A stretch of 64,000 nt of DNA from a virus. The DNA lies in the IMG/VR virus record IMGVR_UViG_3300049847_000663, positions 1-64,000 of that record, one strand, 5' to 3'. How positions within the stretch are numbered: position 1 is the first letter of the stretch; each line of letters begins with the position of its first letter. The translations under genes and the position numbers were made by a program. The notes beneath the pieces are model-generated. The model did not search any database. It saw nothing but the letters and a program-made list of their open reading frames with translations, and had not been told where the DNA came from. Shown here in pieces: positions 1 through 64,000 of the stretch.

Positions 1-1015
1 AAACTTCTCGACCAAATAAATATCTCCACAAATTAGTATTAGAGTTTGCTCCCAATGCTCTATTTGCTGAATCTGGTATTAAGCTCGCGTTAATTGAAGT
101 TGTGCCTAAATTATTAAGCGTAGTTGACGCTTTTCCGTCAAGTTGAGTTTGAATTGGTGATGTAACACCATCTAGACTTTGGAATTCAGAATTACTAACT
201 GATCCATCTGCAATTTTAGCTGCATCTATGGCAGCACTCGCGTTAATATCAGCATTAACTAAAGAGGCAGGAACTATAGTTGCTGTTATAGTATTACCTG
301 CATCATTATAAGTGAAATCGATTTTAGAAGAATCAGTAAGAATACTACCAACAGCATCCTGAGCTCTTTCATCAGTAAAATAAAGATTACTTCCTTCAGC
401 AACGTCACTTGTAGTAAGAGTGACTACACCAGTTTGACCATTTACGGAAACAACAGCATTTGAATTAACTGATTTTTGCCAAATACTACCACTATACACC
501 ACCCAATCACCCACACCAAAGGTGATAGAACCTGACCCTAAATTTTGAGTACCTGCCACGCTAACTAAATAAACATCTCCGGCGCTCCCGGTACCATCGG
601 CTAAAGTGGGGGAATTTGTAGAAGCGTTCCATGTACCTAAATAATCCATCACTGAATTGGGAAGTTGAGATGCTGGAATTTTTCCTCCAGCGTCTAGAGA
701 AGCAACTCCGTTATTAGCACCTTTTTGAGTTAATGGGATTTTAGCATCTAGTTGAGTTTGAATTGAACTTGTTACGCCATCAAGATATTGAAATTCAACA
801 TTACTTACACTTCCATCTGCTAATTTAGCTGCGTCAATAGCCGCACCAACTTTTATATCAGCATTTTCAATGTTTGTAATAGTATTACTATCAGCGTCGA
901 TTGTTTTATTGACTAACGTCTGAGATGCACTATTCGTGGTAATATTATCACCACCGACAGTCGCTGTACCAGTTACGGCTATACCTGTTTTAAATTTTCT
1001 TGGATCGTTTGACAT
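1..1015 (-). CDS. Tail fibre-like protein, 5' part (runs off the window start)
   Basis: ATG at 1015 reads MSNDPRKFKTGIAVTG...QTLVNKTIDADSNTITNIENADIK, sharing a repeat module with the 2177-3790 fibre. Absent from the ORF track because it is truncated. Confidence 0.75.
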   Translation of the reverse strand, partial: MSNDPRKFKTGIAVTGTATVGGDNITTNSASQTLVNKTIDADSNTITNIENADIKVGAAIDAAKLADGSVSNVEFQYLDGVTSSIQTQLDAKIPLTQKGANNGVASLDAGGKIPASQLPNSVMDYLGTWNASTNSPTLADGTGSAGDVYLVSVAGTQNLGSGSITFGVGDWVVYSGSIWQKSVNSNAVVSVNGQTGVVTLTTSDVAEGSNLYFTDERAQDAVGSILTDSSKIDFTYNDAGNTITATIVPASLVNADINASAAIDAAKIADGSVSNSEFQSLDGVTSPIQTQLDGKASTTLNNLGTTSINASLIPDSANRALGANSNTNLWRYLFGREV

Positions 1016-1025
1016 TTATTTCTCC

Positions 1026-1361
1026 TTATATATTATTAGCTATTATAATTTTACCAGCGAATCTACTATCTGGACTCTGAAGAGATTTAATAGATATCGC
1101 ATTTGTTAAACTGTCTATAAAAATTGTAGTATCTATAACATCGTAATCACTACCAACTAGTTCAAATACTTGAATAACTGGATTTGCTCCTCTTAAGTGA
1201 GTAGCTGCTGGAATCGTAATTGTATAGTAACCAGCAGATGGACTTCCCCAATCGGTAGTTGCGTTGAACGTTTGTTCAAAGTTAGGGAGACCGCCACTAC
1301 CACCAGTTTCAACGTAGTCGAAATTTCCAGTAAATGGATTAAAAGTTATCTTAGTTGCCAT
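1026..1361 (-). CDS. Putative virion structural protein
   Basis: 111 aa, beta-rich, in the tightly packed minus-strand tail operon. Confidence 0.6.
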   Translation of the reverse strand: MATKITFNPFTGNFDYVETGGSGGLPNFEQTFNATTDWGSPSAGYYTITIPAATHLRGANPVIQVFELVGSDYDVIDTTIFIDSLTNAISIKSLQSPDSRFAGKIIIANNI

Positions 1362-1649
1362 TTAGCTTTTTACCACACTAGTTAAACGGTTACTTCCATC
1401 ATAAGAAAGAGTTAAAGTTGCTACAGTTGCTACGCCAAGTTTATAAACAACGGTTCCAATTTCACCAATACCAGGACCTGAAACAATGTATGACAGATCA
1501 ATGCCGTCATAAACTTTAGGAACTAATTGTCCACCAACGTTAACAACACGCTGGGCAATAGTACCGTCATCAAGAATGTCAGTTGCAGTCCTGATGACTT
1601 GTGGAGCGTCTATATCTATCATTCCATTGGCATCTTTAGTATAAGCCAT
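1362..1649 (-). CDS. Putative virion structural protein
   Basis: 95 aa; C-terminal VATLTLSYDGSNRLTSVVKS; N-terminal DAPQVIR resembles DFPQVLR of 18577-20136. Confidence 0.6.
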   Translation of the reverse strand: MAYTKDANGMIDIDAPQVIRTATDILDDGTIAQRVVNVGGQLVPKVYDGIDLSYIVSGPGIGEIGTVVYKLGVATVATLTLSYDGSNRLTSVVKS

Positions 1650-1660
1650 TTATTTATTTC

Positions 1661-2167
1661 CTATTGTAAAGTAGTTATTCTTACAAAACTACCAGCTCTT
1701 ACTTCACCAAAAGTTCCAGCATGTGAAGAATATTTAAAAACTATATTTCCCGAACTTGCGCCAGTTTCTACATATAAACTTAATACGCATAAAGTATAGT
1801 CACCAATCTGTGTTGAAATATATTGACCAATCTGTGTTCCGTTTGAAGGAGTTTCAGATAAAGCCGCCGAACCTGAAGATTGCGGTCCGCCAGTACCAGC
1901 ATAAGTTTTTACGATACTAGCCGGATAATCAGGTTTAAATCGTAATGTAGCTTGAGCATCGGAATGAACAAATAGATAATATTCTAATAAGTATTTAGTA
2001 TTAGCCGCAGCTGCATAAGTAAAATCACTAACAGTTACTACTGTGGTATTAGTTGATACAGTCGATGTATTATATTTAATTTCAGGAGCCGCTATGTTAA
2101 AACCATTAACTTTAGCCGATCCGGAAATACTAACACCATTTTTAAAATTTCTTACTGTATTAGCCAC
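1661..2167 (-). CDS. Putative tail/fibre-associated protein
   Basis: 168 aa, Ser/Thr/Gly-rich; N-terminal RNFKNG resembles RKFKTG and PKFVKG of the neighbouring fibre genes. Confidence 0.55.
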   Translation of the reverse strand: MANTVRNFKNGVSISGSAKVNGFNIAAPEIKYNTSTVSTNTTVVTVSDFTYAAAANTKYLLEYYLFVHSDAQATLRFKPDYPASIVKTYAGTGGPQSSGSAALSETPSNGTQIGQYISTQIGDYTLCVLSLYVETGASSGNIVFKYSSHAGTFGEVRAGSFVRITTLQ

Positions 2168-2176
2168 ATTTACTTT

Positions 2177-3790
2177 CTATAATTTAATAATTTTATTTGT
2201 TACCCAAGTAGGCTGAATATTGTTATGAGCAGCTCCGCCACCGGTATTTTGGTTAGTTGCTGTTGTATTTTGAATAGCGACTGTATCAGTAACAACGTTT
2301 CCGTTAGTATTAGATACAGATCCTCGATTTATAACAGTACCGGCTCCACCACCAAACGCACTTATGAAATTATGATCATGCGCATTTTGTATATGAGTGT
2401 GTGAAGGCATTTCAGTTGTACTTAAAGTAATTCCTTCAAATCCACCAGTTGCTCCAAGTCCACCATTTATAAAAGTTCCTAGACGGTTAGCCGAAGTTCC
2501 GCCCATGTTATCTCGACCGGCTGCTACTCTACCTCTAAGATCGGGAGTAGGTAATCTTTTATTTGCAGCAAAGTCAGCAGTTGCACTAACACCCCGTGTA
2601 GTAGCAACACCAGAACTATCTTGAATAGGAAGAATTGTATTTGAATAAGAATTCCAAAATAAAGTATAGAGAGTAGCAGTATCGGTATTTGCTCTTTCAG
2701 TTGCGCCAGATGCAGCTGAACCTATAGTATTACCGCTTGCTAAAATATATCCAGTAGGAGAAGTAGTGCCTAAATAATCAAACATACTTCCTGTAGGGGT
2801 AGCGTTAGCTGAAGCTGCCCAAATTAAACCTGTAGCTTGAGTATTATCAGCAGTTAAAACGTCACCGTTTGATCCAACCCCGATACGAGTAACTGTATCA
2901 GATGCAGTTGCTACATAAAGATCACCTTTTGTAGTTAAAACTGATCTAGTTTGTTTACTATCAATTTGTGGTTGAATTGAGCCAGTCACGCCATTCACAT
3001 ATCCGATTTCTGTAGCTGTGGTTGTAGCTGGTGAAATTACACCAGAACCGTCACTTATTAAAGCTCGACTTGCTGTAGTAGCTGCTAATTTATTTAAAGA
3101 AATTGATGCACCAGATTTAATATCAGCATTTTCAATGTTTGTAATAGTATTGGAATCAGCATCAATTGTTTTATTTGTTAACGTTTGTGTATCACTGATA
3201 CCAACCGCAGAACTTAAAATTCCGGTTAATTGACCAAGTTCAGTGGACGTAACCGCTGAAGCACTTAAAACACCAGAACCATCCGATTGAATCGCTTTAT
3301 TTGATGTTAAACTGGCAAGTTTATTTAGAGAAATAGCTGCGCCGGATTTAATATCTGCGTTTTCGATATTAGTAATTGTATTTGAATCCGCGTCTATAGT
3401 TTTATTTGTTAGAGTTTGAGCGTCACTTGTTCCAACCACGGTACCAGTAGGAACTGTATTTGTTGAAATAGCTTGACCAGAACCATCACGAACTATGAAC
3501 TTATTAGCATCAACTAAAACCGTTTTTAAAGAACTAAGGGCTAAATCCTGAATGGTATTATTATCACCGTCGATTGTTTTATTTGTTAATGTTTGAGAAA
3601 AATCTTTTTCAACTAAAGTTCCTGATGTATCAGGAAGATCAAGGGTTCTATTTACTGTCTGTTTAGAAACTAAAGTGGTACCGGTACCGCTAGATGCGGT
3701 ATTATCGACAGTTAAGCCTAATTCTTTAGTTCGGTCAGTTTCGTTCTGGACAAAAAGACCTTTAACAAACTTAGGAAATGATAAAGCCAT
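2177..3790 (-). CDS. Tail fibre protein with collar domain
   Basis: Collar-like PTGSMFDYLGTTSPTGYILASG and PDLRGRVAAG; HxH metal motifs (SHTH, AHDH); internal QTLTNKTID repeats. Confidence 0.85.
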   Translation of the reverse strand: MALSFPKFVKGLFVQNETDRTKELGLTVDNTASSGTGTTLVSKQTVNRTLDLPDTSGTLVEKDFSQTLTNKTIDGDNNTIQDLALSSLKTVLVDANKFIVRDGSGQAISTNTVPTGTVVGTSDAQTLTNKTIDADSNTITNIENADIKSGAAISLNKLASLTSNKAIQSDGSGVLSASAVTSTELGQLTGILSSAVGISDTQTLTNKTIDADSNTITNIENADIKSGASISLNKLAATTASRALISDGSGVISPATTTATEIGYVNGVTGSIQPQIDSKQTRSVLTTKGDLYVATASDTVTRIGVGSNGDVLTADNTQATGLIWAASANATPTGSMFDYLGTTSPTGYILASGNTIGSAASGATERANTDTATLYTLFWNSYSNTILPIQDSSGVATTRGVSATADFAANKRLPTPDLRGRVAAGRDNMGGTSANRLGTFINGGLGATGGFEGITLSTTEMPSHTHIQNAHDHNFISAFGGGAGTVINRGSVSNTNGNVVTDTVAIQNTTATNQNTGGGAAHNNIQPTWVTNKIIKL

Positions 3791-3803
3791 TTAATGTATC
3801 CTT

Positions 3804-4286
3804 TTACTGCAAAATCGATTTAGCGTAAAATGTCATAAGTCCACTATAATTAACTGACCCAATATCGTTCGATGTATATAATATCTGCCCAGAATTAGTT
3901 ATATCTAGATTCACACCCGAATAACCGTTTACATTACATTGCGTCATTGTCCAAGGATTAGATGCGTTACTATCGTAAAGAACAGTCAATGTTCCACTTT
4001 CAGAAAAACCTGAAGGATTTGAATCACTTATGCGATAAATATTATAATTAATTATAGAAGATCTAACAGCTCCGCCATCGAAAATAAGACCAGTAACATC
4101 AGAAGGTGTAGTTTGATTATTAGCTACAGTAAATGAAGTTGGGAGAATGTCTGCAGAACCTACTATACTATCTAGAACATCAGTTACTGCTGACATCCAG
4201 TCAGTAGTGTCACCTCCCCAACCGGGTGGATCTCCAGCGTCGGGGATTTCATATGGTGTATTATTAATAATAAGAGTGCGAGACAT
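3804..4286 (-). CDS. Putative virion protein (first gene of the tail operon)
   Basis: 160 aa; GAGG SD; preceded by the late motif at 4321-4333. Confidence 0.6.
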   Translation of the reverse strand: MSRTLIINNTPYEIPDAGDPPGWGGDTTDWMSAVTDVLDSIVGSADILPTSFTVANNQTTPSDVTGLIFDGGAVRSSIINYNIYRISDSNPSGFSESGTLTVLYDSNASNPWTMTQCNVNGYSGVNLDITNSGQILYTSNDIGSVNYSGLMTFYAKSILQ

Positions 4287-4320
4287 CTTACCTCTAATTT
4301 TATGAATGGAACGTTCTATT

Positions 4321-4333
4321 ATATTTGTTAAAA
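4321..4333 (-). promoter_or_regulatory. Putative phage late promoter motif TTTTAACAAATAT
   Basis: The same motif lies upstream of the capsid, portal and terminase-region genes. Confidence 0.65.
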
Positions 4334-4374
4334 TTTCCCTTGTTTTTCTTTAAAATTAATGTAATACTCTAAAA

Positions 4375-4581
4375 ATGGTTTTAATGCTTTATTTCATTGT
4401 TATGTTTTTACTAGTTTATGCGTTTAGTCCTTCAAAAAATGTAACAAAATCAAATACTTGTGAGAAAATGCATAAGTGGATTTATAAAAATGAAGGAACT
4501 GAGGAAGAATATATGGTTTGTAGTGTATGTAATAAAACTCCGGGTCAGCTAGTATCCGGTTCAGAAGGGATTGAATTATGA
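4375..4581 (+). CDS. Small membrane-anchored protein with CxH/CxxC motif
   Basis: N-terminal hydrophobic segment; CEKMH...CSVC. Confidence 0.55.
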   Translation: MVLMLYFIVMFLLVYAFSPSKNVTKSNTCEKMHKWIYKNEGTEEEYMVCSVCNKTPGQLVSGSEGIEL

Positions 4582-4850
4582 CAATTGACCAATTAAAGTG
4601 TAATTATAAAAAAATACTAGTTAAATTTGGTAAACGTGAATTAAAAACGAATAAACATTTAAAACAGGTAATAAAAGACATTCAAAATCATTTTAAAGTG
4701 GATTCGTACTCTTTAACTTACGATGGCTATAAGGAAATTGCAGAAGTGAAGGTTTCAGACCTGTTTAATATATGCCTGGAATTAAAAGGATTTATTCCTT
4801 ATTATGATACTAAATCTTCTAGATTTTTAATTAAAAGGAAGAGAAAATGA
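4578..4850 (+). CDS. Hypothetical protein
   Basis: ATGA overlaps with both neighbours. Confidence 0.55.
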   Translation: MTIDQLKCNYKKILVKFGKRELKTNKHLKQVIKDIQNHFKVDSYSLTYDGYKEIAEVKVSDLFNICLELKGFIPYYDTKSSRFLIKRKRK

Positions 4851-5269
4851 AAATCTATATCACAGTTAATGACATTTTAACTAGCTCAGGTAAATATCCA
4901 GAACGAGCTGCACATCCAGAATGCACTAATGAAGTTAAAACTAACGCCGCTAAGCTTTGCGATGCCGTTAACGCTCTTTTTACTGATTTGAAATATAAAA
5001 GCAATTTAACCGTAAATTCCGGCTTTAGGACCAGTGAAGTTAATAAAAACATCCCAAACGCAGCTAAGAAGTCTCAGCACATGCTAGGAAACGCTGTAGA
5101 CCTTTCTGATGTTGATGGTAAACTAGATGAATTATTAACTTTAGACGCAACAGATGTTTTACTTAAAAAACATGGACTTTGGGTAGAAGATCCATCGGTG
5201 ACTAGATTTTGGACACATTTAGATTGTAAAGATCGAGGAAAACGCTCTAAAAATATATTTAAACCATAA
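4847..5269 (+). CDS. Peptidase M15 family endolysin
   Basis: NSGFR...SQHMLGNAVD...WTHLD zinc-binding motifs of the M15A family. Confidence 0.85.
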   Translation: MKIYITVNDILTSSGKYPERAAHPECTNEVKTNAAKLCDAVNALFTDLKYKSNLTVNSGFRTSEVNKNIPNAAKKSQHMLGNAVDLSDVDGKLDELLTLDATDVLLKKHGLWVEDPSVTRFWTHLDCKDRGKRSKNIFKP

Positions 5270-5318
5270 CTATTGATTTTTGTAAAATTATAGATTATTA
5301 TTAGTAAAAGAAACTTAA

Positions 5319-5999
5319 ATGGAGACTAAAATGAAAAAAATGCTATTAATCGGAACGTTTTTGCTATTAGCAGCTTGTGCTGGAGAAAAAGGAGTTAAAG
5401 GTGAAAAAGGAGATTCAGCACCCGTACCAACAGTTACACCTCTTGAACAAGACATTCAAAATTTAGTAAATGAAGAAAATGAATATCGTTTAACTCTTGG
5501 ACAAACTGTATTAACTTCGGGTCTTAGTTGCTCAGTTCAACAAGTTGCTTCAGGTCAACGTATTTCTAGTTCAAGTTCTTCAGGTTTAGGTACTGTTATT
5601 GTTACTACCGGAACTCGCTATACTTTTCTTTTAAAAGACGAGATTAACTTCGTTGGTGGTAATATGGGCGTTCAAAATAACCTTCTACCTTCAGCTCTTA
5701 GACCAGTATTTCAATCTTTAAACTATCTTCTTCGTTGTGAAGGTCAAATTGTAGTAACTGAAACCGACTATTATAATTTTGAATTAAATTCCGATGATGG
5801 TTCAATTTTAACGATTGACGGATCTGTTGTAATTAATAATGATGGAAATCATGGAATGACTGTAAAAACTGGATTTAAACATCTTAGACGCGGAGTTAGT
5901 CAATTTAAACTTGAATATGCACAAACTGGATCTGGAGCTTCTGGGCTAATTCTAACTTCTTCCGGTGAAACAATTCATCCAATGTTTTTATTTCACTAA
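5319..5999 (+). CDS. Lipoprotein with short collagen-like repeat and PA14-like domain
   Basis: Lipobox LLAAC; GEKGVKGEKGD; YNFELNSDDGSILTIDG...NNDGNH PA14 signature. Confidence 0.75.
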   Translation: METKMKKMLLIGTFLLLAACAGEKGVKGEKGDSAPVPTVTPLEQDIQNLVNEENEYRLTLGQTVLTSGLSCSVQQVASGQRISSSSSSGLGTVIVTTGTRYTFLLKDEINFVGGNMGVQNNLLPSALRPVFQSLNYLLRCEGQIVVTETDYYNFELNSDDGSILTIDGSVVINNDGNHGMTVKTGFKHLRRGVSQFKLEYAQTGSGASGLILTSSGETIHPMFLFH

Positions 6000-6007
6000 G
6001 GGATCTT

Positions 6008-6157
6008 ATGATTAAAAAGCAAGCTAACGGTAAATTTAAAGTAACTTCCGAGGACGGTAATAAAATCCTCGGAAAAGACATGACAAAAGAAGAAGCTAAA
6101 GAACGAATTAAACAAGTAGAAATATTTAAACGTATAAAAAATAAAGTAAAAAAATGA
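6008..6157 (+). CDS. Small basic hypothetical protein (49 aa)
   Basis: Read manually: MIKKQANGKFKVTSEDGNKILGKDMTKEEAKERIKQVEIFK...; AAGGGA SD. Confidence 0.55.
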   Translation: MIKKQANGKFKVTSEDGNKILGKDMTKEEAKERIKQVEIFKRIKNKVKK

Positions 6158-6307
6158 AGTATTTTGTAAGAACCGTTGAAGATTGTACACCAAAAATGTA
6201 TAAGTTTAAAACTAAAAAAGAAATGAATAAATTTTTAAAGAAGTTTAATAAGAAAAACGACGATTTTTGGGTAGATTTAATTTTTAAAGGTAAACTTATT
6301 TCTAAGG

Positions 6308-9300
6308 ATGAATATTATGATTAAACTTTTATTTTTCTTTAATTTATTATTTGCTCAAGAACGGTTCGTTTGTACAATCAAGGAAACCGGCGATCTACCT
6401 AAAATTCGTTTTCGTGGAGAAACTCGAGTCGAAGCTATGGAACGAGCTGTTAGGCTTTGTATGAACATTAGAACTCAAAAGTACGTAGGACTACGATTAA
6501 AAGCACCAAGTCCCGAGCGTTTAATTGTGTTTATGGAAGATTGTGTAAACAATGCTTATTGTATGGAGCTTAACCATGAGTAGATATAAATTCATTAAAG
6601 AACGTGATGAAAATAATACTTTCGATATAACCGAAATTACGTTTAATGTGGAAGCCGTTCAATTGGAAGATCTAATCCAAGAATTTGAACTCTTTCTAAA
6701 AGCATCCGGATTTATTTTTGATGGTAATTTAGAAATTCTTAATTTAGAGGTAGATACCAATGATTAGTTTTCCTATTTATAATTTTAATAATGAATTTTG
6801 GCTTGCTGACATAGTTTTAAACGTTAAAAACGGAGAAAGATACCACAAGCTTTTTCGCTTAACTGACGGTAAAACTGATTACGTGGAATCTAAGATTCTT
6901 TTTGTACAAGAACCAATCTCTTATGAGACTAGTAACTATGCTGATTTGAATTATCTAGTTAGTCGTCTAATTGAAGAAAATAAATATGGTAAAAAATAAA
7001 AAGAAAAAATTACAACTTCTTTATCATACCGACGGCACTTACGTTAAAAAAAGCGAATACGATAAGCTTAAAAAACAAATTAAAATATTGCAAACAATCT
7101 TACGTTCACATAATACAATAAGTCAATTAGAGGACAATTATGGAAAAATCAAATAAAACCGTAGCTCAGGATCACGTAGAAGATTGGCAAAATGACGATC
7201 AACTTAGATTATTTAGATTTTTAAATGAAGACGAAGTTCCGGATGATGTTAAGTATCGTTTACGTGATGATTCAGCTATTGAACGTTGGATTCAGGAAAA
7301 CCCCGTAATAATTAAAAATAAAGAAAATAAATGATACAAACTATTCTTAATTTTTTTAGAACATTAAAACGTATGTATGATTATGCGATGTTAGGTAAAG
7401 ATACCTACGACTGGGATTGTGGTTATTTACATACTTTAACTTTATTTTATCTTAAACGTCTTAAAATTGGATTAGAGATGGGTTATGCTGTACATGAACC
7501 TAATGACTTAAAAGCATTGAACGTTGCTATAAAGCTATTAGAAATCGCTTTAAAAAATGATTACGGTCCAAGTAGCGATAGGCATGATGAAAAGTGGGGA
7601 AAGCTTGAAACTTGGTTTGAACTATGTGTGGATCGCCCCGATATGTATGAATGGAAATCAAAAAGGGCAAATGCTATTACTGAAGAAGAGAAAAAACAAG
7701 AAAGAGAAGAGTTTTTACATTGTTATCAAATGGATGGATATCTTCAAGAAAAACGTATTCAAATTGCGTATAAGATTATAATGAAATATTACAGAAAATG
7801 GTGGGACTAAAGTTTTATGGCGAAGAATAAGAAAAATAAAGATTTAGGTTATTTATTTTATAGCGAAAAATATAATATTATTACTATTTTACGAATAGTA
7901 AATCCAAATAATGCACATTTTGAGTGGGATTGGGAAGATATGATTGATGTACAAATGGATCATATGGATTTTGACACGCATCCGCATCTATTAGTTGATG
8001 AATGGATTTATTTAGGACCTTTATGAAATACAAAGCCTATATGTGCGCAACCGATTTTAGGTTAGAATGGGTTCTTGATGATAGAGCCGAGTGTCCGGAA
8101 ATGTATAAAACAATAAAAGGACTAAAAAAAGATAGAATTTGCTGGAAAGAATGTGGTATAGTTGAAGTGGAAGTAAAGTTAGTCAAAATTAAAGTAAAGG
8201 GAACTATATGACTAAAACACCAAAAAATCAAAATTACTTGAACTCCTTTAATGACATACGTGATGCTAAAGCTAAAGAACTTTATGGACCTTACGGGGAC
8301 GAGGTTCCAAATACAAATTGTTTTCGGAAGGGATGGGATTCTTGTCGAGATGAGCTTACTAAACTGATCAATCCAAGCAAACTTCCTGACTATTTACATG
8401 AGGCAGTTCGTCAACGAAATATAACTCTCGAATCTGAAAATAAAAAGCTACGTGAGGTGCTTGAGTTAGGTATTAAGGCATCAAAAATGTGTACAGTTTT
8501 AGATGATAAAGATGCGATGGTTTTAGAAGCATTCGGAATAAAGGCCGAAGAAGCTCTGGAGAAAAAATGAAACTTAAATACGAAGATATAATTAAAGTGG
8601 CTAAATATTTAGAAGAACATTGTAAACTTTCTCCCGTTTACGTAAATCCTAATGATCGAGGAACTGCTTTGATTATTAATGTTACAAACACAAAGCAAGA
8701 AAAGCTTACTATTACAATTTATGATGAGCAGTATTATATGAATGCTAAAATTGTAAAAGAGGAAGAGCTATGAGCACTGAGCCTAGAAATATCCGCGAAG
8801 TCTTCCGAGAACATCAAGAAGATGACTTTGCTTGGTTTTGCTATAACCCAAATATCTGCGAAATAGCAGATGAAATAAAAGAGCTATTAGCGGCGCACGA
8901 TACCCTAGAACAAAAACTCGCTGTGGCGGTTGAGGCTTTAGAGTTTTATGAGAATGCAATTAATTACGCAAGCTCATCAATGGAAATTACAAAGGTTTGT
9001 GATAAAACAAATACTATAACGCTCGTCGAAAAGTTTGAGCAAGGTGATACTTATAACTACGGGACACCAATAATTTTAGACTCGGGTAATCGAGCAACTC
9101 AAGCTCTCTCTATCATTAATTCTAACAAGGAGGTAATTTGACTACTGAAATATATTGTAGTTTTTGTGAATATAAGTTTACAATAGAAGATTATTCATTT
9201 GGTCAAAATATACAATGTCCAAAATGTGAAAAACTAAATGGAACCGATTGGGACTACGTAGGTGACGGGGATAGTTTTGCTATTTGGACAACAAGTGAAC

Positions 9301-9891
9301 CTTTTATCTCAAAAGAGGAATTATGAGCTTCTTTTCATTAAATGAATTAAAAACAATCCAAGTAATACTAGATTCTAGAAGTAAAGCTGGAGACGGTACG
9401 GATGAAAATCCATACAGAAGTATTGTTAATGTATTTACCACTGGTGGTGAATTGATTGCAACAAATGATCATTTTGTTAATAACATGATAAATGATTATT
9501 ACAGAAATCTTCACAAACAGAGAAATAAAAAGATTAGCGATGAGCCTAAAGAATTCTCACTTGACGAAATTCACATGCAGATAGATAATAAGGCTTTAAG
9601 TATTACTATGCATTTAGATCAATGGAATAAAATCAAACTTTATGTTGAAAGTTTAGAAAAACAATTGAAAGAAAAAGAATAGTGAGTTTAACGCAATTAA
9701 ACCCGCAAATACCATTAATTACACCAAAAGGTGGAGCACAAGCAGTAGCCATTATTGATTATTCAGAAGAGCACGATTTAAAATGGGTTTGTATTTTAGA
9801 TGAAAATGGTGAAGTTTGGACGTTTAAGAATAGTGATGTTAGAGGGTATCCGAATGAGACAATGGGAAGAAAGAAGTTTAAAATTAAGTAA
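6308..9891 (+). other. Array of about 15 small overlapping hypothetical CDS (e.g. 6308-6583 secreted Cys protein, 7331-7810, 8208-8570, 8770-9141, 9138-9326 Zn ribbon, 9323-9682, 9682-9891)
   Basis: Same-strand ORFs with ATGA/TAATG overlaps and SD motifs; no recognisable catalytic motifs. Confidence 0.65.
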
Positions 9892-11200
9892 CTTTCCATT
9901 CATAAACATTAGAACCGGGAATTGGTATCTTTTTGTATCCAGCATCTAGCATATTTCGAGTTTCACTCTTTAAAGAACTATACTGCTCTCCCAATAACTT
10001 AAATAATCTTTTCTTTTGCGCTCGAGTTCTACTAATCACAATATCGTCTTTTTTGTAAACATAGCTAGGTTGACTTGATCTTAAAAATGTAAAGCCTAGT
10101 TTTTCATAAACTTTACCACCAGTTGAAAATCCTATAGTTGCATAAGTTAAAACATTAATTGGGTTTTTATCTTTTATAAAAAACTTAAACAAACGACTAG
10201 CTCCACCATGAACGAATGTGTTCTTTTTTGTACAAAGTCTTAGGATTTCCCATTGATAATTCTTATTAAAGCGCGGCTTTCCCATAGTCAATATACAAAC
10301 GAGTTCTTTATTATAAAACAAACCGTAAGACCAACTAGAAGCTATATACTTTTGTTTGTGGTTTAAATCCAAAAATTCCCGCTCTTCATTAACAAAAACT
10401 TCTTGAATTAAGCAATCACTAGCTCTAATTTTTTGAGGTGAATTGTCTATATAAGACCATAGATAGTTTTTATGCGGTCGATTTTTTAATATATTTCGCC
10501 TAATTGAAGTTTTATCAAAACCATGTTTAACAGCTTCAGATCCCGATTTAAACTCCAAGGCTTCTCCGGTCACTACATGTACACCTCTAACAGGCTTATC
10601 TTTTGTTTGGCGATTTTTATAGGATAAGTCTAGTTCTTCTTTAGTAAGAGTTTTTTTATTAGGACTTTTGTATGTAAGTTGGTGTTTTTTTTGGCAGTCT
10701 CTACAGATTCGCATAAGCCTATCCCAAGACTGACTGGATTTATTATACTCAGAAAGCAATTTTAGTTCTTCACATTTCGGACATTTTTTATGTGGGATAT
10801 TGTCAACTAAAACATGTTTATTCTTATTACTCGGCTCTCTTTTTTCATAATTCTTAGCTTTATTTGATATTTTTTGTCTAGTTTCTAAACTTTTAACAAA
10901 GGAACCGTCAACAATATTAGTTGTATTATAACCATTCGGGGCTATTGAGTTATATTGTTTAATATAGAATTCTTCTTTTTCCTTAAGAAGATTTACTGGA
11001 ATATTATCTTCAATAACAGAAGATTCAAAAGAATCCCAACCATAAGATTTAAGTGCATTGTAAAATGCTGGGCATTGATTGTAGGATTTGAAAGAATTAT
11101 TAGATTTACGCCATCTACGTTTAGGATCTTGAGTAGTTGAACCTACGTAGACTTTATTGTTAGTTTTATTCACATGTTTATATACGACGCCGGTTTTCAT
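9884..11200 (-). CDS. Free-standing GIY-YIG homing endonuclease-like protein with Zn ribbon, NUMOD-like segment and C-terminal GNAT-like domain
   Basis: GVVY...VYVGST; APNGYN; CPKC...CRDC; C-terminal EILRLC...GGASRLF...VYEKLGF. Confidence 0.75.
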   Translation of the reverse strand: MKTGVVYKHVNKTNNKVYVGSTTQDPKRRWRKSNNSFKSYNQCPAFYNALKSYGWDSFESSVIEDNIPVNLLKEKEEFYIKQYNSIAPNGYNTTNIVDGSFVKSLETRQKISNKAKNYEKREPSNKNKHVLVDNIPHKKCPKCEELKLLSEYNKSSQSWDRLMRICRDCQKKHQLTYKSPNKKTLTKEELDLSYKNRQTKDKPVRGVHVVTGEALEFKSGSEAVKHGFDKTSIRRNILKNRPHKNYLWSYIDNSPQKIRASDCLIQEVFVNEEREFLDLNHKQKYIASSWSYGLFYNKELVCILTMGKPRFNKNYQWEILRLCTKKNTFVHGGASRLFKFFIKDKNPINVLTYATIGFSTGGKVYEKLGFTFLRSSQPSYVYKKDDIVISRTRAQKKRLFKLLGEQYSSLKSETRNMLDAGYKKIPIPGSNVYEWKVT

Positions 11201-11206
11201 ATAAAG

Positions 11207-11235
11207 AGTATCTCATATTGTGATCAGGCTGTCAA
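11207..11235 (-). promoter_or_regulatory. Sigma70-type promoter, probably leaderless
   Basis: TTGACA-17-GATACT, 6 nt before the ATG at 11200. Confidence 0.7.
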
Positions 11236-11261
11236 GAATTATGTTTTGTCTGAGGACAAAT

Positions 11262-11287
11262 AAAAAAGGGGCTTGGTAGCCCCTTTT
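11262..11287 (-). terminator. Intrinsic terminator after the capsid gene
   Basis: AAAAGGGGCT-ACCA-AGCCCCTTTTTT hairpin with U tract. Confidence 0.85.
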
Positions 11288-11313
11288 AGTTAACTAGTTG
11301 AAATTGTTAAGTT

Positions 11314-12383
11314 TTAATTAACAATATTCGATACAAGTACGTTCTGACCTGGAGCATAGCAAAAAAGTGCTTGATCACAGTAACAACGTAGCTCATATCC
11401 GTTAGCTTCTTCAAGTTCACGGAAGAATTTACCTTCAGCACCAGGACGGTTGAAAGTAATATCAGTAGAACCGATTCTCTCCATAGTCTCAAGGCTAAGA
11501 ATATAAGCATAACCTTGTTTGCAATAGATAGAAGAAACGATTTCAACTTTACCGTTTTGACCGTAGAATGTGATTTCTTGAGATCCGTTAGACAAACTGT
11601 TAACAGAATAAGATTGATCGTACATTCTAAGAGCAGCTTGTTCAGTCAAAAGATCAGACCAAGTGCGTGGGTTAACAAGAACCAATACTGCACTGTCAAG
11701 ACCTTTTTCTACTGCACGAGCGATTGCATCTTGCAATTTAGCAAAAGAAAGCGTAGAAGAACCGGCAGAGTAAACGTTTCCAGTCCACAAGCTATAGTTA
11801 GCTCCGTTAATTCCGAAAAGTGTACCAGTATTAGAAATGATTGAGTGAACACCCAAGAATTCCTGACCTTTAGCAGACTTGTAGAAAATAACGTCAGTAG
11901 CAACTGTACCAGCAGGAACTGCATCAACAGTGATGCTTTGATTCTGCATGCTTACAGCAGTTACTTGAGCAGACCCACGAAGAGTAGAAAGAGTAGCATC
12001 GTAGATTTCGATCTTCATTTGCTCTCCACCAACCCAGATTCCTGGAGCCCATTCGCTAGTAGTGATAGTGATTACACCTGCGCCCGGAAGAGCAGCAACT
12101 GTACCAATACCAACACCACCGTACATCATACCAACTTCAACGCGCTTAGTCATTGAACGTAGCATGTTACGTACTAGGAACTTAGTAGATTGTTCAAACG
12201 CAGCTTCGCTTGTCATAGAACGAGAAGCAGCAGCAACGCTGATACGTGAACGAAGAACCATTTCGCTTGAAACGATTGAAGCTTCTTTCAATTGACCAGC
12301 AACAGCTGCATCAAGAGCAAAAGCATCGCCAGAGTTACTGTAAGTAACACCGTGTTCCAATCCAAGTACTACCGGTTGTAGAT
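11314..12383 (-). CDS. Major capsid protein, exon 2
   Basis: Lies after the scaffold gene and before a strong terminator; joins exon 1 in frame as ...GQIGKQ-Y-LQPVVLGLEHGVTY; spliced product 404 aa. Confidence 0.85.
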
Positions 12384-12459
12384 CATTTGTTACGCGCTTT
12401 TTAAGCGGGATTGAGCATTTCTGTCAATCTCTGACGTTTTATATATAGCGTCAGGTCGG

Positions 12460-13105
12460 AAATTCATTGAATTTTATATAACATACTAGGATGAATGTGT
12501 TTTTTTATTAATTTTACAAATTTTTCTTTATTTTCTTTTTTTGTAAATTTAATACATGGATATTTTTTATGTTCTAAATACACTTTACATTCTAGATTAA
12601 AAGTTTTTCTTATGTGATCAGCCAATAAATTAACTTCATTTAAAGAAAAATCACCTATCGAAATTTTAAAAGCTTTAATCTTACCTTCAAAAGTTTCTTT
12701 ACAACCATCATCCATAAATAAAACAGCCAAAGAAATCTCATTAAAATGTTTTAATATCTCAGGAGTTATTGTTTTTTTACCATCAATATACATTCTTTTA
12801 TATAAAGCTGTAAATCGGTGGTCAGAACGTGTCCAGAATCTATAAAAATTACTTCTTTTACCCGATGGACTGGTCATTCCTTTAGCCAAACAACTTTTAC
12901 TAGCTACCGAAAACCACTTAGAAATAGAATATAATTTCCATTCTCCGTAATTTTTTTGTTTTTCGCAGTGTCCAAAAAGAATATGTTTCTTCTCTTTGCC
13001 CGCAAAACTAGCATCTCCCAAAAGTGTACCTATTAAAAATGCTCTTCTTTGTTTCCTAGTCATTCTCACTCCCATAAGCAGGGTTGATTTTATTTTTTCA
13101 ATGAA
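12460..13105 (-). mobile_element. 646-nt insertion inside the P7 3' strand of the intron, bounded by a 9-bp inverted repeat
   Basis: TTCATTGAA (13105-13097) pairs with TTCAATGAA (12471-12463); removing the insertion restores GAUAGUCCGAC. Confidence 0.8.
12464..13075 (-). CDS. LAGLIDADG homing endonuclease (double motif)
   Basis: FLIGTLLGDAS and LAVLFMDDG motifs; true start may be Met 13063 after GGGAG. Confidence 0.85.
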   Translation of the reverse strand: MGVRMTRKQRRAFLIGTLLGDASFAGKEKKHILFGHCEKQKNYGEWKLYSISKWFSVASKSCLAKGMTSPSGKRSNFYRFWTRSDHRFTALYKRMYIDGKKTITPEILKHFNEISLAVLFMDDGCKETFEGKIKAFKISIGDFSLNEVNLLADHIRKTFNLECKVYLEHKKYPCIKFTKKENKEKFVKLIKKHIHPSMLYKIQ

Positions 13106-13226
13106 ACTATCGCTTCTTCCATAAGGAAGTCAATTCATTTAGTCTCTCAGGCCGAAATTATCTTGCCCCTTGTTGTCCTAAAAGTCATTATACCACTTTA
13201 GGAGTTCCAAGTCAATTAGAATTGAT

Positions 13227-13769
13227 TTATAGGAATTTAAACTTATACCCTCTAGTGTGCGGTCTTTTTCCATTGCACACTAAAGATACCTTACTTTCTC
13301 GAAGACCCAAAGCTACACAAGCTTGTCGCATACTTTTGTATGTTTTTCCGTCGTTTAAACAGATAACTGGCCTAGAGTTAGCTTCGCTTATTTTTCTATT
13401 ATGTTCTGGACTATTTGGAGTAGTTCGTTTATAGTCATGATTCGGAAAAGGTTTTCCTTTTCTTTCTAATGACCATTTGGCTTTTTGCTCTTCTGAGTGT
13501 AAATTAGAATAACCGTTAATTGATTTTGGGCTAATATTCCAACCAGTTTTTCTAGTTTGATATTGTTCAATTAATAATTCTTCTAAAGTTACCGCTTCTT
13601 GAAGAGTTAAATCTTCTTGAGCTATTTCCATAAAATAGTCTTTTTTAACAAACTTTTTTCTATCTACGTGCTGTTGAAAGCGTTTAGCTAGAGGTTGACT
13701 TGTTAAACCGACATACATAATAAAATTATCAGATCTTCTTTTAATAAGATAAACTTTATAAGTTTTCAT
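13227..13769 (-). CDS. Intron-encoded GIY-YIG endonuclease with NUMOD DNA-binding repeats
   Basis: KVYLI...MYVGLT; HSEEQKAKWS; PVICLNDGKTYKSMRQAC...CNGK. Confidence 0.85.
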   Translation of the reverse strand: MKTYKVYLIKRRSDNFIMYVGLTSQPLAKRFQQHVDRKKFVKKDYFMEIAQEDLTLQEAVTLEELLIEQYQTRKTGWNISPKSINGYSNLHSEEQKAKWSLERKGKPFPNHDYKRTTPNSPEHNRKISEANSRPVICLNDGKTYKSMRQACVALGLRESKVSLVCNGKRPHTRGYKFKFL

Positions 13770-13842
13770 TTTTTATATCCTTCCCGAGCGGGATTGAATT
13801 TTTCCTAAAGGGATTTGAACCCTCAAACAGCATCTATAGTTT

Positions 13843-13987
13843 ACTGTTTACCGATTTGACCTTGTCCCTTAACAAAGGGAATTCTCTGCATGAGCTTCGT
13901 ATTTTCTGGTTCCAAATTTTCGATTTTGGAAGCATATACGTTTTTAAAGTTACCATCCAAGGTACTTAAATTATTCGTAGTAGCCAT
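13843..13987 (-). CDS. Major capsid protein, exon 1
   Basis: AAGGAG SD; MATTNNLSTLDGNFKNVYASKIENLEPENTKLMQRIPFVKGQGQIGKQ plus the first base of Tyr; missed by the ORF track. Confidence 0.85.
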
Positions 13988-14178
13988 TATATACTCCTTA
14001 TTAATTAGTTAAATGGCGGTTCATATTGAACCATTAATTAATTAAAAGTTGCATAACATGACCTTATTTACATTGATGGGCGTATCAGCTAGGCCAAAAG
14101 GGTACTAGAGATTCCTAAAAAGTAAAAAGGACTATTATGTTACCTTTTTTAAACACTATCGGACCCATTCCTCAAGTG

Positions 14179-14198
14179 CATACTATATTTGTTAAAAT
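14179..14198 (-). promoter_or_regulatory. Putative late promoter of the capsid gene
   Basis: 20 bp identical to 22882-22901 upstream of the portal gene. Confidence 0.7.
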
Positions 14199-14267
14199 TT
14201 TGCAATAAAAATCTAAATAGTATCGCTTTTTTATAGTTTAAATCTGTAAGTCTTTGAATTTATTAGA

Positions 14268-14305
14268 TATTGCATATTAGAATATGGAATATCTAATATG
14301 CAATA
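14268..14305. repeat. 14-bp perfect inverted repeat
   Basis: TATTGCATATTAGA (14268-14281) and TCTAATATGCAATA (14292-14305). Confidence 0.75.
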
Positions 14306-14337
14306 AAAAGAGGAGGAAGATTTTATCCTTCCTCCCC
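14305..14337 (-). terminator. Intrinsic terminator after the scaffold gene
   Basis: GGGGAGGAAG...CTTCCTCCTC followed by TTTTT on the minus strand. Confidence 0.7.
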
Positions 14338-14378
14338 GGGTTTGGTAGAGTATATTTCATCTCATCCAAAAATTCAAA

Positions 14379-15350
14379 TTAACGACCGATTTTATTCCAA
14401 AAATCTTTAGGATTTACTTTCTTAGCCGGTTCAGCTTTTGCTTGATTTCTAGCAATTTCAGATTCTCCGGTTGACTTAATAGAAGAAGGAGATTGAACTT
14501 CTTTCATCTTAGCTAAACGTCTTTTTTTCATTTTATTAAGAACGTTATCACCAAGAAATCCCTCAATAATATCTTCCGGAAATGCTTCAAACATTTCACG
14601 AATTTCATTTTTAATGCTTTTTTGAACTAAAGGAACTACATCTTTTACTGAAAGTTGTTTACCTTGTTCAAGACCTATAGAAAGATATTCAGCGATTCTT
14701 TTTACGACATATGGGGATTTTGGTAACTCTGCTGTCGATAAAGCTGTTGTGATTTGATCGTCCATATCACGCATATAAGATTCGCGAATACGAGCTTCTT
14801 CAGCGTCAGTCTTTTCTCTTTCCAAAGATTCTCTACGTTGACGTTCAGTTTCTAATTGACGTTGAAGTTCTTCACGTTCTTTTTGTTCAGGAGATTTTTC
14901 CATTTCCTTAAGGCGTTCTTCCATGTACTTAGCAGTTAAATCATCTGGATCATACCCAGCTTCTTTAAGTAGCGCGAAAGGATCGCGTTGAAGCATCTCG
15001 GCGATTGCTTGCATTTGTTTCTTAACTTTAGCTGATTCTTGAAAAGTTTGATCTGCACCTAAAGCTTTTTCGTACATTTGTTTAATTTCTTTTTCATTCA
15101 TGAAATCAATCTCTCGCTCAAGTTCTTTACCGTGAACTTTAAGCTTAAGTTTCTTTTTCATTTCTTTTACTTCTTGTTTAGAAGGGTCGGCTTGAGGTTG
15201 TTCAGGTTGTTGACCTGTACGCTCTTCGGCTAAAATTTGTTGTACATCAGCTTCGCCAATTTCATTAGAAGCGGTACTAGCTCCTGTAGAAGTAACTGGG
15301 GCTGTATTTGTTGATGTTGGTGCAGCGGGAGCTGCGACGGGTTGTGACAT
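14379..15350 (-). CDS. Capsid scaffolding protein
   Basis: Low-complexity N-terminus, KLKLKVHGKELERE motif, long charged coiled coil, directly upstream of the capsid gene. Confidence 0.75.
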   Translation of the reverse strand: MSQPVAAPAAPTSTNTAPVTSTGASTASNEIGEADVQQILAEERTGQQPEQPQADPSKQEVKEMKKKLKLKVHGKELEREIDFMNEKEIKQMYEKALGADQTFQESAKVKKQMQAIAEMLQRDPFALLKEAGYDPDDLTAKYMEERLKEMEKSPEQKEREELQRQLETERQRRESLEREKTDAEEARIRESYMRDMDDQITTALSTAELPKSPYVVKRIAEYLSIGLEQGKQLSVKDVVPLVQKSIKNEIREMFEAFPEDIIEGFLGDNVLNKMKKRRLAKMKEVQSPSSIKSTGESEIARNQAKAEPAKKVNPKDFWNKIGR

Positions 15351-15573
15351 TTGTTTCTCCTGGAACGGCGCTGATGCTTAGTTCCTATTTCATTAAAATG
15401 CGACTTCTGGAAGCCAGATTTATCGCAAAAGTTTTGCTATATAATCAACCAACTGTTCTTTATGTGCGACATAAAAAACTAATATCGCAATTAATAAACG
15501 ATTAGAATATTTCTTAATTTTAAGATTTTTCTTAAAACGTTTTTTATCTTTAGACTCGCCCGGTTTTGTAAAT

Positions 15574-16089
15574 CTAAGTTTTGCCATTGGACTTCTTTAA
15601 AAAATAGTTACACATTTTAGCGGGGGTTGTCATGGAGTAGTTGTATCCAGATAACCTTCCGGCAAATTCAGTACAAAAAAAGTAATCTTCTCTTTCCCAT
15701 TTATTAGTTTCAGGTAATGGTGTATTAAATATATGTTTTTTAAGCATACATTTAGCAAAATATAAAATACCTAACCAATCGTATTTTTTTCCCCACATCT
15801 CAAAAAGAAGATCTTTTTTCTTTTCTTCTAAAACCTCAAAATCATGTGGACATTCTAGCTTGTATAATTCTTGATTGATCTCAAGCCATTTATTATAAGG
15901 GATTAATCTTACTCCAGTAGATAGTGTAGATTCAATTACCAAACAGTCACCAAACAGAACAGCAACATGAGATGGAATTCCTTTATTTAATTCGGTAACA
16001 TCGTCTTTATAAAAACCGCTACCCCAAGAAATAAGCTTAGATCCTATTTTTTTATTTTTACTAAATAAATAATAAACTTTTTTATTCAT
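15574..16089 (-). CDS. Permuted papain-like (NlpC/P60, YiiX/YebB-type) enzyme
   Basis: SHVAV...KYDW...FFCTEF, with His before Cys. Confidence 0.75.
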   Translation of the reverse strand: MNKKVYYLFSKNKKIGSKLISWGSGFYKDDVTELNKGIPSHVAVLFGDCLVIESTLSTGVRLIPYNKWLEINQELYKLECPHDFEVLEEKKKDLLFEMWGKKYDWLGILYFAKCMLKKHIFNTPLPETNKWEREDYFFCTEFAGRLSGYNYSMTTPAKMCNYFLKKSNGKT

Positions 16090-16090
16090 A

Positions 16091-16501
16091 CTATTTAGTC
16101 AATCGTTGCTGTAGCTTGTACTGTCTCACTTCAGATTTATCTGCAATTCCACCAATTAACTGTTCGGTCCCAACTGACACTTGATTAGATCGAACTAATT
16201 GTTCTATTATTTGACAAGAAGCTTTTTCTAAATCTAAACACGCATGTAATTTGCTATAATTATCTTGACCTAATTGAATCGATACCGCTTTTTGACAAGC
16301 TAACATATTAATTTCATTTAAATTAGGAGAAAGTCCTAAACCTATCATACGTTCAACTACGTCGTCGTAATTACTATCAGCTTCGGAATATATTTCACCA
16401 AGAAACTCATGATCTTGATTAAAAACAACACGGGATACTAAATTATGTGCATTATGTGCAAATATATTTAGTGTTTTTAAAATAACAGCCAGTTCTTTCA
16501 T
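16091..16501 (-). CDS. Ferritin/Dps-like four-helix protein
   Basis: AHNAH...DHEFLGEIY...DDVVER pattern resembling Dps ferroxidase helices. Confidence 0.6.
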   Translation of the reverse strand: MKELAVILKTLNIFAHNAHNLVSRVVFNQDHEFLGEIYSEADSNYDDVVERMIGLGLSPNLNEINMLACQKAVSIQLGQDNYSKLHACLDLEKASCQIIEQLVRSNQVSVGTEQLIGGIADKSEVRQYKLQQRLTK

Positions 16502-16509
16502 AGTATCTC

Positions 16510-16920
16510 CTACACGACTTCGTGTAATGTAAAGTTAACTCCAATTAACGGAGTTGTGTCCGTATCATTTTTTACAACAAGCTGAATGACCATTCCTAAA
16601 TACAAATCCGCATCATATTCACTGTGATCTCTATAATAATCTTTAGACATATTAACATTAAATCCAAATTGATTTAATTTATAATTAGGGACTGTTGAAT
16701 AAGTACCTACTGGAGTATCTATAATTGAAAAATCAACTTTTACCATATGAGTAAGACCGACAACTTCAATCGTTGTAATTTTACACCAATTATATGGAAT
16801 TATAAATTCAATTACAGTGTTCCCGTTTGGATTTAAAGTTGCTTGAACGCCTCTTGATCTTCTAAATAATTTTTTTTGTATATCTGGTAATTCTTTTGAA
16901 TGAAATGGATATAATTTCAT
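16510..16920 (-). CDS. Putative virion protein
   Basis: 136 aa, beta-rich, in the late operon. Confidence 0.55.
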   Translation of the reverse strand: MKLYPFHSKELPDIQKKLFRRSRGVQATLNPNGNTVIEFIIPYNWCKITTIEVVGLTHMVKVDFSIIDTPVGTYSTVPNYKLNQFGFNVNMSKDYYRDHSEYDADLYLGMVIQLVVKNDTDTTPLIGVNFTLHEVV

Positions 16921-16921
16921 A

Positions 16922-18577
16922 CTAAACGTCCTCTACTGTAAATACTACAGTAATTGTGAAAGTCCCTACTATGGTATTTGTGTTACATTTTACATGCAGA
17001 CCTTGGTTTTGAATAAGTGTTATACCTTCTTCATTTCCTTCAGCTTTATACCAGGGAGTCAATTCCTGACTAGTATGATCTGTAGATTCGACATCAGGTG
17101 TTCCTGGTGCCCATTCATCATTTGACCAAAATGTGTTTCTAAACATAGCACTTTCAGATGTAAAAGTTGCTCCTGTTGCCATTGTTATTGTTCCAGGAAG
17201 TACGTTTACTGTATTGTGTGGATAAGAAATTAAAGCGGTACCGGCACTAAAACTAGCTATACGTTGTAGTGTTATGTTAGCAATTACTCCAGTAACCGCT
17301 GTTGTAGTTTCGTTCACTAAATAAATTTTAGAAATACGAACAACCGAGGTTCCTGTATTTTGTATAGCAAATAAACTTTTTTGATTCCCCAAAGCGACTT
17401 GTGACGCTGTTACTGAATAAGTAGGTGGTCTATAAGGAATAGCTCTAACAACAAGAGCCGGTGATGAATATGCAGGATTGACGTTTGATACTGCAGAATT
17501 GTTAGTACCATCTGTAATTCTGGTTCTTGCTGTACCATCTGTCTGTTTAGTATCTATACTATTTAAAGAACTATTTCCTGTAGTTTGTAAAGCCGACGTA
17601 GCGGCTCCTGAAGGTAAAGGTAAAGAAGCAGCTGATATCGGTTGAGTAGTGGCTGAACCGTCAACTTTTAAAGAATTAGTTTGATTTACTGCTGTATCAG
17701 CTTTTATAGTTACTGTATTAGTAATAGATGTTACGGCAGCTAATGTAGAAGCCGGTTTCAATAAAGAATTAACACTAGTATCTAAGGCCAAACCATTAGT
17801 AGTTCCTATATTTGACGTAACTGTACCGTTTACGCTCTGAGTACCTGAAGGTATATTTCTAACAATCAATGCTTGTTCAGTCCCGACTGGTGTTGTATTC
17901 GTTAACGTTGCATTATTAGTTCCGTCTGTTATTTTTGTTCTAGCAGTACCGTCGGTTTGTTTGGTATCTATAGACGCTAAAGATGAATTTCCTGTAGTTT
18001 GTAAAGCTGAAGTTGATGCCCCTGTAGGAAGAGAAACTGTACCCGAAATATTAGTTATATTCCAAGTACCACTTTGGTTTGTTGAAACCGTTCCAGATAT
18101 CGGAACCGCTGTCGCTCGTAACTGCGTATCAGTTAACGGACCCGTTACTGTAATAGAAGATTGATCTGATGATAAAACTACAGGAACTGAATTTAACATA
18201 GGTTTTTGACCAAGAGAATTAAATTTACCGTTAAGTGCCGACAGTGTAGTCTCAGTTGCGGCTCCGGTAGGTAATGCGCTAGCTGTGACATTTACGTTTT
18301 GGGTAGCCGGAAAATTACTTACGCTTATGTTACCATCAACAGTTATACTATTACCACCGTCTTGTATATTAACAGCACCGGCTCCTGACGAATTTTGTAC
18401 GGTAATCGATTCTAAAGCCGTCAATGTAGCTGAATCTAATGCAATTGGTCCACTTACAGCAACTGATCCACTTGATACACTAACATTAACCGACGGTTGA
18501 TCAGCAGCTAATACGACAGAAACTGAATCTGTTGATGTTTGTTGACCTACTATAGGATTACTTGATTCTATACCCAT
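16922..18577 (-). CDS. Beta-repeat fibre/decoration protein
   Basis: Repeats LPTGASTSALQTTGNSSLASID and GPLTDTQLRAT; Ser/Thr-rich. Confidence 0.7.
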   Translation of the reverse strand: MGIESSNPIVGQQTSTDSVSVVLAADQPSVNVSVSSGSVAVSGPIALDSATLTALESITVQNSSGAGAVNIQDGGNSITVDGNISVSNFPATQNVNVTASALPTGAATETTLSALNGKFNSLGQKPMLNSVPVVLSSDQSSITVTGPLTDTQLRATAVPISGTVSTNQSGTWNITNISGTVSLPTGASTSALQTTGNSSLASIDTKQTDGTARTKITDGTNNATLTNTTPVGTEQALIVRNIPSGTQSVNGTVTSNIGTTNGLALDTSVNSLLKPASTLAAVTSITNTVTIKADTAVNQTNSLKVDGSATTQPISAASLPLPSGAATSALQTTGNSSLNSIDTKQTDGTARTRITDGTNNSAVSNVNPAYSSPALVVRAIPYRPPTYSVTASQVALGNQKSLFAIQNTGTSVVRISKIYLVNETTTAVTGVIANITLQRIASFSAGTALISYPHNTVNVLPGTITMATGATFTSESAMFRNTFWSNDEWAPGTPDVESTDHTSQELTPWYKAEGNEEGITLIQNQGLHVKCNTNTIVGTFTITVVFTVEDV

Positions 18578-20136
18578 TAAGCACCTTCAACTATTGTAAA
18601 TGTTGCATTTGCGGCTCCGCCTCTAATAACATTAACTGATTGTGTTGTTATAGTGTTATTTTCTAGAGTAAAAGATGATCCGCTTGTTAATTGTAATGAC
18701 GGAGCAGCTGCTACCGCCGCTGCTCCAAATCTAAGCCAAATTGTTTGATTGCTATTATTTTGTATTAATAAATATTTTCTTGATGTATTTGCTGCTAGTG
18801 CAACTGAAGACGCGTTCGTCGCTGTTGCGCTTGAGTGAGTAAATGTTACAGGGAGAGGACCTCTAGGATCAATTTGTACCCCGGCTACATTTATACCTAC
18901 ATCTAGTGCTTGTTGTGAACCATTTGTCTGAGATGTTAAATTGTTACCAGCACCATCTTGAGTTCTAGAACTCCATGTACCACTTTGAGTTGCTGAAACT
19001 GGAATCGAACTTTGATTCGATGCAATAACGACCGGAGTAGAACCTGACATCGTAGATTGACCTAAAGCTGGAGTTTTAGCATCAATTGAAGATAATGAAG
19101 AATTTCCTGTAGTTTGTAGAGCGCTTGTTGAAGCTCCGGTTGGTAATGGTAAACTAGAAGCCGAAATTGGTTGAGTTGTTGCGCTTCCGTCAACCTTAAG
19201 AGCGTTCGTTTGATTTACTGCAGTATCCGCCTTTATAACAACAGTATTGGTAATTGAACCGAGTGTAGTAACTGCTGATAAAGTTGATGTTGGTTTTAAT
19301 AAAGAATTTACTGAAGTGTCTAAAGCTAATCCGTTTGTTGTACCAATATTAGCAGTAATTGTACCAGAAACGGGTACTGGGGTCGCTCTAAGTTGAGTGT
19401 CAGTTAGAGGACCGGTAACCGCGACAGAACCAGTTATCGAAACTGAACCGTCTACTGTGATTGAATTTCCGCCGTCCTGTATATTAACGGCAGAAGATCC
19501 GCCGGGATTCTGTACAGTAACTGACTCTAGGGCAGCTAATGTAGTAGCGCTTAAATCCACAGTTCCACTCACTGGCTGTACGGCAGGAAAATTAGAAACA
19601 GAGATACTAGATCCCGATGTATCTACTTTATCTGTAGCAAAAGCTAGATCTCTAATATCTAAATCGGCAGCTTGTACAGTTAATGGCGATGTTAATTTAC
19701 TATCAATACTAGCTAAACTAGAATTACCTGTAGTCTGTAAAGCTGATGTAGACGCTCCTGTTGGTAACACAGAAGATACAACAGTAACATCTAAACTAGT
19801 GGGAAATCCAGATATCGCAATAGTACTTCCGCTTACGTCAACTTTATCTGTAGCAAAAGATAAATCTCGAATATCTAAATCAGTAGCCGTTACAGGAAGA
19901 GGGACATTTATAATAGCAACATCTAAACCGACCTGCGGTCCGACATGTGTACTTGTTAAAAAGTCGGTTCCATCACCCAATCTAACAGAATCTTCAGTGT
20001 GTGTAATTAAAACTTCTAATTCTCCCCCGCCGCCAGGAGTACCATTTACAACTTTTACGCGCAAACAATTGTCTTCTACTTCAAAGACGCTACGTAAAAC
20101 CTGAGGAAAATCATATTTTTTTAAATCAACAGCCAT
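18577..20136 (-). CDS. Beta-repeat fibre/decoration protein (paralog of 16922-18577)
   Basis: Same repeat modules plus DLDIRDLxFATDKVD twice. Confidence 0.7.
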   Translation of the reverse strand: MAVDLKKYDFPQVLRSVFEVEDNCLRVKVVNGTPGGGGELEVLITHTEDSVRLGDGTDFLTSTHVGPQVGLDVAIINVPLPVTATDLDIRDLSFATDKVDVSGSTIAISGFPTSLDVTVVSSVLPTGASTSALQTTGNSSLASIDSKLTSPLTVQAADLDIRDLAFATDKVDTSGSSISVSNFPAVQPVSGTVDLSATTLAALESVTVQNPGGSSAVNIQDGGNSITVDGSVSITGSVAVTGPLTDTQLRATPVPVSGTITANIGTTNGLALDTSVNSLLKPTSTLSAVTTLGSITNTVVIKADTAVNQTNALKVDGSATTQPISASSLPLPTGASTSALQTTGNSSLSSIDAKTPALGQSTMSGSTPVVIASNQSSIPVSATQSGTWSSRTQDGAGNNLTSQTNGSQQALDVGINVAGVQIDPRGPLPVTFTHSSATATNASSVALAANTSRKYLLIQNNSNQTIWLRFGAAAVAAAPSLQLTSGSSFTLENNTITTQSVNVIRGGAANATFTIVEGA

Positions 20137-20151
20137 TTTACAATCCTGACA

Positions 20152-20319
20152 TTAATTATCTTTTGACTTCTTCTTTAATACTTCGTCAATTTTTTTAAAA
20201 AATTTATTTTTACTTTTTTTATTATATTCCATTTCAACGATTTGATCCTCGTTGTATGCTTTTCCATCAGAATGAAGTCTAACCTGAGCACCTTTTCCAT
20301 GTAGTGGTAATTTTTTCAT
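20152..20319 (-). CDS. Small basic hypothetical protein (55 aa)
   Basis: Read manually: MKKLPLHGKGAQVRLHSDG...; fills the operon gap. Confidence 0.5.
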   Translation of the reverse strand: MKKLPLHGKGAQVRLHSDGKAYNEDQIVEMEYNKKSKNKFFKKIDEVLKKKSKDN

Positions 20320-20322
20320 ACA

Positions 20323-20703
20323 TTACTTCCCGTAGCGTTTTCTTAATTTTTCAAAATTTTCAATTGAATTAAAATTAGGATTATCAATGAATTTTTGTTT
20401 AATTGAATCGGTCGTTTTTTGATAATCGGATTCTTCTACCGGTTGACTTTCTCCAGCATATTTAGTATCGACTGTTACATCTGGCGTTGGTTTAAAATTT
20501 TCGTCAGGTTTCATTGAAGATGGTAAGTTGCGAACTACCTCTTTAATTTTAGAAAATTGATCCGGTCTTTTTGAATAATCTCCGCGAGGAGGTTCCATAA
20601 GAGAAGCTTCGTGTACGCTAGGTACATCATCAGAAGCTGCTATCTTAATGTTACCTTGATCTTGTAACATTTTTAACGCTTGTTTTAGTTGTTCGTCTGT
20701 CAT
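20323..20703 (-). CDS. Hypothetical protein downstream of the portal gene
   Basis: 126 aa; AAGGA SD. Confidence 0.55.
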   Translation of the reverse strand: MTDEQLKQALKMLQDQGNIKIAASDDVPSVHEASLMEPPRGDYSKRPDQFSKIKEVVRNLPSSMKPDENFKPTPDVTVDTKYAGESQPVEESDYQKTTDSIKQKFIDNPNFNSIENFEKLRKRYGK

Positions 20704-20802
20704 TTCTTCTTTCCTTGTTTTAAAAATTTTAATAGTTTTTTAAAGTTTTTAGTTTCAAAAGGATCTACTATTTCTTTAGCGTAAACGCTTTTTAAGTTAG
20801 CG

Positions 20803-22854
20803 TTATCCACCTTGATTTAGTCCTACTTGGTCGGCAGTTACGGGAGCATTTTCAAATGGAGGCGGAGGAGCTGGGGGTTGAGGCAAAGAAACACCCTGTT
20901 CAGCTGCCATATTATTAGCAGGTTGATTAGGTATCTGTTGATTTACTGGTGCGTTGGGGTCCATTTGTGAAGTATTAACCATTTGATCGGGACTTGGTTG
21001 ATTAGCCGGACTTCCGCCAATTGGCGCTAGTGGTTGTTCACCATTAATCTTTAAAAGATTAGGGTCAGTTGTACGAAGTAAATCTAAATGTGCTTGAATA
21101 TGAGTTAAAACTCTTTCAACAAGAACCGGATCATTCTTTAAATCTGGATCAGCGAGAACGTTCATATGTTGTTTAATATGAATACTATGTTTTTCCGTAG
21201 CAACAGCGTTTACGTCGTCTCCGCCAACGAGTTTATCGTTCTCGGCTCGAATTAACATCATTGTTCTATCAACGTCGTCGGTCATTACATCAAGATTTCC
21301 TGTATTAAGAACTGTGATATATTGTTGTGGTGTATCAATCAATCCCATTTGTAAAAGTTCACTTGCCATCTGAGCTTTACCTGCTGTAGTTTTACTCAAG
21401 GGGTTTGTAACATCAACAATTACGCGATTAATTTCAGAGAGATCATCCCCAGTAAACTCTTTCATGTAAGAACGATTAGCATCCCCGACAATTGCAGCAA
21501 TTCTAGGTACAGAAGCGAAGTCTTTTAAGATATTAATAAGACCGGTTCCAACATCTTCAATAAGTTTTACGTAGGATTGTTGAAGGCCAGAAGCGTATTG
21601 AAGCGCCATTGAAGAAACGAGAGCTAAAGCGTTACCTGACTTCAATGAACTTTCGGGATTTCCTCGAGCAACAGAGTTAACTCCGGATAATGTTTCAATA
21701 GTTTGTTCTAATTGTTGTAAGAAACTAAAAATCTCAGGAGGGGTTTGAGTTAAATTCATAGGTTCAGGTTTACCGAACTCTTGATTAAACTCAATTACGT
21801 TAAGACCACCAGCTAAAACGCTACTATCTACTTCACAACCGCGAGGAACTAGAACGTTTTGTACACCGAATGTAGTTTGGTTAGTTAGAATTGTGCTATA
21901 AAGAGAGTTAATTGCGTTCTGAAGGGGAAGAACGTCAAACATATCAGTATATCCAAAAGGAGTACCAAGAATATCTGAAGCGCTTACTCTATAAATAGGT
22001 AATGTTCTATAAGGCATTGGTACATCAAGAAGAACGATGTCATGATCCAAGAACATTAAGTAACGACCTTGAGGCATAGACTCAGTTCGCTTATGATAAA
22101 ACTCATAAACAAAAACATCATCGGTCTTATCTCTATACATAGCGAAGTAAGATCCACCATACATACGATTGTCTTTAGTGTCTACCTTAAGAATTTTATC
22201 ACGAAGTTCTGGATATTTTTCTGCGAGATCGTATCTATTTTTACTAGTGCGAGTAAGAACCCAATCCTGAAGACTCGAATCTTCTTTAGTTGGATCAAAA
22301 ACAACATCAAATGGAGAAAGAGTTTTAAAAAGAACATCACCTTGATAAATTGGGGTATTTGTTTCTTCGTTAAAATCGTAAATTTCGCCCGTAGTAGCAT
22401 TCCATTCAAGTTTAACGAAACCTGAACCCATTATAATAGCCATCTCAATAGCACGTTTAAAATAGTCTTCTAAACGCTTTTCGCGAATATAATAATCCAA
22501 TAGACCATTAGCTAATTTAGTTTGAACTAAAGATTTATAATCAGTATTTGTTGCACGAGCTTGCATAGCGGGTCGAGTAGCCGTGACCATTACTAAAAGA
22601 TGTCTAGCTAAATTTCTAAAGTGATTGACAGGAAGAGTTGTTAATTCACCTTGCTCTCCAGCAAATGTAATCTTATGGGCATTTCCTAAGTTATCGTAAA
22701 AACCACCGTAATAGGCCGTAGATGATTCTCTAAGTACGTTTAGGTAGCCATTGCTATCAAGCCCTAGAAACCAACCCTCAGCTTTAGTTAATACGATTTT
22801 AGCTGTTTCATTAGCTTCTCTCGCCGCAAAATACTTGTTTTTACTTGTATCCAT
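20803..22854 (-). CDS. Portal protein
   Basis: 683 aa directly after TerL; LSPFDVVFDP and ETLSGVNSVARG motifs; Pro/Gln-rich tail as in P22-like portals. Confidence 0.85.
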   Translation of the reverse strand: MDTSKNKYFAAREANETAKIVLTKAEGWFLGLDSNGYLNVLRESSTAYYGGFYDNLGNAHKITFAGEQGELTTLPVNHFRNLARHLLVMVTATRPAMQARATNTDYKSLVQTKLANGLLDYYIREKRLEDYFKRAIEMAIIMGSGFVKLEWNATTGEIYDFNEETNTPIYQGDVLFKTLSPFDVVFDPTKEDSSLQDWVLTRTSKNRYDLAEKYPELRDKILKVDTKDNRMYGGSYFAMYRDKTDDVFVYEFYHKRTESMPQGRYLMFLDHDIVLLDVPMPYRTLPIYRVSASDILGTPFGYTDMFDVLPLQNAINSLYSTILTNQTTFGVQNVLVPRGCEVDSSVLAGGLNVIEFNQEFGKPEPMNLTQTPPEIFSFLQQLEQTIETLSGVNSVARGNPESSLKSGNALALVSSMALQYASGLQQSYVKLIEDVGTGLINILKDFASVPRIAAIVGDANRSYMKEFTGDDLSEINRVIVDVTNPLSKTTAGKAQMASELLQMGLIDTPQQYITVLNTGNLDVMTDDVDRTMMLIRAENDKLVGGDDVNAVATEKHSIHIKQHMNVLADPDLKNDPVLVERVLTHIQAHLDLLRTTDPNLLKINGEQPLAPIGGSPANQPSPDQMVNTSQMDPNAPVNQQIPNQPANNMAAEQGVSLPQPPAPPPPFENAPVTADQVGLNQGG

Positions 22855-22881
22855 GAACTACCTTTATTTGAAGGAAAAGGA

Positions 22882-22901
22882 CATACTATATTTGTTAAAA
22901 T
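22882..22901 (-). promoter_or_regulatory. Putative late promoter of the portal gene
   Basis: Identical to 14179-14198. Confidence 0.7.
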
Positions 22902-24340
22902 CTTCGCTTAAAAATTTTAACTAATTTATCCCGCTTTTCGTTAGTGTTTTTATATACATGCACGTTTTCCCCAACAAGATCACCATAACCCGGAGGAAAC
23001 GGGTTTTTTCCGTAGCTTATATTACGTATAAGATAAAGTAATGCATCTAGGGCATCAAAGTGGGAACCGTCGGCTCCATATCCAAATTTCTTATAGTTTC
23101 CAATAGTTTGCGACTTAGACCAGGTGGCATTTTTTATGTGATATTGTAATGTTTTACATTTAGAACTGATTAAGATCTTACGGTTTTGAACTTTTACCCG
23201 TAATGTATTTATGGAAGCTTCTTTGTTATCTTTTTTTGTAGCTATAAACCGTAAATCATGCTGTATAAACAAGTCGTTAAGCAATATTTGATTATTATTA
23301 TCAGCAAACATCAAATAAGGAGCCCTGTCTTCCCAAAGCTCAAACATCTTATCCTTGATTTTCTTAGCTAATTCCATAGAATTCTGGCGGTTTTTCATGA
23401 CGACCTCGTCCTCAACTACCACTATTCCCTGCATAAAATCGTAATAACCGAATAGAACTACAGTGAAATCCTTACCACCAATATCCATACTTACGTATTT
23501 ATCGCTAACTTTTGGTCGCATATAAGAATCAACGATGATTTCTTTTTCAGCCATTGCATCAAATTCAGGAATAACTATGCTTGCTGAGTTACGATCAATC
23601 TTACACATGTACTCAGCTTGGAATTGTGGATTATTTACACCACCGGGATATTCGTCAATAATTTCTTGTCTTTTTTTATCATCAATTAAAGGATTATCGA
23701 AAATGGTATATTTAAAAAGTTTACCCTTAGATTCAGCCGGCTCTACAAAATCAGTAATAAATTCATGATCAGGCTTTGCTGGATTTGGGGTTGAAGCTAA
23801 TATCCCACGACCTTTAGTAGTTGCTGTAGTTGGAGAAAGAACAGATCTAACTATAGTCTTAAGTTCTCTACAGAAACCGGCTTCATCAACAATCCAAAGA
23901 TCAGATTTACCACCACGCAGTCTATCATAATGGCCGCTATCACTACCGGCAATTCTAAGAATACTACCATTTTTAAACTGATAACATTTATCAGCCTCTT
24001 TCCATTCAGGTTTTAAATGTTCGGGACAATCTTCTATTATAGGTTCGATATTTTGTCGAACAATTTGTTTAACCATTTCTTTAGTTTGACAAACATAAAG
24101 GACAATAGCATTCTTTTGTCTTAAGCACGTTTCAATACCAAGAACACACATAAGATAAGTTTTACCTGAACGCCGAGCAAGAAGCATCGTCGTGATATAA
24201 TCTTCGCCTGTATAGAATTGATCGTAGATCTTTTGTTGAAGCGCGTGAAGTTTATGACGTAGAACGCCTCTACCCCAAAGAATCTTCTCCGCTTCCGACT
24301 GGACTTTCGATTTTTTGGACATCGGTTTTTTCACTTTCAA
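22895..24340 (-). CDS. terL: Terminase large subunit
   Basis: Walker A LARRSGKT; Walker B WIVDEAG; ASTP coupling motif; nuclease motifs SMDIG and HFDALDAL. Confidence 0.9.
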   Translation of the reverse strand: MKVKKPMSKKSKVQSEAEKILWGRGVLRHKLHALQQKIYDQFYTGEDYITTMLLARRSGKTYLMCVLGIETCLRQKNAIVLYVCQTKEMVKQIVRQNIEPIIEDCPEHLKPEWKEADKCYQFKNGSILRIAGSDSGHYDRLRGGKSDLWIVDEAGFCRELKTIVRSVLSPTTATTKGRGILASTPNPAKPDHEFITDFVEPAESKGKLFKYTIFDNPLIDDKKRQEIIDEYPGGVNNPQFQAEYMCKIDRNSASIVIPEFDAMAEKEIIVDSYMRPKVSDKYVSMDIGGKDFTVVLFGYYDFMQGIVVVEDEVVMKNRQNSMELAKKIKDKMFELWEDRAPYLMFADNNNQILLNDLFIQHDLRFIATKKDNKEASINTLRVKVQNRKILISSKCKTLQYHIKNATWSKSQTIGNYKKFGYGADGSHFDALDALLYLIRNISYGKNPFPPGYGDLVGENVHVYKNTNEKRDKLVKIFKRRF

Positions 24341-24719
24341 TTAGCTGAAGTAATTGTTCATTCGTCATACTATCGTTGACGGGTAGAGAATTAAAATCAG
24401 CATTTAAGGTGCTCTTATCTTGTAGTAATCTTTTATTTTTAATATAAAGATCAAGCATTTTGGCTTCGTTCATCTCAAGCATTCCTACTCTAGATTTAGC
24501 TTGAAGCAATCTAATTTGCTGATCTAAAATTTCTTCTTCGGGAGTAACGTGTATTTTAATTAGTTGAGGCTTAGGAACAATAGTCGATCTAAGCGTGTCT
24601 ATTTCTTTAAGTAATTTATCTACTGTTAGTTGAAGTGCTTGATTTTCTTTTTCTAATTTTAATTTTTCAACAGCATCTTCAAAGCCTTCAGATATTTTTT
24701 TAATATTTGAAGTGGACAT
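24270..24719 (-). CDS. Helical protein, candidate terminase small subunit
   Basis: Position only: immediately upstream of TerL. Confidence 0.4.
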   Translation of the reverse strand: MSTSNIKKISEGFEDAVEKLKLEKENQALQLTVDKLLKEIDTLRSTIVPKPQLIKIHVTPEEEILDQQIRLLQAKSRVGMLEMNEAKMLDLYIKNKRLLQDKSTLNADFNSLPVNDSMTNEQLLQLIESEKTDVQKIESPVGSGEDSLG

Positions 24720-25033
24720 TAAAAGTACCGCTTACCTTCTTGTGGCATTTGTTTAGGTGCGCCAGTAAAAGTAGTTAAAACCGATAATGAATGTTTTAAA
24801 GTTTTAAGTTCTTCTTCAGTTTGTTTTTTATATTTATCTTCAACTGAATCGCGCTCAAAGCGGGCACAATGAGTCTTATAACCAGATAAAGCACAAAGAG
24901 CAACAAAAACAAGAGCATCTTCATAAGCTACTGAAATAGTTAAACATTTAACTAAATATAGAAATAGAACAATGGATTCAAATTTTACTGATTTTTGTAA
25001 AGTATTGAAACCATTCATAAAAAGTTCTTTCAT
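24719..25033 (-). CDS. Small membrane protein
   Basis: Two hydrophobic segments; AAGGA SD; late motif upstream at 25145-25157. Confidence 0.55.
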   Translation of the reverse strand: MKELFMNGFNTLQKSVKFESIVLFLYLVKCLTISVAYEDALVFVALCALSGYKTHCARFERDSVEDKYKKQTEEELKTLKHSLSVLTTFTGAPKQMPQEGKRYF

Positions 25034-25198
25034 ATAAATATCCTTTTTAGAATGTTTTAAAACACGTTATTATTGGGCGTAACTACCTAGTTTATTTTAA
25101 ACTGCGACTAACCGCTGTGTATATTGCCGTAATAGCGTTATACCTTATTTGTTAAAAAAACGGTTTTCTTTTTTAATTGTTTATGGTACATTAAATAA

Positions 25199-25825
25199 AT
25201 GATACTATTTTTATTGATGTTATTTGTTCAAGCAAAAGAACCAATGCGAGTAGCGGTCATTGATTCCGGATTTAATCCTTATGTTGTTGAAAAATTACAT
25301 AGATGTGATAACCTCCAAGTAAAATCCTTTGGAAATCCCACTACTTATAAACAAATAGAACATGGTACTAACGTTGCGGGTTTAATTGAAAAGTATGCAA
25401 AAAATAAATCTAAATTTTGTTTCATTCTAATTCGGGGATTATATACAACAAAAAGTACAATTGAATCAATACGTTATGCTATATTAATGAAAGCTAATAT
25501 TATTAATTATAGCGGAACTGGAAAATATGAATCTAAAGAAGAACATCAAGCTATATTAGATTTTTTAAATACTGGGGGAAAGTTTTTTACAGCTACTGGA
25601 AATGACTCTAAAAATTTAGATAAAGAATGTTCTGCATTTCCTGCATGTTATTCGTCACTTAAGATAAATGTAATAACTAATAGAGAATCCTATTCAAACA
25701 AATATTCAAAAGCTTTTATTTCCGATAAAGATGGAAAAAACGAAAACGTATATGATACTGAAATGACTGGAACTAGTCAATCAACTGCTATAGAGACGGG
25801 AAGATTTATTAATGAATCAAATTAA
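25199..25825 (+). CDS. Secreted subtilisin-like (S8) protease
   Basis: Signal peptide; VAVIDSG, HGTNVAG and GTSQST catalytic triad motifs. Confidence 0.85.
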   Translation: MILFLLMLFVQAKEPMRVAVIDSGFNPYVVEKLHRCDNLQVKSFGNPTTYKQIEHGTNVAGLIEKYAKNKSKFCFILIRGLYTTKSTIESIRYAILMKANIINYSGTGKYESKEEHQAILDFLNTGGKFFTATGNDSKNLDKECSAFPACYSSLKINVITNRESYSNKYSKAFISDKDGKNENVYDTEMTGTSQSTAIETGRFINESN

Positions 25826-25948
25826 CGTGCAATATTATAAATATACAAGCAATATTAAAGAATATATTTTTGATTATATTGCTTGTGAAAATGATAGATT
25901 AATACTTTGTATTTTTTATTATGAAAACTATTTTTACATGGAAATAAC

Positions 25949-26164
25949 ATGAAGCGCGTTGATATGGTAGATAAAATCATTCATTTCGTTAATACCATCA
26001 CTAAAGGTAAAACTATACTTAACTCTATAGAGTCTGATATTTTACTAACGAGGATAGAGCAAACTGGTATGGTACCACCAAAAATTACAAAAATGAAAGA
26101 TACTTAGTTTCGTGATACGGGTGATTATGGTTATGAGGTTCATGAATGGGACGAAGATGAATAA
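25949..26164 (+). pseudogene. Small gene with an internal TAG (26105-26107)
   Basis: MKRVDMV...GMVPPKITKMKDT*FRDTGDYGYEVHEWDEDE; the frame continues to a TAA overlapping the next start. Confidence 0.5.
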
Positions 26165-26464
26165 AGTAATAGTAAAATACTACAACATAAGATCGATTAA
26201 AGAATATCCACTAGAATCTTTAACTATCATTTTAAATAGCGGAGCTATTACAATGGAAGACAATTCTATTTCATTTCCGGAACATGAATGTCTTTTAATG
26301 GGTCTTTTTTTGATTGAAGAAAACGGAGAATTCTATGAATAATGTTAACGTACAATATTATGATTATCGCCCAGGTATCGAGTTAATAGATATTTTTTTT
26401 GATGCTTGTATACGAATGGGACATAGAAGTATGTTACTTTGTCTTTTTTATGTAGAAAGTTATT

Positions 26465-27064
26465 ATGACTTCTATAACTGATCTATGTTTAAAAATAGCT
26501 AAAGAAAACGGACCTTTTTTCCCAGAAGAGAAGAATGTTTTTCGTGCATTAGAACTAACACCAAATCCTAAAGTAATTATCCTAGGCCAAGATCCTTATC
26601 ATGGAGAAGGTGAAGCTAACGGACTAGCGTTCGGTATAAATCAAAATATAAAAATCCCCCCATCTCTTAGAAACATTTTAAAAGAATTAAAAAATGATTT
26701 AGGTATTGAGTGCCAAAATTTGTCACTAGAAGGTTGGGCGAACCGAGGCGTTCTTCTTTTAAATACAGTACTCACTGTTAAACCTAACAGACCTGGGTCT
26801 CATTTTGGAATCGGCTGGGAAATATTTACAGACGAGATAATAAAACAACACGCCGATACCGGAAACAAGGTATTTATTCTTTGGGGAAAGAAAGCCCAAT
26901 TAAAAAAAAGCTTGATTAATCCTAACAAAAACTGTATATTAGAAAGTAACCATCCATCCCCTTTATCAGCAAATCGAGGTGGATTTTTTGGTACAAAACC
27001 TTTTAGTAAAGCTAACGCTTTTCTTGAAAGTATAGGAGAAGAACCCATTGACTGGAGTAAGTAA
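26465..27064 (+). CDS. ung: Uracil-DNA glycosylase (family 1)
   Basis: GQDPYH, PPSLRNI, GVLLLN and HPSPLS motifs. Confidence 0.95.
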
Positions 27065-28574
27065 GTTGTTAAAAGCTTTAATTTACGCTGGATTTAGTGC
27101 ATTAATGGGGTATTATTTTGTTAATACTCAACCATTAAATTATATATTACTAGCTATGCAGATTTTAAATTTAATCTTAAGTATTTATTATTTATTAACT
27201 GCAATTGATGAGATTAAAAGTAAATGAGTTCTAATAGCGATGAAGAAATTCAATTACCATTAGGTATTAACAGTTGGTGGGGAGAAGCTTTTGATAAAGA
27301 CGGTAAATCGAATTGTTATCATAAATGGGTTAAGTATGAAGGCTTCACTGATAAATATGAGTTTTGTGAAAAGTGCGATGAAAAAAGAACATTAACTGAG
27401 GGACATGATTATGAAAAATCAGGAACAAGTTCTAAAAGAACTTTTTGAATTTGCTGAAAGTTTAGGTATGTTTGTTTTTTTCAATAGTGACAGTGAAGAA
27501 GAACATATGAATGGTTTTATTATAGGAACTGAAGATTATTTTTATAATATCGCCGATGGGCTTGAAGATTTAGAAAATTATAACAAAGTTATGGGTGTAG
27601 AGACTATATCAAAACCGGATATGCATTAATGAATTTTTTTACATTTGCTTTTTATTTTTTTATATGTCAAACTGTATACGATGTAATTTCTAGTTTAGTT
27701 AGAAGTTACATGTTAAAAAAAGAATTTGAAAAAATTAGAGAACAATTAGTAGAGGATAAAAATATATGGAATTAAAAAACTACGTGATTACTCTTTCAAA
27801 CGGCCAAGGATATCCAGTAACGTCCAAGGCGGTTAACGGAACTGAACTAATTTTACGCCTAAAGGGTAGTGATGTAATTGAAATTATGAAAGTAAATACA
27901 TCCAAGTTTATAGTAACCGATCATATTGTAGAAGTTTACGAAACTGAAAATAATGTATATCAAACCGAGAAGTCTTGGACTTTAGCTAGGGAGTAATTAT
28001 GAAACAAATTGTTATGTTATTAATCGATGTTAATGGAAATATAGTAGCTTCTTATAATAATAAGGATTTTATTCAAAAACTCCTTCCCGCTATTGAAGCC
28101 AAACTTGTTACTAATATTGTACAAATTAAAGAAGTGCTGTTAAATCCACCACTAGACTTAATTGGTAATGAAAATTTTACTAAAACATATACAACAGAAG
28201 AATTTCTTAGGACTTTAGGATGAGAATCGAATATGTATGTTACAGCGAAACTTTAGATAATTTGGTTATTGTAAGTCAAATACCTAAAAGTGAATTTAGA
28301 AATATACAATTTTCTTTAACTACCGAGTTTGGAGAAGATCCAGTAAATAAACCTGATCTTAAACAAATGGAATCTAATTTAAAACTTCACCTAATTGCGA
28401 TGGAGACAGTATGCGATTAAAGATATTATTATCAGTATTAACATTAGTTATTGTTACCGGTACATATTTCTACGGTCACAACAAAGGTAGCATGGAAACG
28501 CGGTTGTTTGTAAAACAAGTAGTTCTTCCTTTATGTTACCTTATGACACCAAATGATAAAGAACAACTAACAGT

Positions 28575-28847
28575 TTGTTTGGATCAGAACTTATGAGTAG
28601 TGATGTAAAGATCAGACCCATTCCGGGGTACGAATCCCAATACCTAATTGATACCTATGGTAACGTGTTCTCTGTTAATCGCTTTGTGCCAACTGGCATT
28701 GGTGATAAACTAAGAGAAGTTGGTGGTAATATGGTTCGTCCATACACAAATAAAAAGAATCGGCAGGTTTGCGTTAAGCTAAACAAAAACGGCAAACGGT
28801 CAACTCATATGATTTCGACCCTCCTTAAGCGAACTTTTGGAGAATAA
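28575..28847 (+). CDS. NUMOD4-domain protein
   Basis: RPIPGYESQYLIDTYGNVFS...VKLNKNGK. Confidence 0.7.
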   Translation: MFGSELMSSDVKIRPIPGYESQYLIDTYGNVFSVNRFVPTGIGDKLREVGGNMVRPYTNKKNRQVCVKLNKNGKRSTHMISTLLKRTFGE

Positions 28848-29585
28848 ATAATGCTTCTTGAAGCTTTGGTAATTGGAATGTGTTTAGGTAAGTATGAATG
28901 CGCAAAAACTCCACAAGCCTATTACCTTTCTAAGCCTAAACTTCGTAGCTGGGTTAAGGAAAAAACCGACACAATGAAAGATAGTCTTAAGACACGTCCA
29001 GTAGCTCAGGTGGTGGTGCCTACTTTGCTCGGTTCTGCCTTTCTAATGACTGGCGGTAAACCTCGAATCAGGGTAACTGATAACGCATCTTTAACCCTAA
29101 GTCAAAGACAACTGGACATTACTTTTACTTATGTTTTTTAAGGAATCTTATGAATCGTAATTATACCTTCCTTGCTACTTTTGTTCAACAAAGACGTCGT
29201 AGAATTTTAATATTTGATGAAATTTATAAAATGTGCCCATGTATATCATATACAATTAAAAATGCTATATATCAAGACCTGTTTTATTAAGAATAAATAC
29301 GGTCGATAAGAAAAGAAAAACCATGAAAAAACAAATATCAGAAAACCATAAGTCGATAAGCGCCACAAAAACAGCAATGAGTCCTGAAGTGGAGCTTGAA
29401 TATAACTACTATAAATTACTAGAAGATATTAAAGAATGTTATGATAAAGAAGTGAACCATTTAGAGGTACCCTTTTCTTGCGCTAAAGACTATCCAAAAG
29501 ACCTATGTTATCGACTACAAAAACTACAACTCAATGTTGACATTACAAAACAATCAATTCTCATCCAACTTCCCATAAAAAAAGC

Positions 29586-29614
29586 TTGACTTATCGACTA
29601 CTTCCAAATATTCT
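29586..29614 (+). promoter_or_regulatory. Sigma70-type promoter
   Basis: TTGACT-17-TATTCT before AGGAGG and the ATG at 29645. Confidence 0.65.
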
Positions 29615-30416
29615 ATTATCTGTGACGCAATTAGGAGGAATAAAATGCTTGACTATCTCAAGGCTAATTTGGATCTGAGCGAGATTCTCAGTTTCAATTA
29701 TAACGTTCAAAATGGCGTTTTAACGGTACATGGTAAGAACGACCTCGGTCAGCTAGCAGTTCGCACTAAAACGCTTTCTAGGCTTGATGGAGCGCGTTTA
29801 TTTAGGCTGCATATTTCTAACATGCCGGGACTCTAAATGGAACTAATTAAAATAAGAAACCCTAGATTTTGGGCTCTAACTGACCTAAAGTTTGATTCAC
29901 TATTTAATGCTTTATTTGGAATTAGTTTTTTTATTTGAATACTACAATTAATTCAATAAGTTAGGATAATATGCTTAAGGTAAACATAAATAATGAGGAC
30001 TATTATTGGCTTCTAATTCGGATGAAGACTCGTCATTTGTGGGAGGACATCCTCCCTTGCAACGATGTACCAATTACTATACAAGATCTTTATTATTATA
30101 ACTAAAATTCTTCCCCAAATCCTTAACAATTATAAGCATTTAAATTAGAATTTCTTTGGGGAAGGGGAGCTAGTAAACTTCACAAGCTCAGTTTCCTGCG
30201 CTCATAAAGCCCTATACAAACTGACTGGAAGTAATGCTGGACTGATAGTAGAGGAGATATATATTTTATTGTACATAGCACAATCTCAACACAACACAGA
30301 CTACCCTACCCCCCCCTACCGCCTCAGATCTAGCTGCGCTACGATCGTAGCGGCTTGCTATCCTATTAGGATCATTCATCTATTTAGAATGAGAAGCTTC
30401 GCACAGTGTTATGATC

Positions 30417-30518
30417 TTAAATCTCATCAGTGCTAAACATCAGATCGGGATTGCAGATGTGATCTTTAATAAATTTCTTTACAGCATCTATTAGTTTTTT
30501 CATTGAACGCAAGTTCAT
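30417..30518 (-). CDS. 33-aa peptide under a sigma28-type promoter
   Basis: AAGGCGG SD; MNLRSMKKLIDAVKKFIKDHICNPDLMFSTDEI. Confidence 0.55.
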   Translation of the reverse strand: MNLRSMKKLIDAVKKFIKDHICNPDLMFSTDEI

Positions 30519-30542
30519 TGTGTACCGCCTTTTGTATATAAC

Positions 30543-30569
30543 TCATCGGCGGACTTCTTTAAAACTTAA
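30543..30569 (-). promoter_or_regulatory. Sigma28/FliA-type promoter
   Basis: TTAAGTTT-N11-GCCGATGA. Confidence 0.75.
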
Positions 30570-30706
30570 GGACTATTTGCATTATTAATTATTTTCTTTT
30601 TTATGCAAGAATCATACCAATTTATTTGCTGTATCATTGTGGGATTAAGTGACGTAAGTAGTTGATATCATTGATGAATATGTTACAATCATTCTGTCCA
30701 GTACTA

Positions 30707-31006
30707 CTATTCTTCATTCATCCTATTTACTATCGACCGCAGTGAAGCAAGGTCATCGTTTGTTTTGGATATGGAAACACCTACTGTCTCGTTTTGATAC
30801 GTTTCAGCATTTATTTCCTTAAGATCATTTCCTATCTCAGGTTTGGACTTTTTCAATCCATGTCTTTTGTTGACGGTCTTTACGCTAGTGACTACTCTCA
30901 AACGTCTACTAGAATCCACGATGGACTTAGGATGTGAGCGACCTAAGCTTAGAGGTGGACCTGTCTCGGTGTCTTTTCTCATTTTGAGACGACTGCCCTT
31001 TTTCAC
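30707..31006 (-). CDS. Hypothetical basic protein
   Basis: 99 aa; upstream sigma70-type promoter (31047-31075) and late motif (31021-31032). Confidence 0.45.
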   Translation of the reverse strand: MKKGSRLKMRKDTETGPPLSLGRSHPKSIVDSSRRLRVVTSVKTVNKRHGLKKSKPEIGNDLKEINAETYQNETVGVSISKTNDDLASLRSIVNRMNEE

Positions 31007-31046
31007 GGTCCCGTCTTAATATACTTGTTAAATTTTCCTCATTAAA

Positions 31047-31075
31047 AGTGTATCAAATTGAGATAGTTTTGTCAA
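31047..31075 (-). promoter_or_regulatory. Sigma70-type promoter with an embedded palindrome
   Basis: TTGACA-17-TACACT; TATCA-AAT-TGAGA at 31051-31063. Confidence 0.65.
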
Positions 31076-31129
31076 CTTTTCTTTATTCTTAAGTAAAATC
31101 AATGAGTTCTCATTATTTTTATTTTTTCC

Positions 31130-31156
31130 TTAAGTTTTATTGAAACTGCCCGATAA
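31130..31156 (+). promoter_or_regulatory. Sigma28/FliA-type promoter
   Basis: TTAAGTTT-N11-CCCGATAA upstream of 31192. Confidence 0.75.
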
Positions 31157-31191
31157 GTAGTATATAAGATTGATAACTAAGGGAGACTAAG

Positions 31192-31674
31192 ATGAGTTTG
31201 ATTCAAGAATTGAAAAATAAGCTAAACGAAGCAAAAAAACGGTTTTATAGCCTTAAGACCAAAAGAGCAAAGGAAAAACAACGCGACATCATTCGGGACC
31301 TTAATTTTCAGCTTGAGGACGCTCTACTTGAAGGACTAAAACCTTACCTAAACATGAGGCATGAGGGTGTCATTGTTTCCGGTGGGACTGACGCATTAGC
31401 AAGGACTGAATTTGGTATTGTGCCGGTTTATGCGGTGAATGACCGACTAAGCAAATCGTGGTATGATACTACTTGCTGCGTGTCTTATAAGGATGGAGAC
31501 AAGATCACTTTTGAAATAAAACATCCCAACGTTGAAAATGGTCGTCTTAATTGGTTTGCCGCCGAGGTTGAGGGTGGCTCTTTAGATACAGAAAAATATA
31601 ACAAGTTATGTAAACAAGACAATTTGGCGTTCTTTAAAAAACAAGACGGTTCAATGACCGGACTATTTAAATAA
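31192..31674 (+). CDS. Hypothetical (probable early) protein
   Basis: AAGGGAG SD; first gene after a sigma28-type promoter. Confidence 0.65.
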   Translation: MSLIQELKNKLNEAKKRFYSLKTKRAKEKQRDIIRDLNFQLEDALLEGLKPYLNMRHEGVIVSGGTDALARTEFGIVPVYAVNDRLSKSWYDTTCCVSYKDGDKITFEIKHPNVENGRLNWFAAEVEGGSLDTEKYNKLCKQDNLAFFKKQDGSMTGLFK

Positions 31675-32444
31675 GGAGACTTTATGAGGACTAAAGAGTT
31701 TACAATAATGTGCGCGATTGTGATGACGATTGTTACAATCCCAATGTGGTTGTTGTTTCAGTTTTTTGTGCTACTTAATACAGGACTTTAAGTATGTGGG
31801 TTATTAAGACTAAATCAGGACACGAATACGACCTAGTTTTTAAATCTTATGAGACCGCTGAGGATTGGTTGTATTCAACGCTGCTTAAAGGGGCGACTTA
31901 TGTTAGGGACCGTTACTTAATTGTGCCTGTAGACTAAACAAGGGAGTTTTTAGATGAAAACAAAAGAAGACATGAAAAATACATACGAAGTGATAAGATC
32001 TTATGTTAATGAAGTTATAGGCCTTGAGCTTGACCTTCCACGCGCTCTGAACCTGATAGAACAAACGCTTGATACTGAGATTGATTGGTCAAACAAGGAA
32101 GCCTCACAACGGGCACTATTTGACTTCATTGAAAAACGTCAAGGTGAGGTGATACAATGAAAATTTTTTCTTATGAACTAACTAAAGTTACGTTCAGGGT
32201 TGCAGACCTAGTTATGGGTTTTTCCATCGTTTTAGTTTCCATGGTGTTTTTAATTAAAATCTTATGCGAGGTGTTTTCATGAAATACCTAACTAATTCTT
32301 TACGTTCTACCGGTTTAGTTAGTGAGTTTGATTTACAGCAACTAAAGAAAGAAGCTATTGAATTCACGAACTTAATCAAACAGTTAAAAGCTGACGGTCA
32401 ACATAGCTCTAGTGATTTAATACGATCTTCAGTAAAAAGACTTT

Positions 32445-32858
32445 ATGAAATTAGGGCAATTGCTGAGCTACACATTAAGTCTCTTAAAAGAGCGCATCTA
32501 CGGATTGTATCAAATGAAACAGATGAAAATGAAAAATAAACGTAGAAACTCAATTGAGATTAGTCCTGAAACGCGGTTAAAAACGCTGTATTTCCTGTTA
32601 CAAGGGCTTGACGCACATGAGTTAGCCGTTAACCTAGAAATAGGTTTTAAGGCTTTAAAACACCGTTTAACCCTTATTTATAAGTTTTACGGGGTTAAAA
32701 ACAGGATTCAATTGATGAGTCTTTATATAAACATCCCAACACGAGTTAGAAAATCTTTTATAAATGATGAAAATAAAGTAGTTACGCGTAAAAAATACAA
32801 AACTAAAGAGCAATTTAAAGAAAATGAAAATATTTTGCCACAAGGCCTAAAGTTTTAA
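32445..32858 (+). CDS. LuxR-like HTH regulator
   Basis: LLQGLDAHELAVNLEIGFKALKHRLTLIYKFYGVKNRIQL; true start probably about 32523-32529. Confidence 0.7.
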   Translation: MKLGQLLSYTLSLLKERIYGLYQMKQMKMKNKRRNSIEISPETRLKTLYFLLQGLDAHELAVNLEIGFKALKHRLTLIYKFYGVKNRIQLMSLYINIPTRVRKSFINDENKVVTRKKYKTKEQFKENENILPQGLKF

Positions 32859-32874
32859 AAAATTAGTCCGATGA
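32848..32874 (+). promoter_or_regulatory. Sigma28/FliA-type promoter
   Basis: TAAAGTTT-N11-TCCGATGA upstream of 32923. Confidence 0.75.
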
Positions 32875-32922
32875 GATATATGAACCGCGATGAACATGGT
32901 TCGAGCATAAGGGAGAAATAAA

Positions 32923-34586
32923 ATGACAATGATTTACAAAATAACAAAAAAATTCACAAAACTTGATAAAAATCCTTATTTCGAAGACACCAGAGCATGG
33001 CATACATTTATTGATATATGTTGTACACATAACGTCGTTGAAGGTTATGAATTAAATATCGATTTAATGATGAAAGAGCACTCTCAAACTTATGATTATT
33101 ATGATGATACTTTGTTGTTGTTTGTTGAAGATGGACTTCTTGAATGTATTTACGACCTTAAAAAGGAGAAATAAAATGAAATACATGAAAAGATCAAAAA
33201 TTTATAAAGCTTCGAACGTAATATTTAATCCTAACACCATTGAGGCGTTTTCCTATCGTTGGTGGAAATTTGTTAAAGTTATTGATGGTTTAGTGGTTTT
33301 TAATAAATATCGCTATTCAGTTTCAACCGCCAAACATCAAGCTAAAGTCAGACAACTAATGATTGAATTAGGAATTAAGGTTGATCTATATGTTAATGTG
33401 CGCGAATCATTAATAGACCAGACGATTGAAGAGCTTATTATTCAAACTGAAGAGAACATATGTGATGACTTTTTGTATAAAAAACTAAAACAAGGCGAAG
33501 CTTATGATAGAAAAAAAGCTAAACAAGCTTCATTAGTCGAGCGTGTTATTGAGAATACTTATAACCAAGTTGAGGTGAGTTGTGGATAAAAAAATAATTT
33601 TAAGTAAAACTGATGAAATTTTATTAGAAGATATTTTAGAATATTTGTTACATGATAAAGAAAAAGAAGACTTGTTAACTTCTTTTGAAGTTAATGAAAC
33701 AGATTTTTTTGATGAAAATGGTGATTTAATGGTAGATAGACTACCAAGAACCGCGCACGATCATATTTATGTAAAAGCTTTTAAATTATTTAGTCAATTA
33801 AAAGAGGTACAAAATGTTTAACTATAAAAACTTAATTCAAGATTGCGCGATTAATCAAGGGTATTGTTTAGGCCTTGAAGCGTTTCATCGCTTAAAAGGG
33901 TCTTTAGACCACGCTAACTTTTACTTAAACCTAGCTTCAGACTTTAATAAAGTAGCTGTAAAACTTAAAAATAGAGCTTTAAAACAAGGTTTAAACCTAA
34001 ACCGTGAAGAGCTAACTTCGTTGATTTATTCAGGCCTTAAACAAGGTAAACAGGAAGCTTCGGAGAATGTGAAATGTTGTTAATCCTGATTATTTTAGCA
34101 TGTTTTGGTTATATACCGTTTTGGGTTGTGTTAATTGGATTGTTTTTTTGTTAGAAAGGTTAAGTATGAATAAATATTTATATAATTTAGTTTTGATAAT
34201 TATATTTTCATTATTTTTTATTAGTTTAGGTAAAGTTTTTTAAAAATCTTCCGAAGAGATAGTAACGACAAAGGAGTAAGATAGTGAGTAAAAATAAATT
34301 CACGTCCGGACCATGGACACCTGAATTAGACACAACACAACTTAATCATAAGACATACATAAGGACGACTAAAGATAAAGATAACGAATTTGTTCAAATT
34401 GCTGAGATAAATCGTTTTGTTGATATTAAGCTTGACGGAGCTAACTCTGCTCTTATCGCCGCCGCGCCGGAAATGTACGAAGCTTTAGAAGAGTTACTTG
34501 AAGTTGTTAGACGTTTTGGTGGTATTCCTCTTGAAGATCCTTTTAAGTATGACAAGTTACTAAAAAAAGCCCGAGGTGAAAAATGA
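32923..34586 (+). other. Small hypothetical early CDS (32923-33174, about 33176-33589, 33582-33821, 33814-34083, 34284-34586)
   Basis: Strong SD motifs; 34284 has FTSGPW...ANSALIAAAPEMYEALE, typical of phage small early proteins. Confidence 0.65.
34231..34257 (+). promoter_or_regulatory. Sigma28/FliA-type promoter
   Basis: TAAAGTTT-N11-TCCGAAGA upstream of 34284. Confidence 0.7.
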
Positions 34587-34706
34587 GTGAAGAAACAAAG
34601 AAAAAAATTGAAGATTTAAAATATAGAATAAACTTAGGGTCATGTAATACTGAACAATTAGCAGCATGGCTTTTTGAGTTGTTAGAGATTTTATCAGGAG
34701 ATCAAC

Positions 34707-35126
34707 ATGAGTGAATTATTTTTATTATTTAACTTAGTTTTTGCATCAAATGAATTAGATTTAGCTATTGATAAGGCAGCGCAGAAATACAACATTGAGT
34801 CTCAAGACCTAAGACTAATTGCGGCGGTTGAGTCGAGCTATTCAGTTAATCCTAAAATCAATGAAAATAGGAATAAAACTATTGACATGGGACCTTTTCA
34901 AGTAAATTCAATACACAAAAACACAACTTGTAAAATGTTTAATATTGAAACACTTGACGGGAATGTTCTTTGCGCGGCTAAACTAATAGCTATGCATAAA
35001 AAACATAAAGGGACTGATTTTTACTGGCTTGCACGTTATCATTCTAAAACACCTAAATATAAAAAAATATATCAAGAAAAACTAGAAAAAGCTAAAGTTT
35101 TATTTTTAATTGCCGATAAGAATTAA
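34707..35126 (+). CDS. Secreted lytic transglycosylase (SLT, IagB/EtgA-like)
   Basis: Signal peptide; IAAVESS catalytic Glu; DMGPFQVNS; ARYHS. Confidence 0.8.
   Translation: MSELFLLFNLVFASNELDLAIDKAAQKYNIESQDLRLIAAVESSYSVNPKINENRNKTIDMGPFQVNSIHKNTTCKMFNIETLDGNVLCAAKLIAMHKKHKGTDFYWLARYHSKTPKYKKIYQEKLEKAKVLFLIADKN
35093..35119 (+). promoter_or_regulatory. Sigma28/FliA-type promoter (perfect consensus)
   Basis: TAAAGTTT-N11-GCCGATAA. Confidence 0.8.
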
Positions 35127-36216
35127 AAGGAAGAAATTATGAATAAAGAAATATTAATTATAGTTTTAACAATTTTACTTTTACCGATTTGGTTTCCTAT
35201 GTTTTTAATTAGATTTTGTTTTGATAGAGCTGAAATATGCATGAAAATATTAGAATAAAGGCGGTAAAACAAATGATTTTTAAAAATGTATATGATTATT
35301 TCTATTGGTTAGGCGTTCAAGATAAAAGAACAAAAATTAATAGAAATTTTATCAAAACTGGAATTGTAAAGAAAATTAAAATAGCTTATTTAAAAGGTTA
35401 TAACAAAGGAAACAAAAATGCAAATAAACAAAAAAGAAATTCTAGAGCAAGCTAAGCAATTAAAAGTGGATTTTATTGTGGGAAATAGTGGGACTAAACA
35501 TTTATGCGGGCTTCACGTTAAAGACGAAGGGTCAGCCAGCCTTAATGAAGCTTTATCTCAAGCTTTAAAGATCGGTTACGACAGAGTTTATCTTTACAGA
35601 GAAGATCCCAAAAAAGTAACAAATGTGTCTAAAATTAATACAAATTTTAACTCAAATCAAAGTGAATATAGCAAAATTAAAATGTCTTTAGATAACTTGA
35701 AAAACACCTTTGGGGTTGATATACTTAAAGCTGTAGCTATGACTGAATTAACTTTAACTGAAAATAGAGGATAAATATGAACATTTATCAAGTTAAGTTT
35801 GACGCTAAAAAAGAAAACATACAAAACAGCTTTACAATTGTTGTTGACGCGCATTGTGCTTATGAAGGTGACGCGATTGAAGAGGCTAAAAACCACATTA
35901 AACGTCATTATGAAGGTATTTTAAGCCTTGAGTTAAAGTCGGTTTGTTTTCTTGAAACGGTTGAAAATAGAAGTAAAAAGATTAATCAATTTAATAGGGA
36001 TTAATATGAAACCAATTAAATTTATCGATTTAGATGTTGATGGAATTGATACAAACGACTACCCTGATTTTTGCGACGCTTTTATTTCATCAGCTACGGC
36101 GGTTTTTGAAGACGGTTCTATGCGCGATGCTAACGATGATGAATTAGAAGAATTAAACGAAGATTCAGATTTAGTCTATTCACTTGTTTTAGAGCGTATT
36201 TACTAGGGAGAAAAAA

Positions 36217-37266
36217 ATGAACATTCAAGAATTTAAAAAAGTATATCCTTTTCTAAGGAAACATAAAGTAACTCCTTTTTTGTGGGGAAACGAAGGGGTA
36301 GGTAAAACTCAAATTGTGGGACAAATTGCTAAAAGTCTAGACACTGGACTTGTTCATTTGTATCTAGCCACTCAAGACGTTGGGGATTTAATTGGCCTTT
36401 TAAAACACAATCCTGACGGTTCAGTTTCACATTCTAAACCTAGTTGGTTTCCAACCCAAGGAAATGGTATTATTTTCCTAGATGAAGCAAACAGATGCCA
36501 TCCTGACGTTATGCAGGCTATGTTTAGCTTTATCACGCGAGGAATGCTTCATGAGCATGTTTTACCTCAAGGTTGGACTATTATTGCAGCAGGAAACTAT
36601 GATAACGAAGATTTTAATGTGACGAGCACTTCAGACGCCGCTTGGTTATCGCGTTTTTGCCACATTGATTTTCAACCAACAACGGAAGAATTTGTTTTGT
36701 ACGCGGAAAATAAAGAAGCTTATGACGTTGCCGGTTTTATCCGCGAAAATGCTGATTGTCTTGAACGAGCTAACAAAAAAGACAATTTAAACTTTATAAC
36801 TCCAGATAGACGTGCTTGGCTTGAAATGGTAAGTCCACTTGACAATGAAGATGAGATTGAAAATGAGAAGTTTGAATTATTTAAAGGATGTGTTGGCCAA
36901 GCTGCAGCAAGTAGTTACATGACTTATAAAAAGAAAAAGGAAAAAGCAGTTTCTGCAGGTCAAATCATCAATAACTACGAAAAAGTGCGAGAAACAATTT
37001 TAACTTTATCTAATCCTGAAAATGTTAGGCTTGATATGATTACAAAAACTTGTAACGAATTAATTGCTAGAATTAAAACTGATGATGAATTCCTAAAAGA
37101 TGAAACAAAACTTAATAATGTATTTCAGTTTGTTTTAGATATTCCCCGAGAATCTTCTCTTACTTTTATTAATGAAATTGTTAAAACAACAAGCGTTAAT
37201 AAAGGACTTATCTTAAATAATAAGAATTTTTCAAATAGAATGAAAGTTAGAATTTTAGAAAAATAA
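36217..37266 (+). CDS. MoxR-like AAA+ ATPase
   Basis: GNEGVGKT Walker A; IIFLDEANR Walker B; IIAAGN; SRF arginine finger. Confidence 0.85.
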   Translation: MNIQEFKKVYPFLRKHKVTPFLWGNEGVGKTQIVGQIAKSLDTGLVHLYLATQDVGDLIGLLKHNPDGSVSHSKPSWFPTQGNGIIFLDEANRCHPDVMQAMFSFITRGMLHEHVLPQGWTIIAAGNYDNEDFNVTSTSDAAWLSRFCHIDFQPTTEEFVLYAENKEAYDVAGFIRENADCLERANKKDNLNFITPDRRAWLEMVSPLDNEDEIENEKFELFKGCVGQAAASSYMTYKKKKEKAVSAGQIINNYEKVRETILTLSNPENVRLDMITKTCNELIARIKTDDEFLKDETKLNNVFQFVLDIPRESSLTFINEIVKTTSVNKGLILNNKNFSNRMKVRILEK

Positions 37267-37275
37267 AGGAATAAA

Positions 37276-38376
37276 ATGCGTTTAGATAAAGCTATTAAAA
37301 TATTATTAAATGAAAAACCGTTTTATGCTTATTTTTTAATTAATAGCACGGTTCTTTGGGATGCTTATGGTGTTGAAACTGCTGCGGCGGGAGTAATGAA
37401 CGCCACCCCTACGCTATTATTTAATAGTAAATTTGTTTCAACTTTAACAACTGAAGAATTAGCTGGAGTTATTGAACACGAAGTTGAACATTTAGTTCAC
37501 GACCATGTAAATACGGGAAAAAACTTATCACTTGATAAACATATTCACAACATAGCAACTGACTGGTCAATTAATCAAAGAATTAAAGTTCTTCCCGAAT
37601 GTGCAATTACTCACGAATCAATGGAAAAAAAATTAGAACAACAAATAGAAAAATACCAAGATTCTATTTTTTATTATAATCTTTTACTTAAAAATCAGGA
37701 TAAAATTAAAGATCTAATGCCAATGGATGACCATGATTTAGAAGAATTAATAGGAAAACTTGAAAAAAGTGGTTTAAGTCAAGCTGCTATAAAAGAAGCT
37801 TTAAGTAAAGCAATTAAACAAGCTAATGGGAATGTACCGGAACATTTAAAAAACGTTATTTCTTCTATTATGAAGCCACAAGAATTACCTTGGCAACAAA
37901 TATTAAGAAATTTTATTTCAACATCGACCTCTTCTTTAAATTTAAACACGAGGAAGAAAATTAATAGAAGATTTGGACTTGATGCGCCAGGAAAAAAGAA
38001 AAAACGCGTTTTAAATTTAGCAGTTTGTGTTGATAGTTCAGGATCAGTAAGTGACGAGCTATTTAGTCAATTTTTAAGCGAAATTTATCACATTACTAAA
38101 CACACAGGTTCTACTTATTTAATTGAAATTGACTGCGAAATTAAAAAGGTTGAAAAACTTAAGAAAAAGACTAAAATTAATGAAAGAACTGGTTACGGCG
38201 GAACCGCCTACAATCCAGGCCTTAAAAAGGCTAAGGAATTAGGCTGTGACGCTGTGGTTTATATGGGTGATGGTGATTGCGCAGATACCCCAGAAAACCC
38301 TAAAATGCCAGTTCTTTGGGTTTTACCTAAAGAGACTAAATGTCCTGCTAATTTTGGAAAAACATTATACATTTGA
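37276..38376 (+). CDS. Metallopeptidase-like plus vWA domain protein (DUF2201-like)
   Basis: HEVEH motif; MIDAS motifs VDSSGSV, GGT and MGDG. Confidence 0.85.
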   Translation: MRLDKAIKILLNEKPFYAYFLINSTVLWDAYGVETAAAGVMNATPTLLFNSKFVSTLTTEELAGVIEHEVEHLVHDHVNTGKNLSLDKHIHNIATDWSINQRIKVLPECAITHESMEKKLEQQIEKYQDSIFYYNLLLKNQDKIKDLMPMDDHDLEELIGKLEKSGLSQAAIKEALSKAIKQANGNVPEHLKNVISSIMKPQELPWQQILRNFISTSTSSLNLNTRKKINRRFGLDAPGKKKKRVLNLAVCVDSSGSVSDELFSQFLSEIYHITKHTGSTYLIEIDCEIKKVEKLKKKTKINERTGYGGTAYNPGLKKAKELGCDAVVYMGDGDCADTPENPKMPVLWVLPKETKCPANFGKTLYI

Positions 38377-38450
38377 TTTTAAAGGAGTTATATGTTATTA
38401 TTTGAATTGTTTTGTATTTATGCGCTTTTTATTGTGTTTAAAGGGATTTT

Positions 38451-39227
38451 ATGATTAAAAGTTTAACAAAACATCAAGAAAACCAAATAGATGTATATTT
38501 ACAAAAATGGCTTAAAATAGGATTAAGAACCGAACCTATTTGTGTAGAAAAAGCTAAAGAAGCTGCTGAATTTTTTTATGAAGAAATTTTACAAATAAAA
38601 ACACCACAAATTATTTTTTTAGATTCACCGATGGCCTGTCAGATTTTTTTGAATAAAAATTCACAGCTTTATTCACAGCTTTATTCACAGCTTCGTTCAC
38701 AGCTTTATTCACAGCTTCGTTCACAGCTTGATTCACAGCTTCGTTCACAGCTTGATTCACAGCTTGATTCACAGCTTTATTCACAGCTTTATTCACAGCT
38801 TGATTCACAGCTTTATTCACAGCTTGATTCACAGCTTGATTCACAGCTTGATTCACAGCTTTATTCACAGCTTCGTTCACAGCCAAATTTAGAGCATTTT
38901 TATCCAGCCTGGTCTAATTTATTTATGAATTATTATGGATTGTATGATTATATTTTAAATGAAATCTTTGAAGATAAAAAACCTCACTTTAATAAATTTT
39001 TACAATTTTTAAAACATTGTGAAGAATTTCATCAAATTTATATGTCTAAAGAAGTATGTTTAATATCTAATTTTCCTAAAGAAATTCACAGAAATAACAA
39101 AGGTCAATTACATAACGTTAATGATTTAGCTTTAAGATATAGAGATGGATTTGGTCTTTATTCAGTTAATGGATCTTTAAAAAATAGTTTACTTGAAACT
39201 GTAATGGAAGAATGTTATAATTACTAA
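38451..39227 (+). CDS. DUF6745-like protein with SQLx tetrapeptide repeats
   Basis: LDSP before the repeat; C-terminal GQLHN...ALRYRDGFGLYSVNG. Confidence 0.7.
   Translation: MIKSLTKHQENQIDVYLQKWLKIGLRTEPICVEKAKEAAEFFYEEILQIKTPQIIFLDSPMACQIFLNKNSQLYSQLYSQLRSQLYSQLRSQLDSQLRSQLDSQLDSQLYSQLYSQLDSQLYSQLDSQLDSQLDSQLYSQLRSQPNLEHFYPAWSNLFMNYYGLYDYILNEIFEDKKPHFNKFLQFLKHCEEFHQIYMSKEVCLISNFPKEIHRNNKGQLHNVNDLALRYRDGFGLYSVNGSLKNSLLETVMEECYNY
38661..38882 (+). repeat. 12-bp coding tandem repeat TCACAGCTT-(TAT/CGT/GAT), 18.5 copies
   Basis: Directly visible; encodes SQLY, SQLR and SQLD. Confidence 0.95.
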
Positions 39228-39258
39228 GCTGAGCTAAAGCTCGATAAAAGGGAGTAAA

Positions 39259-39906
39259 ATGTCCGAATTAAAATTAACACCAGAACAACAAAAAATAGCA
39301 GAAAAATATAAAACATTTTATAAAAATGTTAATTTATGTACAAAACCCGCGGATAGAGCTTTAGTTGAGGAAACTTTTAGAAAAATATATAAAAAACAAA
39401 AAGAAAATGGTGAAAATGTAAGCTTAAATCCCATATTTCATTGGGAAGATTCACCACTTAAAGGGGCTAAAAAAGTAATTGAGCTTTTAAAAGCGCACCC
39501 AGAAACTAAAGAAAAACATAAAGATTATGATGTAAACAAAAAAGCAGACATTACAAATATTTTAAGTTTTGCAAATTATGGTTCATTTGAAGCTTATTGG
39601 GTGGCTTATTATGATTTTGAAAATACAGTATTAAATAATAACAGAAATCAAGAAGAAGTAAATTTAACAAAAACAATCTGTCAAGAATGTGGCGTTTTCT
39701 GGACTTTTAATGAAAATATTATTATTACTGAAAAACCCATTAGAATTACAGTAAAAGATAATAAAATCCATTCTTATGACGGAGAAAAATGTATTGAATA
39801 TAAAGATGGAACTGGGATTTACGCAATTGATGGATTTCTTAAGAAAAGTCTCCTTGAAGCGGTACTTGATTCTTGTTATGAAGAGCCTAAAAATAATAAT
39901 TTATAA
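39259..39906 (+). CDS. DUF6745-like paralog without the repeat
   Basis: WEDSP; C-terminal IHSYDG...IEYKDGTGIYAIDGFLKKSLLE matches 38451-39227. Confidence 0.7.
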   Translation: MSELKLTPEQQKIAEKYKTFYKNVNLCTKPADRALVEETFRKIYKKQKENGENVSLNPIFHWEDSPLKGAKKVIELLKAHPETKEKHKDYDVNKKADITNILSFANYGSFEAYWVAYYDFENTVLNNNRNQEEVNLTKTICQECGVFWTFNENIIITEKPIRITVKDNKIHSYDGEKCIEYKDGTGIYAIDGFLKKSLLEAVLDSCYEEPKNNNL

Positions 39907-40151
39907 AGGATTTATATGACAAAAGAAGAAATTGAATTAGTTGAAAATGCTTTAAGACAAGACTGTCCTCCTGGAATGAAAGTTTTAGAAATTGTAACTA
40001 TTCAAAATAAAGTTAAATATTTTAATATGCCGGCCTTTTTAACCCATGTTAAGATTGAAGATGAAAAAACCGGCCTTCAAGGATCGGTTAGCCATAATAC
40101 ATTAAAAAGATTTAGAGAAATTAAGAAAAAAGAAAAATATAAGGATGTTTT

Positions 40152-40664
40152 ATGAAATCCATGCTTGAGCAAATAGAAGCGGCGGGGGCTTGGGAAGATC
40201 CACTGTTTAATTCCTTGGAACGATTTTTTTCTAAAATAAATATTCAAGAAGAAGATAGGTGCTGGGAATGGATAGGATGCAAAAACCGAAAAGGATACGG
40301 ATATATCGGTTTTAAAAATAGAAACTTTTTAGCACACAGGCTTATGAAATTTTTAGCAGAACCATACGAGTTTAAAAATCAAAAACTTTTGGTTTGTCAT
40401 CATTGTGATAATCCAAGTTGTGTAAATCCGAATCATTTATTTTTAGGGACTCACGCTGACAACCTGGCAGATATGTCAAAGAAAAAAAGACATTGGCTTG
40501 GAAAGAGAAGCCACTGCAAAAATGGGCATGAGCTTAACGAAGAAAACTCGCGACCTAGAAAGATCGGCGGTAGAAAATGTTTAATATGCTGTCGAAAAGC
40601 TAATGCTGCTTATAGGCGCAGACAAAAAGAAATCGCCGCGCTCGTGCCGAAGGGGGATGAATAA
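40152..40664 (+). CDS. HNH endonuclease
   Basis: CWEWIG...GYG...AHR...[16 protein letters not shown]; HCKNGH...CLIC. Confidence 0.85.
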
Positions 40665-43267
40665 TGAGAAGTAAAGATCATTGTGCGTTTCCTATAGTTG
40701 TAGACGACGCATCAACAAAACAAATGCTGCTAGATCTTTGCGACAAGCACAAAGAGATCATCGTGGAGTTGGTTGAAAGCTTAGAAGAAATAAACGAGCG
40801 CACTGTAGACGGGCCAGACGCTTGGCATAGAGCACAACAAGCCCTCGCAAAAGTCGAGGCGCGATTGAAACAAACCCACGGCGCGGAAGGATAGAGGATG
40901 AGTAATTTACTTAAGGAAACAATAGAATACTTAAAAAGAAACAATAAAACTCCTTCTGACGTACTTTGGTGCGGAAACACCGAATTTTATTTTTCGTGGG
41001 AAGTTTTCACAGAAATGGCGAACAAAGAATATAACGACGGCTATGGCGGTAATAACGTGCCTCTTGAGCTAAAGATCGTAGGTAAAGATTTTTGGCTTGA
41101 AAGACATGAATATGACGGATCAGAATGGTGGGAGTATAAAGAACTTCCAATGAAACCTGAATTGAATTCCGCTCCAAATGATTTATTCTGTGGTTCTTGC
41201 GACTTAGAACCCCAAGACAAAAAGGGCGAAGGATGAGTGAATCATGTACTTACTGCGAAAATAAAATCTGCGGCTGTTGCTGTGAAAACGGTAAGTTTGG
41301 CGACGGCCACGAATGTAGAAAGCAGCCTGACACCACCCCAAAGCCCACACAGAGCGATAGCGACGAAAGTCGCCGCTCCCTCGACGAGCGAAGGGATGAG
41401 CTGGCTAAAAAAGAAATCTTTGAAGCTATGTCACAGGACACGCTTGAGACGATGTTTAAAAAAGGCTGGGACGCCGCCATAACCGAGATGCAGGCGGAAT
41501 TTGAACGGCTGTGTGGTGTGCAAAATTGCCCATCTTGCGGAGAGCAGATGCAATGGACACCAGACGACTACAAAACATTCAAAGCTACTGAAATAGAAAA
41601 CCAAAAGCTGCGTGAGGCGCTTGAGTTTGCAATCGAATATTTAGAGCCAAGACTTGCAAATAAACACGGTTCGCGTGGCCTAAAGGTAATATTACCTGCA
41701 TTGAAAAAAGTCCTGGAGGGGAAATGAGTGAGCACGAAAAGGTAACTAAAGACATAATTCCCCACGCTCAAATGATCTCTATGTACATTGGTCAGTGGCG
41801 TAGAGTTGATGGAGAATACACCAAAGCCCTAGATCTCCTGCGCGAGGTCTCAACTTATCTTAACGACAAGATTGCAGTTTTACCTTGCGAAAGTCGCCAG
41901 CGAGATTTACCAGAGGATGAGTGGGGGCACTTAATGTTTTTAAGAGACAAGCTCGACAAGTTTTTAGGGAGAGATGCATAAAAGATGGAAATTTATAAAT
42001 GTCTAGTGTGCGGGGTGCAGAACTGGAAGCATTCAATAGTAAGCTGTGAAGGATGCAAACCGCATCCTGCCGTAGAATGTATAAATTGTAAAACGCAATG
42101 GGATAATTTGCATGGAAGTATAATTTATGAAGCGGTTTGTAAAAGTTACGGAGTGAACAACTCAAGAGATATAAATAAAAAGCTTGATGAGTTTTTAGGA
42201 GAAGGAAATGAATAAATTAAAAGAAATTATCGATAAATGGTCTCAAGAAGGAATTAGATTCCCATTCGCTTATGATAACGAAGGTGGAAAAGGAAGTGCA
42301 ACTCTTTTATTTTACTACGTTTTTAGTGTATTTTTAATTATATCTTTAATTCTTCTTCATTTTAATATAGAATATACCATGGCAACTTGTGTAACAGCTA
42401 TGGTTTGGATTATTTCTTATATTTGCTATAGAGTTAGAAAAATTGATAAGTTTAAACTAGATTTAGATGATAAGAGTCTAGAGGTTGAAGCGGATGACGC
42501 GGATTGATTTTACTAATATATATCATCATTATAATTCAAATTTATACATTGATGAACTTGATATATTAAATAATATAATTTTTTATAAAAAGCCGGGAAA
42601 TTATTTTTTAATTGGATTTTTTAAACAGGATATTGATTATTATGAATAAAGTTAAAGTATTTAGAAAACGATGCCAAAATTGGGAAGTTGAGGAGAGAAT
42701 CATATTTATAACAATGTGCTATAAAATATGGACACGTTGTGATTATACATATACTACGTATTTAGATGGTATTTTTGTTTATGATGGTGATTTTTATGGC
42801 TAAAAGAAAAAGAATTGAATATACAAAACACCCAGAAGATCCCAACATTTGGATTTCATGTGAAATTTCTTTAAAAAAGAAACGAGTGCGCGCTGTTATA
42901 AACTGGCATAATCACACTTTTGAAATTATGGATTCAATTGGGGAATCTGTTTTTAGTGGAGAAAAAACTGGAGAAGACTACGAATCTCTTCTTAGACGAG
43001 TTAAGCGTGTATTAATTAAACTTGGAGCTAAAGTTGAAAAGAAAAAAGTTAAACCTAAGCAAAAGTAGTTATACTCGAATTAGAGAAGCTGCGTTAAATA
43101 GCTATAAAACTGCGGTAGTTACATCTGACTTAACTGATGTATTTCTTTCAGCTTGTTGGACAAGCGCCGTAGTTATTGAACTTCAAAAATTAGGATTAAT
43201 GGAAGAAATTGACTGGACGTCTATTGATTTAAAACAAAATATAAACGTGGAAAGTGACGATGAATAA
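40664..43267 (+). other. Array of small hypothetical CDS, including a 2-TM membrane protein (42208-42507)
   Basis: Overlapping same-strand ORFs; locally higher GC at about 40.6-42.0 kb. Confidence 0.6.
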
Positions 43268-43390
43268 AATTATAGTTTGTAGAACTAAAACTTTAGTACC
43301 ATCGTCTTTTGATATGAAATATCCGGTGTGCATGATATATGATTTGTATCCATTGAACATAATAAATTTATTCAGACATGGGTTTTTCGT

Positions 43391-44245
43391 ATGATAAAAT
43401 TATCTCACTCAGCTAAAGAACTTTATAAAAGATGCCCTAAAGCTTATTACATTCATTACATGCTTAACTTAAGAAAAAAAGTTGTAGGATCGGCGCTGCC
43501 GTTTGGTTCAGCTATCGATGCTGCTCTTGAAGTTCTTCTTAAAGAAAAAGATTTAGTAAAAGCTAAGGAAATTTTTAAAACTAAATGGTTTACCTTTGAA
43601 ATTAATAAAAAACCGGTAAATGGACCAGAAACAACCCAAATACGTTATTATAAGGCCGATATGGACCCGGCAATGTTTGAGGAAGGTGAAGTTACCACTC
43701 AACACGAAAGTCTTTATAGAAAAGGAATAATGTTTCTAGAGGCTTATAAAGATCAGGTGGTCCCAAAAGTTAAAAAGGTTTTAGGCACGCAAATCCCAAT
43801 ATCTATTAAAAACGCAACGGGAGACGAAATAGTTGGATTTATTGACTTAAAATGTGAATGGGAAGATGGTCGAATCTTAATCGTTGATAATAAAACTTCA
43901 AGTCGAGCCTATAAAACTGATATAATTCAAACAATTGACGCTAGCCAGCTGGCCTTATATGGGTTTGCCGATAAAGAACATGATGCTTTAGCTTATTTTG
44001 TTATTAATAAAGAAATTAGGAAGAAAAAAGAACCTAGGGTTGTTATTCAAACTATTATAGACAAAGCACCAAAAGAAGTAATTGAAAAAACTCTTGACAG
44101 TTTCGATCAAACGTTATATAACATAAGAAATGGTTTATTTCCTTCAAATAATCCTGACTGTTTTGCTTACGGAGAAGAATGTACTTGTCAGCTATTTGAA
44201 CGAGAAGGCTACACCGCTTTTGATTATGTCGGAAAGGACAAATAA
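43391..44245 (+). CDS. PD-(D/E)XK exonuclease (Cas4/RecB-like)
   Basis: LSHS...CP; GFIDL...IVDNKT; QLALY; C-terminal Cys residues. Confidence 0.85.
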   Translation: MIKLSHSAKELYKRCPKAYYIHYMLNLRKKVVGSALPFGSAIDAALEVLLKEKDLVKAKEIFKTKWFTFEINKKPVNGPETTQIRYYKADMDPAMFEEGEVTTQHESLYRKGIMFLEAYKDQVVPKVKKVLGTQIPISIKNATGDEIVGFIDLKCEWEDGRILIVDNKTSSRAYKTDIIQTIDASQLALYGFADKEHDALAYFVINKEIRKKKEPRVVIQTIIDKAPKEVIEKTLDSFDQTLYNIRNGLFPSNNPDCFAYGEECTCQLFEREGYTAFDYVGKDK

Positions 44246-44585
44246 TGAGCACCAATCAAACTAAGAATAAGGATATTTTAAAAACTATTTCTGAGCGTTT
44301 TATTAAACCTAAAGTTACAGAAGATTCAGTAACTGAAGTTAAAACTGAAACGGTCCCACAACACATTGAAGTTACCCCAACAAAAAAACATATAGCTTTT
44401 GATGTTATTTCTATGGGAAAAGATTATTTAATTGTTGAAATTGAATACGATCTTAACACTATGACTTCTACTTTACTTTCATCAACTCCTCTGGATAACC
44501 GAGTAGCGGGTCTTTCTTTTCAACACGGAAAAAGCGGTCTTGAAGGTGTAGTTAATAGAACGAAACGAATGAAGGAAGGTAAAAA

Positions 44586-45119
44586 ATGAGCAATTTGATT
44601 TACAAAAAAATGTCAGAAGTAATGATGGATGTAGGATCTATTTCTAAAGATCAAACTAATTCAGCTCAGGGTTTTAAATTTAGAGGAATTGACCAGTTTG
44701 TAAACGCTCTTTATCCAGCATTAACTAAACATGGTGTTTTTATGACACCCCGCACTACTCAATATGAAACCGAACTTAGAGAAGTAACTCGTTCTAATGG
44801 AAAGTCTGGAGTAGATAAACATGTAAAGTTAATGGTGGAGTATGACTTTTTTGCAGAAGATGGATCTAAAGTTACAGTTGGGCCAATTGCAGCGGAAGGT
44901 TTGGACTCAGGGGATAAAGCTACTAACAAGGCATTAAGTGCCGCTTTAAAGTACGCTTTAATTCAAACATTTAGTATCCCGACAGTAGACATGGTTGATA
45001 GTGACAGTGATAGCCCTGAAATTACGACAACTAAAACAACACAAGTAAAAACAGTAACGTCTAACGGTAAACTTGATTCAAAATCTTCATTCTCTAACGG
45101 AACGACAAAGGCATTTTAA
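44586..45119 (+). CDS. erf: ERF-family single-strand annealing protein
   Basis: QGFKFRGID...GLDSGDKATNKALSAALKYAL...DSD. Confidence 0.85.
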   Translation: MSNLIYKKMSEVMMDVGSISKDQTNSAQGFKFRGIDQFVNALYPALTKHGVFMTPRTTQYETELREVTRSNGKSGVDKHVKLMVEYDFFAEDGSKVTVGPIAAEGLDSGDKATNKALSAALKYALIQTFSIPTVDMVDSDSDSPEITTTKTTQVKTVTSNGKLDSKSSFSNGTTKAF

Positions 45120-45413
45120 TGAGCGAACAAAAACAAACAATCCAAGATCCAGAAAAAGAATATGAAGCCGCCAGACATTTATTTCACACTGAAACTTATC
45201 AAAATCAATTAGCGACTATTGTAAACGGTATGGCTCAAAAAAAAGGTAAAGGAATTGGTCGAGTACTTAGAAAATTGGTTCTTGAGCCAATGGACGGAGT
45301 AAACGGCGCTCCAGTAGAACTTTTAGGAGACGACGAAAGAAGTCTTTATGAGTACTGCAAAGAGATTATGTACGCAAAAGGTGTAATTGTTAGAAATCAT
45401 ATTAATTCGTTAA

Positions 45414-45896
45414 ATGAAGAAAATAAAGGAGAAACAAATGGGTAAATGGGCAAAAATCGGAAATGTAGTAAAATCTAAAGAAAATAATGGACAGTATATT
45501 AAGTTTGCTGATAATATTACAGTTCTTAAAGACAGCGAAGAAATGGATATGAACGTTTCTCGAACTGCAAATATTATAATGTTTGAAGCTACTGGAATGG
45601 TTCTTGGGGAAATTCTTATTAAAAAAGAAAAGATTGCGGAGATTCGCAAAGGAAAAGAAGGTAAACCTAATTATGTTAGTTTTGATAAAAATGTAAGTTT
45701 TAAGGTAGACGCGGTTCCATTTAAAGCGAATAAAGATAATGTTGCGCACTTACAAGATCCCGTTCAGAATTTAGAAAAACTTATTAAACTAGGTAAAGTT
45801 AAAGAAGAAGACGTTGAATCTCGACGAAAAAAAGTAGAACAAATCGCCACATGGCTCATTTATGAAGTAGTTGCTCCTGACAATACGACAAAATAA
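45414..45896 (+). CDS. Hypothetical protein with internal duplication (possible ssDNA-binding protein)
   Basis: Two similar halves (YIKFADNI / YVSFDKNV); located in the recombination operon; start probably 45438. Confidence 0.45.
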   Translation: MKKIKEKQMGKWAKIGNVVKSKENNGQYIKFADNITVLKDSEEMDMNVSRTANIIMFEATGMVLGEILIKKEKIAEIRKGKEGKPNYVSFDKNVSFKVDAVPFKANKDNVAHLQDPVQNLEKLIKLGKVKEEDVESRRKKVEQIATWLIYEVVAPDNTTK

Positions 45897-45930
45897 GATT
45901 ACTTCGTAAAATCTCCCTCCTTTAGTTTGG

Positions 45931-45959
45931 GGGCAGGGGTAAAATCCTGCCCTTTTTTT
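45931..45959 (+). terminator. Intrinsic terminator
   Basis: GGGCAGG...CCTGCCC followed by T7. Confidence 0.85.
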
Positions 45960-45961
45960 AT

Positions 45962-45990
45962 TTGTAAAAATTTATATCTAGTGGTATAAT
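45962..45990 (+). promoter_or_regulatory. Sigma70-type promoter, probably leaderless
   Basis: TTGTAA-17-TATAAT with extended TG, 7 nt before the ATG at 45998, no SD. Confidence 0.7.
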
Positions 45991-45997
45991 AATTTTA

Positions 45998-47983
45998 ATG
46001 AAACAGGAGAAAAGAATGTACGTTAGACTTACTCGTGGCTTAGCTGATGTCGGCACCTTAATTCCTAAGAATGAAAATCCATTCAATTACATTAAAAATT
46101 TTGACGAAGATTATTATCTCTCTCTTTACGAATATACAGAAGAGCAAAAAAATCAAGCAGAAGAAGTTATTTTAATAACTGACGAAGCTAAGGGTTCAAG
46201 CTATAAAAGACAGCGCGGAGTTAGCGGAATCAACAACGTAGTTACTGACTGCTTAGCTTTTGATTTTGACTCTAAGGATCTAGAAGTTGCCCGAAAAGAT
46301 ACTGTAGTTTTAGTTGATAGATTGATTGATTATGGGATTGATAAGAATTCAATTAAGGTTTCGTTTTCAGGTAATAAAGGATTCTCTGTAGTTGTTAATC
46401 ATGACACCGAACTTAGTCCTGAAAAGCATAAACAAATCGCTAAAGCTTTAGCTGGAGACCTTGAAACTTTTGACACTAAAATTTATAATGCTTCTCGCAT
46501 TTTTCGTTTGGATTACACTCGTCACGGAGAAACTCATCTTTATAAAACTCCTTTGAACATAAGCAATCTAAAATCATTAACGATTGATTCAATTAAAAAA
46601 CAAGCAAAGAATAAAAAAGATCCCTACTATGAAAAAACTTTAACTAAACTTCCCGAAAAACTTCTAGCAATTAAAGAACAAGAAGTACCTAAATCCTTAG
46701 TTGAACTGGACATAAAGGAAGAGATCGATTTTTCTAGTAGACCTAACTTTTTGACACAAGCCAAGTTTGTTCTTCATAAAGGATTCATTCCTGAAGGCTA
46801 TGGTAATACAGCTTTTATGATTTTAGCCGCCACTTATAAGAAAGCCGGTTTCGATAGGAACGACGCTTTTAATATGCTTTGGTCAGTTAATGAGAAACGC
46901 GCTGCTATTTACGGCGAAGCTAAAAAACGGTCTGAAGACGAAATAATGACTCAGGTTATTAACGTTGTTTACAGCGACTCCTGGCAAGGGGGAACTTATT
47001 CCGAAAAGGATAACGAGCTTTTAGCTAGCATTAATGAGAAATATCAAGTTAAAGCTGAAAAAAGCGATTCAAAACTCGTTTCTTTAAATGATGTAACTGG
47101 TATTTTTAAAGATTTTGCTGAAAATATTGATAAAAATACAATTAAAATTGGAATTAAAACTATTGATGATAATGTTAGAATGACGACTTCAATGTTGGTT
47201 GAACTATTGGCAGCACCTTCGGCAGGAAAAAGTTCTATTACCTTTGGTATCCTTGAAAGTCTTTCTTCAATGAATATCGACTCTATGTTTTTATCTTTAG
47301 ATATGGGAGCGCCTTTAGTTTATCAAAGATTGGTACAAAGAGCATTAGGGTTCTCTGGAGATAAAATCTTTGCTGCCTTTAGAAATAAAGATACAGGAAG
47401 AATTCTTCAAATACAAAGAAGCGTAAGTGATAAATATAAAAATGTTAGTTTTTGTTTTAGATCCGGTATTACAGTTTCTGATATTAGATTAATGTTAGAA
47501 GAAGAGCGTAAAAACGGAAGAAATATCAAATTCTTAGCAATTGACTATTTAGAGTGTTTACAAGGTCCATATAGCGATTCTACTGCGAACAAAGGATTTT
47601 TAGCTCAACAATTAAAAGATATTGCTAATGATTTCGAATTGTGTTTATTTCTTTTAGTTCAACCTCAGAAGCACGCTGGAGATCCCTCAGACGAATTAAA
47701 TAGTTATCGGCTCGTCAAAGGAAGCTCAGTTTTGGAGGAACAGGCCTCAATAATTCTTTCCATGCATAGACCGGGCTTTGATCCTCAACACGTTGACGAC
47801 GATAATTTTTTAAATATTACGGTACTTAAAAACCGAATGGGACAACTTGGAAGTTACGATTTTAATTGGGACGGTTTGCGCGGATCAATTACTGAAATGT
47901 CTCCAGAAGATCGGGCCACTCTTAAAACTTTACGAGAACAAGTTAGTTTGCGTAAAAAAGCAAAAGAAGAGAAGCCTTTTTAA
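45998..47983 (+). CDS. Primase (AEP)-helicase (DnaB-like SF4) fusion
   Basis: FDFDS and SFSGNKG AEP motifs; AAPSAGKS, FLSLDMG, IDYLE and KNRMG helicase motifs. Confidence 0.85.
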   Translation: MKQEKRMYVRLTRGLADVGTLIPKNENPFNYIKNFDEDYYLSLYEYTEEQKNQAEEVILITDEAKGSSYKRQRGVSGINNVVTDCLAFDFDSKDLEVARKDTVVLVDRLIDYGIDKNSIKVSFSGNKGFSVVVNHDTELSPEKHKQIAKALAGDLETFDTKIYNASRIFRLDYTRHGETHLYKTPLNISNLKSLTIDSIKKQAKNKKDPYYEKTLTKLPEKLLAIKEQEVPKSLVELDIKEEIDFSSRPNFLTQAKFVLHKGFIPEGYGNTAFMILAATYKKAGFDRNDAFNMLWSVNEKRAAIYGEAKKRSEDEIMTQVINVVYSDSWQGGTYSEKDNELLASINEKYQVKAEKSDSKLVSLNDVTGIFKDFAENIDKNTIKIGIKTIDDNVRMTTSMLVELLAAPSAGKSSITFGILESLSSMNIDSMFLSLDMGAPLVYQRLVQRALGFSGDKIFAAFRNKDTGRILQIQRSVSDKYKNVSFCFRSGITVSDIRLMLEEERKNGRNIKFLAIDYLECLQGPYSDSTANKGFLAQQLKDIANDFELCLFLLVQPQKHAGDPSDELNSYRLVKGSSVLEEQASIILSMHRPGFDPQHVDDDNFLNITVLKNRMGQLGSYDFNWDGLRGSITEMSPEDRATLKTLREQVSLRKKAKEEKPF

Positions 47984-50475
47984 TGACAACAATTGATTTC
48001 GGTAAATACAAAGGTAAATCAATCTCCGACGTAGAGGAATCCTATTTACGTTGGGGAGCCGAGAATCTTAATAACCAATGGAAAGAAGTCTTTAAAAGTG
48101 AACTCGTTCTTAGGTCAGCTAAAAAGATATTAAAAAATCACAGCAATACTTTGTCAAAACTATCCGATAGAACTTATGACCCTTTAATCTTTGGTAAAGA
48201 TTCCACCGAGTACATCACAAACATTTCGTTCAAAGATAATAAAATCTACAAGTATTTATTAACTGGAATTGTTATTGAAGAAGATTACAAGCCTTGGTAT
48301 TTAAATATAAATCGAGAAGGAACTAAGCTAAAAGGTCCTCAGTTTTATAATTATATTAATCATGTAGATTTTGATGAGTACGCAGAATTAAGTTCAAGAT
48401 GGGATAAAAGTAAATGGTTTCCTAGAAGTATCGAAGAAGGTTACATGATGCTTACGGGGACCACTTTATTTAAAAATATGAAGATCTCAGAAGTAAGTCT
48501 TCATTCATTCGACATTGAAACTACCGGGGTCGATCCTGAAGATAAAAACGCCAAGGTTCTTTTAATTTCAAATACAGTTAAAAAGAATGGTACTTTAACT
48601 AACAAGCTTTTTGATATAAAAGATTACGAAACCGAAGAAGCGATGATAAATGATTGGTGCGCTTTTGTTAGAGAGTCTAACTGTGACGTTTTAATCGGGC
48701 ATAACATTTTTAGCTTCGATTTACCTTATCTAGCTCGTTATGAATTAAACATAGGTCGAGATGGGAGCTCTCTTAAATTTAGCGAGAAGTCATCTAAAAA
48801 GCGTAAAGACGGAAGTCAATCTTACGAATACCACGAAGCTTATTGTCATGGACGAAGTATTGTTGATAGTATGTTTTTATCTATTACTTATGACATCGGT
48901 CGAGCGTTTCCAAGCTACGGATTAAAACCAATTGAAAAACATTTAAAACTAGTTGATGAAAATCGTATTGAATGGGATTTTGATAAATACCCAGCTAGAC
49001 TTATAATAGACAATGAAGAATTGTGGGCTAAGTTTCGGGAATATTGTAAACAAGATAGCGACTCTCCAATTAAGATGTTTGAAATTATGGCTCCAAGTTT
49101 TTTTTATATGAATCAATCGGTTCCTAAAACATTTCAACAAATGATTAATGAAGCGACGGGAAGTCAGCTCGATTCAATGATGATTCGATCCTATCTTCAA
49201 GACGGGAATAGTATTCCTAAGACGTCACCTAAAGTAGAGTTTGAAGGCGCGATCTCTATGGGGATTCCTGGTGTGTATACTGCTGGGCGTAAAATTGATA
49301 TAGTTTCTATGTATCCAAGTATAATGCTTGAGTACGATATTTATGATAAACAAAAAGATCCGAATAAACATTTAATTAAAATTTTAGAATATTTTAGGAA
49401 CGAGCGTATTTTTAATAAAAAAAGATTTAAAGAAACTTCAGATAAATATTTTGATGATTTGCAAGGTAGCCAAAAAATTGCGATAAATTCGTTGTATGGA
49501 TACCTTGGGGCTGGCTATTTGCTTTTTAATTATCCCGAAGGTGCCGCAGAGGTAACTAGACACGGAAGAGAAATTATTCAAAATGCTATTTTATGGGCAA
49601 CGGGATATTCAATTAAAAAAGATATTAAAAAAACGCGTAATAAAGGTAAAGAAAACGAAGAAAACGAAATGCATTGGATTCTAGATAAAAAAATCCAAGA
49701 AGGAAAAGGCTATTCATTAATAAATACAGACACTGATAGTATAACCTATACCAACAAAATTACCCCCACAAAAGAAGAGTTTAAAAGAGAAATTGACGAA
49801 ATTAACACAACACTTCCTTCAAATATAGTTTTTGAAGATGACAGCGTTTACGATAAATTGATTGTATCAAAAGCCAAAAACTACATAATGAAAAAGAATC
49901 CCAATTGGTGTAAACCCGATGATTTTGATCTAAACGGTAATGTTAAACTGACAATCAAAGGATCTTCTTTTAAGAGTTCAAACAAAGAACCCGCACTAAA
50001 AGAGTTTCAAATTACAGTAGTTAACGAAATGTTAGGAAACAACGATCTTAATGTTATCAAAACTATTTATAAAAAATATATAGAAGAAGCTAAAAACATC
50101 AAAGACATATCCCGATGGACTACAAAAAAGACTTATACTGAAAAAGTAGAAGAAAGTGAACGCGCTAACGAAACCAAAGTTATGGACGCAATTAAGGAAG
50201 GTTTAGATAAAGGGGTTTTAAAATCCATTCAACAAGGCGACAAGATCTATCTTTACCAAACTATTAACGGGACTAAACAAAAGAAAGCAAAAGGAGAATT
50301 TCTTTTTTATAAGAAAACTGGCCTTCCAATAATGGAACCCAATAGAATCCTTAGACTTTATGCTTTATTTAATAATGACGCTGATTCAGAACATTACGAA
50401 GATCGAGTAAAAGCCACCCTTGAGATCCTAAGCTCGGTTTTACCTGTTAAGGAAATTATTAATGAAGATATATGA
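47983..50475 (+). CDS. polB: Family B DNA polymerase
   Basis: Exonuclease motifs FDIET, GHNIFSFDL and YCKQD; polymerase motifs DIVSMYPS, KIAINSLYG and DTDS. Confidence 0.95.
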   Translation: MTTIDFGKYKGKSISDVEESYLRWGAENLNNQWKEVFKSELVLRSAKKILKNHSNTLSKLSDRTYDPLIFGKDSTEYITNISFKDNKIYKYLLTGIVIEEDYKPWYLNINREGTKLKGPQFYNYINHVDFDEYAELSSRWDKSKWFPRSIEEGYMMLTGTTLFKNMKISEVSLHSFDIETTGVDPEDKNAKVLLISNTVKKNGTLTNKLFDIKDYETEEAMINDWCAFVRESNCDVLIGHNIFSFDLPYLARYELNIGRDGSSLKFSEKSSKKRKDGSQSYEYHEAYCHGRSIVDSMFLSITYDIGRAFPSYGLKPIEKHLKLVDENRIEWDFDKYPARLIIDNEELWAKFREYCKQDSDSPIKMFEIMAPSFFYMNQSVPKTFQQMINEATGSQLDSMMIRSYLQDGNSIPKTSPKVEFEGAISMGIPGVYTAGRKIDIVSMYPSIMLEYDIYDKQKDPNKHLIKILEYFRNERIFNKKRFKETSDKYFDDLQGSQKIAINSLYGYLGAGYLLFNYPEGAAEVTRHGREIIQNAILWATGYSIKKDIKKTRNKGKENEENEMHWILDKKIQEGKGYSLINTDTDSITYTNKITPTKEEFKREIDEINTTLPSNIVFEDDSVYDKLIVSKAKNYIMKKNPNWCKPDDFDLNGNVKLTIKGSSFKSSNKEPALKEFQITVVNEMLGNNDLNVIKTIYKKYIEEAKNIKDISRWTTKKTYTEKVEESERANETKVMDAIKEGLDKGVLKSIQQGDKIYLYQTINGTKQKKAKGEFLFYKKTGLPIMEPNRILRLYALFNNDADSEHYEDRVKATLEILSSVLPVKEIINEDI

Positions 50476-50715
50476 CCTTTACGCTTATAAACAAGCTAAA
50501 GCGAAACTTGAGCGTTATGAGCCTCATTATAACTATTTATGTAAAGTTAGTGACTATTTGTTTAAAAACTTGCAATTACCTGGAGTTTTTGATATAATTG
50601 AACAAGTGGAATCTCAAAAAGTCGCGTATTATATTGAAATTAGTGAATGTAAACGTATAATTAATGGTAAATCTTTAAAAAATCAAGTAATACTTTTAAA
50701 ACGGGATGAGAAATA

Positions 50716-51489
50716 ATGAAACACACTGGACCTAAGATTTTGCTCGTAGACATTGAGACTATGCCCATAATTGCACATGTTTGGAGCCTTTGGGATAATA
50801 ACGTCGCTTTGAATCAAATTCAACAAGACTGGAGCATTTTATCTTGGTCAGCGAAATGGCTTCATGACCCAAAATCAAAAATAATGTACGAAGATCAAAG
50901 AAACGCTAAAGACATCAACGACGATAAAAAACTACTGAAAAATATTCACAAGCTTATGGACGAAGCTGATGTGATTTTAGGACAAAATTCAAAACGTTTT
51001 GACACTAAAAAATTAAATGCTCGGTTTATTTTAAATGGATACCCGCCGCCTAGTAAGTATCAACAAATTGATACAATGGTTATGGCTAAAAAGCATTTTG
51101 CCTTTAGTAGCAATAAACTTGAATACCTTTCAAATAATCTCGGCGTAAAACATAAAAAACTTAAAACAAAAAAATTCCCAGGACATGCTCTTTGGTCTGA
51201 ATGTATGAAAGGTAATATCGAAGCTTTTAAAGAAATGGAAGCTTATAATAAAATGGACGTTTTAGCTTTAGAAGATGTTTATAAAAAACTTGCTCCTTGG
51301 GATAATATGGTTAATCTTAATGTTTACGGAGAAGAGTTAGTTTGTACTTGTGGGCATAAACAATTTCAAAAGCGCGGATTTCAATATACAAATGGCGGAA
51401 AATATCAAAACTATCGTTGTAGTCATTGCGGAAAATCCTACCGAGATGGTGTAAATTTATTAAAAAATACAAAAACTATATTGAGATAA
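50716..51489 (+). CDS. DEDD/RNase H-like exonuclease with C-terminal Zn ribbon
   Basis: VDIET; GQNSKRFD; YNKMDV; CTCG...CSHCG. Confidence 0.8.
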   Translation: MKHTGPKILLVDIETMPIIAHVWSLWDNNVALNQIQQDWSILSWSAKWLHDPKSKIMYEDQRNAKDINDDKKLLKNIHKLMDEADVILGQNSKRFDTKKLNARFILNGYPPPSKYQQIDTMVMAKKHFAFSSNKLEYLSNNLGVKHKKLKTKKFPGHALWSECMKGNIEAFKEMEAYNKMDVLALEDVYKKLAPWDNMVNLNVYGEELVCTCGHKQFQKRGFQYTNGGKYQNYRCSHCGKSYRDGVNLLKNTKTILR

Positions 51490-51983
51490 TTATGGGAATT
51501 AGGGACGAAGAATTAAAGCGAGTTGAAAAATACTGCCAAGCCTTAGGAATTAAAGTTACCTATAAGAAACAAGGTAAAACTGACCCTGAAGCTGAATGGG
51601 CTACTGATGGTAGTGAAATTACTGTATATTTACGTCCCAAACAATCAATCACTCAAATTATTTTAGATTTAATTCATGAGCTGGGACATCACCAAGCTTG
51701 GGTTTATAATGATCGAAAAACTGCCATTAGTCTCGATAACGCTTTAGGTCGAGAAAAACACAATAAAAAAGACAGACTTGCTATTTTAAAAGATGAAGAA
51801 AATGGTGCCGAATATCATTTGATGATTTATAAAGAACTGGGACTTAAAATCCCAGAATGGAAAGTGCGACTTGAACGGGACCTATCTTTAGAGATTTATC
51901 GTTATTATGCTAAAAACAACAATTGGCCGACGTTTAAGTGGAGAAAAGAAAAGAAGAAGGAACTCCAGGAGAAATTAAAATGA
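51426..51983 (+). CDS. HExxH metallopeptidase-like protein
   Basis: LIHELGH; start probably 51492. Confidence 0.6.
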   Translation: MRKILPRWCKFIKKYKNYIEIIMGIRDEELKRVEKYCQALGIKVTYKKQGKTDPEAEWATDGSEITVYLRPKQSITQIILDLIHELGHHQAWVYNDRKTAISLDNALGREKHNKKDRLAILKDEENGAEYHLMIYKELGLKIPEWKVRLERDLSLEIYRYYAKNNNWPTFKWRKEKKKELQEKLK

Positions 51984-52199
51984 AAACAAACGACATTACT
52001 TATACCGGAATTGACATTAATGAAATGGTAAAAAAACTTAATGAAGAAAGGTCAAAGATCCTAAATGAGTTCAGTAAAGCTTATTTAGCCGAAACAGGGA
52101 TTATGCCTTCAGAAGTTGAACTTGTAACAATTCAGGAAACTAAAGATAAAACCATTGAAACTATTTGCTTTTTTCGTAAAAAACAGAATCCCTAAAATT

Positions 52200-52273
52200 A
52201 GCCTAGGCAGGTTTGCACATTGGGCTCCTTCAAGGCCTTAATGACCTAAGTTCGATTCTTAGCTAGGCTTCCA
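52200..52273 (+). tRNA. Atypical tRNA, anticodon most likely UUC (Glu)
   Basis: Acceptor AGCCTAG/CTAGGCT plus T-CCA; T-arm CTAAG-TTCGATT-CTTAG; anticodon arm GGGCT-CCTTCAA-GGCCT; reduced D-arm. Confidence 0.65.
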
Positions 52274-52281
52274 TTTTTTTC

Positions 52282-52310
52282 TTGATTCTTAATAAAATAA
52301 TTGTTATTCT
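52282..52310 (+). promoter_or_regulatory. Sigma70-type promoter of the ncRNA
   Basis: TTGATT-17-TATTCT with extended TG; predicted +1 at G52317, the first base of the terminal stem. Confidence 0.7.
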
Positions 52311-52316
52311 AATTTT

Positions 52317-52525
52317 GTAACGTGCGGCGTGGAAAGCAGTGATACAGAGTTTAAGAAACTTACTACCCCGACCAGGGCAGCCTTGTTGCCTGACTCGAGC
52401 GGGTTCTTGTAATCAGAGGTACACCGGAGACACGCCCCTGCAAGCTGGGCCAGAGCTGTCCCCTTAAATGGGAAAAGCGTCAGTAGTTATCCTGGGAGCA
52501 AGAGTCGCGTCTTGCCACGTTACGC
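52317..52525 (+). ncRNA. tRNA-like structured ncRNA (about 209 nt)
   Basis: GC-rich and non-coding; terminal stem GTAACGTG/CACGTTAC; GCGTG/CACGC stem; GCAAGA-GTCGCG-TCTTGC arm; T tract follows. Confidence 0.7.
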
Positions 52526-52544
52526 TTTTTATTAAAGGAGATTC

Positions 52545-52982
52545 ATGAGCAAAGTTTATCGCCATTCTGATGGAACATATAACGATTACCCAGAACAGAC
52601 TATCGTAAACAGAATTCCAACAACAGTTAATATTTATAGTACATTTGAAGAAATCCCAGTTTCCAAAGGTTTAAAATTTGACGAAAACAAAGTACCTCTT
52701 GATTTAATTCCTTATGATGCTTTAGTTGAAATTGGTAAAGTTTTACAAGCCGGAGAAAAAAAGTACGGGACTGCTAACTGGTCAAATGGAATCGAAATGC
52801 GAAGGCTTCTTGCTGCGGCAATGCGACATTTAGGACAATTTAATAATGGCGAGGACATTGACGAGGAAACTCAAACACTTCACATAGCAAATTCTGCTAC
52901 TAATTTATTATTTGCAATTTGGATGTATAAGAATCGCCCGGACCTAGATAATCGTTGGGCTAAGAAAAAGGATTCAAAATGA
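52545..52982 (+). CDS. dATP/dGTP diphosphohydrolase-like protein (DUF5664)
   Basis: GLKFDENK...LIP...GEKKYG..NW..G...AAMRH...DEET..LH. Confidence 0.75.
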   Translation: MSKVYRHSDGTYNDYPEQTIVNRIPTTVNIYSTFEEIPVSKGLKFDENKVPLDLIPYDALVEIGKVLQAGEKKYGTANWSNGIEMRRLLAAAMRHLGQFNNGEDIDEETQTLHIANSATNLLFAIWMYKNRPDLDNRWAKKKDSK

Positions 52983-53612
52983 AAAACTATTTATTAGGAT
53001 TTTTTACTTTTTTTTGTTTAAATGTAACAACCCATTATTTATGGGTTAAACACTTAGATTTAAATAACGACTGTTTAGCTAGTTTTTATTACAACTTAAA
53101 CGCTAAACTAGACGGAACTGGTGTAGTTCATGTTATTACTGGAAGATGCAAAACCAAAAAACAGATTGAATATTTTGATTGTAGTAAAGTTCAAATATTT
53201 TTAAGTAATTTAATTTATGGAGTCGAAAATGAGCAAAAAGAGATCAATTAAAGATGTGAGTAAAGAAGTGGCTATGCTTCACAGAAATCTAGTTCCTAAC
53301 AAGAAGCTCGGGAAGATCAAACTCTTTATCCTAAATTTACTTGGAATCAAGCTTAAGCCTGTATTGTTTGTTGTGGGCGACCTTCTTAAGCGTACTTCAA
53401 GCGAAGACCCTACAGAACTTTATGAAGTTAAAGATAATTTGCTAGATAAGAATTTTGATCGAGTTCTTTACGTTTACGACATGAAACAAAAGCAGTTTGT
53501 GGTTATTTACGAACGAAACTTTGAAAGCTTTAAGGTTTGTAATGGCGTAATCCCAGGAACCTTAATAAATCCCGCCGATAAATTCGACTAGTCTCAAAAT
53601 GGTACTTAGCTA

Positions 53613-53641
53613 TTGACATTTAACCTTTTTATTGATAATCT
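53613..53641 (+). promoter_or_regulatory. Sigma70-type promoter
   Basis: TTGACA-17-TAATCT, then AAGGAGG and ATG at 53661. Confidence 0.65.
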
Positions 53642-53800
53642 TTCTGTATAAGGAGGAAAAATGTACAAGCTAATTATGCAAAGCGATTACGCGACATTTG
53701 AGCAATTATTCATATCTGAAATTGAATTAATGAAAAAATTTAACGATCTTAAGGGTTTATTTAAAACTTATAAGATTGAAATCATAAAGGAGAGCCTATA

Positions 53801-54181
53801 ATGCTTTTTATTACACTTTTAATCAGTAACCTACTATTTGCCCAAGAACCAACAATTGACGCTTTAAAAGCCGAAAACGAGCGTTTAAAGAAGGAAAATT
53901 ATGAGCTTTCGGTTCAAGTTGGACTTCTTGAGTCAAATCTTATGCAAACTCAAATGAAACTTGAAGAAGGTCCGCCAGTTTTGCTTCAAAAAATTGAAGT
54001 GCCTGTAAAAGTTCATGTTTATCGTGTTAATCGTTTATCAGTTCTGACTGGAAGCCAATCTAATCGAAATGGTCTTTTAGGCGGAGTTCAATACCAAAGA
54101 ATGCTTAATAGCCGAGTTAGCTTTGGTGGACAAGTTCAAACTAACGACACCGTTTTATTGAATTTAGGCCTGGAGTTTTAA
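53801..54181 (+). CDS. Secreted coiled-coil protein with beta-strand C-terminus ending in Phe
   Basis: Signal peptide LLFA-QE; C-terminal ...LLNLGLEF resembles an outer-membrane beta-signal. Confidence 0.5.
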   Translation: MLFITLLISNLLFAQEPTIDALKAENERLKKENYELSVQVGLLESNLMQTQMKLEEGPPVLLQKIEVPVKVHVYRVNRLSVLTGSQSNRNGLLGGVQYQRMLNSRVSFGGQVQTNDTVLLNLGLEF

Positions 54182-55099
54182 ATTGTACCTAAGTGATGAT
54201 AAAAATTTAAATTATGTATTAAAAAATACAGATTTAACTTTAAATGAATTAGAGTTAATTGTTGGAAGATTTAAAAAAGATCATCACTCTTGGGCAAACA
54301 AATTTAAAGGTTTATATTTAGAAGACTGGGATGGTAATAAGAAAATTGTTCATCATTTTACGCGAAAAGTTTTATGGAGGAATAAATGACGGTTTATTAC
54401 ACTAAATTGAAAGTAGCGGGAACTAATTTTCATTATTATGGTTGTTATTATAAAAGAAATTCAAGCAATTTTATTGACGTTTTTAGTTGCATTGATAATC
54501 CACAAAAACCCCATAAACACGAGGAGTATCTAAAAGAAAAATTATCAGAAATGATAACTTTCTTAAGTCCTTATAAATTAACAGTCGAGCCTACTGAAAC
54601 GTATCGTGAAATAGTTTCAAGAGAGATTTATAAATGAAAAAAATATTCCAGCCGAGTGATTTTATGTTTACAGGACTAGAACCAAAAGAAGCCGCTGATA
54701 TCGCTAACGCCAAAATGGAAAAGCTCATGAGCGAGTGGCCAACTTGGTATGCCGATAAGAGTATGCGAGAGGTGTCACCAACAATTCAAGATGAAAAAAA
54801 TCATGTAGCGATAAGCTCTAACTTTAGAAATTCCTATTACCAATTTAAAATGGCATTCATCGAGCCGATCAAGCGGGAGCCTTGTAAGCATGAGCCAGTT
54901 CTTTTTTCAGTTAATGCGGTTTATAGGCCTAATGGCCCGGTTCCTGAAGATGAAAACTATAAATGCAAACACTGCGGCGTCTCCTTAGAGGTAACATGGA
55001 CGGAAAAAACGTGATTTACCCAGAATTCAAACAGAAACCTGCATATATGTTTTTGCTCGCTCGCATTTTCGGCAAGCGTATTGGTAAAGGTGCTTATGA

Positions 55100-55642
55100 G
55101 TGGCGAAATCAAATTTGGATTGTACAGGATGTTCTATGAAAATCATCCCAAACCCAATTTTATACAAAGTATTAAATCGAGGAAGACTTGAAGGATTTAT
55201 TGTAGCTTCCTTTTTTTGTATACTATTCTTTTTACTTTCAGGATGCTCAAGTTATAAAAAAGTATATTCAGTGGATGAAAAACTTCAACCTTATGTAACC
55301 CAATTTGAGAAAATAAGCAATAAAAAAATAGATAATTTAATTGTAAAATTTAGCTATTTATCTAATAAAATCGTAGCTCAATGCACTCAAGGATTTAACC
55401 CTTTAATTGAAGTAAATTCACGTTTTATAAACAAAATAGGAAATTCGGCTGAAATGGAATCTATTATGTTTCATGAGCTTGGTCATTGCATTTTATTAAG
55501 AACTCACACAAAAGATACCAATTCTATAATGTACCCATACATGATTCCTGTGGATTTCTATTTAGTTAATTATAAACTTTACATTTCAGAGCTTTTTGGT
55601 GTAGAATATGATAAAGAATTTGACTGGAGTGTTTATGACTAA
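55100..55642 (+). CDS. Matrixin-like (metzincin) metalloprotease, probable lipoprotein
   Basis: Lipobox LLSGC; HELGHCILLRTH; Met-turn SIMYP. Confidence 0.75.
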   Translation: MAKSNLDCTGCSMKIIPNPILYKVLNRGRLEGFIVASFFCILFFLLSGCSSYKKVYSVDEKLQPYVTQFEKISNKKIDNLIVKFSYLSNKIVAQCTQGFNPLIEVNSRFINKIGNSAEMESIMFHELGHCILLRTHTKDTNSIMYPYMIPVDFYLVNYKLYISELFGVEYDKEFDWSVYD

Positions 55643-55943
55643 ACTAATGTGTTTTCTTTTTCTTTTACCGTTACAAGCCAATGCCTTTTTCTATAAACAA
55701 GAAGATAAAAATCTTCATTTGGCGACAAGCATGGCGCTAACTTATACTATTTCAAGTGGACTTATGCTAACAAATCCTAAAATGAGCTCAAGAAAAGCCG
55801 CTCTTATTGCTGCAACTTCGGTACTTTTAATTGGATTAGCTAAAGAGTCTTTTTATGATGATAAATTTGATTGGAAAGATATGGAAGCTAATACTGTAGG
55901 AGTCGCTTTAGGTGCAGTTCCATTTTTAATCTGGGAGTTTTAG
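55608..55943 (+). CDS. YfiM-like membrane protein
   Basis: DKNLH...KE..D...DMEAN.VG pattern. Confidence 0.55.
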   Translation: MIKNLTGVFMTKLMCFLFLLPLQANAFFYKQEDKNLHLATSMALTYTISSGLMLTNPKMSSRKAALIAATSVLLIGLAKESFYDDKFDWKDMEANTVGVALGAVPFLIWEF

Positions 55944-56133
55944 TGGTAAACATTTTAGAAGGTATTGTAAACGGCGTTTTTAAACTAGTAAAAGTAATTG
56001 CTTCTGTAGTTTTATTATGGTATATTTGTTATGGTTTAAGTCACGTTTTAGATTTAAACACTAGAGAAATATTTATTCGAATTACATCAATTTCAACTGT
56101 TTTGTTTATTTTATATAGTTTAGGAAGAAAATA

Positions 56134-56490
56134 GTGAAAGTTATAAAATCAAATAATATAACAGTTTTTGATATAGATGACACACTTTTAATGCATATTG
56201 ATCGTAGAGTTCGTACTAAAGATAAAATAGAAATTGAGTACGGAGATGAAAAAATCTATTTGACTCCCCATAAATTTCACGTTACATTTTTAAAACATTG
56301 TCATAAACGTGGCGATTTTGTTGTTATTTGGTCTAAGAATGGTCATCAATACGCCGAACAAGTAGTTAAAAAGCTTAACTTAAGTAAATATGTTCATTTA
56401 ATTATGAGTAAACCAAGTCGTCACGTTGATGATAAAAAAGATTTAAGTTCTATCGTTGGTGATTGTATCTATTTACCTTTTGAGGAGTAA
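56134..56490 (+). CDS. HAD-superfamily phosphatase-like protein
   Basis: FDIDDTL; VIWS; KP...VDD. Confidence 0.7.
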   Translation: MKVIKSNNITVFDIDDTLLMHIDRRVRTKDKIEIEYGDEKIYLTPHKFHVTFLKHCHKRGDFVVIWSKNGHQYAEQVVKKLNLSKYVHLIMSKPSRHVDDKKDLSSIVGDCIYLPFEE

Positions 56491-56495
56491 CAGCA

Positions 56496-59303
56496 ATGAA
56501 TGCATCAAATATGCTACTTAGCGCAATTGTAGCTTTTAGAACTTACGCGAAATTTGTTCCACATTTAGGCCGAAGAGAATCATTAGCGGAATCTATTAAT
56601 AGAAACATGAACATGCATCTAGATAGATTTCCTAAACTATCTAGTGATATTACTAAAGCATACAATTATGTTCATAATCTTAAAGTAATGCCTTCAATGC
56701 GAGCTTTACAGTTTTCGGGCGAAGCAATTTTAAAGAATCACGCAAGACAATATAACTGTTCATTTACGAATATTGATAATGTGAGAGTTTTTGGTGAAAT
56801 TCTATATTTACTTCTTTCTGGTGTTGGAGTTGGTTTTTCAGTTCAAAAACATCACACTAGAAATTTACCAAAATTAAAACAACCAAAAGAAAATGGATTT
56901 TTTTCAGTTCAAGATTCTATAATGGGTTGGGCTCAGTCTATCGATTTATTAATGGAAGCTTATTTTTATGGAAGAGTAAAGCCGCGTTTTGATTTTGGTG
57001 ATATTAGACCAAAAGGTAGTTATTTAGTTACAACGGGCGCAAAAGCTCCAGGACCTGAACCTCTAAAAAAAATGTTAGAAATGGTTGAAGAAAAATTAAA
57101 AAATGCTATCGGTAGGCAATTAAGACCTATAGAATTACACGACATTATTTGTATAATTTCCGATGCTGTATTGGCTGGAGGTATAAGAAGAGCTGCGTTA
57201 ATTTCTCTATTTGATCGAGACGATACCGAAATGCTTAAAAGTAAATCAGGTGAGTGGTGGAATAATTTTCCATGGAGAGCGAGAGCTAATAACAGCGCGG
57301 TTCTTCCAAGAAACGAAGTCTCCAAAGATGAATTTTTTGAAATATTTAAAATTTGTAAAGAATCAGGAAGCGGAGAGCCGGGTTTTAGTTGGAGTAATAA
57401 CACTGATTGGGGATTCAATCCGTGCGTTACTGGCGAAACAGAAATCTTAACTTCGGAAGGTTATCAAAGAATTGACGAATTAGTAGATCAACCTACTAAA
57501 ATATGGAACGGTTTTGAGTGGAGTGAAGTGACGCCAAAAATTACAGGTTATAATCAAGAAATCCTCACAATTAACTTTTCTGATGGAAGAACTCTAAACT
57601 GCACTCCTTATCATAAATTTCATATTTCTATTGATTATCGCGGAGGAACTAAAATAGTAGAAGCTAAAGATTTAGAGCCCGGAATGAAGTTAATTAAACA
57701 CGAGTTTCCGATAATGGATACCATGTTAGAATTAGAAGACGCTTATACCAACGGATTTGTTTCAGCTGAAGGTATGGAATTAAATAAAACTTTATATGTT
57801 TATAAACCGAAAGAAATGTGCTTAGAAAGAATACAAAATAAAAAATTAGTAAAATGGGAAGAAAACAATAATAGATATAGAGTTATTTTAAATAAAACTC
57901 CATTATCTAAAAATTTTGTACCACTTGATTATAGCGTAAATTCTAAACTGGAATGGTTATCTGGTTTGTTTGATGGTGACGGAACTGAATTAAAAGAAGG
58001 CGGATTACAATTAGTTTCGATTAATCGAGATTTTCTAACAAATTTACAAAAATTATTATCAACTTTAGGTATCCAGTGTAAAGTATTATTTGCAAATAAA
58101 GCGGGAATGAGATTAATGCCCGATGGTAAAGGTGGTAGCGCTTTTTTTCAATGTCAAAATGCGTATAGAATTTGTATTGGTGCTAAACAAATGCAAAATT
58201 TAAAATCTCTAGGATTAAAGTGCGAAAGAATGAGTTTTGAAAAAACGCCACAAAGAGACGCATCTCAGTTCGTTTCTGTTGTTGATATCACAGAAAATGG
58301 ATTTGCTGAAAAAGTATATTGTTTTAATGAGCCTAAACGCCATATGGGTATTTTTAATGGAGTATTGACTGGTCAATGTCATGAAATTGCACTGAATTCA
58401 AATCAATTTTGTAATTTAACAACAATTAATCAAACTGACATAAAAAGCGAAAAAGATTTTTTAAATCGAGTTTATCAAGCAGCTTTACTTGGTACTTTAC
58501 AAGCCAGCTATACTAATTTTGATTATCTCCGTCCATCTTGGCAGATTACAACAGAAAGAGAATCTCTCTTGGGTGTTAGTTTTACAGGAATAGCGGATAG
58601 TAAATCTATGATTAATGCTGAAATGCTTAAGAAAGCCAGTCAATTAGTTTTAGATGTAAATGAAAAATATTCTAAAAAAATTGGTATTAATTTAGCGGCT
58701 AGAACAACCACGATTAAACCCGAAGGTACGTCTAGTTGCGTTCTAGGTAGTTCAAGTGGAATTCACGCTAGACACGCGCAACACTATATTAGAAGAATTA
58801 GAATGAATAAAGATGACAGTCTCGCTGTCTATTTAAAAAACACAATCCCAAGTCTAGTTGAAGATGATATTTTTAGCTCAACTGGTGTTGTAGTGAGTAT
58901 CCCACAAGAAAGTCCAAATGGTGCTATTTTAAGAGAAAACGAAACCGCTCTTTCTTTGTTTAATAGAACTCTTTATTACAGTAGAAATTGGGTGAATCCG
59001 GGACATAGATATGGCGATAACAAACACAACGTTTCTGTTACCATTTCCGTAAAAGATAATGAGTGGGAAGATTTACGTAATCAAATGTGGGAAAATAGAG
59101 ATCTTTATTCAGGAATCAGTTTGTTGCCTTATGACGGCGGAAATTATCAACAGGCACCTTTTGAAGAGTGTTCTAAAGAAAAATATGAAGAAATGAGTAA
59201 GCAGGTAAAAGATATAGATTTAAAACAAGTTAAAGAAGAAACAGACAATACAGCCAGAGTAAAAACTGTTGCTTGTAGCGGTGGAGCTTGTGAGATTGTA
59301 TGA
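56496..59303 (+). CDS. nrdJ: Class II (B12-dependent) ribonucleotide reductase with intein
   Basis: YNCSF; GGIRRAA; NP|CHEI; QFCNL; TIKPEGT; C-terminal CSGGAC. Confidence 0.9.
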   Translation: MNASNMLLSAIVAFRTYAKFVPHLGRRESLAESINRNMNMHLDRFPKLSSDITKAYNYVHNLKVMPSMRALQFSGEAILKNHARQYNCSFTNIDNVRVFGEILYLLLSGVGVGFSVQKHHTRNLPKLKQPKENGFFSVQDSIMGWAQSIDLLMEAYFYGRVKPRFDFGDIRPKGSYLVTTGAKAPGPEPLKKMLEMVEEKLKNAIGRQLRPIELHDIICIISDAVLAGGIRRAALISLFDRDDTEMLKSKSGEWWNNFPWRARANNSAVLPRNEVSKDEFFEIFKICKESGSGEPGFSWSNNTDWGFNPCVTGETEILTSEGYQRIDELVDQPTKIWNGFEWSEVTPKITGYNQEILTINFSDGRTLNCTPYHKFHISIDYRGGTKIVEAKDLEPGMKLIKHEFPIMDTMLELEDAYTNGFVSAEGMELNKTLYVYKPKEMCLERIQNKKLVKWEENNNRYRVILNKTPLSKNFVPLDYSVNSKLEWLSGLFDGDGTELKEGGLQLVSINRDFLTNLQKLLSTLGIQCKVLFANKAGMRLMPDGKGGSAFFQCQNAYRICIGAKQMQNLKSLGLKCERMSFEKTPQRDASQFVSVVDITENGFAEKVYCFNEPKRHMGIFNGVLTGQCHEIALNSNQFCNLTTINQTDIKSEKDFLNRVYQAALLGTLQASYTNFDYLRPSWQITTERESLLGVSFTGIADSKSMINAEMLKKASQLVLDVNEKYSKKIGINLAARTTTIKPEGTSSCVLGSSSGIHARHAQHYIRRIRMNKDDSLAVYLKNTIPSLVEDDIFSSTGVVVSIPQESPNGAILRENETALSLFNRTLYYSRNWVNPGHRYGDNKHNVSVTISVKDNEWEDLRNQMWENRDLYSGISLLPYDGGNYQQAPFEECSKEKYEEMSKQVKDIDLKQVKEETDNTARVKTVACSGGACEIV
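57423..58376 (+). mobile_element. 318-aa intein with LAGLIDADG domain, ending Gly-Gln
   Basis: NP|CVTGETEILT...LNCTPYHKF (block B)...LSGLFDGDG...VYCFNEP...NGVLTGQ|CHEI. Confidence 0.9.
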
Positions 59304-59593
59304 AATTGATTAAATTAATTTTAATTGGAGCAGTTTCCAGTTTAGCGTCACTTGGTGCAGGTATTGTTTTTGGTTTTCCTGCATGGTTTTCTTGGGCGGT
59401 AATTATGTCACAGGTAACAGTTAGTTTAGAAAAATCACTAATAATTGCTCTAATTACCAATGTAATATGGTATAATATTTGGGTATTAATTTGGCCACAA
59501 CCTTCATTTTTTGTATTATATTTTTTTCTTTGTTCTCCGGCTGTTTTATTAAGTTCAGTTCTAACGCACACTTTTAAGGAAAAATTAAAATGA
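59300..59593 (+). CDS. Multi-pass membrane protein
   Basis: Hydrophobic 97-aa ORF with overlaps on both sides. Confidence 0.55.
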
Positions 59594-60210
59594 ATGTAAA
59601 ACTCATATCGATTACTCCAGAAGCTGAAAAAAATATAATGTATATGGCAAGAGTTTCAAACCCTAAAAATCAAGATAGCGAAAATACTAAACTATTAGAT
59701 TATTGTATTAAACATGGCCATTGGTCTGTTTTTGAAATGGCTCATATGACGGTCGAGATTGTTACAAGTCGAGCTATCGCAGCACAGATCCTAAGACACC
59801 GATCATTTTCTTTTCAAGAATTTTCCCAACGCTACAGCGAAGCTCAGAACTTTGAAATATACGATGCCCGAAGACAAGATACAAAAAATCGTCAAAATAG
59901 TATTGACGATTTGTCAGTAGAAGAACAAGCCTGGTTTCACGATGCTCAAAGCCAAATTATACTATTAGCAAATGATCTTTATGCAAAAGCCTTAGAGAAA
60001 CAAATAGCAAAAGAATCGGCTAGATTTTTATTACCACTATCAACTCAAACTAAGCTATATATGACAGGATCAGTTCGTTCATGGCTTCACTATCTTGATG
60101 TTCGTTGCGGTTCGGGAACTCAGCTCGAACATGTCGAAATAGCTAATGAAATTAAAAAAATATTTATTGAACAATTACCCATTATAGCAAAAGCTAAAGA
60201 ATATCAATAA
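59590..60210 (+). CDS. thyX: Flavin-dependent thymidylate synthase
   Basis: HWSVFE; [17 protein letters not shown]; KESARFLLP. Confidence 0.95.
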
Positions 60211-60473
60211 CTTATAAAATAATTGAATAAATATTTGACATTACTTTAAATATAAGTTAAGGTAAAAGTTATGAAATTAATTTGTTTAATTGAAATTGTT
60301 TTTAGCCTAGGAAATGTTAATTTCGTTCAAAAAGAACAAGTTGAAGGTGTTTTATTAAAGAACGATTTGACTAGTGAATATTATCTTGTTGATTTCTCAA
60401 AAGAAGCTAAAGATAAACAATATATAGGCGATTATTCTAAAAAATTAGTAAAAAAAGAAAATTGTGTTGAATT

Positions 60474-60923
60474 ATGAAATTTAAAAAGCTTCATGAAAAC
60501 GCTAAGCTCCCAACTCAGGCAACTACTGGATCTGCGGGCTACGACATTTATGCCGTAAAAGAAGAGTTCGTTGCTTCTCCTACAGGACCCATCTGGGAGT
60601 ATGAAACTGGATTGGCAGTAGAGATCCCTAAAGGCTTTGTTGGTCTTTTATGTGCTCGAAGTAGTGTTACTAAAAAAACTACTCTAAGTTTAGGTAATTG
60701 CGTTGGAATCATCGACAGCGATTATCGCGGAGAAATGAAGTTTCAGTTTAGAGATATAAAAAGCATGGGCGCTCCAACTAAGCGATTTGATTTAACTCAA
60801 GCCATTGGTCAACTAGTTGTAGTTCCTTATCACTCGTCTCCAGCGGAGTTTGTTGATAATTTAAGCGAAACAACTCGCGGTAGTGGCGGATTTGGTAGTA
60901 CCGATGTTAAGGATAAAAAATGA
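60474..60923 (+). CDS. dut: dUTPase (trimeric)
   Basis: GSAGYD; ARSS; GIIDSDYRGE; RGSGGFGST. Confidence 0.95.
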   Translation: MKFKKLHENAKLPTQATTGSAGYDIYAVKEEFVASPTGPIWEYETGLAVEIPKGFVGLLCARSSVTKKTTLSLGNCVGIIDSDYRGEMKFQFRDIKSMGAPTKRFDLTQAIGQLVVVPYHSSPAEFVDNLSETTRGSGGFGSTDVKDKK

Positions 60924-61625
60924 AAACTATTATTATCAGTGCTATTGTTTTTAGTTTAGGTTTATACTCAGGTATTTACATAGCTAATGCACCAAAGAAA
61001 ACTACTAAAATTGAAGTCGGAGATTGTGCTAAAATGAAAACTAGCACTATCCCATTTGCTTATTTAGTTACGGCTATAAATGGAACTGATGCTGAATTAG
61101 AAATGGCACCCGGACTATTAATGATTTATCCGATTGATCAATTAGAAAAAACAGATTGTCCAAAATAAAGGAAAAAATGACACATTTACAATTAGATCAA
61201 ATGTATTCTTCACTTTTTAGCGATGAAGTTATAAAAAATTATACACCATTCACGTTTGATATTACAAAACTAAATCCAACATTAGAGCCTAAAAACGTAG
61301 ACGCGTTTATGTTAAACGATTGTATTGTTGGATTATTGAAATCGAATGAAAGTTTAAGTCTGGTTGATTACAGTATAGAAAATTGCGGACTTATTATTAG
61401 AGCAAGAGTTAGTTATTTTTTAGCTAATGATGCTTTAAAAAACTATAATCAAGGTTGTATTATTTTTGGTACTATAATTAATGGAATGTTATTAAAAGCG
61501 GAACGATATAAAGATAAGCAAAATCAACAATTTAAATCGGTGACGTTTAAATCACCGAATGGATCAATTTTTAGAGAATTAGAAAGTACAAATGCATATG
61601 AGATCCGACTTTACGTGAAATTTTA

Positions 61626-62138
61626 ATGGTAAAAAAAGTTAACTACCTTGGTATTAATCATGAACTAGTTCCTAAGCATTTCAAAGGAAATCCTAAGTTC
61701 ATTAATTATTTTAATATTAATGGGATAGTTACTGCCGTTTATTTAAATAGTGATAAATTAGCTAAAAAATTATATGACTATAAGAAGTACATGCTTCTTT
61801 ATAAGCAAGACGATAAGTTTATGGTTTCTGGACTCGATAAACTTAATCATATAGTAAATGCCGTTAAATGTGATCTCTGTGGTGATGTTATTTATTCTTG
61901 TTATACACATGATTACAATACATGTTCTTGTCTTGAATCTTTTATCGATGGTGGACTTGATTATACTAGATATAACCCAGATAGCGCAAAAATTGGTACT
62001 TTAAATTTATTAAATGACACATTTAAGGAATCTAAAATTGGGAAAGATAAAAAACAGCAACAGATCCGAAGTAGAACATCTTCGCGGGGAAATAAGAAAG
62101 CTACGAAGCGAAATCAAAAGAATAAAACAAGAAAATAG
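61626..62138 (+). CDS. Hypothetical Zn-binding protein
   Basis: CDLCGDVIYS...HDYNTCSC...IDGG. Confidence 0.55.
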   Translation: MVKKVNYLGINHELVPKHFKGNPKFINYFNINGIVTAVYLNSDKLAKKLYDYKKYMLLYKQDDKFMVSGLDKLNHIVNAVKCDLCGDVIYSCYTHDYNTCSCLESFIDGGLDYTRYNPDSAKIGTLNLLNDTFKESKIGKDKKQQQIRSRTSSRGNKKATKRNQKNKTRK

Positions 62139-62327
62139 ATCTTTATCAAAAAAGTCTCATTTTTACGAAAATATAGTTGATGACGTTGCGGAAGAAATAG
62201 ACATGGCCCCTGAGATTTGCGAGAATTGCGGGAAAGGTCACATTGTCGTAATAGAACTTCCCCACTTGAATATTGAAACTTGCGATCTTTGTGAAAATCG
62301 ACAAACAGTTAAGAAAAGAAAAAAGTA

Positions 62328-62666
62328 ATGGAACCTAAAAAATTCCAATCTTGGTTAAAGGCGCATCTTAGAACAGCTTCCAAGTATTGGCCAGAAAAGA
62401 CTAAAGTTTATCATCGAGTCAAACAAGGTCGAGGTGAATATAAATGCGAAGCTTGTGGGATTGTTCTCCCTCAAAAACAGTTACAAATTGATCACATTGA
62501 ACCTGTAATTGATATAACCGGCTTTCATGACTGGAATACTTATATTGAGAGATTGTTTTGTGATTCTAGTAAGTTACAAGCTTTATGTAAACCGTGTCAT
62601 ATGAATAAAAGTCGAATTGAGAATGAAAAAAGAAGATTATTTAAAACAAATAAGAAAAAACGTTGA
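62328..62666 (+). CDS. HNH endonuclease
   Basis: CEACG...IDHIEP...LQALCKPCH. Confidence 0.85.
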   Translation: MEPKKFQSWLKAHLRTASKYWPEKTKVYHRVKQGRGEYKCEACGIVLPQKQLQIDHIEPVIDITGFHDWNTYIERLFCDSSKLQALCKPCHMNKSRIENEKRRLFKTNKKKR

Positions 62667-62691
62667 CAAAACTGTATAAATAATATACAGT
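62663..62691 (+). promoter_or_regulatory. Sigma70-type promoter overlapped by an 8-bp inverted repeat
   Basis: TTGACA-17-TACAGT; ACTGTATA-N5-TATACAGT. Confidence 0.65.
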
Positions 62692-62720
62692 AATTGTAAA
62701 GTAATTAGACAGGAGAAAAA

Positions 62721-63071
62721 ATGTCAAATGACGTAACATATACCGATGACCTAACCCTCGACTTTCCCGATGCGGAAGAAGTTCGAAATGAAACAACACC
62801 TAAAGAAGTTATTTATCGAAATAAAAAGCGCACGTTTCTTGCAAGCCTTGGAAGTGACATTTTAAATCGAGCCCGCACTCAAGGTATTTTCGATCATTCA
62901 GCAACATTAACTGCTAATTTTTTAGGGTTAACTTCAGAAGATCAAGAACGAATGATTAATGAAGTTATTGCAGTTGTACAAAATAATGGATTTAAAATTG
63001 AAGTTACGAAAAACGAAGATGGTTCACGTTTAGTTAAAGTTGACTGGAGTAAAACTGATGTTTCTAATTAA
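62721..63071 (+). CDS. Hypothetical protein
   Basis: AGGAG SD; 116 aa. Confidence 0.6.
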   Translation: MSNDVTYTDDLTLDFPDAEEVRNETTPKEVIYRNKKRTFLASLGSDILNRARTQGIFDHSATLTANFLGLTSEDQERMINEVIAVVQNNGFKIEVTKNEDGSRLVKVDWSKTDVSN

Positions 63072-63885
63072 TTTAATTCTTATTACATTTTCTTTCGCTT
63101 CAGTAAATCAACCTAAAACAAATAAAGAGCTTCGAAATGCTGCTGTAATGGTCGTTAATAACGAAATGTCAAGTGGGGGGACTGGCTCTATTTTAAAAAG
63201 CGATAATACGGGCTCTTTAATTTTAACTAATAAGCACGTTTGCCGTGTTGTTGAAAACGGAGGCTATATTATTCACGAAAGACTTCGCTCAAAAGTTGTT
63301 GCTTATAAAGTTTACACAAAACACGATCTGTGTATTATTAAAATTAAAAACAATCTAGGTGTTAATTTAAAGCTCGCTGATAAACGACCGGAAATGGCAG
63401 ATACCAGCGTAGTTTCTGGCTTTCCCCAGCTTAAACCTAACACGATCACTAGAGGTCACTTTTCCGACCTACTATTAGTTAATGTTATGGTTGGAGAAGA
63501 TGAATGTACCGAAGAGGAATTCCTTACTAATATGTATTGTATTTTTATGGGATTTAAGCCTCGAATCGAAACGTTCAAATCCCAACATACCTCTAATCTA
63601 ATTCAACCCGGAAATTCCGGTAGTGCCGTTTTTAATGGCGACGGTGATCTTGCTGGTGTGGTGTTTGCTGGAAGTGGAGATCTTGGATTTGCTTTAATTG
63701 TCCCTTATGATTTTGTTGTTGACTTTGTTAAAAATCAAGAAACATATCCATTTGTTAAGCCTACTTTTAATTTCACAATCATGACTGCATCTAGATCTAC
63801 CGATGCAATTAAAAATATATGTAATTTAATTGATATTGATCTTTGCAAGAAAACCGCATTTAATATGCCTTATATTTCGAGATAA
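63040..63885 (+). CDS. Secreted trypsin-like serine protease
   Basis: Signal peptide; LTNKHVC, HDLC and GNSGS triad motifs. Confidence 0.85.
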   Translation: MTGVKLMFLINLILITFSFASVNQPKTNKELRNAAVMVVNNEMSSGGTGSILKSDNTGSLILTNKHVCRVVENGGYIIHERLRSKVVAYKVYTKHDLCIIKIKNNLGVNLKLADKRPEMADTSVVSGFPQLKPNTITRGHFSDLLLVNVMVGEDECTEEEFLTNMYCIFMGFKPRIETFKSQHTSNLIQPGNSGSAVFNGDGDLAGVVFAGSGDLGFALIVPYDFVVDFVKNQETYPFVKPTFNFTIMTASRSTDAIKNICNLIDIDLCKKTAFNMPYISR

Positions 63886-63887
63886 TT

Positions 63888-64000
63888 ATGGAATATCTAC
63901 TTACTGTAGTCGCCACATTAGTCGCTCTTTATTTTTACCAAACCTCTAAACGAAAAGACGCTGAAGTTAATTCTCTAATTGCAAATACCAAAGGTCAAGA
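63888..64000 (+). CDS. N-terminally anchored protein, partial
   Basis: MEYLLTVVATLVALLFYQTSKRK..., runs off the window end. Confidence 0.5.
   Translation, partial: MEYLLTVVATLVALYFYQTSKRKDAEVNSLIANTKGQ

Follow-up and report, generated by a model that had tools for sequence, protein, structure and literature searches.

Can a group I intron still splice when an endonuclease gene sits inside the helix that forms its guanosine-binding pocket, and when its host is the only capsid gene of a phage? P7, as that helix is called, is better conserved than any other helix of group I introns and, to our knowledge, peripheral loops are regarded as the only places where endonuclease genes are tolerated. 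The locus that raises this question lies in a 64-kb stretch of DNA (hereafter the window, meaning the whole stretch analysed), which is the first part of the complete 79,820-bp genome, with direct terminal repeats, of an uncultivated freshwater phage. A sequence-only reading of the window had proposed that a LAGLIDADG cassette interrupts the 3' strand of P7 in an intron of the capsid gene, between the equivalents of U310 and C311, and had offered three ways out: precise excision of the cassette from the RNA, its extrusion as a helix with the help of a protein, or rescue in trans. Blast comparisons with deposited phages retrieved a single DNA match, of 116 nt in crAss-like phages, and, at the protein level, one distant capsid only.

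The capsid gene starts at 13987 on the minus strand, breaks off after 48 codons and resumes in an ORF ending at 11314, whose product is 50-62% identical to those of the capsid genes of five IMG/VR contigs; a search of the whole genome indicated that the gene is single-copy. Uninterrupted capsid homologues carry the motif G..Y.QPV.LG.EHG across the position of the break. Joining U13843 to A12383 yields a protein of 404 aa containing ..IGKQYLQPVVLGLEHG.., which agrees with this motif and regains the conserved Tyr. As this is the sole junction that restores the homologue motif, the intron spans 13842-12384 (1459 nt), with splice sites U13843|A13842 (5') and G12384|A12383 (3'). The choice of splice sites was judged on P1 and P10 pairing, on the 3' motif of the intron family and on the conserved Tyr. 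Three other pairs of sites were rejected: U13850/G12384, which leads to a stop after 50 aa; A13849/G12384, in which the U.G pair is absent; and U13854/G12395, which would make the 3' tail of the family coding. The unspliced frame of exon 1 ends at a stop, U|AA, that spans the 5' splice site (13841-13843, minus strand), and its U is an exon base that, after splicing, becomes the first base of the conserved Tyr codon. A free-standing GIY-YIG ORF of 438 aa (9884-11200, minus strand), with a long C-terminal part lacking any family match, lies directly downstream of the capsid gene and is the third endonuclease gene within 4 kb.

The features of the intron and of its host gene are collected in Table 1. 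P1 comprises 7 bp between the exon (AAACAGU, 13849-13843) and the guide sequence (GCUGUUU, 13831-13825), with U13843.G13831 at the splice site, and P10 comprises 5 bp between the 3' exon (AUCUA, 12383-12379) and UAGAU (13836-13832). A GIY-YIG homing endonuclease ORF is located between P1 and P3, and is closed by the stem UAGGAA (13807-13802)/UUCCUA (13235-13230). The P3 helix covaries in relatives, for example as UCUUUUC/GAAAAGA in contig L008. The sequence-only reading had described a normal P9, P9.1 and terminal G after the insert; indeed, the order and motifs of P9 to P9.2, including the CAGAAAUG loop and the GUAACAAAUG tail, match those of uninterrupted relatives such as L014, L101 and L108. 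Between the guide sequence and the GIY-YIG cassette there is also a hairpin, GGG-UUCAAAU-CCC (13810-13822, minus strand), with a T-loop-like loop that could be a tertiary-contact module. An Rfam match of this hairpin plus P1 to tRNA-Sec (13883-13808, 18 bits, E 2.1) was dismissed as noise, as was a match to a snoRNA.

Table 1. Positions in the window of the capsid exons, the group I intron and its elements.
Feature	Position	Strand	Basis
Capsid exon 1	13843..13987	-	ATG at 13987, U13843 last base; ORF list and join to exon 2
Capsid exon 2	11314..12383	-	PHROG major head protein, E 5e-17; homologues in L003-L007
Group I intron, 1459 nt	12384..13842	-	P1, P10, P3-P9.2 and omega-G read from sequence; member of intron family
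Internal guide sequence	13825..13836	-	Read from sequence; reading frame agrees
GIY-YIG homing endonuclease ORF, 180 aa	13227..13769	-	Pfam GIY-YIG and I-HmuI NUMOD-like domain; PHROG homing endonuclease
P3 5' strand, UCAAUUC	13219..13225	-	Complement GAAUUGA at 13136-13130
P7 5' strand (R element), G(A)GACUA	13140..13146	-	Family R element TGAGAGACTA
P8 hairpin, CUUCC-UUAU-GGAAG	13116..13129	-	In MFE and centroid folds; compensated variation in relatives
P7 3' strand, first half, UAGU	13106..13109	-	Partner ACUA at 13143-13140
Insert, 646 nt	12460..13105	-	Between AGU and CC of P7; sequence, Pfam, folding, comparison of four introns
P7 3' strand, second half, CC	12458..12459	-	Family rule GA -> CC
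P9, CUGACG 12454-12449/CGUCAG 12436-12431	within 12395..12454	-	Read from sequence
P9.1, GAUUGA 12429-12424/UCAAUC 12414-12409	within 12395..12454	-	Read from sequence
P9.2, CGCUU 12407-12403/AAGCG 12399-12395	within 12395..12454	-	Read from sequence
Terminal G (omega-G), end of GUAACAAAUG	12384	-	Family 3' end motif; only site restoring the frame

The R strand, which in longer context reads GAGAGACUA (13148-13140), contains the predicted guanosine-binding base, G13144, and a predicted bulge, A13145. On the opposite strand, C12459 is predicted to pair with G13144, forming the guanosine-binding pair, and C12458 with G13146; the G13144-C12459 pair is possible only across the 646-nt insert. The insert consists of a 5' arm (UUCAUUGAA, 13105-13097), a leader in which a hairpin holds the Shine-Dalgarno sequence, the LAGLIDADG ORF, a 3' arm (UUCAAUGAA, 12471-12463) that contains the stop codon of the ORF, and the linker UUU (12462-12460). 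The two arms, TTCATTGAA (13105-13097) and TTCAATGAA (12471-12463), are exact reverse complements over 9 bp, and the stem that they form is present in both the MFE and the centroid fold of a 711-nt stretch. The ORF (13075-12464, minus strand; 203 aa) takes up 612 of the 646 nt, and the Rfam scan retrieved no RNA family inside the insert even at E<=10. Thus the description of the cassette as a LAGLIDADG ORF with a 9-bp stem plus UUU, and with no ribozyme core of its own, was borne out, and all the coordinates of the sequence-only reading that we checked were right (AAGCGAUAGU ending at 13106, R strand GAGACUA at 13146-13140 and CCGACC from 12459).

The deduced protein matches Pfam LAGLIDADG_2 (PF03161; E 2.3e-32, 112.7 bits, cutoff 25) and, in profile comparisons, I-SceI (E 3e-18) and 6x1j (E 5e-22). 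Both LAGLIDADG motifs of the protein, LIGTLLGDASF and AVLFMDDGCKE, contain acidic residues and show conservation across 14 homologues. Both endonuclease ORFs of the intron are preceded by an A-rich stretch and by a Shine-Dalgarno hairpin of the CCC...GGGAG type (13780-13800 and 13078-13095, minus strand), and the LAGLIDADG gene of contig L038 has the same A-rich stretch and hairpin upstream. By analogy, these hairpins look like the translational sequestration described for I-TevI.

The assignment of the P7 bases rests on a large family of phage introns. A 16-mer spanning the end of P3, J3/4 and P4, TCTAATTGACTTGGAA, was found in more than 119 IMG/VR contigs among the matches listed, which contain compact group I cores with P3-P9, P9.1 and P9.2, many of them without an ORF. 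For the covariation analysis we used 101 distinct introns, namely 99 uninterrupted ones and the insert-bearing introns of L008 and L038; tallies were made by anchored patterns, and a MAFFT alignment, which misplaced the bases after the insert, was not used for those. The base after GACU in the R strand and the base before AGU in the opposite strand form a Watson-Crick pair in all 101 introns (A-U in 67, U-A in 20 and G-C in 14). Likewise, an R strand ACGACU is accompanied by AGU followed by CU (78 introns), and an R strand GAGACU by AGU followed by CC (21 introns), so that the dinucleotide after AGU obeys the R strand in 99 out of 99 uninterrupted introns; the exceptions are L008 and L038, both of which have an insert after AGU. 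By this rule, the C after AGU is the predicted partner of the G of GACU, that is, the guanosine-binding pair, and the next base is predicted to pair across the bulge. P3, P6, P7 and P8 also vary with compensation across the family. Since about 100 relatives contain an uninterrupted AGUC(C/U), the proposed position of the cassette, inside the 3' strand of P7, holds. The window, whose R type is GA, duly continues with CC once the insert ends, an agreement beyond chance. Other large inserts in the family occur in the P5/P6 region (40 of 101 introns) and in P8 (4 of 101), and the P7 site is used by the LAGLIDADG clade only.

This family, defined here from more than 119 IMG/VR contigs, is missed by the Rfam group I model. 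The window gave no hit to RF00028 at the gathering score, and neither did nine family loci; the uninterrupted intron of L107 scored 12 bits (E 1.8). The model is thus insensitive to the whole family, and the absence of an Rfam hit in the window carries no weight. Exact-match scans of IMG/VR with P8 plus the S element, and with the second half of P7 plus P9, retrieved no close relative of the window's intron. The insert-free relatives to which the sequence-only reading had looked for comparison therefore exist as 99 uninterrupted family introns elsewhere, but not, within IMG/VR, as an insert-free allele of this intron, and our comparison rests on family members in other genes and phages. Contig L107 (1100-1470) carries a related capsid gene with two neighbouring ORF-less group I introns, one ending near 1156 (partial Rfam hit, 18.9 bits) and the other a family intron at 1186-1470, in the site LG|LEHG.

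When the LAGLIDADG protein and an alignment of its homologues were used as queries, the arrangement in the window proved not to be unique. Related genes, whose products are 47-65% identical to that of the window, occupy the same intron position in an L038-type phage, in L008 and in L163 (Table 2). The searches also retrieved ten further homologues (42-77% identity); the comparison of layouts covers the four complete introns. In all four, the closing stem starts with the base directly following AGU and pairs without a mismatch, although its sequence differs from one intron to the next. The stem is followed by a linker of 2-5 nt, by the remaining bases of P7 and by a separate P9, and it does not correspond to P1, P2, P5, P6, P8 or P9. 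Moreover, the dinucleotide after the insert is, in the four introns, the one predicted by their own R strand. All four are hosted by essential genes: the sole capsid gene, nrdD and the catalytic Cys codon of a reductase are among the insertion sites. The genome of the L038-type phage, of about 85 kb, was assembled from five or more IMG/VR samples, each time with identical junctions. LAGLIDADG relatives at a greater distance (<=35% identity) are found before P3 or between R and S, and not at the P7 site.

Table 2. Layout of the four complete introns with a LAGLIDADG gene after AGU of P7.
Source	Host gene	Closing stem	Linker	Resumes with	R strand
Window	Capsid	UUCAUUGAA, 9 bp	UUU	CCGACC	GAGACU
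L038-type phage	Related capsid, seven codons downstream	CAACUUGAA, 9 bp	UUU	CUGAUC	ACGACU
L008	nrdD	CAUAUAUAUU, 10 bp	UUAAA	CUGAAC	ACGACU
L163	Class II ribonucleotide reductase, catalytic Cys codon	UAUGUAUAAAU, 11 bp	GU	CCAAAC	GAGACU

Each of these relatives has further peculiarities. In L038 (3934-4599, reverse strand), the LAGLIDADG ORF has lost the stop in the closing stem and is 20 codons longer as a result, covering the linker as well as the second half of P7 and P9, a clear case of creep into the intron core. L163 (860-2360) contains an intron of about 1.5 kb at TNP|C|GEIPL of the class II ribonucleotide reductase. A small zinc-finger-like ORF extends across P6, R and P8 of this intron, the P9 loop holds another ORF, of 72 aa, and ATAGT is duplicated, with one copy on each side of the LAGLIDADG arm. 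In L008 (1-4624), exon 1 of nrdD has an intein-like insert bearing LAGLIDADG motifs, and the intron carries two endonuclease ORFs, the LAGLIDADG one at 2501-3136 and an HNH-like one at 3252-4097, the latter stopping some 12 nt short of exon 2. Another contig, L131, showed a 3' junction only (UUCAAUGA-UGU-CCGACC) and was not counted, because its primer-like ends and an internal repeat suggest a chimera. The same contig, with this possible chimerism in mind, displays at 932-1200 an apparent micro-exon of 12 bases, CTAGAACACGGT (LEHG), between two group I introns.

We favour, with reasonable confidence, a reading in which the ORF arm is extruded from the 3' strand of P7, P7 re-forms across a three-way junction and the intron splices. 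A long hairpin arm with the LAGLIDADG gene would branch off between UAGU and CC, and the 9-bp stem and the short U-rich linker would bring the two halves of the strand together. P7 would then form across the junction, with ACUA/UAGU on one side and G-C, the bulged A and G-C on the other, rebuilding the guanosine-binding site, and ordinary group I splicing through P1, P10 and omega-G would remove the intron from the capsid mRNA. As the same layout is present in three other phage introns, the RNA can probably fold and splice despite the insert. The 3' arm contains the stop codon of the ORF, whose translation should therefore melt the junction, and a ribosome doing so would render endonuclease translation and splicing mutually exclusive, in keeping with the description of I-TevI (PMC3073962). 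We infer a P7 formed across the junction in the RNA, a splicing intron and a stem that translation melts; among the RNA sequencing runs, only one holds a small share of the stretch. Of the three ways out originally offered, extrusion as a helix is the one that gained ground, with four introns having compensated stems of 9-11 bp, whereas nested excision found no support and neither did rescue in trans, since the genome has a single capsid gene.

Secondary-structure energy does not favour the split P7: we calculated -3.1 kcal/mol for it versus -7.5 for a local helix, GAGACUA/UAGUUUC, plus a 6-bp stem (nearest-neighbour values, with the ORF interior unpaired), and the shortfall would have to be made up by tertiary contacts or by a protein. 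This points to an alternative in which the first bases of the insert replace the missing strand and the closing stem is a P9-type arm that holds the ORF, the downstream CC or CU being a leftover or contributing at most an outer pair. In the window, the guanosine site of this alternative would hold a G.U pair; for L038 and L008 it would be a G-C pair involving the insert's initial C. The local helix of the window had been singled out as the best local pairing by the sequence-only reading, and its nearest-neighbour energy is in fact the lowest in the window. Additionally, the first base of the insert is a pyrimidine in all four introns (U for the window and for L163, C for the two others), making an alternative pairing with the guanosine-binding G possible, and L163 recreates a complete AUAGUCC downstream of its ORF, so that alternative registers exist. 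However, a full local helix is available in the window only, with L163 mismatched at the second base and L038 and L008 gaining a single pair, which argues against local pairing as a conserved solution. The first insert base also covaries with its partner in the closing stem (U-A, C-G, C-G and U-A), and the fit of the post-insert dinucleotide to the R type has been maintained in the four introns even though their proteins have diverged by 35-53%. In the Tetrahymena ribozyme, G binding is weaker when the guanosine site is occupied by a G.U pair, which we also counted against the local helix. Altogether, we regard a locally completed P7 as rather unlikely.

Two further explanations depart more radically from a split helix. 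The cassette could be cut precisely from the RNA by a non-ribozyme or protein-dependent process, giving GAUAGUCCGAC before the ribozyme acts; exact removal of the 646 nt would restore a perfect S element and, if true, such excision would amount to a novel type of nested intron. Nevertheless, the insert is almost entirely ORF, its closing stem and short linker suit an extruded arm and are not known splice signals, and the linkers of the four introns (UUU, UUU, UUAAA and GU) vary in length and sequence and offer no common junction motif. With neither a ribozyme core, an RNA family match nor conserved junction signals, a nested intron appears highly improbable. The intron could instead be non-functional, in a phage that is defective, wrongly assembled or dependent on a helper for its capsid protein, as might be suspected from a metagenome-derived genome. 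Against this, the record is complete, with terminal repeats, the ORFs and all the intron helices are intact, and the genome lacks a second capsid gene. Besides, sequencing runs from other studies hold 61-78% of the sampled 31-letter words of the region, and the same layout appears in three other introns, one of them in the 85-kb phage recovered from at least five samples. This recurrence, together with the intact ORFs and helices and the independent runs, makes a misassembly or a defective phage improbable, and we give little credence to a non-splicing intron.

The extruded arm also raises the question of how the cassette reached P7. The same endonuclease clade occupies the same intron position in four host-gene sites that share the sequence of the intron core only, which fits an enzyme that cuts the S-element DNA (..GCGAWAGT|CYGA..) of ORF-less family members. 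The cassette probably reached its site by homing, with the conserved S element of an ORF-less family intron as its DNA target, and it is plausible, on this circumstantial basis, that the LAGLIDADG endonuclease targets the conserved core of the intron, as the sequence-only reading had suggested. We did not find any uninterrupted S element in the window's genome or in the other three insert-bearing records, which is weakly consistent with such targeting. The identity among intron cores (67-78%) is too uniform to reveal independent movement of the endonuclease between introns. More tentatively, the enzyme might home into the S-element DNA of any family member and its protein might also act as a maturase that holds the split P7 together. 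If the core is indeed what it recognises, the endonuclease would not be tied to any one host gene and could move across the whole intron family as a parasite of introns, a point of relevance to the assembly of mobile introns.

Should splicing be confirmed, a group I catalytic core would tolerate a three-way junction from which about 650 nt branch out one base away from the guanosine-binding pair, providing a natural model for the long-range assembly of P7. The stop codon in the closing stem, and the ORF of a relative reading through P7, would then also suggest a direct switch between endonuclease translation and splicing. Mobile elements inside group I introns are known from twintrons and twin-ribozyme introns, such as DiGIR1/DiGIR2 of Didymium. 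The intron described here resembles them in that one mobile element resides inside another, and differs in that the inner element is an ORF hairpin without ribozyme or splice signals.

Phage endonuclease ORFs are found in peripheral loops, for instance P6a for I-TevI in T4 td and P8 for I-HmuI in the SPO1 DNA polymerase gene (Edgell, Chalamcharla and Belfort 2011, PMC3073962, Table 1), and reviews place intron endonuclease ORFs in the loops of P1, P2, P6, P8 and P9, with later overlap into the core (PMC3073962, Table 1; PMC3984707). As in phage introns of the td/I-TevI type, the host gene is essential, the ORF stands alone, has its own Shine-Dalgarno sequence in a hairpin and is looped out by a closing stem, and its end overlaps structural RNA, the read-through in L038 fitting the 'core creep' already described (PMC3073962). 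Unlike in those introns, whose ORF is in a peripheral terminal loop, the arm here emerges within P7 itself, a single base ahead of the C that belongs to the guanosine-binding pair. The protein is akin to LAGLIDADG enzymes of the I-SceI type (PF03161) in its sequence family, in its two motifs with conserved acidic residues and in its residence within a group I intron; it differs from I-SceI in being phage-borne, in its size of about 200 aa and in its position in the intron. The entry of endonuclease genes into introns at sites recognised by the enzyme has been described (Loizos, Tillier and Belfort 1994; Bonocora and Shub 2009; as summarised in PMC3073962). Likewise, the gene would here have entered an ORF-less intron by cutting intron DNA, although the presumed target, deduced from four contexts, is the S element, the most conserved element of the core. 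A full-text literature search, which is not proof of absence, retrieved no report of an ORF inside P7. In all, the intron and its I-SceI-like endonuclease are both of standard types, and it is the insertion site, for which we found no precedent in the literature and which recurs in four introns, that sets this arrangement apart from the known systems.

Follow-up and report, generated by a model that had tools for sequence, protein, structure and literature searches.

Predicted sigma-28/FliA-class promoter sites clustered in a small-gene block of an uncultured freshwater phage

Textbook lytic phages begin infection from housekeeping sigma-70 promoters, and the early promoters of T4, T5 and lambda are read by the host sigma-70 holoenzyme. 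Phage-encoded sigma cascades are also known (SPO1 gp28 with gp33/34, and T4 gp55). The flagellar sigma factor is active only in cells with a built flagellar hook-basal body. In E. coli K-12, the cryptic prophage Qin contains a sigma-28 target gene, flxA (PMC5493296). Of 140 attack-phase promoters in Bdellovibrio bacteriovorus HD100, 92 carry the motif TTAAG-N16-CCGATA (Karunker et al., 2013, PMC3627812). We found no paper describing sigma-28 promoter arrays that head phage early genes.

The complete genome of an uncultured freshwater phage (G000) comprises 79,820 bp. A preliminary description of the window (the whole stretch of 64,000 nucleotides analysed here) had proposed five sigma-28-type sites, and all five are present at 30543-30569 on the minus strand and at 31130-31156, 32848-32874, 34231-34257 and 35093-35119 on the plus strand. 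The degenerate search pattern TWAAGTTT-N12-CCGAWRA has five matches in the window, compared with a mean of 0.01 in dinucleotide shuffles (0 of 100 shuffles reached five). A scan of the whole genome returned the same five matches and none elsewhere, and first-order Markov shuffles of the whole genome gave a mean of 0.003.

The FliA consensus quoted in PMC2859248 is TAAAGTTT-N11-GCCGATAA, as had been claimed. The site at 35093 equals it, and the remaining four differ at 2-3 of 16 positions from this E. coli consensus, which may not be that of the phage's host. The -35 octamer is exactly TAAAGTTT in three sites and TTAAGTTT (one change) in two. The -10 octamers are GCCGATAA, CCCGATAA, GCCGATGA, TCCGATGA and TCCGAAGA, with an invariant CCGA core. 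The spacer between the octamers is 11 nt in five of five sites, and the spacer sequences are unrelated to each other. Outside the pattern, all five sites share a T after AAGTTT and a G directly after the -10 octamer. Each is followed by a co-oriented Shine-Dalgarno sequence and start codon, 19-48 nt past the -10 box (minus-strand site included), and the first ORFs downstream encode 33, 160, 83, 100 and 39 aa. The other GCCGATAA copies (43968, 53575 and 54752) lack a -35 box, also as described. Sequence, spacing, orientation and position together support assignment of the five predicted promoters to the sigma-28/FliA class.

The sites share with the class 3 flagellar promoters of E. coli and Salmonella (FliA) the two octamers, the 11-nt spacer and placement ahead of a gene. 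Unlike those promoters, they precede small genes without assigned function in a lytic-type genome rather than flagellar or chemotaxis genes, are present in five copies in 4.6 kb, and carry the extra conserved T after TTT and G after the -10 box, which are common to further phage sites. Attack-phase promoters of B. bacteriovorus HD100 have the same sigma-28-class motif, which there too extends far outside the flagellar genes. Of the five phage sites, two begin with TTAAG as in the HD100 motif, but by our own count the phage spacing is TWAAG-N15-CCGA. The flxA gene is, as here, phage-derived and under a FliA promoter; however, flxA stands alone and its prophage is defective, whereas in G000 an array of sites precedes the predicted early region of a complete and replication-competent genome. 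The logic seen in T4, T5 and lambda (and in the relative G001, below), in which strong host-type promoters precede blocks of small early genes and a phage-specific late promoter follows, seems to apply here also, although G000 appears to use the alternative flagellar sigma. Non-sigma-70 promoter classes likewise divide the genomes of SPO1 and T4 in time, but those phages encode the sigma factors, and none is detectable in G000.

The block lies where the coding strand switches, immediately before the MoxR/VWA and replication modules, and most of its genes lack a family match. The five predicted promoters (P1-P5) would divide these 5 kb of small genes into five transcription units, the first leftward and the other four rightward. 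P1 (30543..30569, minus strand; TTAAGTTT-N11-GCCGATGA) reads leftward, with 24 nt from the end of the -10 box to the ATG of the 33-aa ORF (30417..30518, minus strand). In metagenome variants of ~10% divergence, no substitution is listed for the P1 region (30421-30612) and many are listed in both flanks; the variants have an in-frame 15-nt deletion at 30499, within the 33-aa ORF. Left of this ORF (29.6-30.4 kb) the sequence is poorly coding and variable, and folding of the leftward transcript from P1 is unremarkable (z = -1.8). The divergent control region between P1 and P2 (30570..31129) contains sigma-70-like sites (31075-31047, minus strand; 30662-30689, plus strand) and a doubtful 99-aa ORF (30707-31006, minus strand). 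An Rfam search of this region gave no matches.

P2 (31130..31156, plus strand; TTAAGTTT-N11-CCCGATAA) is located 35 nt before an ATG at 31192 that has the Shine-Dalgarno sequence AAGGGAGA. Predicted unit 2 (31192..32858, plus strand) contains 7-8 small ORFs (160, 35, 47, 68, 41, ~90 and ~114 aa), for which no matches were identified in Pfam, PHROG or NCBIfam. By eye, the last of these looks like a helix-turn-helix protein; the structure model for the 32514-32858 product has low confidence. P3 (32848..32874, plus strand; TAAAGTTT-N11-TCCGATGA), whose -35 box overlaps the stop codon of the preceding ORF, is 48 nt before an ATG at 32923. The corresponding unit 3 (32923..34243, plus strand) encodes proteins of 83, 137 (phrog_7247), 79, 89 and 47 aa. 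P4 (34231..34257, plus strand; TAAAGTTT-N11-TCCGAAGA) has the weakest -10 box of the five and is 26 nt before a GTG at 34284. It would serve unit 4 (34284..35126, plus strand), with a 100-aa phrog_1273 protein, an ORF of 43 aa and a transglycosylase-like protein of 139 aa. P5 (35093..35119, plus strand), the exact consensus, sits within the 3' end of the transglycosylase-like ORF, 19 nt before an ATG at 35139. Unit 5 (35139..36206, plus strand) consists of small ORFs, after which come a MoxR AAA+/VWA module (from 36217) and replication genes.

The preliminary description assigned sigma-70-type promoters to the replication genes, which holds for some of them. We identified such sites, each a single consensus match, at 39193..39221 (plus strand; TTGAAA-N17-TATAAT with TG, before the gene at 39259), 45962-45990 (before the primase-helicase gene) and 62663-62691, but as a class sigma-70-like matches are not enriched (68, compared with 64.4 in shuffles). 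Matches to TTGACA-N16-18-TATAAT in G000 are limited to six with one mismatch, and none is perfect. The sigma-70-like sites between P1 and P2 lie in the same control region and could also feed units of the block, so sigma-28 may not be the sole entry point.

A further motif, TTAACAA(A/C)TATA, is common to G000 and its relatives G013, G012 and G001, and in the relatives is found on the structural-gene strand. In G000, a copy (TTTAACAAATATA) precedes the portal gene (22887..22899, minus strand). Other minus-strand copies are at 4332-4320, 14196-14184, 25156-25144 and 31032-31020 (the last inside the P1-P2 control region), and at 72738-72726, outside the window. This single-box, family-specific motif probably marks late promoters of the structural operons and is presumably read with a phage factor. 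The genome may thus have three promoter classes: sigma-28-type for the early or accessory block, some sigma-70-like within the replication module, and the late motif before structural operons.

Relatives were scanned for the same sites. G013 (portal 62% and PolB 49% identical; ~40 genes in common with G000) has six sigma-28-type sites and G012 (portal 53% identical) has nine, in clusters that precede small genes of their own. Each of the two has four matches to the strict pattern, compared with 0.007 expected. The small genes behind these sites mostly differ from those of G000, and the motif is retained. A homologue of the 137-aa protein of unit 3 (53% identical) is encoded in G012 directly 3' of a sigma-28-type site. 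No sigma-28-type sites were identified in G001 (portal 49% identical to G000). Where G000 has sigma-28 sites, G001 has 18 near-consensus sigma-70 sites (TTGACA-N16-18-TATAAT; six perfect and 12 with one mismatch), mostly on the early strand and before a Shine-Dalgarno sequence and ATG. The predicted early promoter class thus differs among relatives, and the late class is conserved across the phage family. This is as expected if the host holoenzyme reads the early class and the late class tracks the phage lineage. With sigma-28 sites in three members, sigma-70 sites in the fourth and one late motif, the early class would appear to be matched to the transcription machinery of the host instead of being inherited along with the phage.

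At least 119 IMG/VR stretches also contain the exact consensus, and in many of them 2-5 copies cluster ahead of a Shine-Dalgarno sequence and an ATG; a reversed control pattern was found in 40 stretches, as a single copy in each. Clusters of sigma-28 sites are therefore present in many unrelated viral contigs, and the wiring is not unique to G000. Sigma70_r2 is absent from five such records examined. Just downstream of the -10 box, a conserved G and an A/T-rich, TATA-like stretch are seen both here and in unrelated phages.

Instead of host FliA, a specificity factor of the phage might read the sites. It could be a highly diverged sigma or an adaptor redirecting the host polymerase, either synthesised early or delivered with the virion. 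Some two thirds of the ORFs lack a family match, and phage sigmas of the T4 gp55 kind are difficult to recognise from sequence. In addition, the phage evidently has an undetected factor for the late motif, so transcription factors can escape the searches used here. However, a protein that reads both sigma-28 octamers with an 11-nt spacer would be expected to resemble FliA recognisably, and no such homologue emerged from six-frame searches of G000, G012 and G013, even at E<=10. Six-frame searches of G000 gave no matches to Sigma70_r2, r4, r4_2, TIGR02937, TIGR02479 (FliA_WhiG) or FlgM (sigma profiles PF04542, PF04545, PF08281, TIGR02937 and TIGR02479; cut-offs of E<=1-10). The same was true of G012 and G013 for TIGR02937, TIGR02479, r4_2 (PF08281) and FlgM, the r2 and r4 profiles having been searched in G000 alone. 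FlgM (PF04316) had no matches at E<=1 in any of the three genomes, a result of limited power given that this protein is short and divergent. Scanning ~99 G000 ORFs singly identified no sigma, anti-sigma or RNA polymerase family. Thus, neither the complete G000 genome nor these two relatives were found to encode a sigma-28-like factor that would explain the sites independently of the host. Since every unit of the block starts from one and the same type of promoter, there is nothing upstream to supply a phage factor beforehand. Moreover, unrelated phages with the motif have no protein in common in these regions, and the sister phage G001 has sigma-70 consensus sites instead. We consider a phage-encoded reader quite improbable.

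It is also unlikely, if a little less so, that the sites are genuine sigma-28 promoters acting only as conditional, moron-like boosters of accessory genes, with infection starting from sigma-70-type sites (e.g., 30662-30689, plus strand) or by read-through. Sigma-70-like sites do occur both between P1 and P2 and within the replication module, and flxA in Qin provides a recorded prophage precedent (PMC5493296). However, the sigma-70-like matches of G000 are at shuffled frequency and lack a perfect consensus. The sigma-28 sites are at every operon start of the block, and the ORFs scanned included no integrase. Given the strong consensus sites of the sigma-70-using G001, the weak ones in G000 look like replacement rather than addition. 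That the repeats are not promoters at all, being instead binding sites of a phage DNA-binding protein or products of chance or recombination, is highly implausible in view of the two boxes with a spacer of fixed length and variable sequence, the exact match to a known sigma consensus, and the consistent orientation and start-codon distance across three genomes.

P1-P5 are therefore best viewed as probable working sigma-28 (FliA/SigD/WhiG) promoters, with host RNA polymerase carrying its own flagellar sigma factor as their likely reader. Given near-perfect promoter copies and no recognisable phage sigma, the phage most likely borrows the sigma-28 of its host.

The preliminary description had raised a possible link between the sites and the life cycle of a predatory host, with reference to Bdellovibrio, an idea for which we found no specific support. 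Such sites are absent from Bdellovibrio phage phi1422, from a Silvanigrella phage (the nearest cultured relative, with TerL just 29% identical) and from a family member in a Bdellovibrionales MAG. Family members or closest structural relatives were binned in MAGs of several phyla (Bacteroidia, Flavobacteriaceae, Proteobacteria, Saccharibacteria and Bdellovibrionales), and no homologues naming a host were found. Strong use of Shine-Dalgarno sequences argues against a Bacteroidota host; to our knowledge, this phylum lacks flagella. Across 301 Bdellovibrionota genomes (~1-5 Mb) there are at most five strict-pattern matches per genome, so the phage, with five copies within 4.6 kb, shows an extreme density.

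Based on gene content and position, we infer that the block genes are expressed early. Their expression would then depend on host cells being flagellated and motile if the host sigma-28 reads the sites. A more tentative proposal, which we regard as possible, is that one family of ~80-kb phages has exchanged its early promoter class between sigma-70 and sigma-28, and that the lineage of G000 expresses its take-over genes only in motile cells with free flagellar sigma. Such gating could arise by adsorption of the phage to a working flagellum, or in a host whose transcription is dominated by sigma-28 (e.g., an attack-phase predator). If the first genes need the flagellar sigma, the phage would be productive in motile cells only. 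Host cell state would then be a gate for infection, and this would provide a simple mechanism by which host physiology controls infection and a new use of a well-known alternative sigma. G000 contributes a clean family comparison; as the wiring is widespread in uncultured viral contigs, the value would lie in the class rather than in the single genome.

We identified five sigma-28 (FliA)-type sites, P1 to P5, at exactly the coordinates given in the preliminary description (30543-30569 on the minus strand, and 31130-31156, 32848-32874, 34231-34257 and 35093-35119 on the plus strand). The degenerate pattern TWAAGTTT-N12-CCGAWRA has five matches in the window vs 0.01 expected from dinucleotide shuffles, and none of 100 shuffles reached five. 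A motif scan of the whole 79,820-bp genome returned the same five matches in total (Markov shuffles give 0.003), the other 15.8 kb contributing none. The site at 35093 is identical to the published E. coli sigma-28 consensus, TAAAGTTT-N11-GCCGATAA (PMC2859248). When aligned, all five sites have a T after AAGTTT and a G immediately 3' of the -10 octamer, and their spacers are constant in length and unrelated in sequence. As had been noted, each lies upstream of a Shine-Dalgarno (SD) sequence and a start codon (5/5, with the start codon 19-48 nt past the -10 box), and the remaining GCCGATAA copies, dismissed in the same description, indeed lack a -35 box. The ORFs behind P1 to P5 encode 33, 160, 83, 100 and 39 aa, respectively. 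The observation of five sigma-28-type sites is confirmed, and their reading as putative promoters is well supported by their sequences and by comparison with relatives.

The virus record (79,820 bp, GC content 33.9%) is rated complete and has identical ends of 127 bp. This overlap probably reflects circular assembly and so need not mark the physical genome ends. Structural genes occupy the minus strand (1-4.3, 9.9-25 and 65.7-79.7 kb), and the plus strand carries small-gene blocks (4.4-9.9 and 25.2-30.1 kb) and a single long gene run from 31.2 to 65.8 kb. The genome encodes a T4/T5-type large terminase, a portal protein, a DnaB-type primase-helicase and a family B DNA polymerase, as well as an ERF annealing protein, a PD-(D/E)XK exonuclease, ThyX, dUTPase, uracil-DNA glycosylase (UNG), an M15 endolysin and several proteases. 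The gene for class II ribonucleotide reductase (56496-59303, plus strand) is split by an intein with a LAGLIDADG domain, and endonucleases of the HNH and GIY-YIG types are encoded by several free-standing genes (9884-11200, 40152-40664 and 62328-62666). The gene at 52545-52982 (plus strand) encodes a dATP/dGTP diphosphohydrolase N-terminal domain (PF18909, E = 6e-29) of the MazZ/DatZ-like family, which is linked to modified-base phage DNA. Three predicted proteases, all on the plus strand, are S8 subtilase-like with a signal-like N-terminus (25199-25825), metalloprotease-like (55100-55642) and S1-C trypsin-like (63040-63885). The S1-C protease is characteristic of the phage family and was found on dozens of metagenome contigs of 70-86 kb.

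P1 to P5 are located at the strand switch (30.5-31.1 kb) and in the 4 kb that follow. They divide a block of small genes, most of which have no family match, into four units read rightward and one read leftward, and downstream this block ends at a MoxR/VWA module and replication genes. Such a layout is typical of early or host-takeover regions, and we infer that transcription of the block is early. In the divergent control region between P1 and P2, sigma-70-like sites at 30662-30689 (plus strand) and 31047-31075 (minus strand) face each other and, if active, would give convergent, overlapping transcripts across a doubtful 99-aa ORF (30707-31006). No Rfam family was identified at gathering thresholds in the window (around 29.4-31.2 kb there was noise only), and the folds of the two leftward leaders are unremarkable.

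Mapping of four sequencing runs to the sequence revealed metagenome variants that are ~4-12% divergent over the P1-P5 region. Among the variant differences listed, which reach position 30719 and cover P1 as the sole sigma-28-type site, there are no substitutions in P1 and the start of the 33-aa ORF (30421-30612); the flanks have 21 substitutions in 95 nt to the left and 11 in 107 nt to the right. The 33-aa ORF itself has an in-frame 15-nt deletion in metagenome variants. In the variant of one run (X3), P2 is apparently separated from the first gene of the unit behind it by ~290 additional bases (around 31182-31187), and 186 other letters stand in place of 32284-32526; the early block therefore is mosaic between strains. 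By eye, the product of the last gene of that unit (32514-32858, plus strand) is LuxR/GerE-type helix-turn-helix-like in its ...GVKNRIQL... stretch. No sequence match was identified in Pfam, NCBIfam or PDB, and a single-sequence AlphaFold model (pLDDT 60) was too poor for a fold search. The protein is a candidate early regulator.

An IMG/VR scan for the exact sigma-28 consensus recovered two whole-genome relatives with sites of this type, G013 and G012. G013 (78,859 bp) has ~40 shared genes (identities of 62% for portal, 47% for terminase, 49% for polymerase and 54% for a 1171-aa tail protein) and six sites at 1.3-8.7 kb, all co-oriented and with an SD and ATG 24-38 nt downstream. G012 (87,572 bp, portal 53%) has nine, eight of which are on the strand of the small-gene region adjoining MoxR/VWA. 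The strict pattern has four matches in each of these genomes vs 0.007 expected. G013 has one tRNA gene (tRNA-Cys), and none was identified in G012 or in the window. Most genes that follow the sites are unrelated among the three genomes. One exception is a 137-aa protein of the unit behind P3, whose G012 homologue (53% identical) is again directly downstream of a sigma-28-type site. A sister phage, G001 (84,179 bp, portal 49%), has no sigma-28-type site, even allowing one mismatch. It instead has TTGACA-N16-18-TATAAT sites (six perfect and 12 with one mismatch; e.g., 83651, 80948, 76334 and 68450 on the minus strand), most on the early strand, which precede early and middle genes and often have an extended TG and then an SD and ATG. 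Seven more family members were found in MAG contigs of several phyla using a TerL scan (portal 37-58% identical), and the sigma-28-type motif is absent from all seven. Closer relatives (UNG 70-89% identical), found via UNG and S1-C protease searches, are metagenome contigs of 82-86 kb; UNG-alignment scans of IMG/VR and metagenomes gave identities of at most 58% among the matches listed.

A second repeated motif, the late-promoter-like TTTAACAAATATA(A/G)TAT, occurs on the minus strand only, before tail, capsid, portal and terminase operons (4320-4332, 14184-14196, 22887-22899, 25144-25156 and 31020-31032, plus 72726-72738 outside the window). One copy falls within the 30.6-31.1-kb control region. 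In each of the four genomes (this phage, G013, G012 and G001) the structural-gene strand retains the core, TTAACAA(A/C)TATA, and because of this conservation a phage late factor, itself putatively conserved, likely acts at the motif. The late motif is common to the four genomes whereas the early promoter class differs between relatives, and thus the late class follows phage lineage. This is the pattern expected if the late class were read by a conserved phage factor and the early class by host holoenzyme.

A switch to sigma-70-type promoters for replication genes had also been proposed. Sigma-70-like sites do precede some genes of the replication module (39193-39221, 45962-45990 and 62663-62691), but such matches are not enriched as a class (68 observed vs 64.4 in shuffles) and none has a perfect consensus. 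Thus, this switch is plausible but weakly supported.

A sigma-28-like factor encoded by the phage itself could explain P1 to P5 independently of the host. Six-frame profile searches of the complete genome, which detected the families in control genomes, did not identify Sigma70_r2, r4 or r4_2, TIGR02937 (the general sigma-70 family model) or TIGR02479 (the FliA/WhiG model), even at E<=1-10. Similarly, no family of sigma factors, anti-sigma factors or RNA polymerases was identified when ~99 ORFs were compared one by one with Pfam, PHROGs or NCBIfam, and a profile search of the phage genome did not find the anti-sigma factor FlgM. The absence of a FliA homologue counts because a protein that recognises both sigma-28 octamers at canonical spacing should be recognisable as one. 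Further, all units of the block begin with the same promoter type, so there is no upstream gene to supply a phage factor first. We consider it quite probable that the host's own sigma-28, the most likely reader, recognises these sites.

Sequencing runs that carry the phage come from freshwater, freshwater-sediment and aquatic metagenomes (11 runs from 7 studies, all DNA and none RNA). Shine-Dalgarno enrichment is slight in the family members binned in Bacteroidia and Flavobacteriaceae MAGs, whereas this phage, G012, G013 and G001 make heavy use of these sequences. The contrast suggests that the family covers hosts of more than one phylum, and it speaks against a Bacteroidota host for this phage. 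The best named UNG matches, to Patescibacteria and Bacilli (~55-62% identity), are uninformative on host, and the S1-C protease homologues are listed with no organism names. The probable host is a freshwater bacterium of low GC content in which Shine-Dalgarno sequences are used and a sigma-28 family factor is encoded. A predatory host such as Bdellovibrio had been suggested, based on the dominance of FliA-type promoters in its attack phase. This background is correct, as TTAAG-N16-CCGATA occurs in 92/140 attack-phase promoters of B. bacteriovorus (Karunker et al., PMC3627812). Among cultured phages, the best relative infects Silvanigrella aquatica (Bdellovibrionota; terminase and portal each 29% identical), and neither it nor Bdellovibrio phage phi1422 has sigma-28-type sites. 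Each of 301 Bdellovibrionota genomes has 0-5 matches to the strict pattern. Comparison of cultured phages, Bdellovibrionota genomes and homologue lists revealed no evidence tying the phage to Bdellovibrio. That the block is transcribed early, and that this is coupled to a motile or predatory stage of the host life cycle, is hypothesised, and adsorption to the flagellum would be an equally simple explanation for the wiring. In a cell with a working flagellum FlgM has already been exported, so sigma-28 is free.

Sigma-28-type sites are also present in many other viral contigs. At least 119 IMG/VR stretches contain the 16-base consensus without mismatch; a reversed control pattern occurs in 40, in single copy in all. 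More than 20 stretches (GC 28% to 55%, mostly mutually unrelated) have 2-5 copies of the consensus, each before an SD and ATG (e.g., loci L023, L034, L037, L039, L052, L067, L073, L076, L099 and L134). At unselected positions, 137 such sites favor C before TAAAG, T after TTT, and G after the -10 box, followed by an A/T-rich TATA-like stretch, a bias in the same direction as in P1 to P5. Sigma70_r2 is absent from five of the multi-copy records. The large proteins of phages with clusters lack close cultured relatives, and their best matches are to rIIA-like proteins, Myxococcus phage Mx1 TerL (26%) and Gordonia tail proteins.

We found no description in the literature of sigma-28-driven early genes in a lytic phage, nor of sigma-28/FliA promoters wired in this way. 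The closest precedent that we identified is flxA, a gene targeted by sigma-28 (PMC5493296). However, flxA lies within the cryptic Qin prophage, whereas P1 to P5 are proposed to drive early genes of a lytic phage. If true, the known class of phage early promoters read by the host would include a variant keyed to the flagellar sigma factor.
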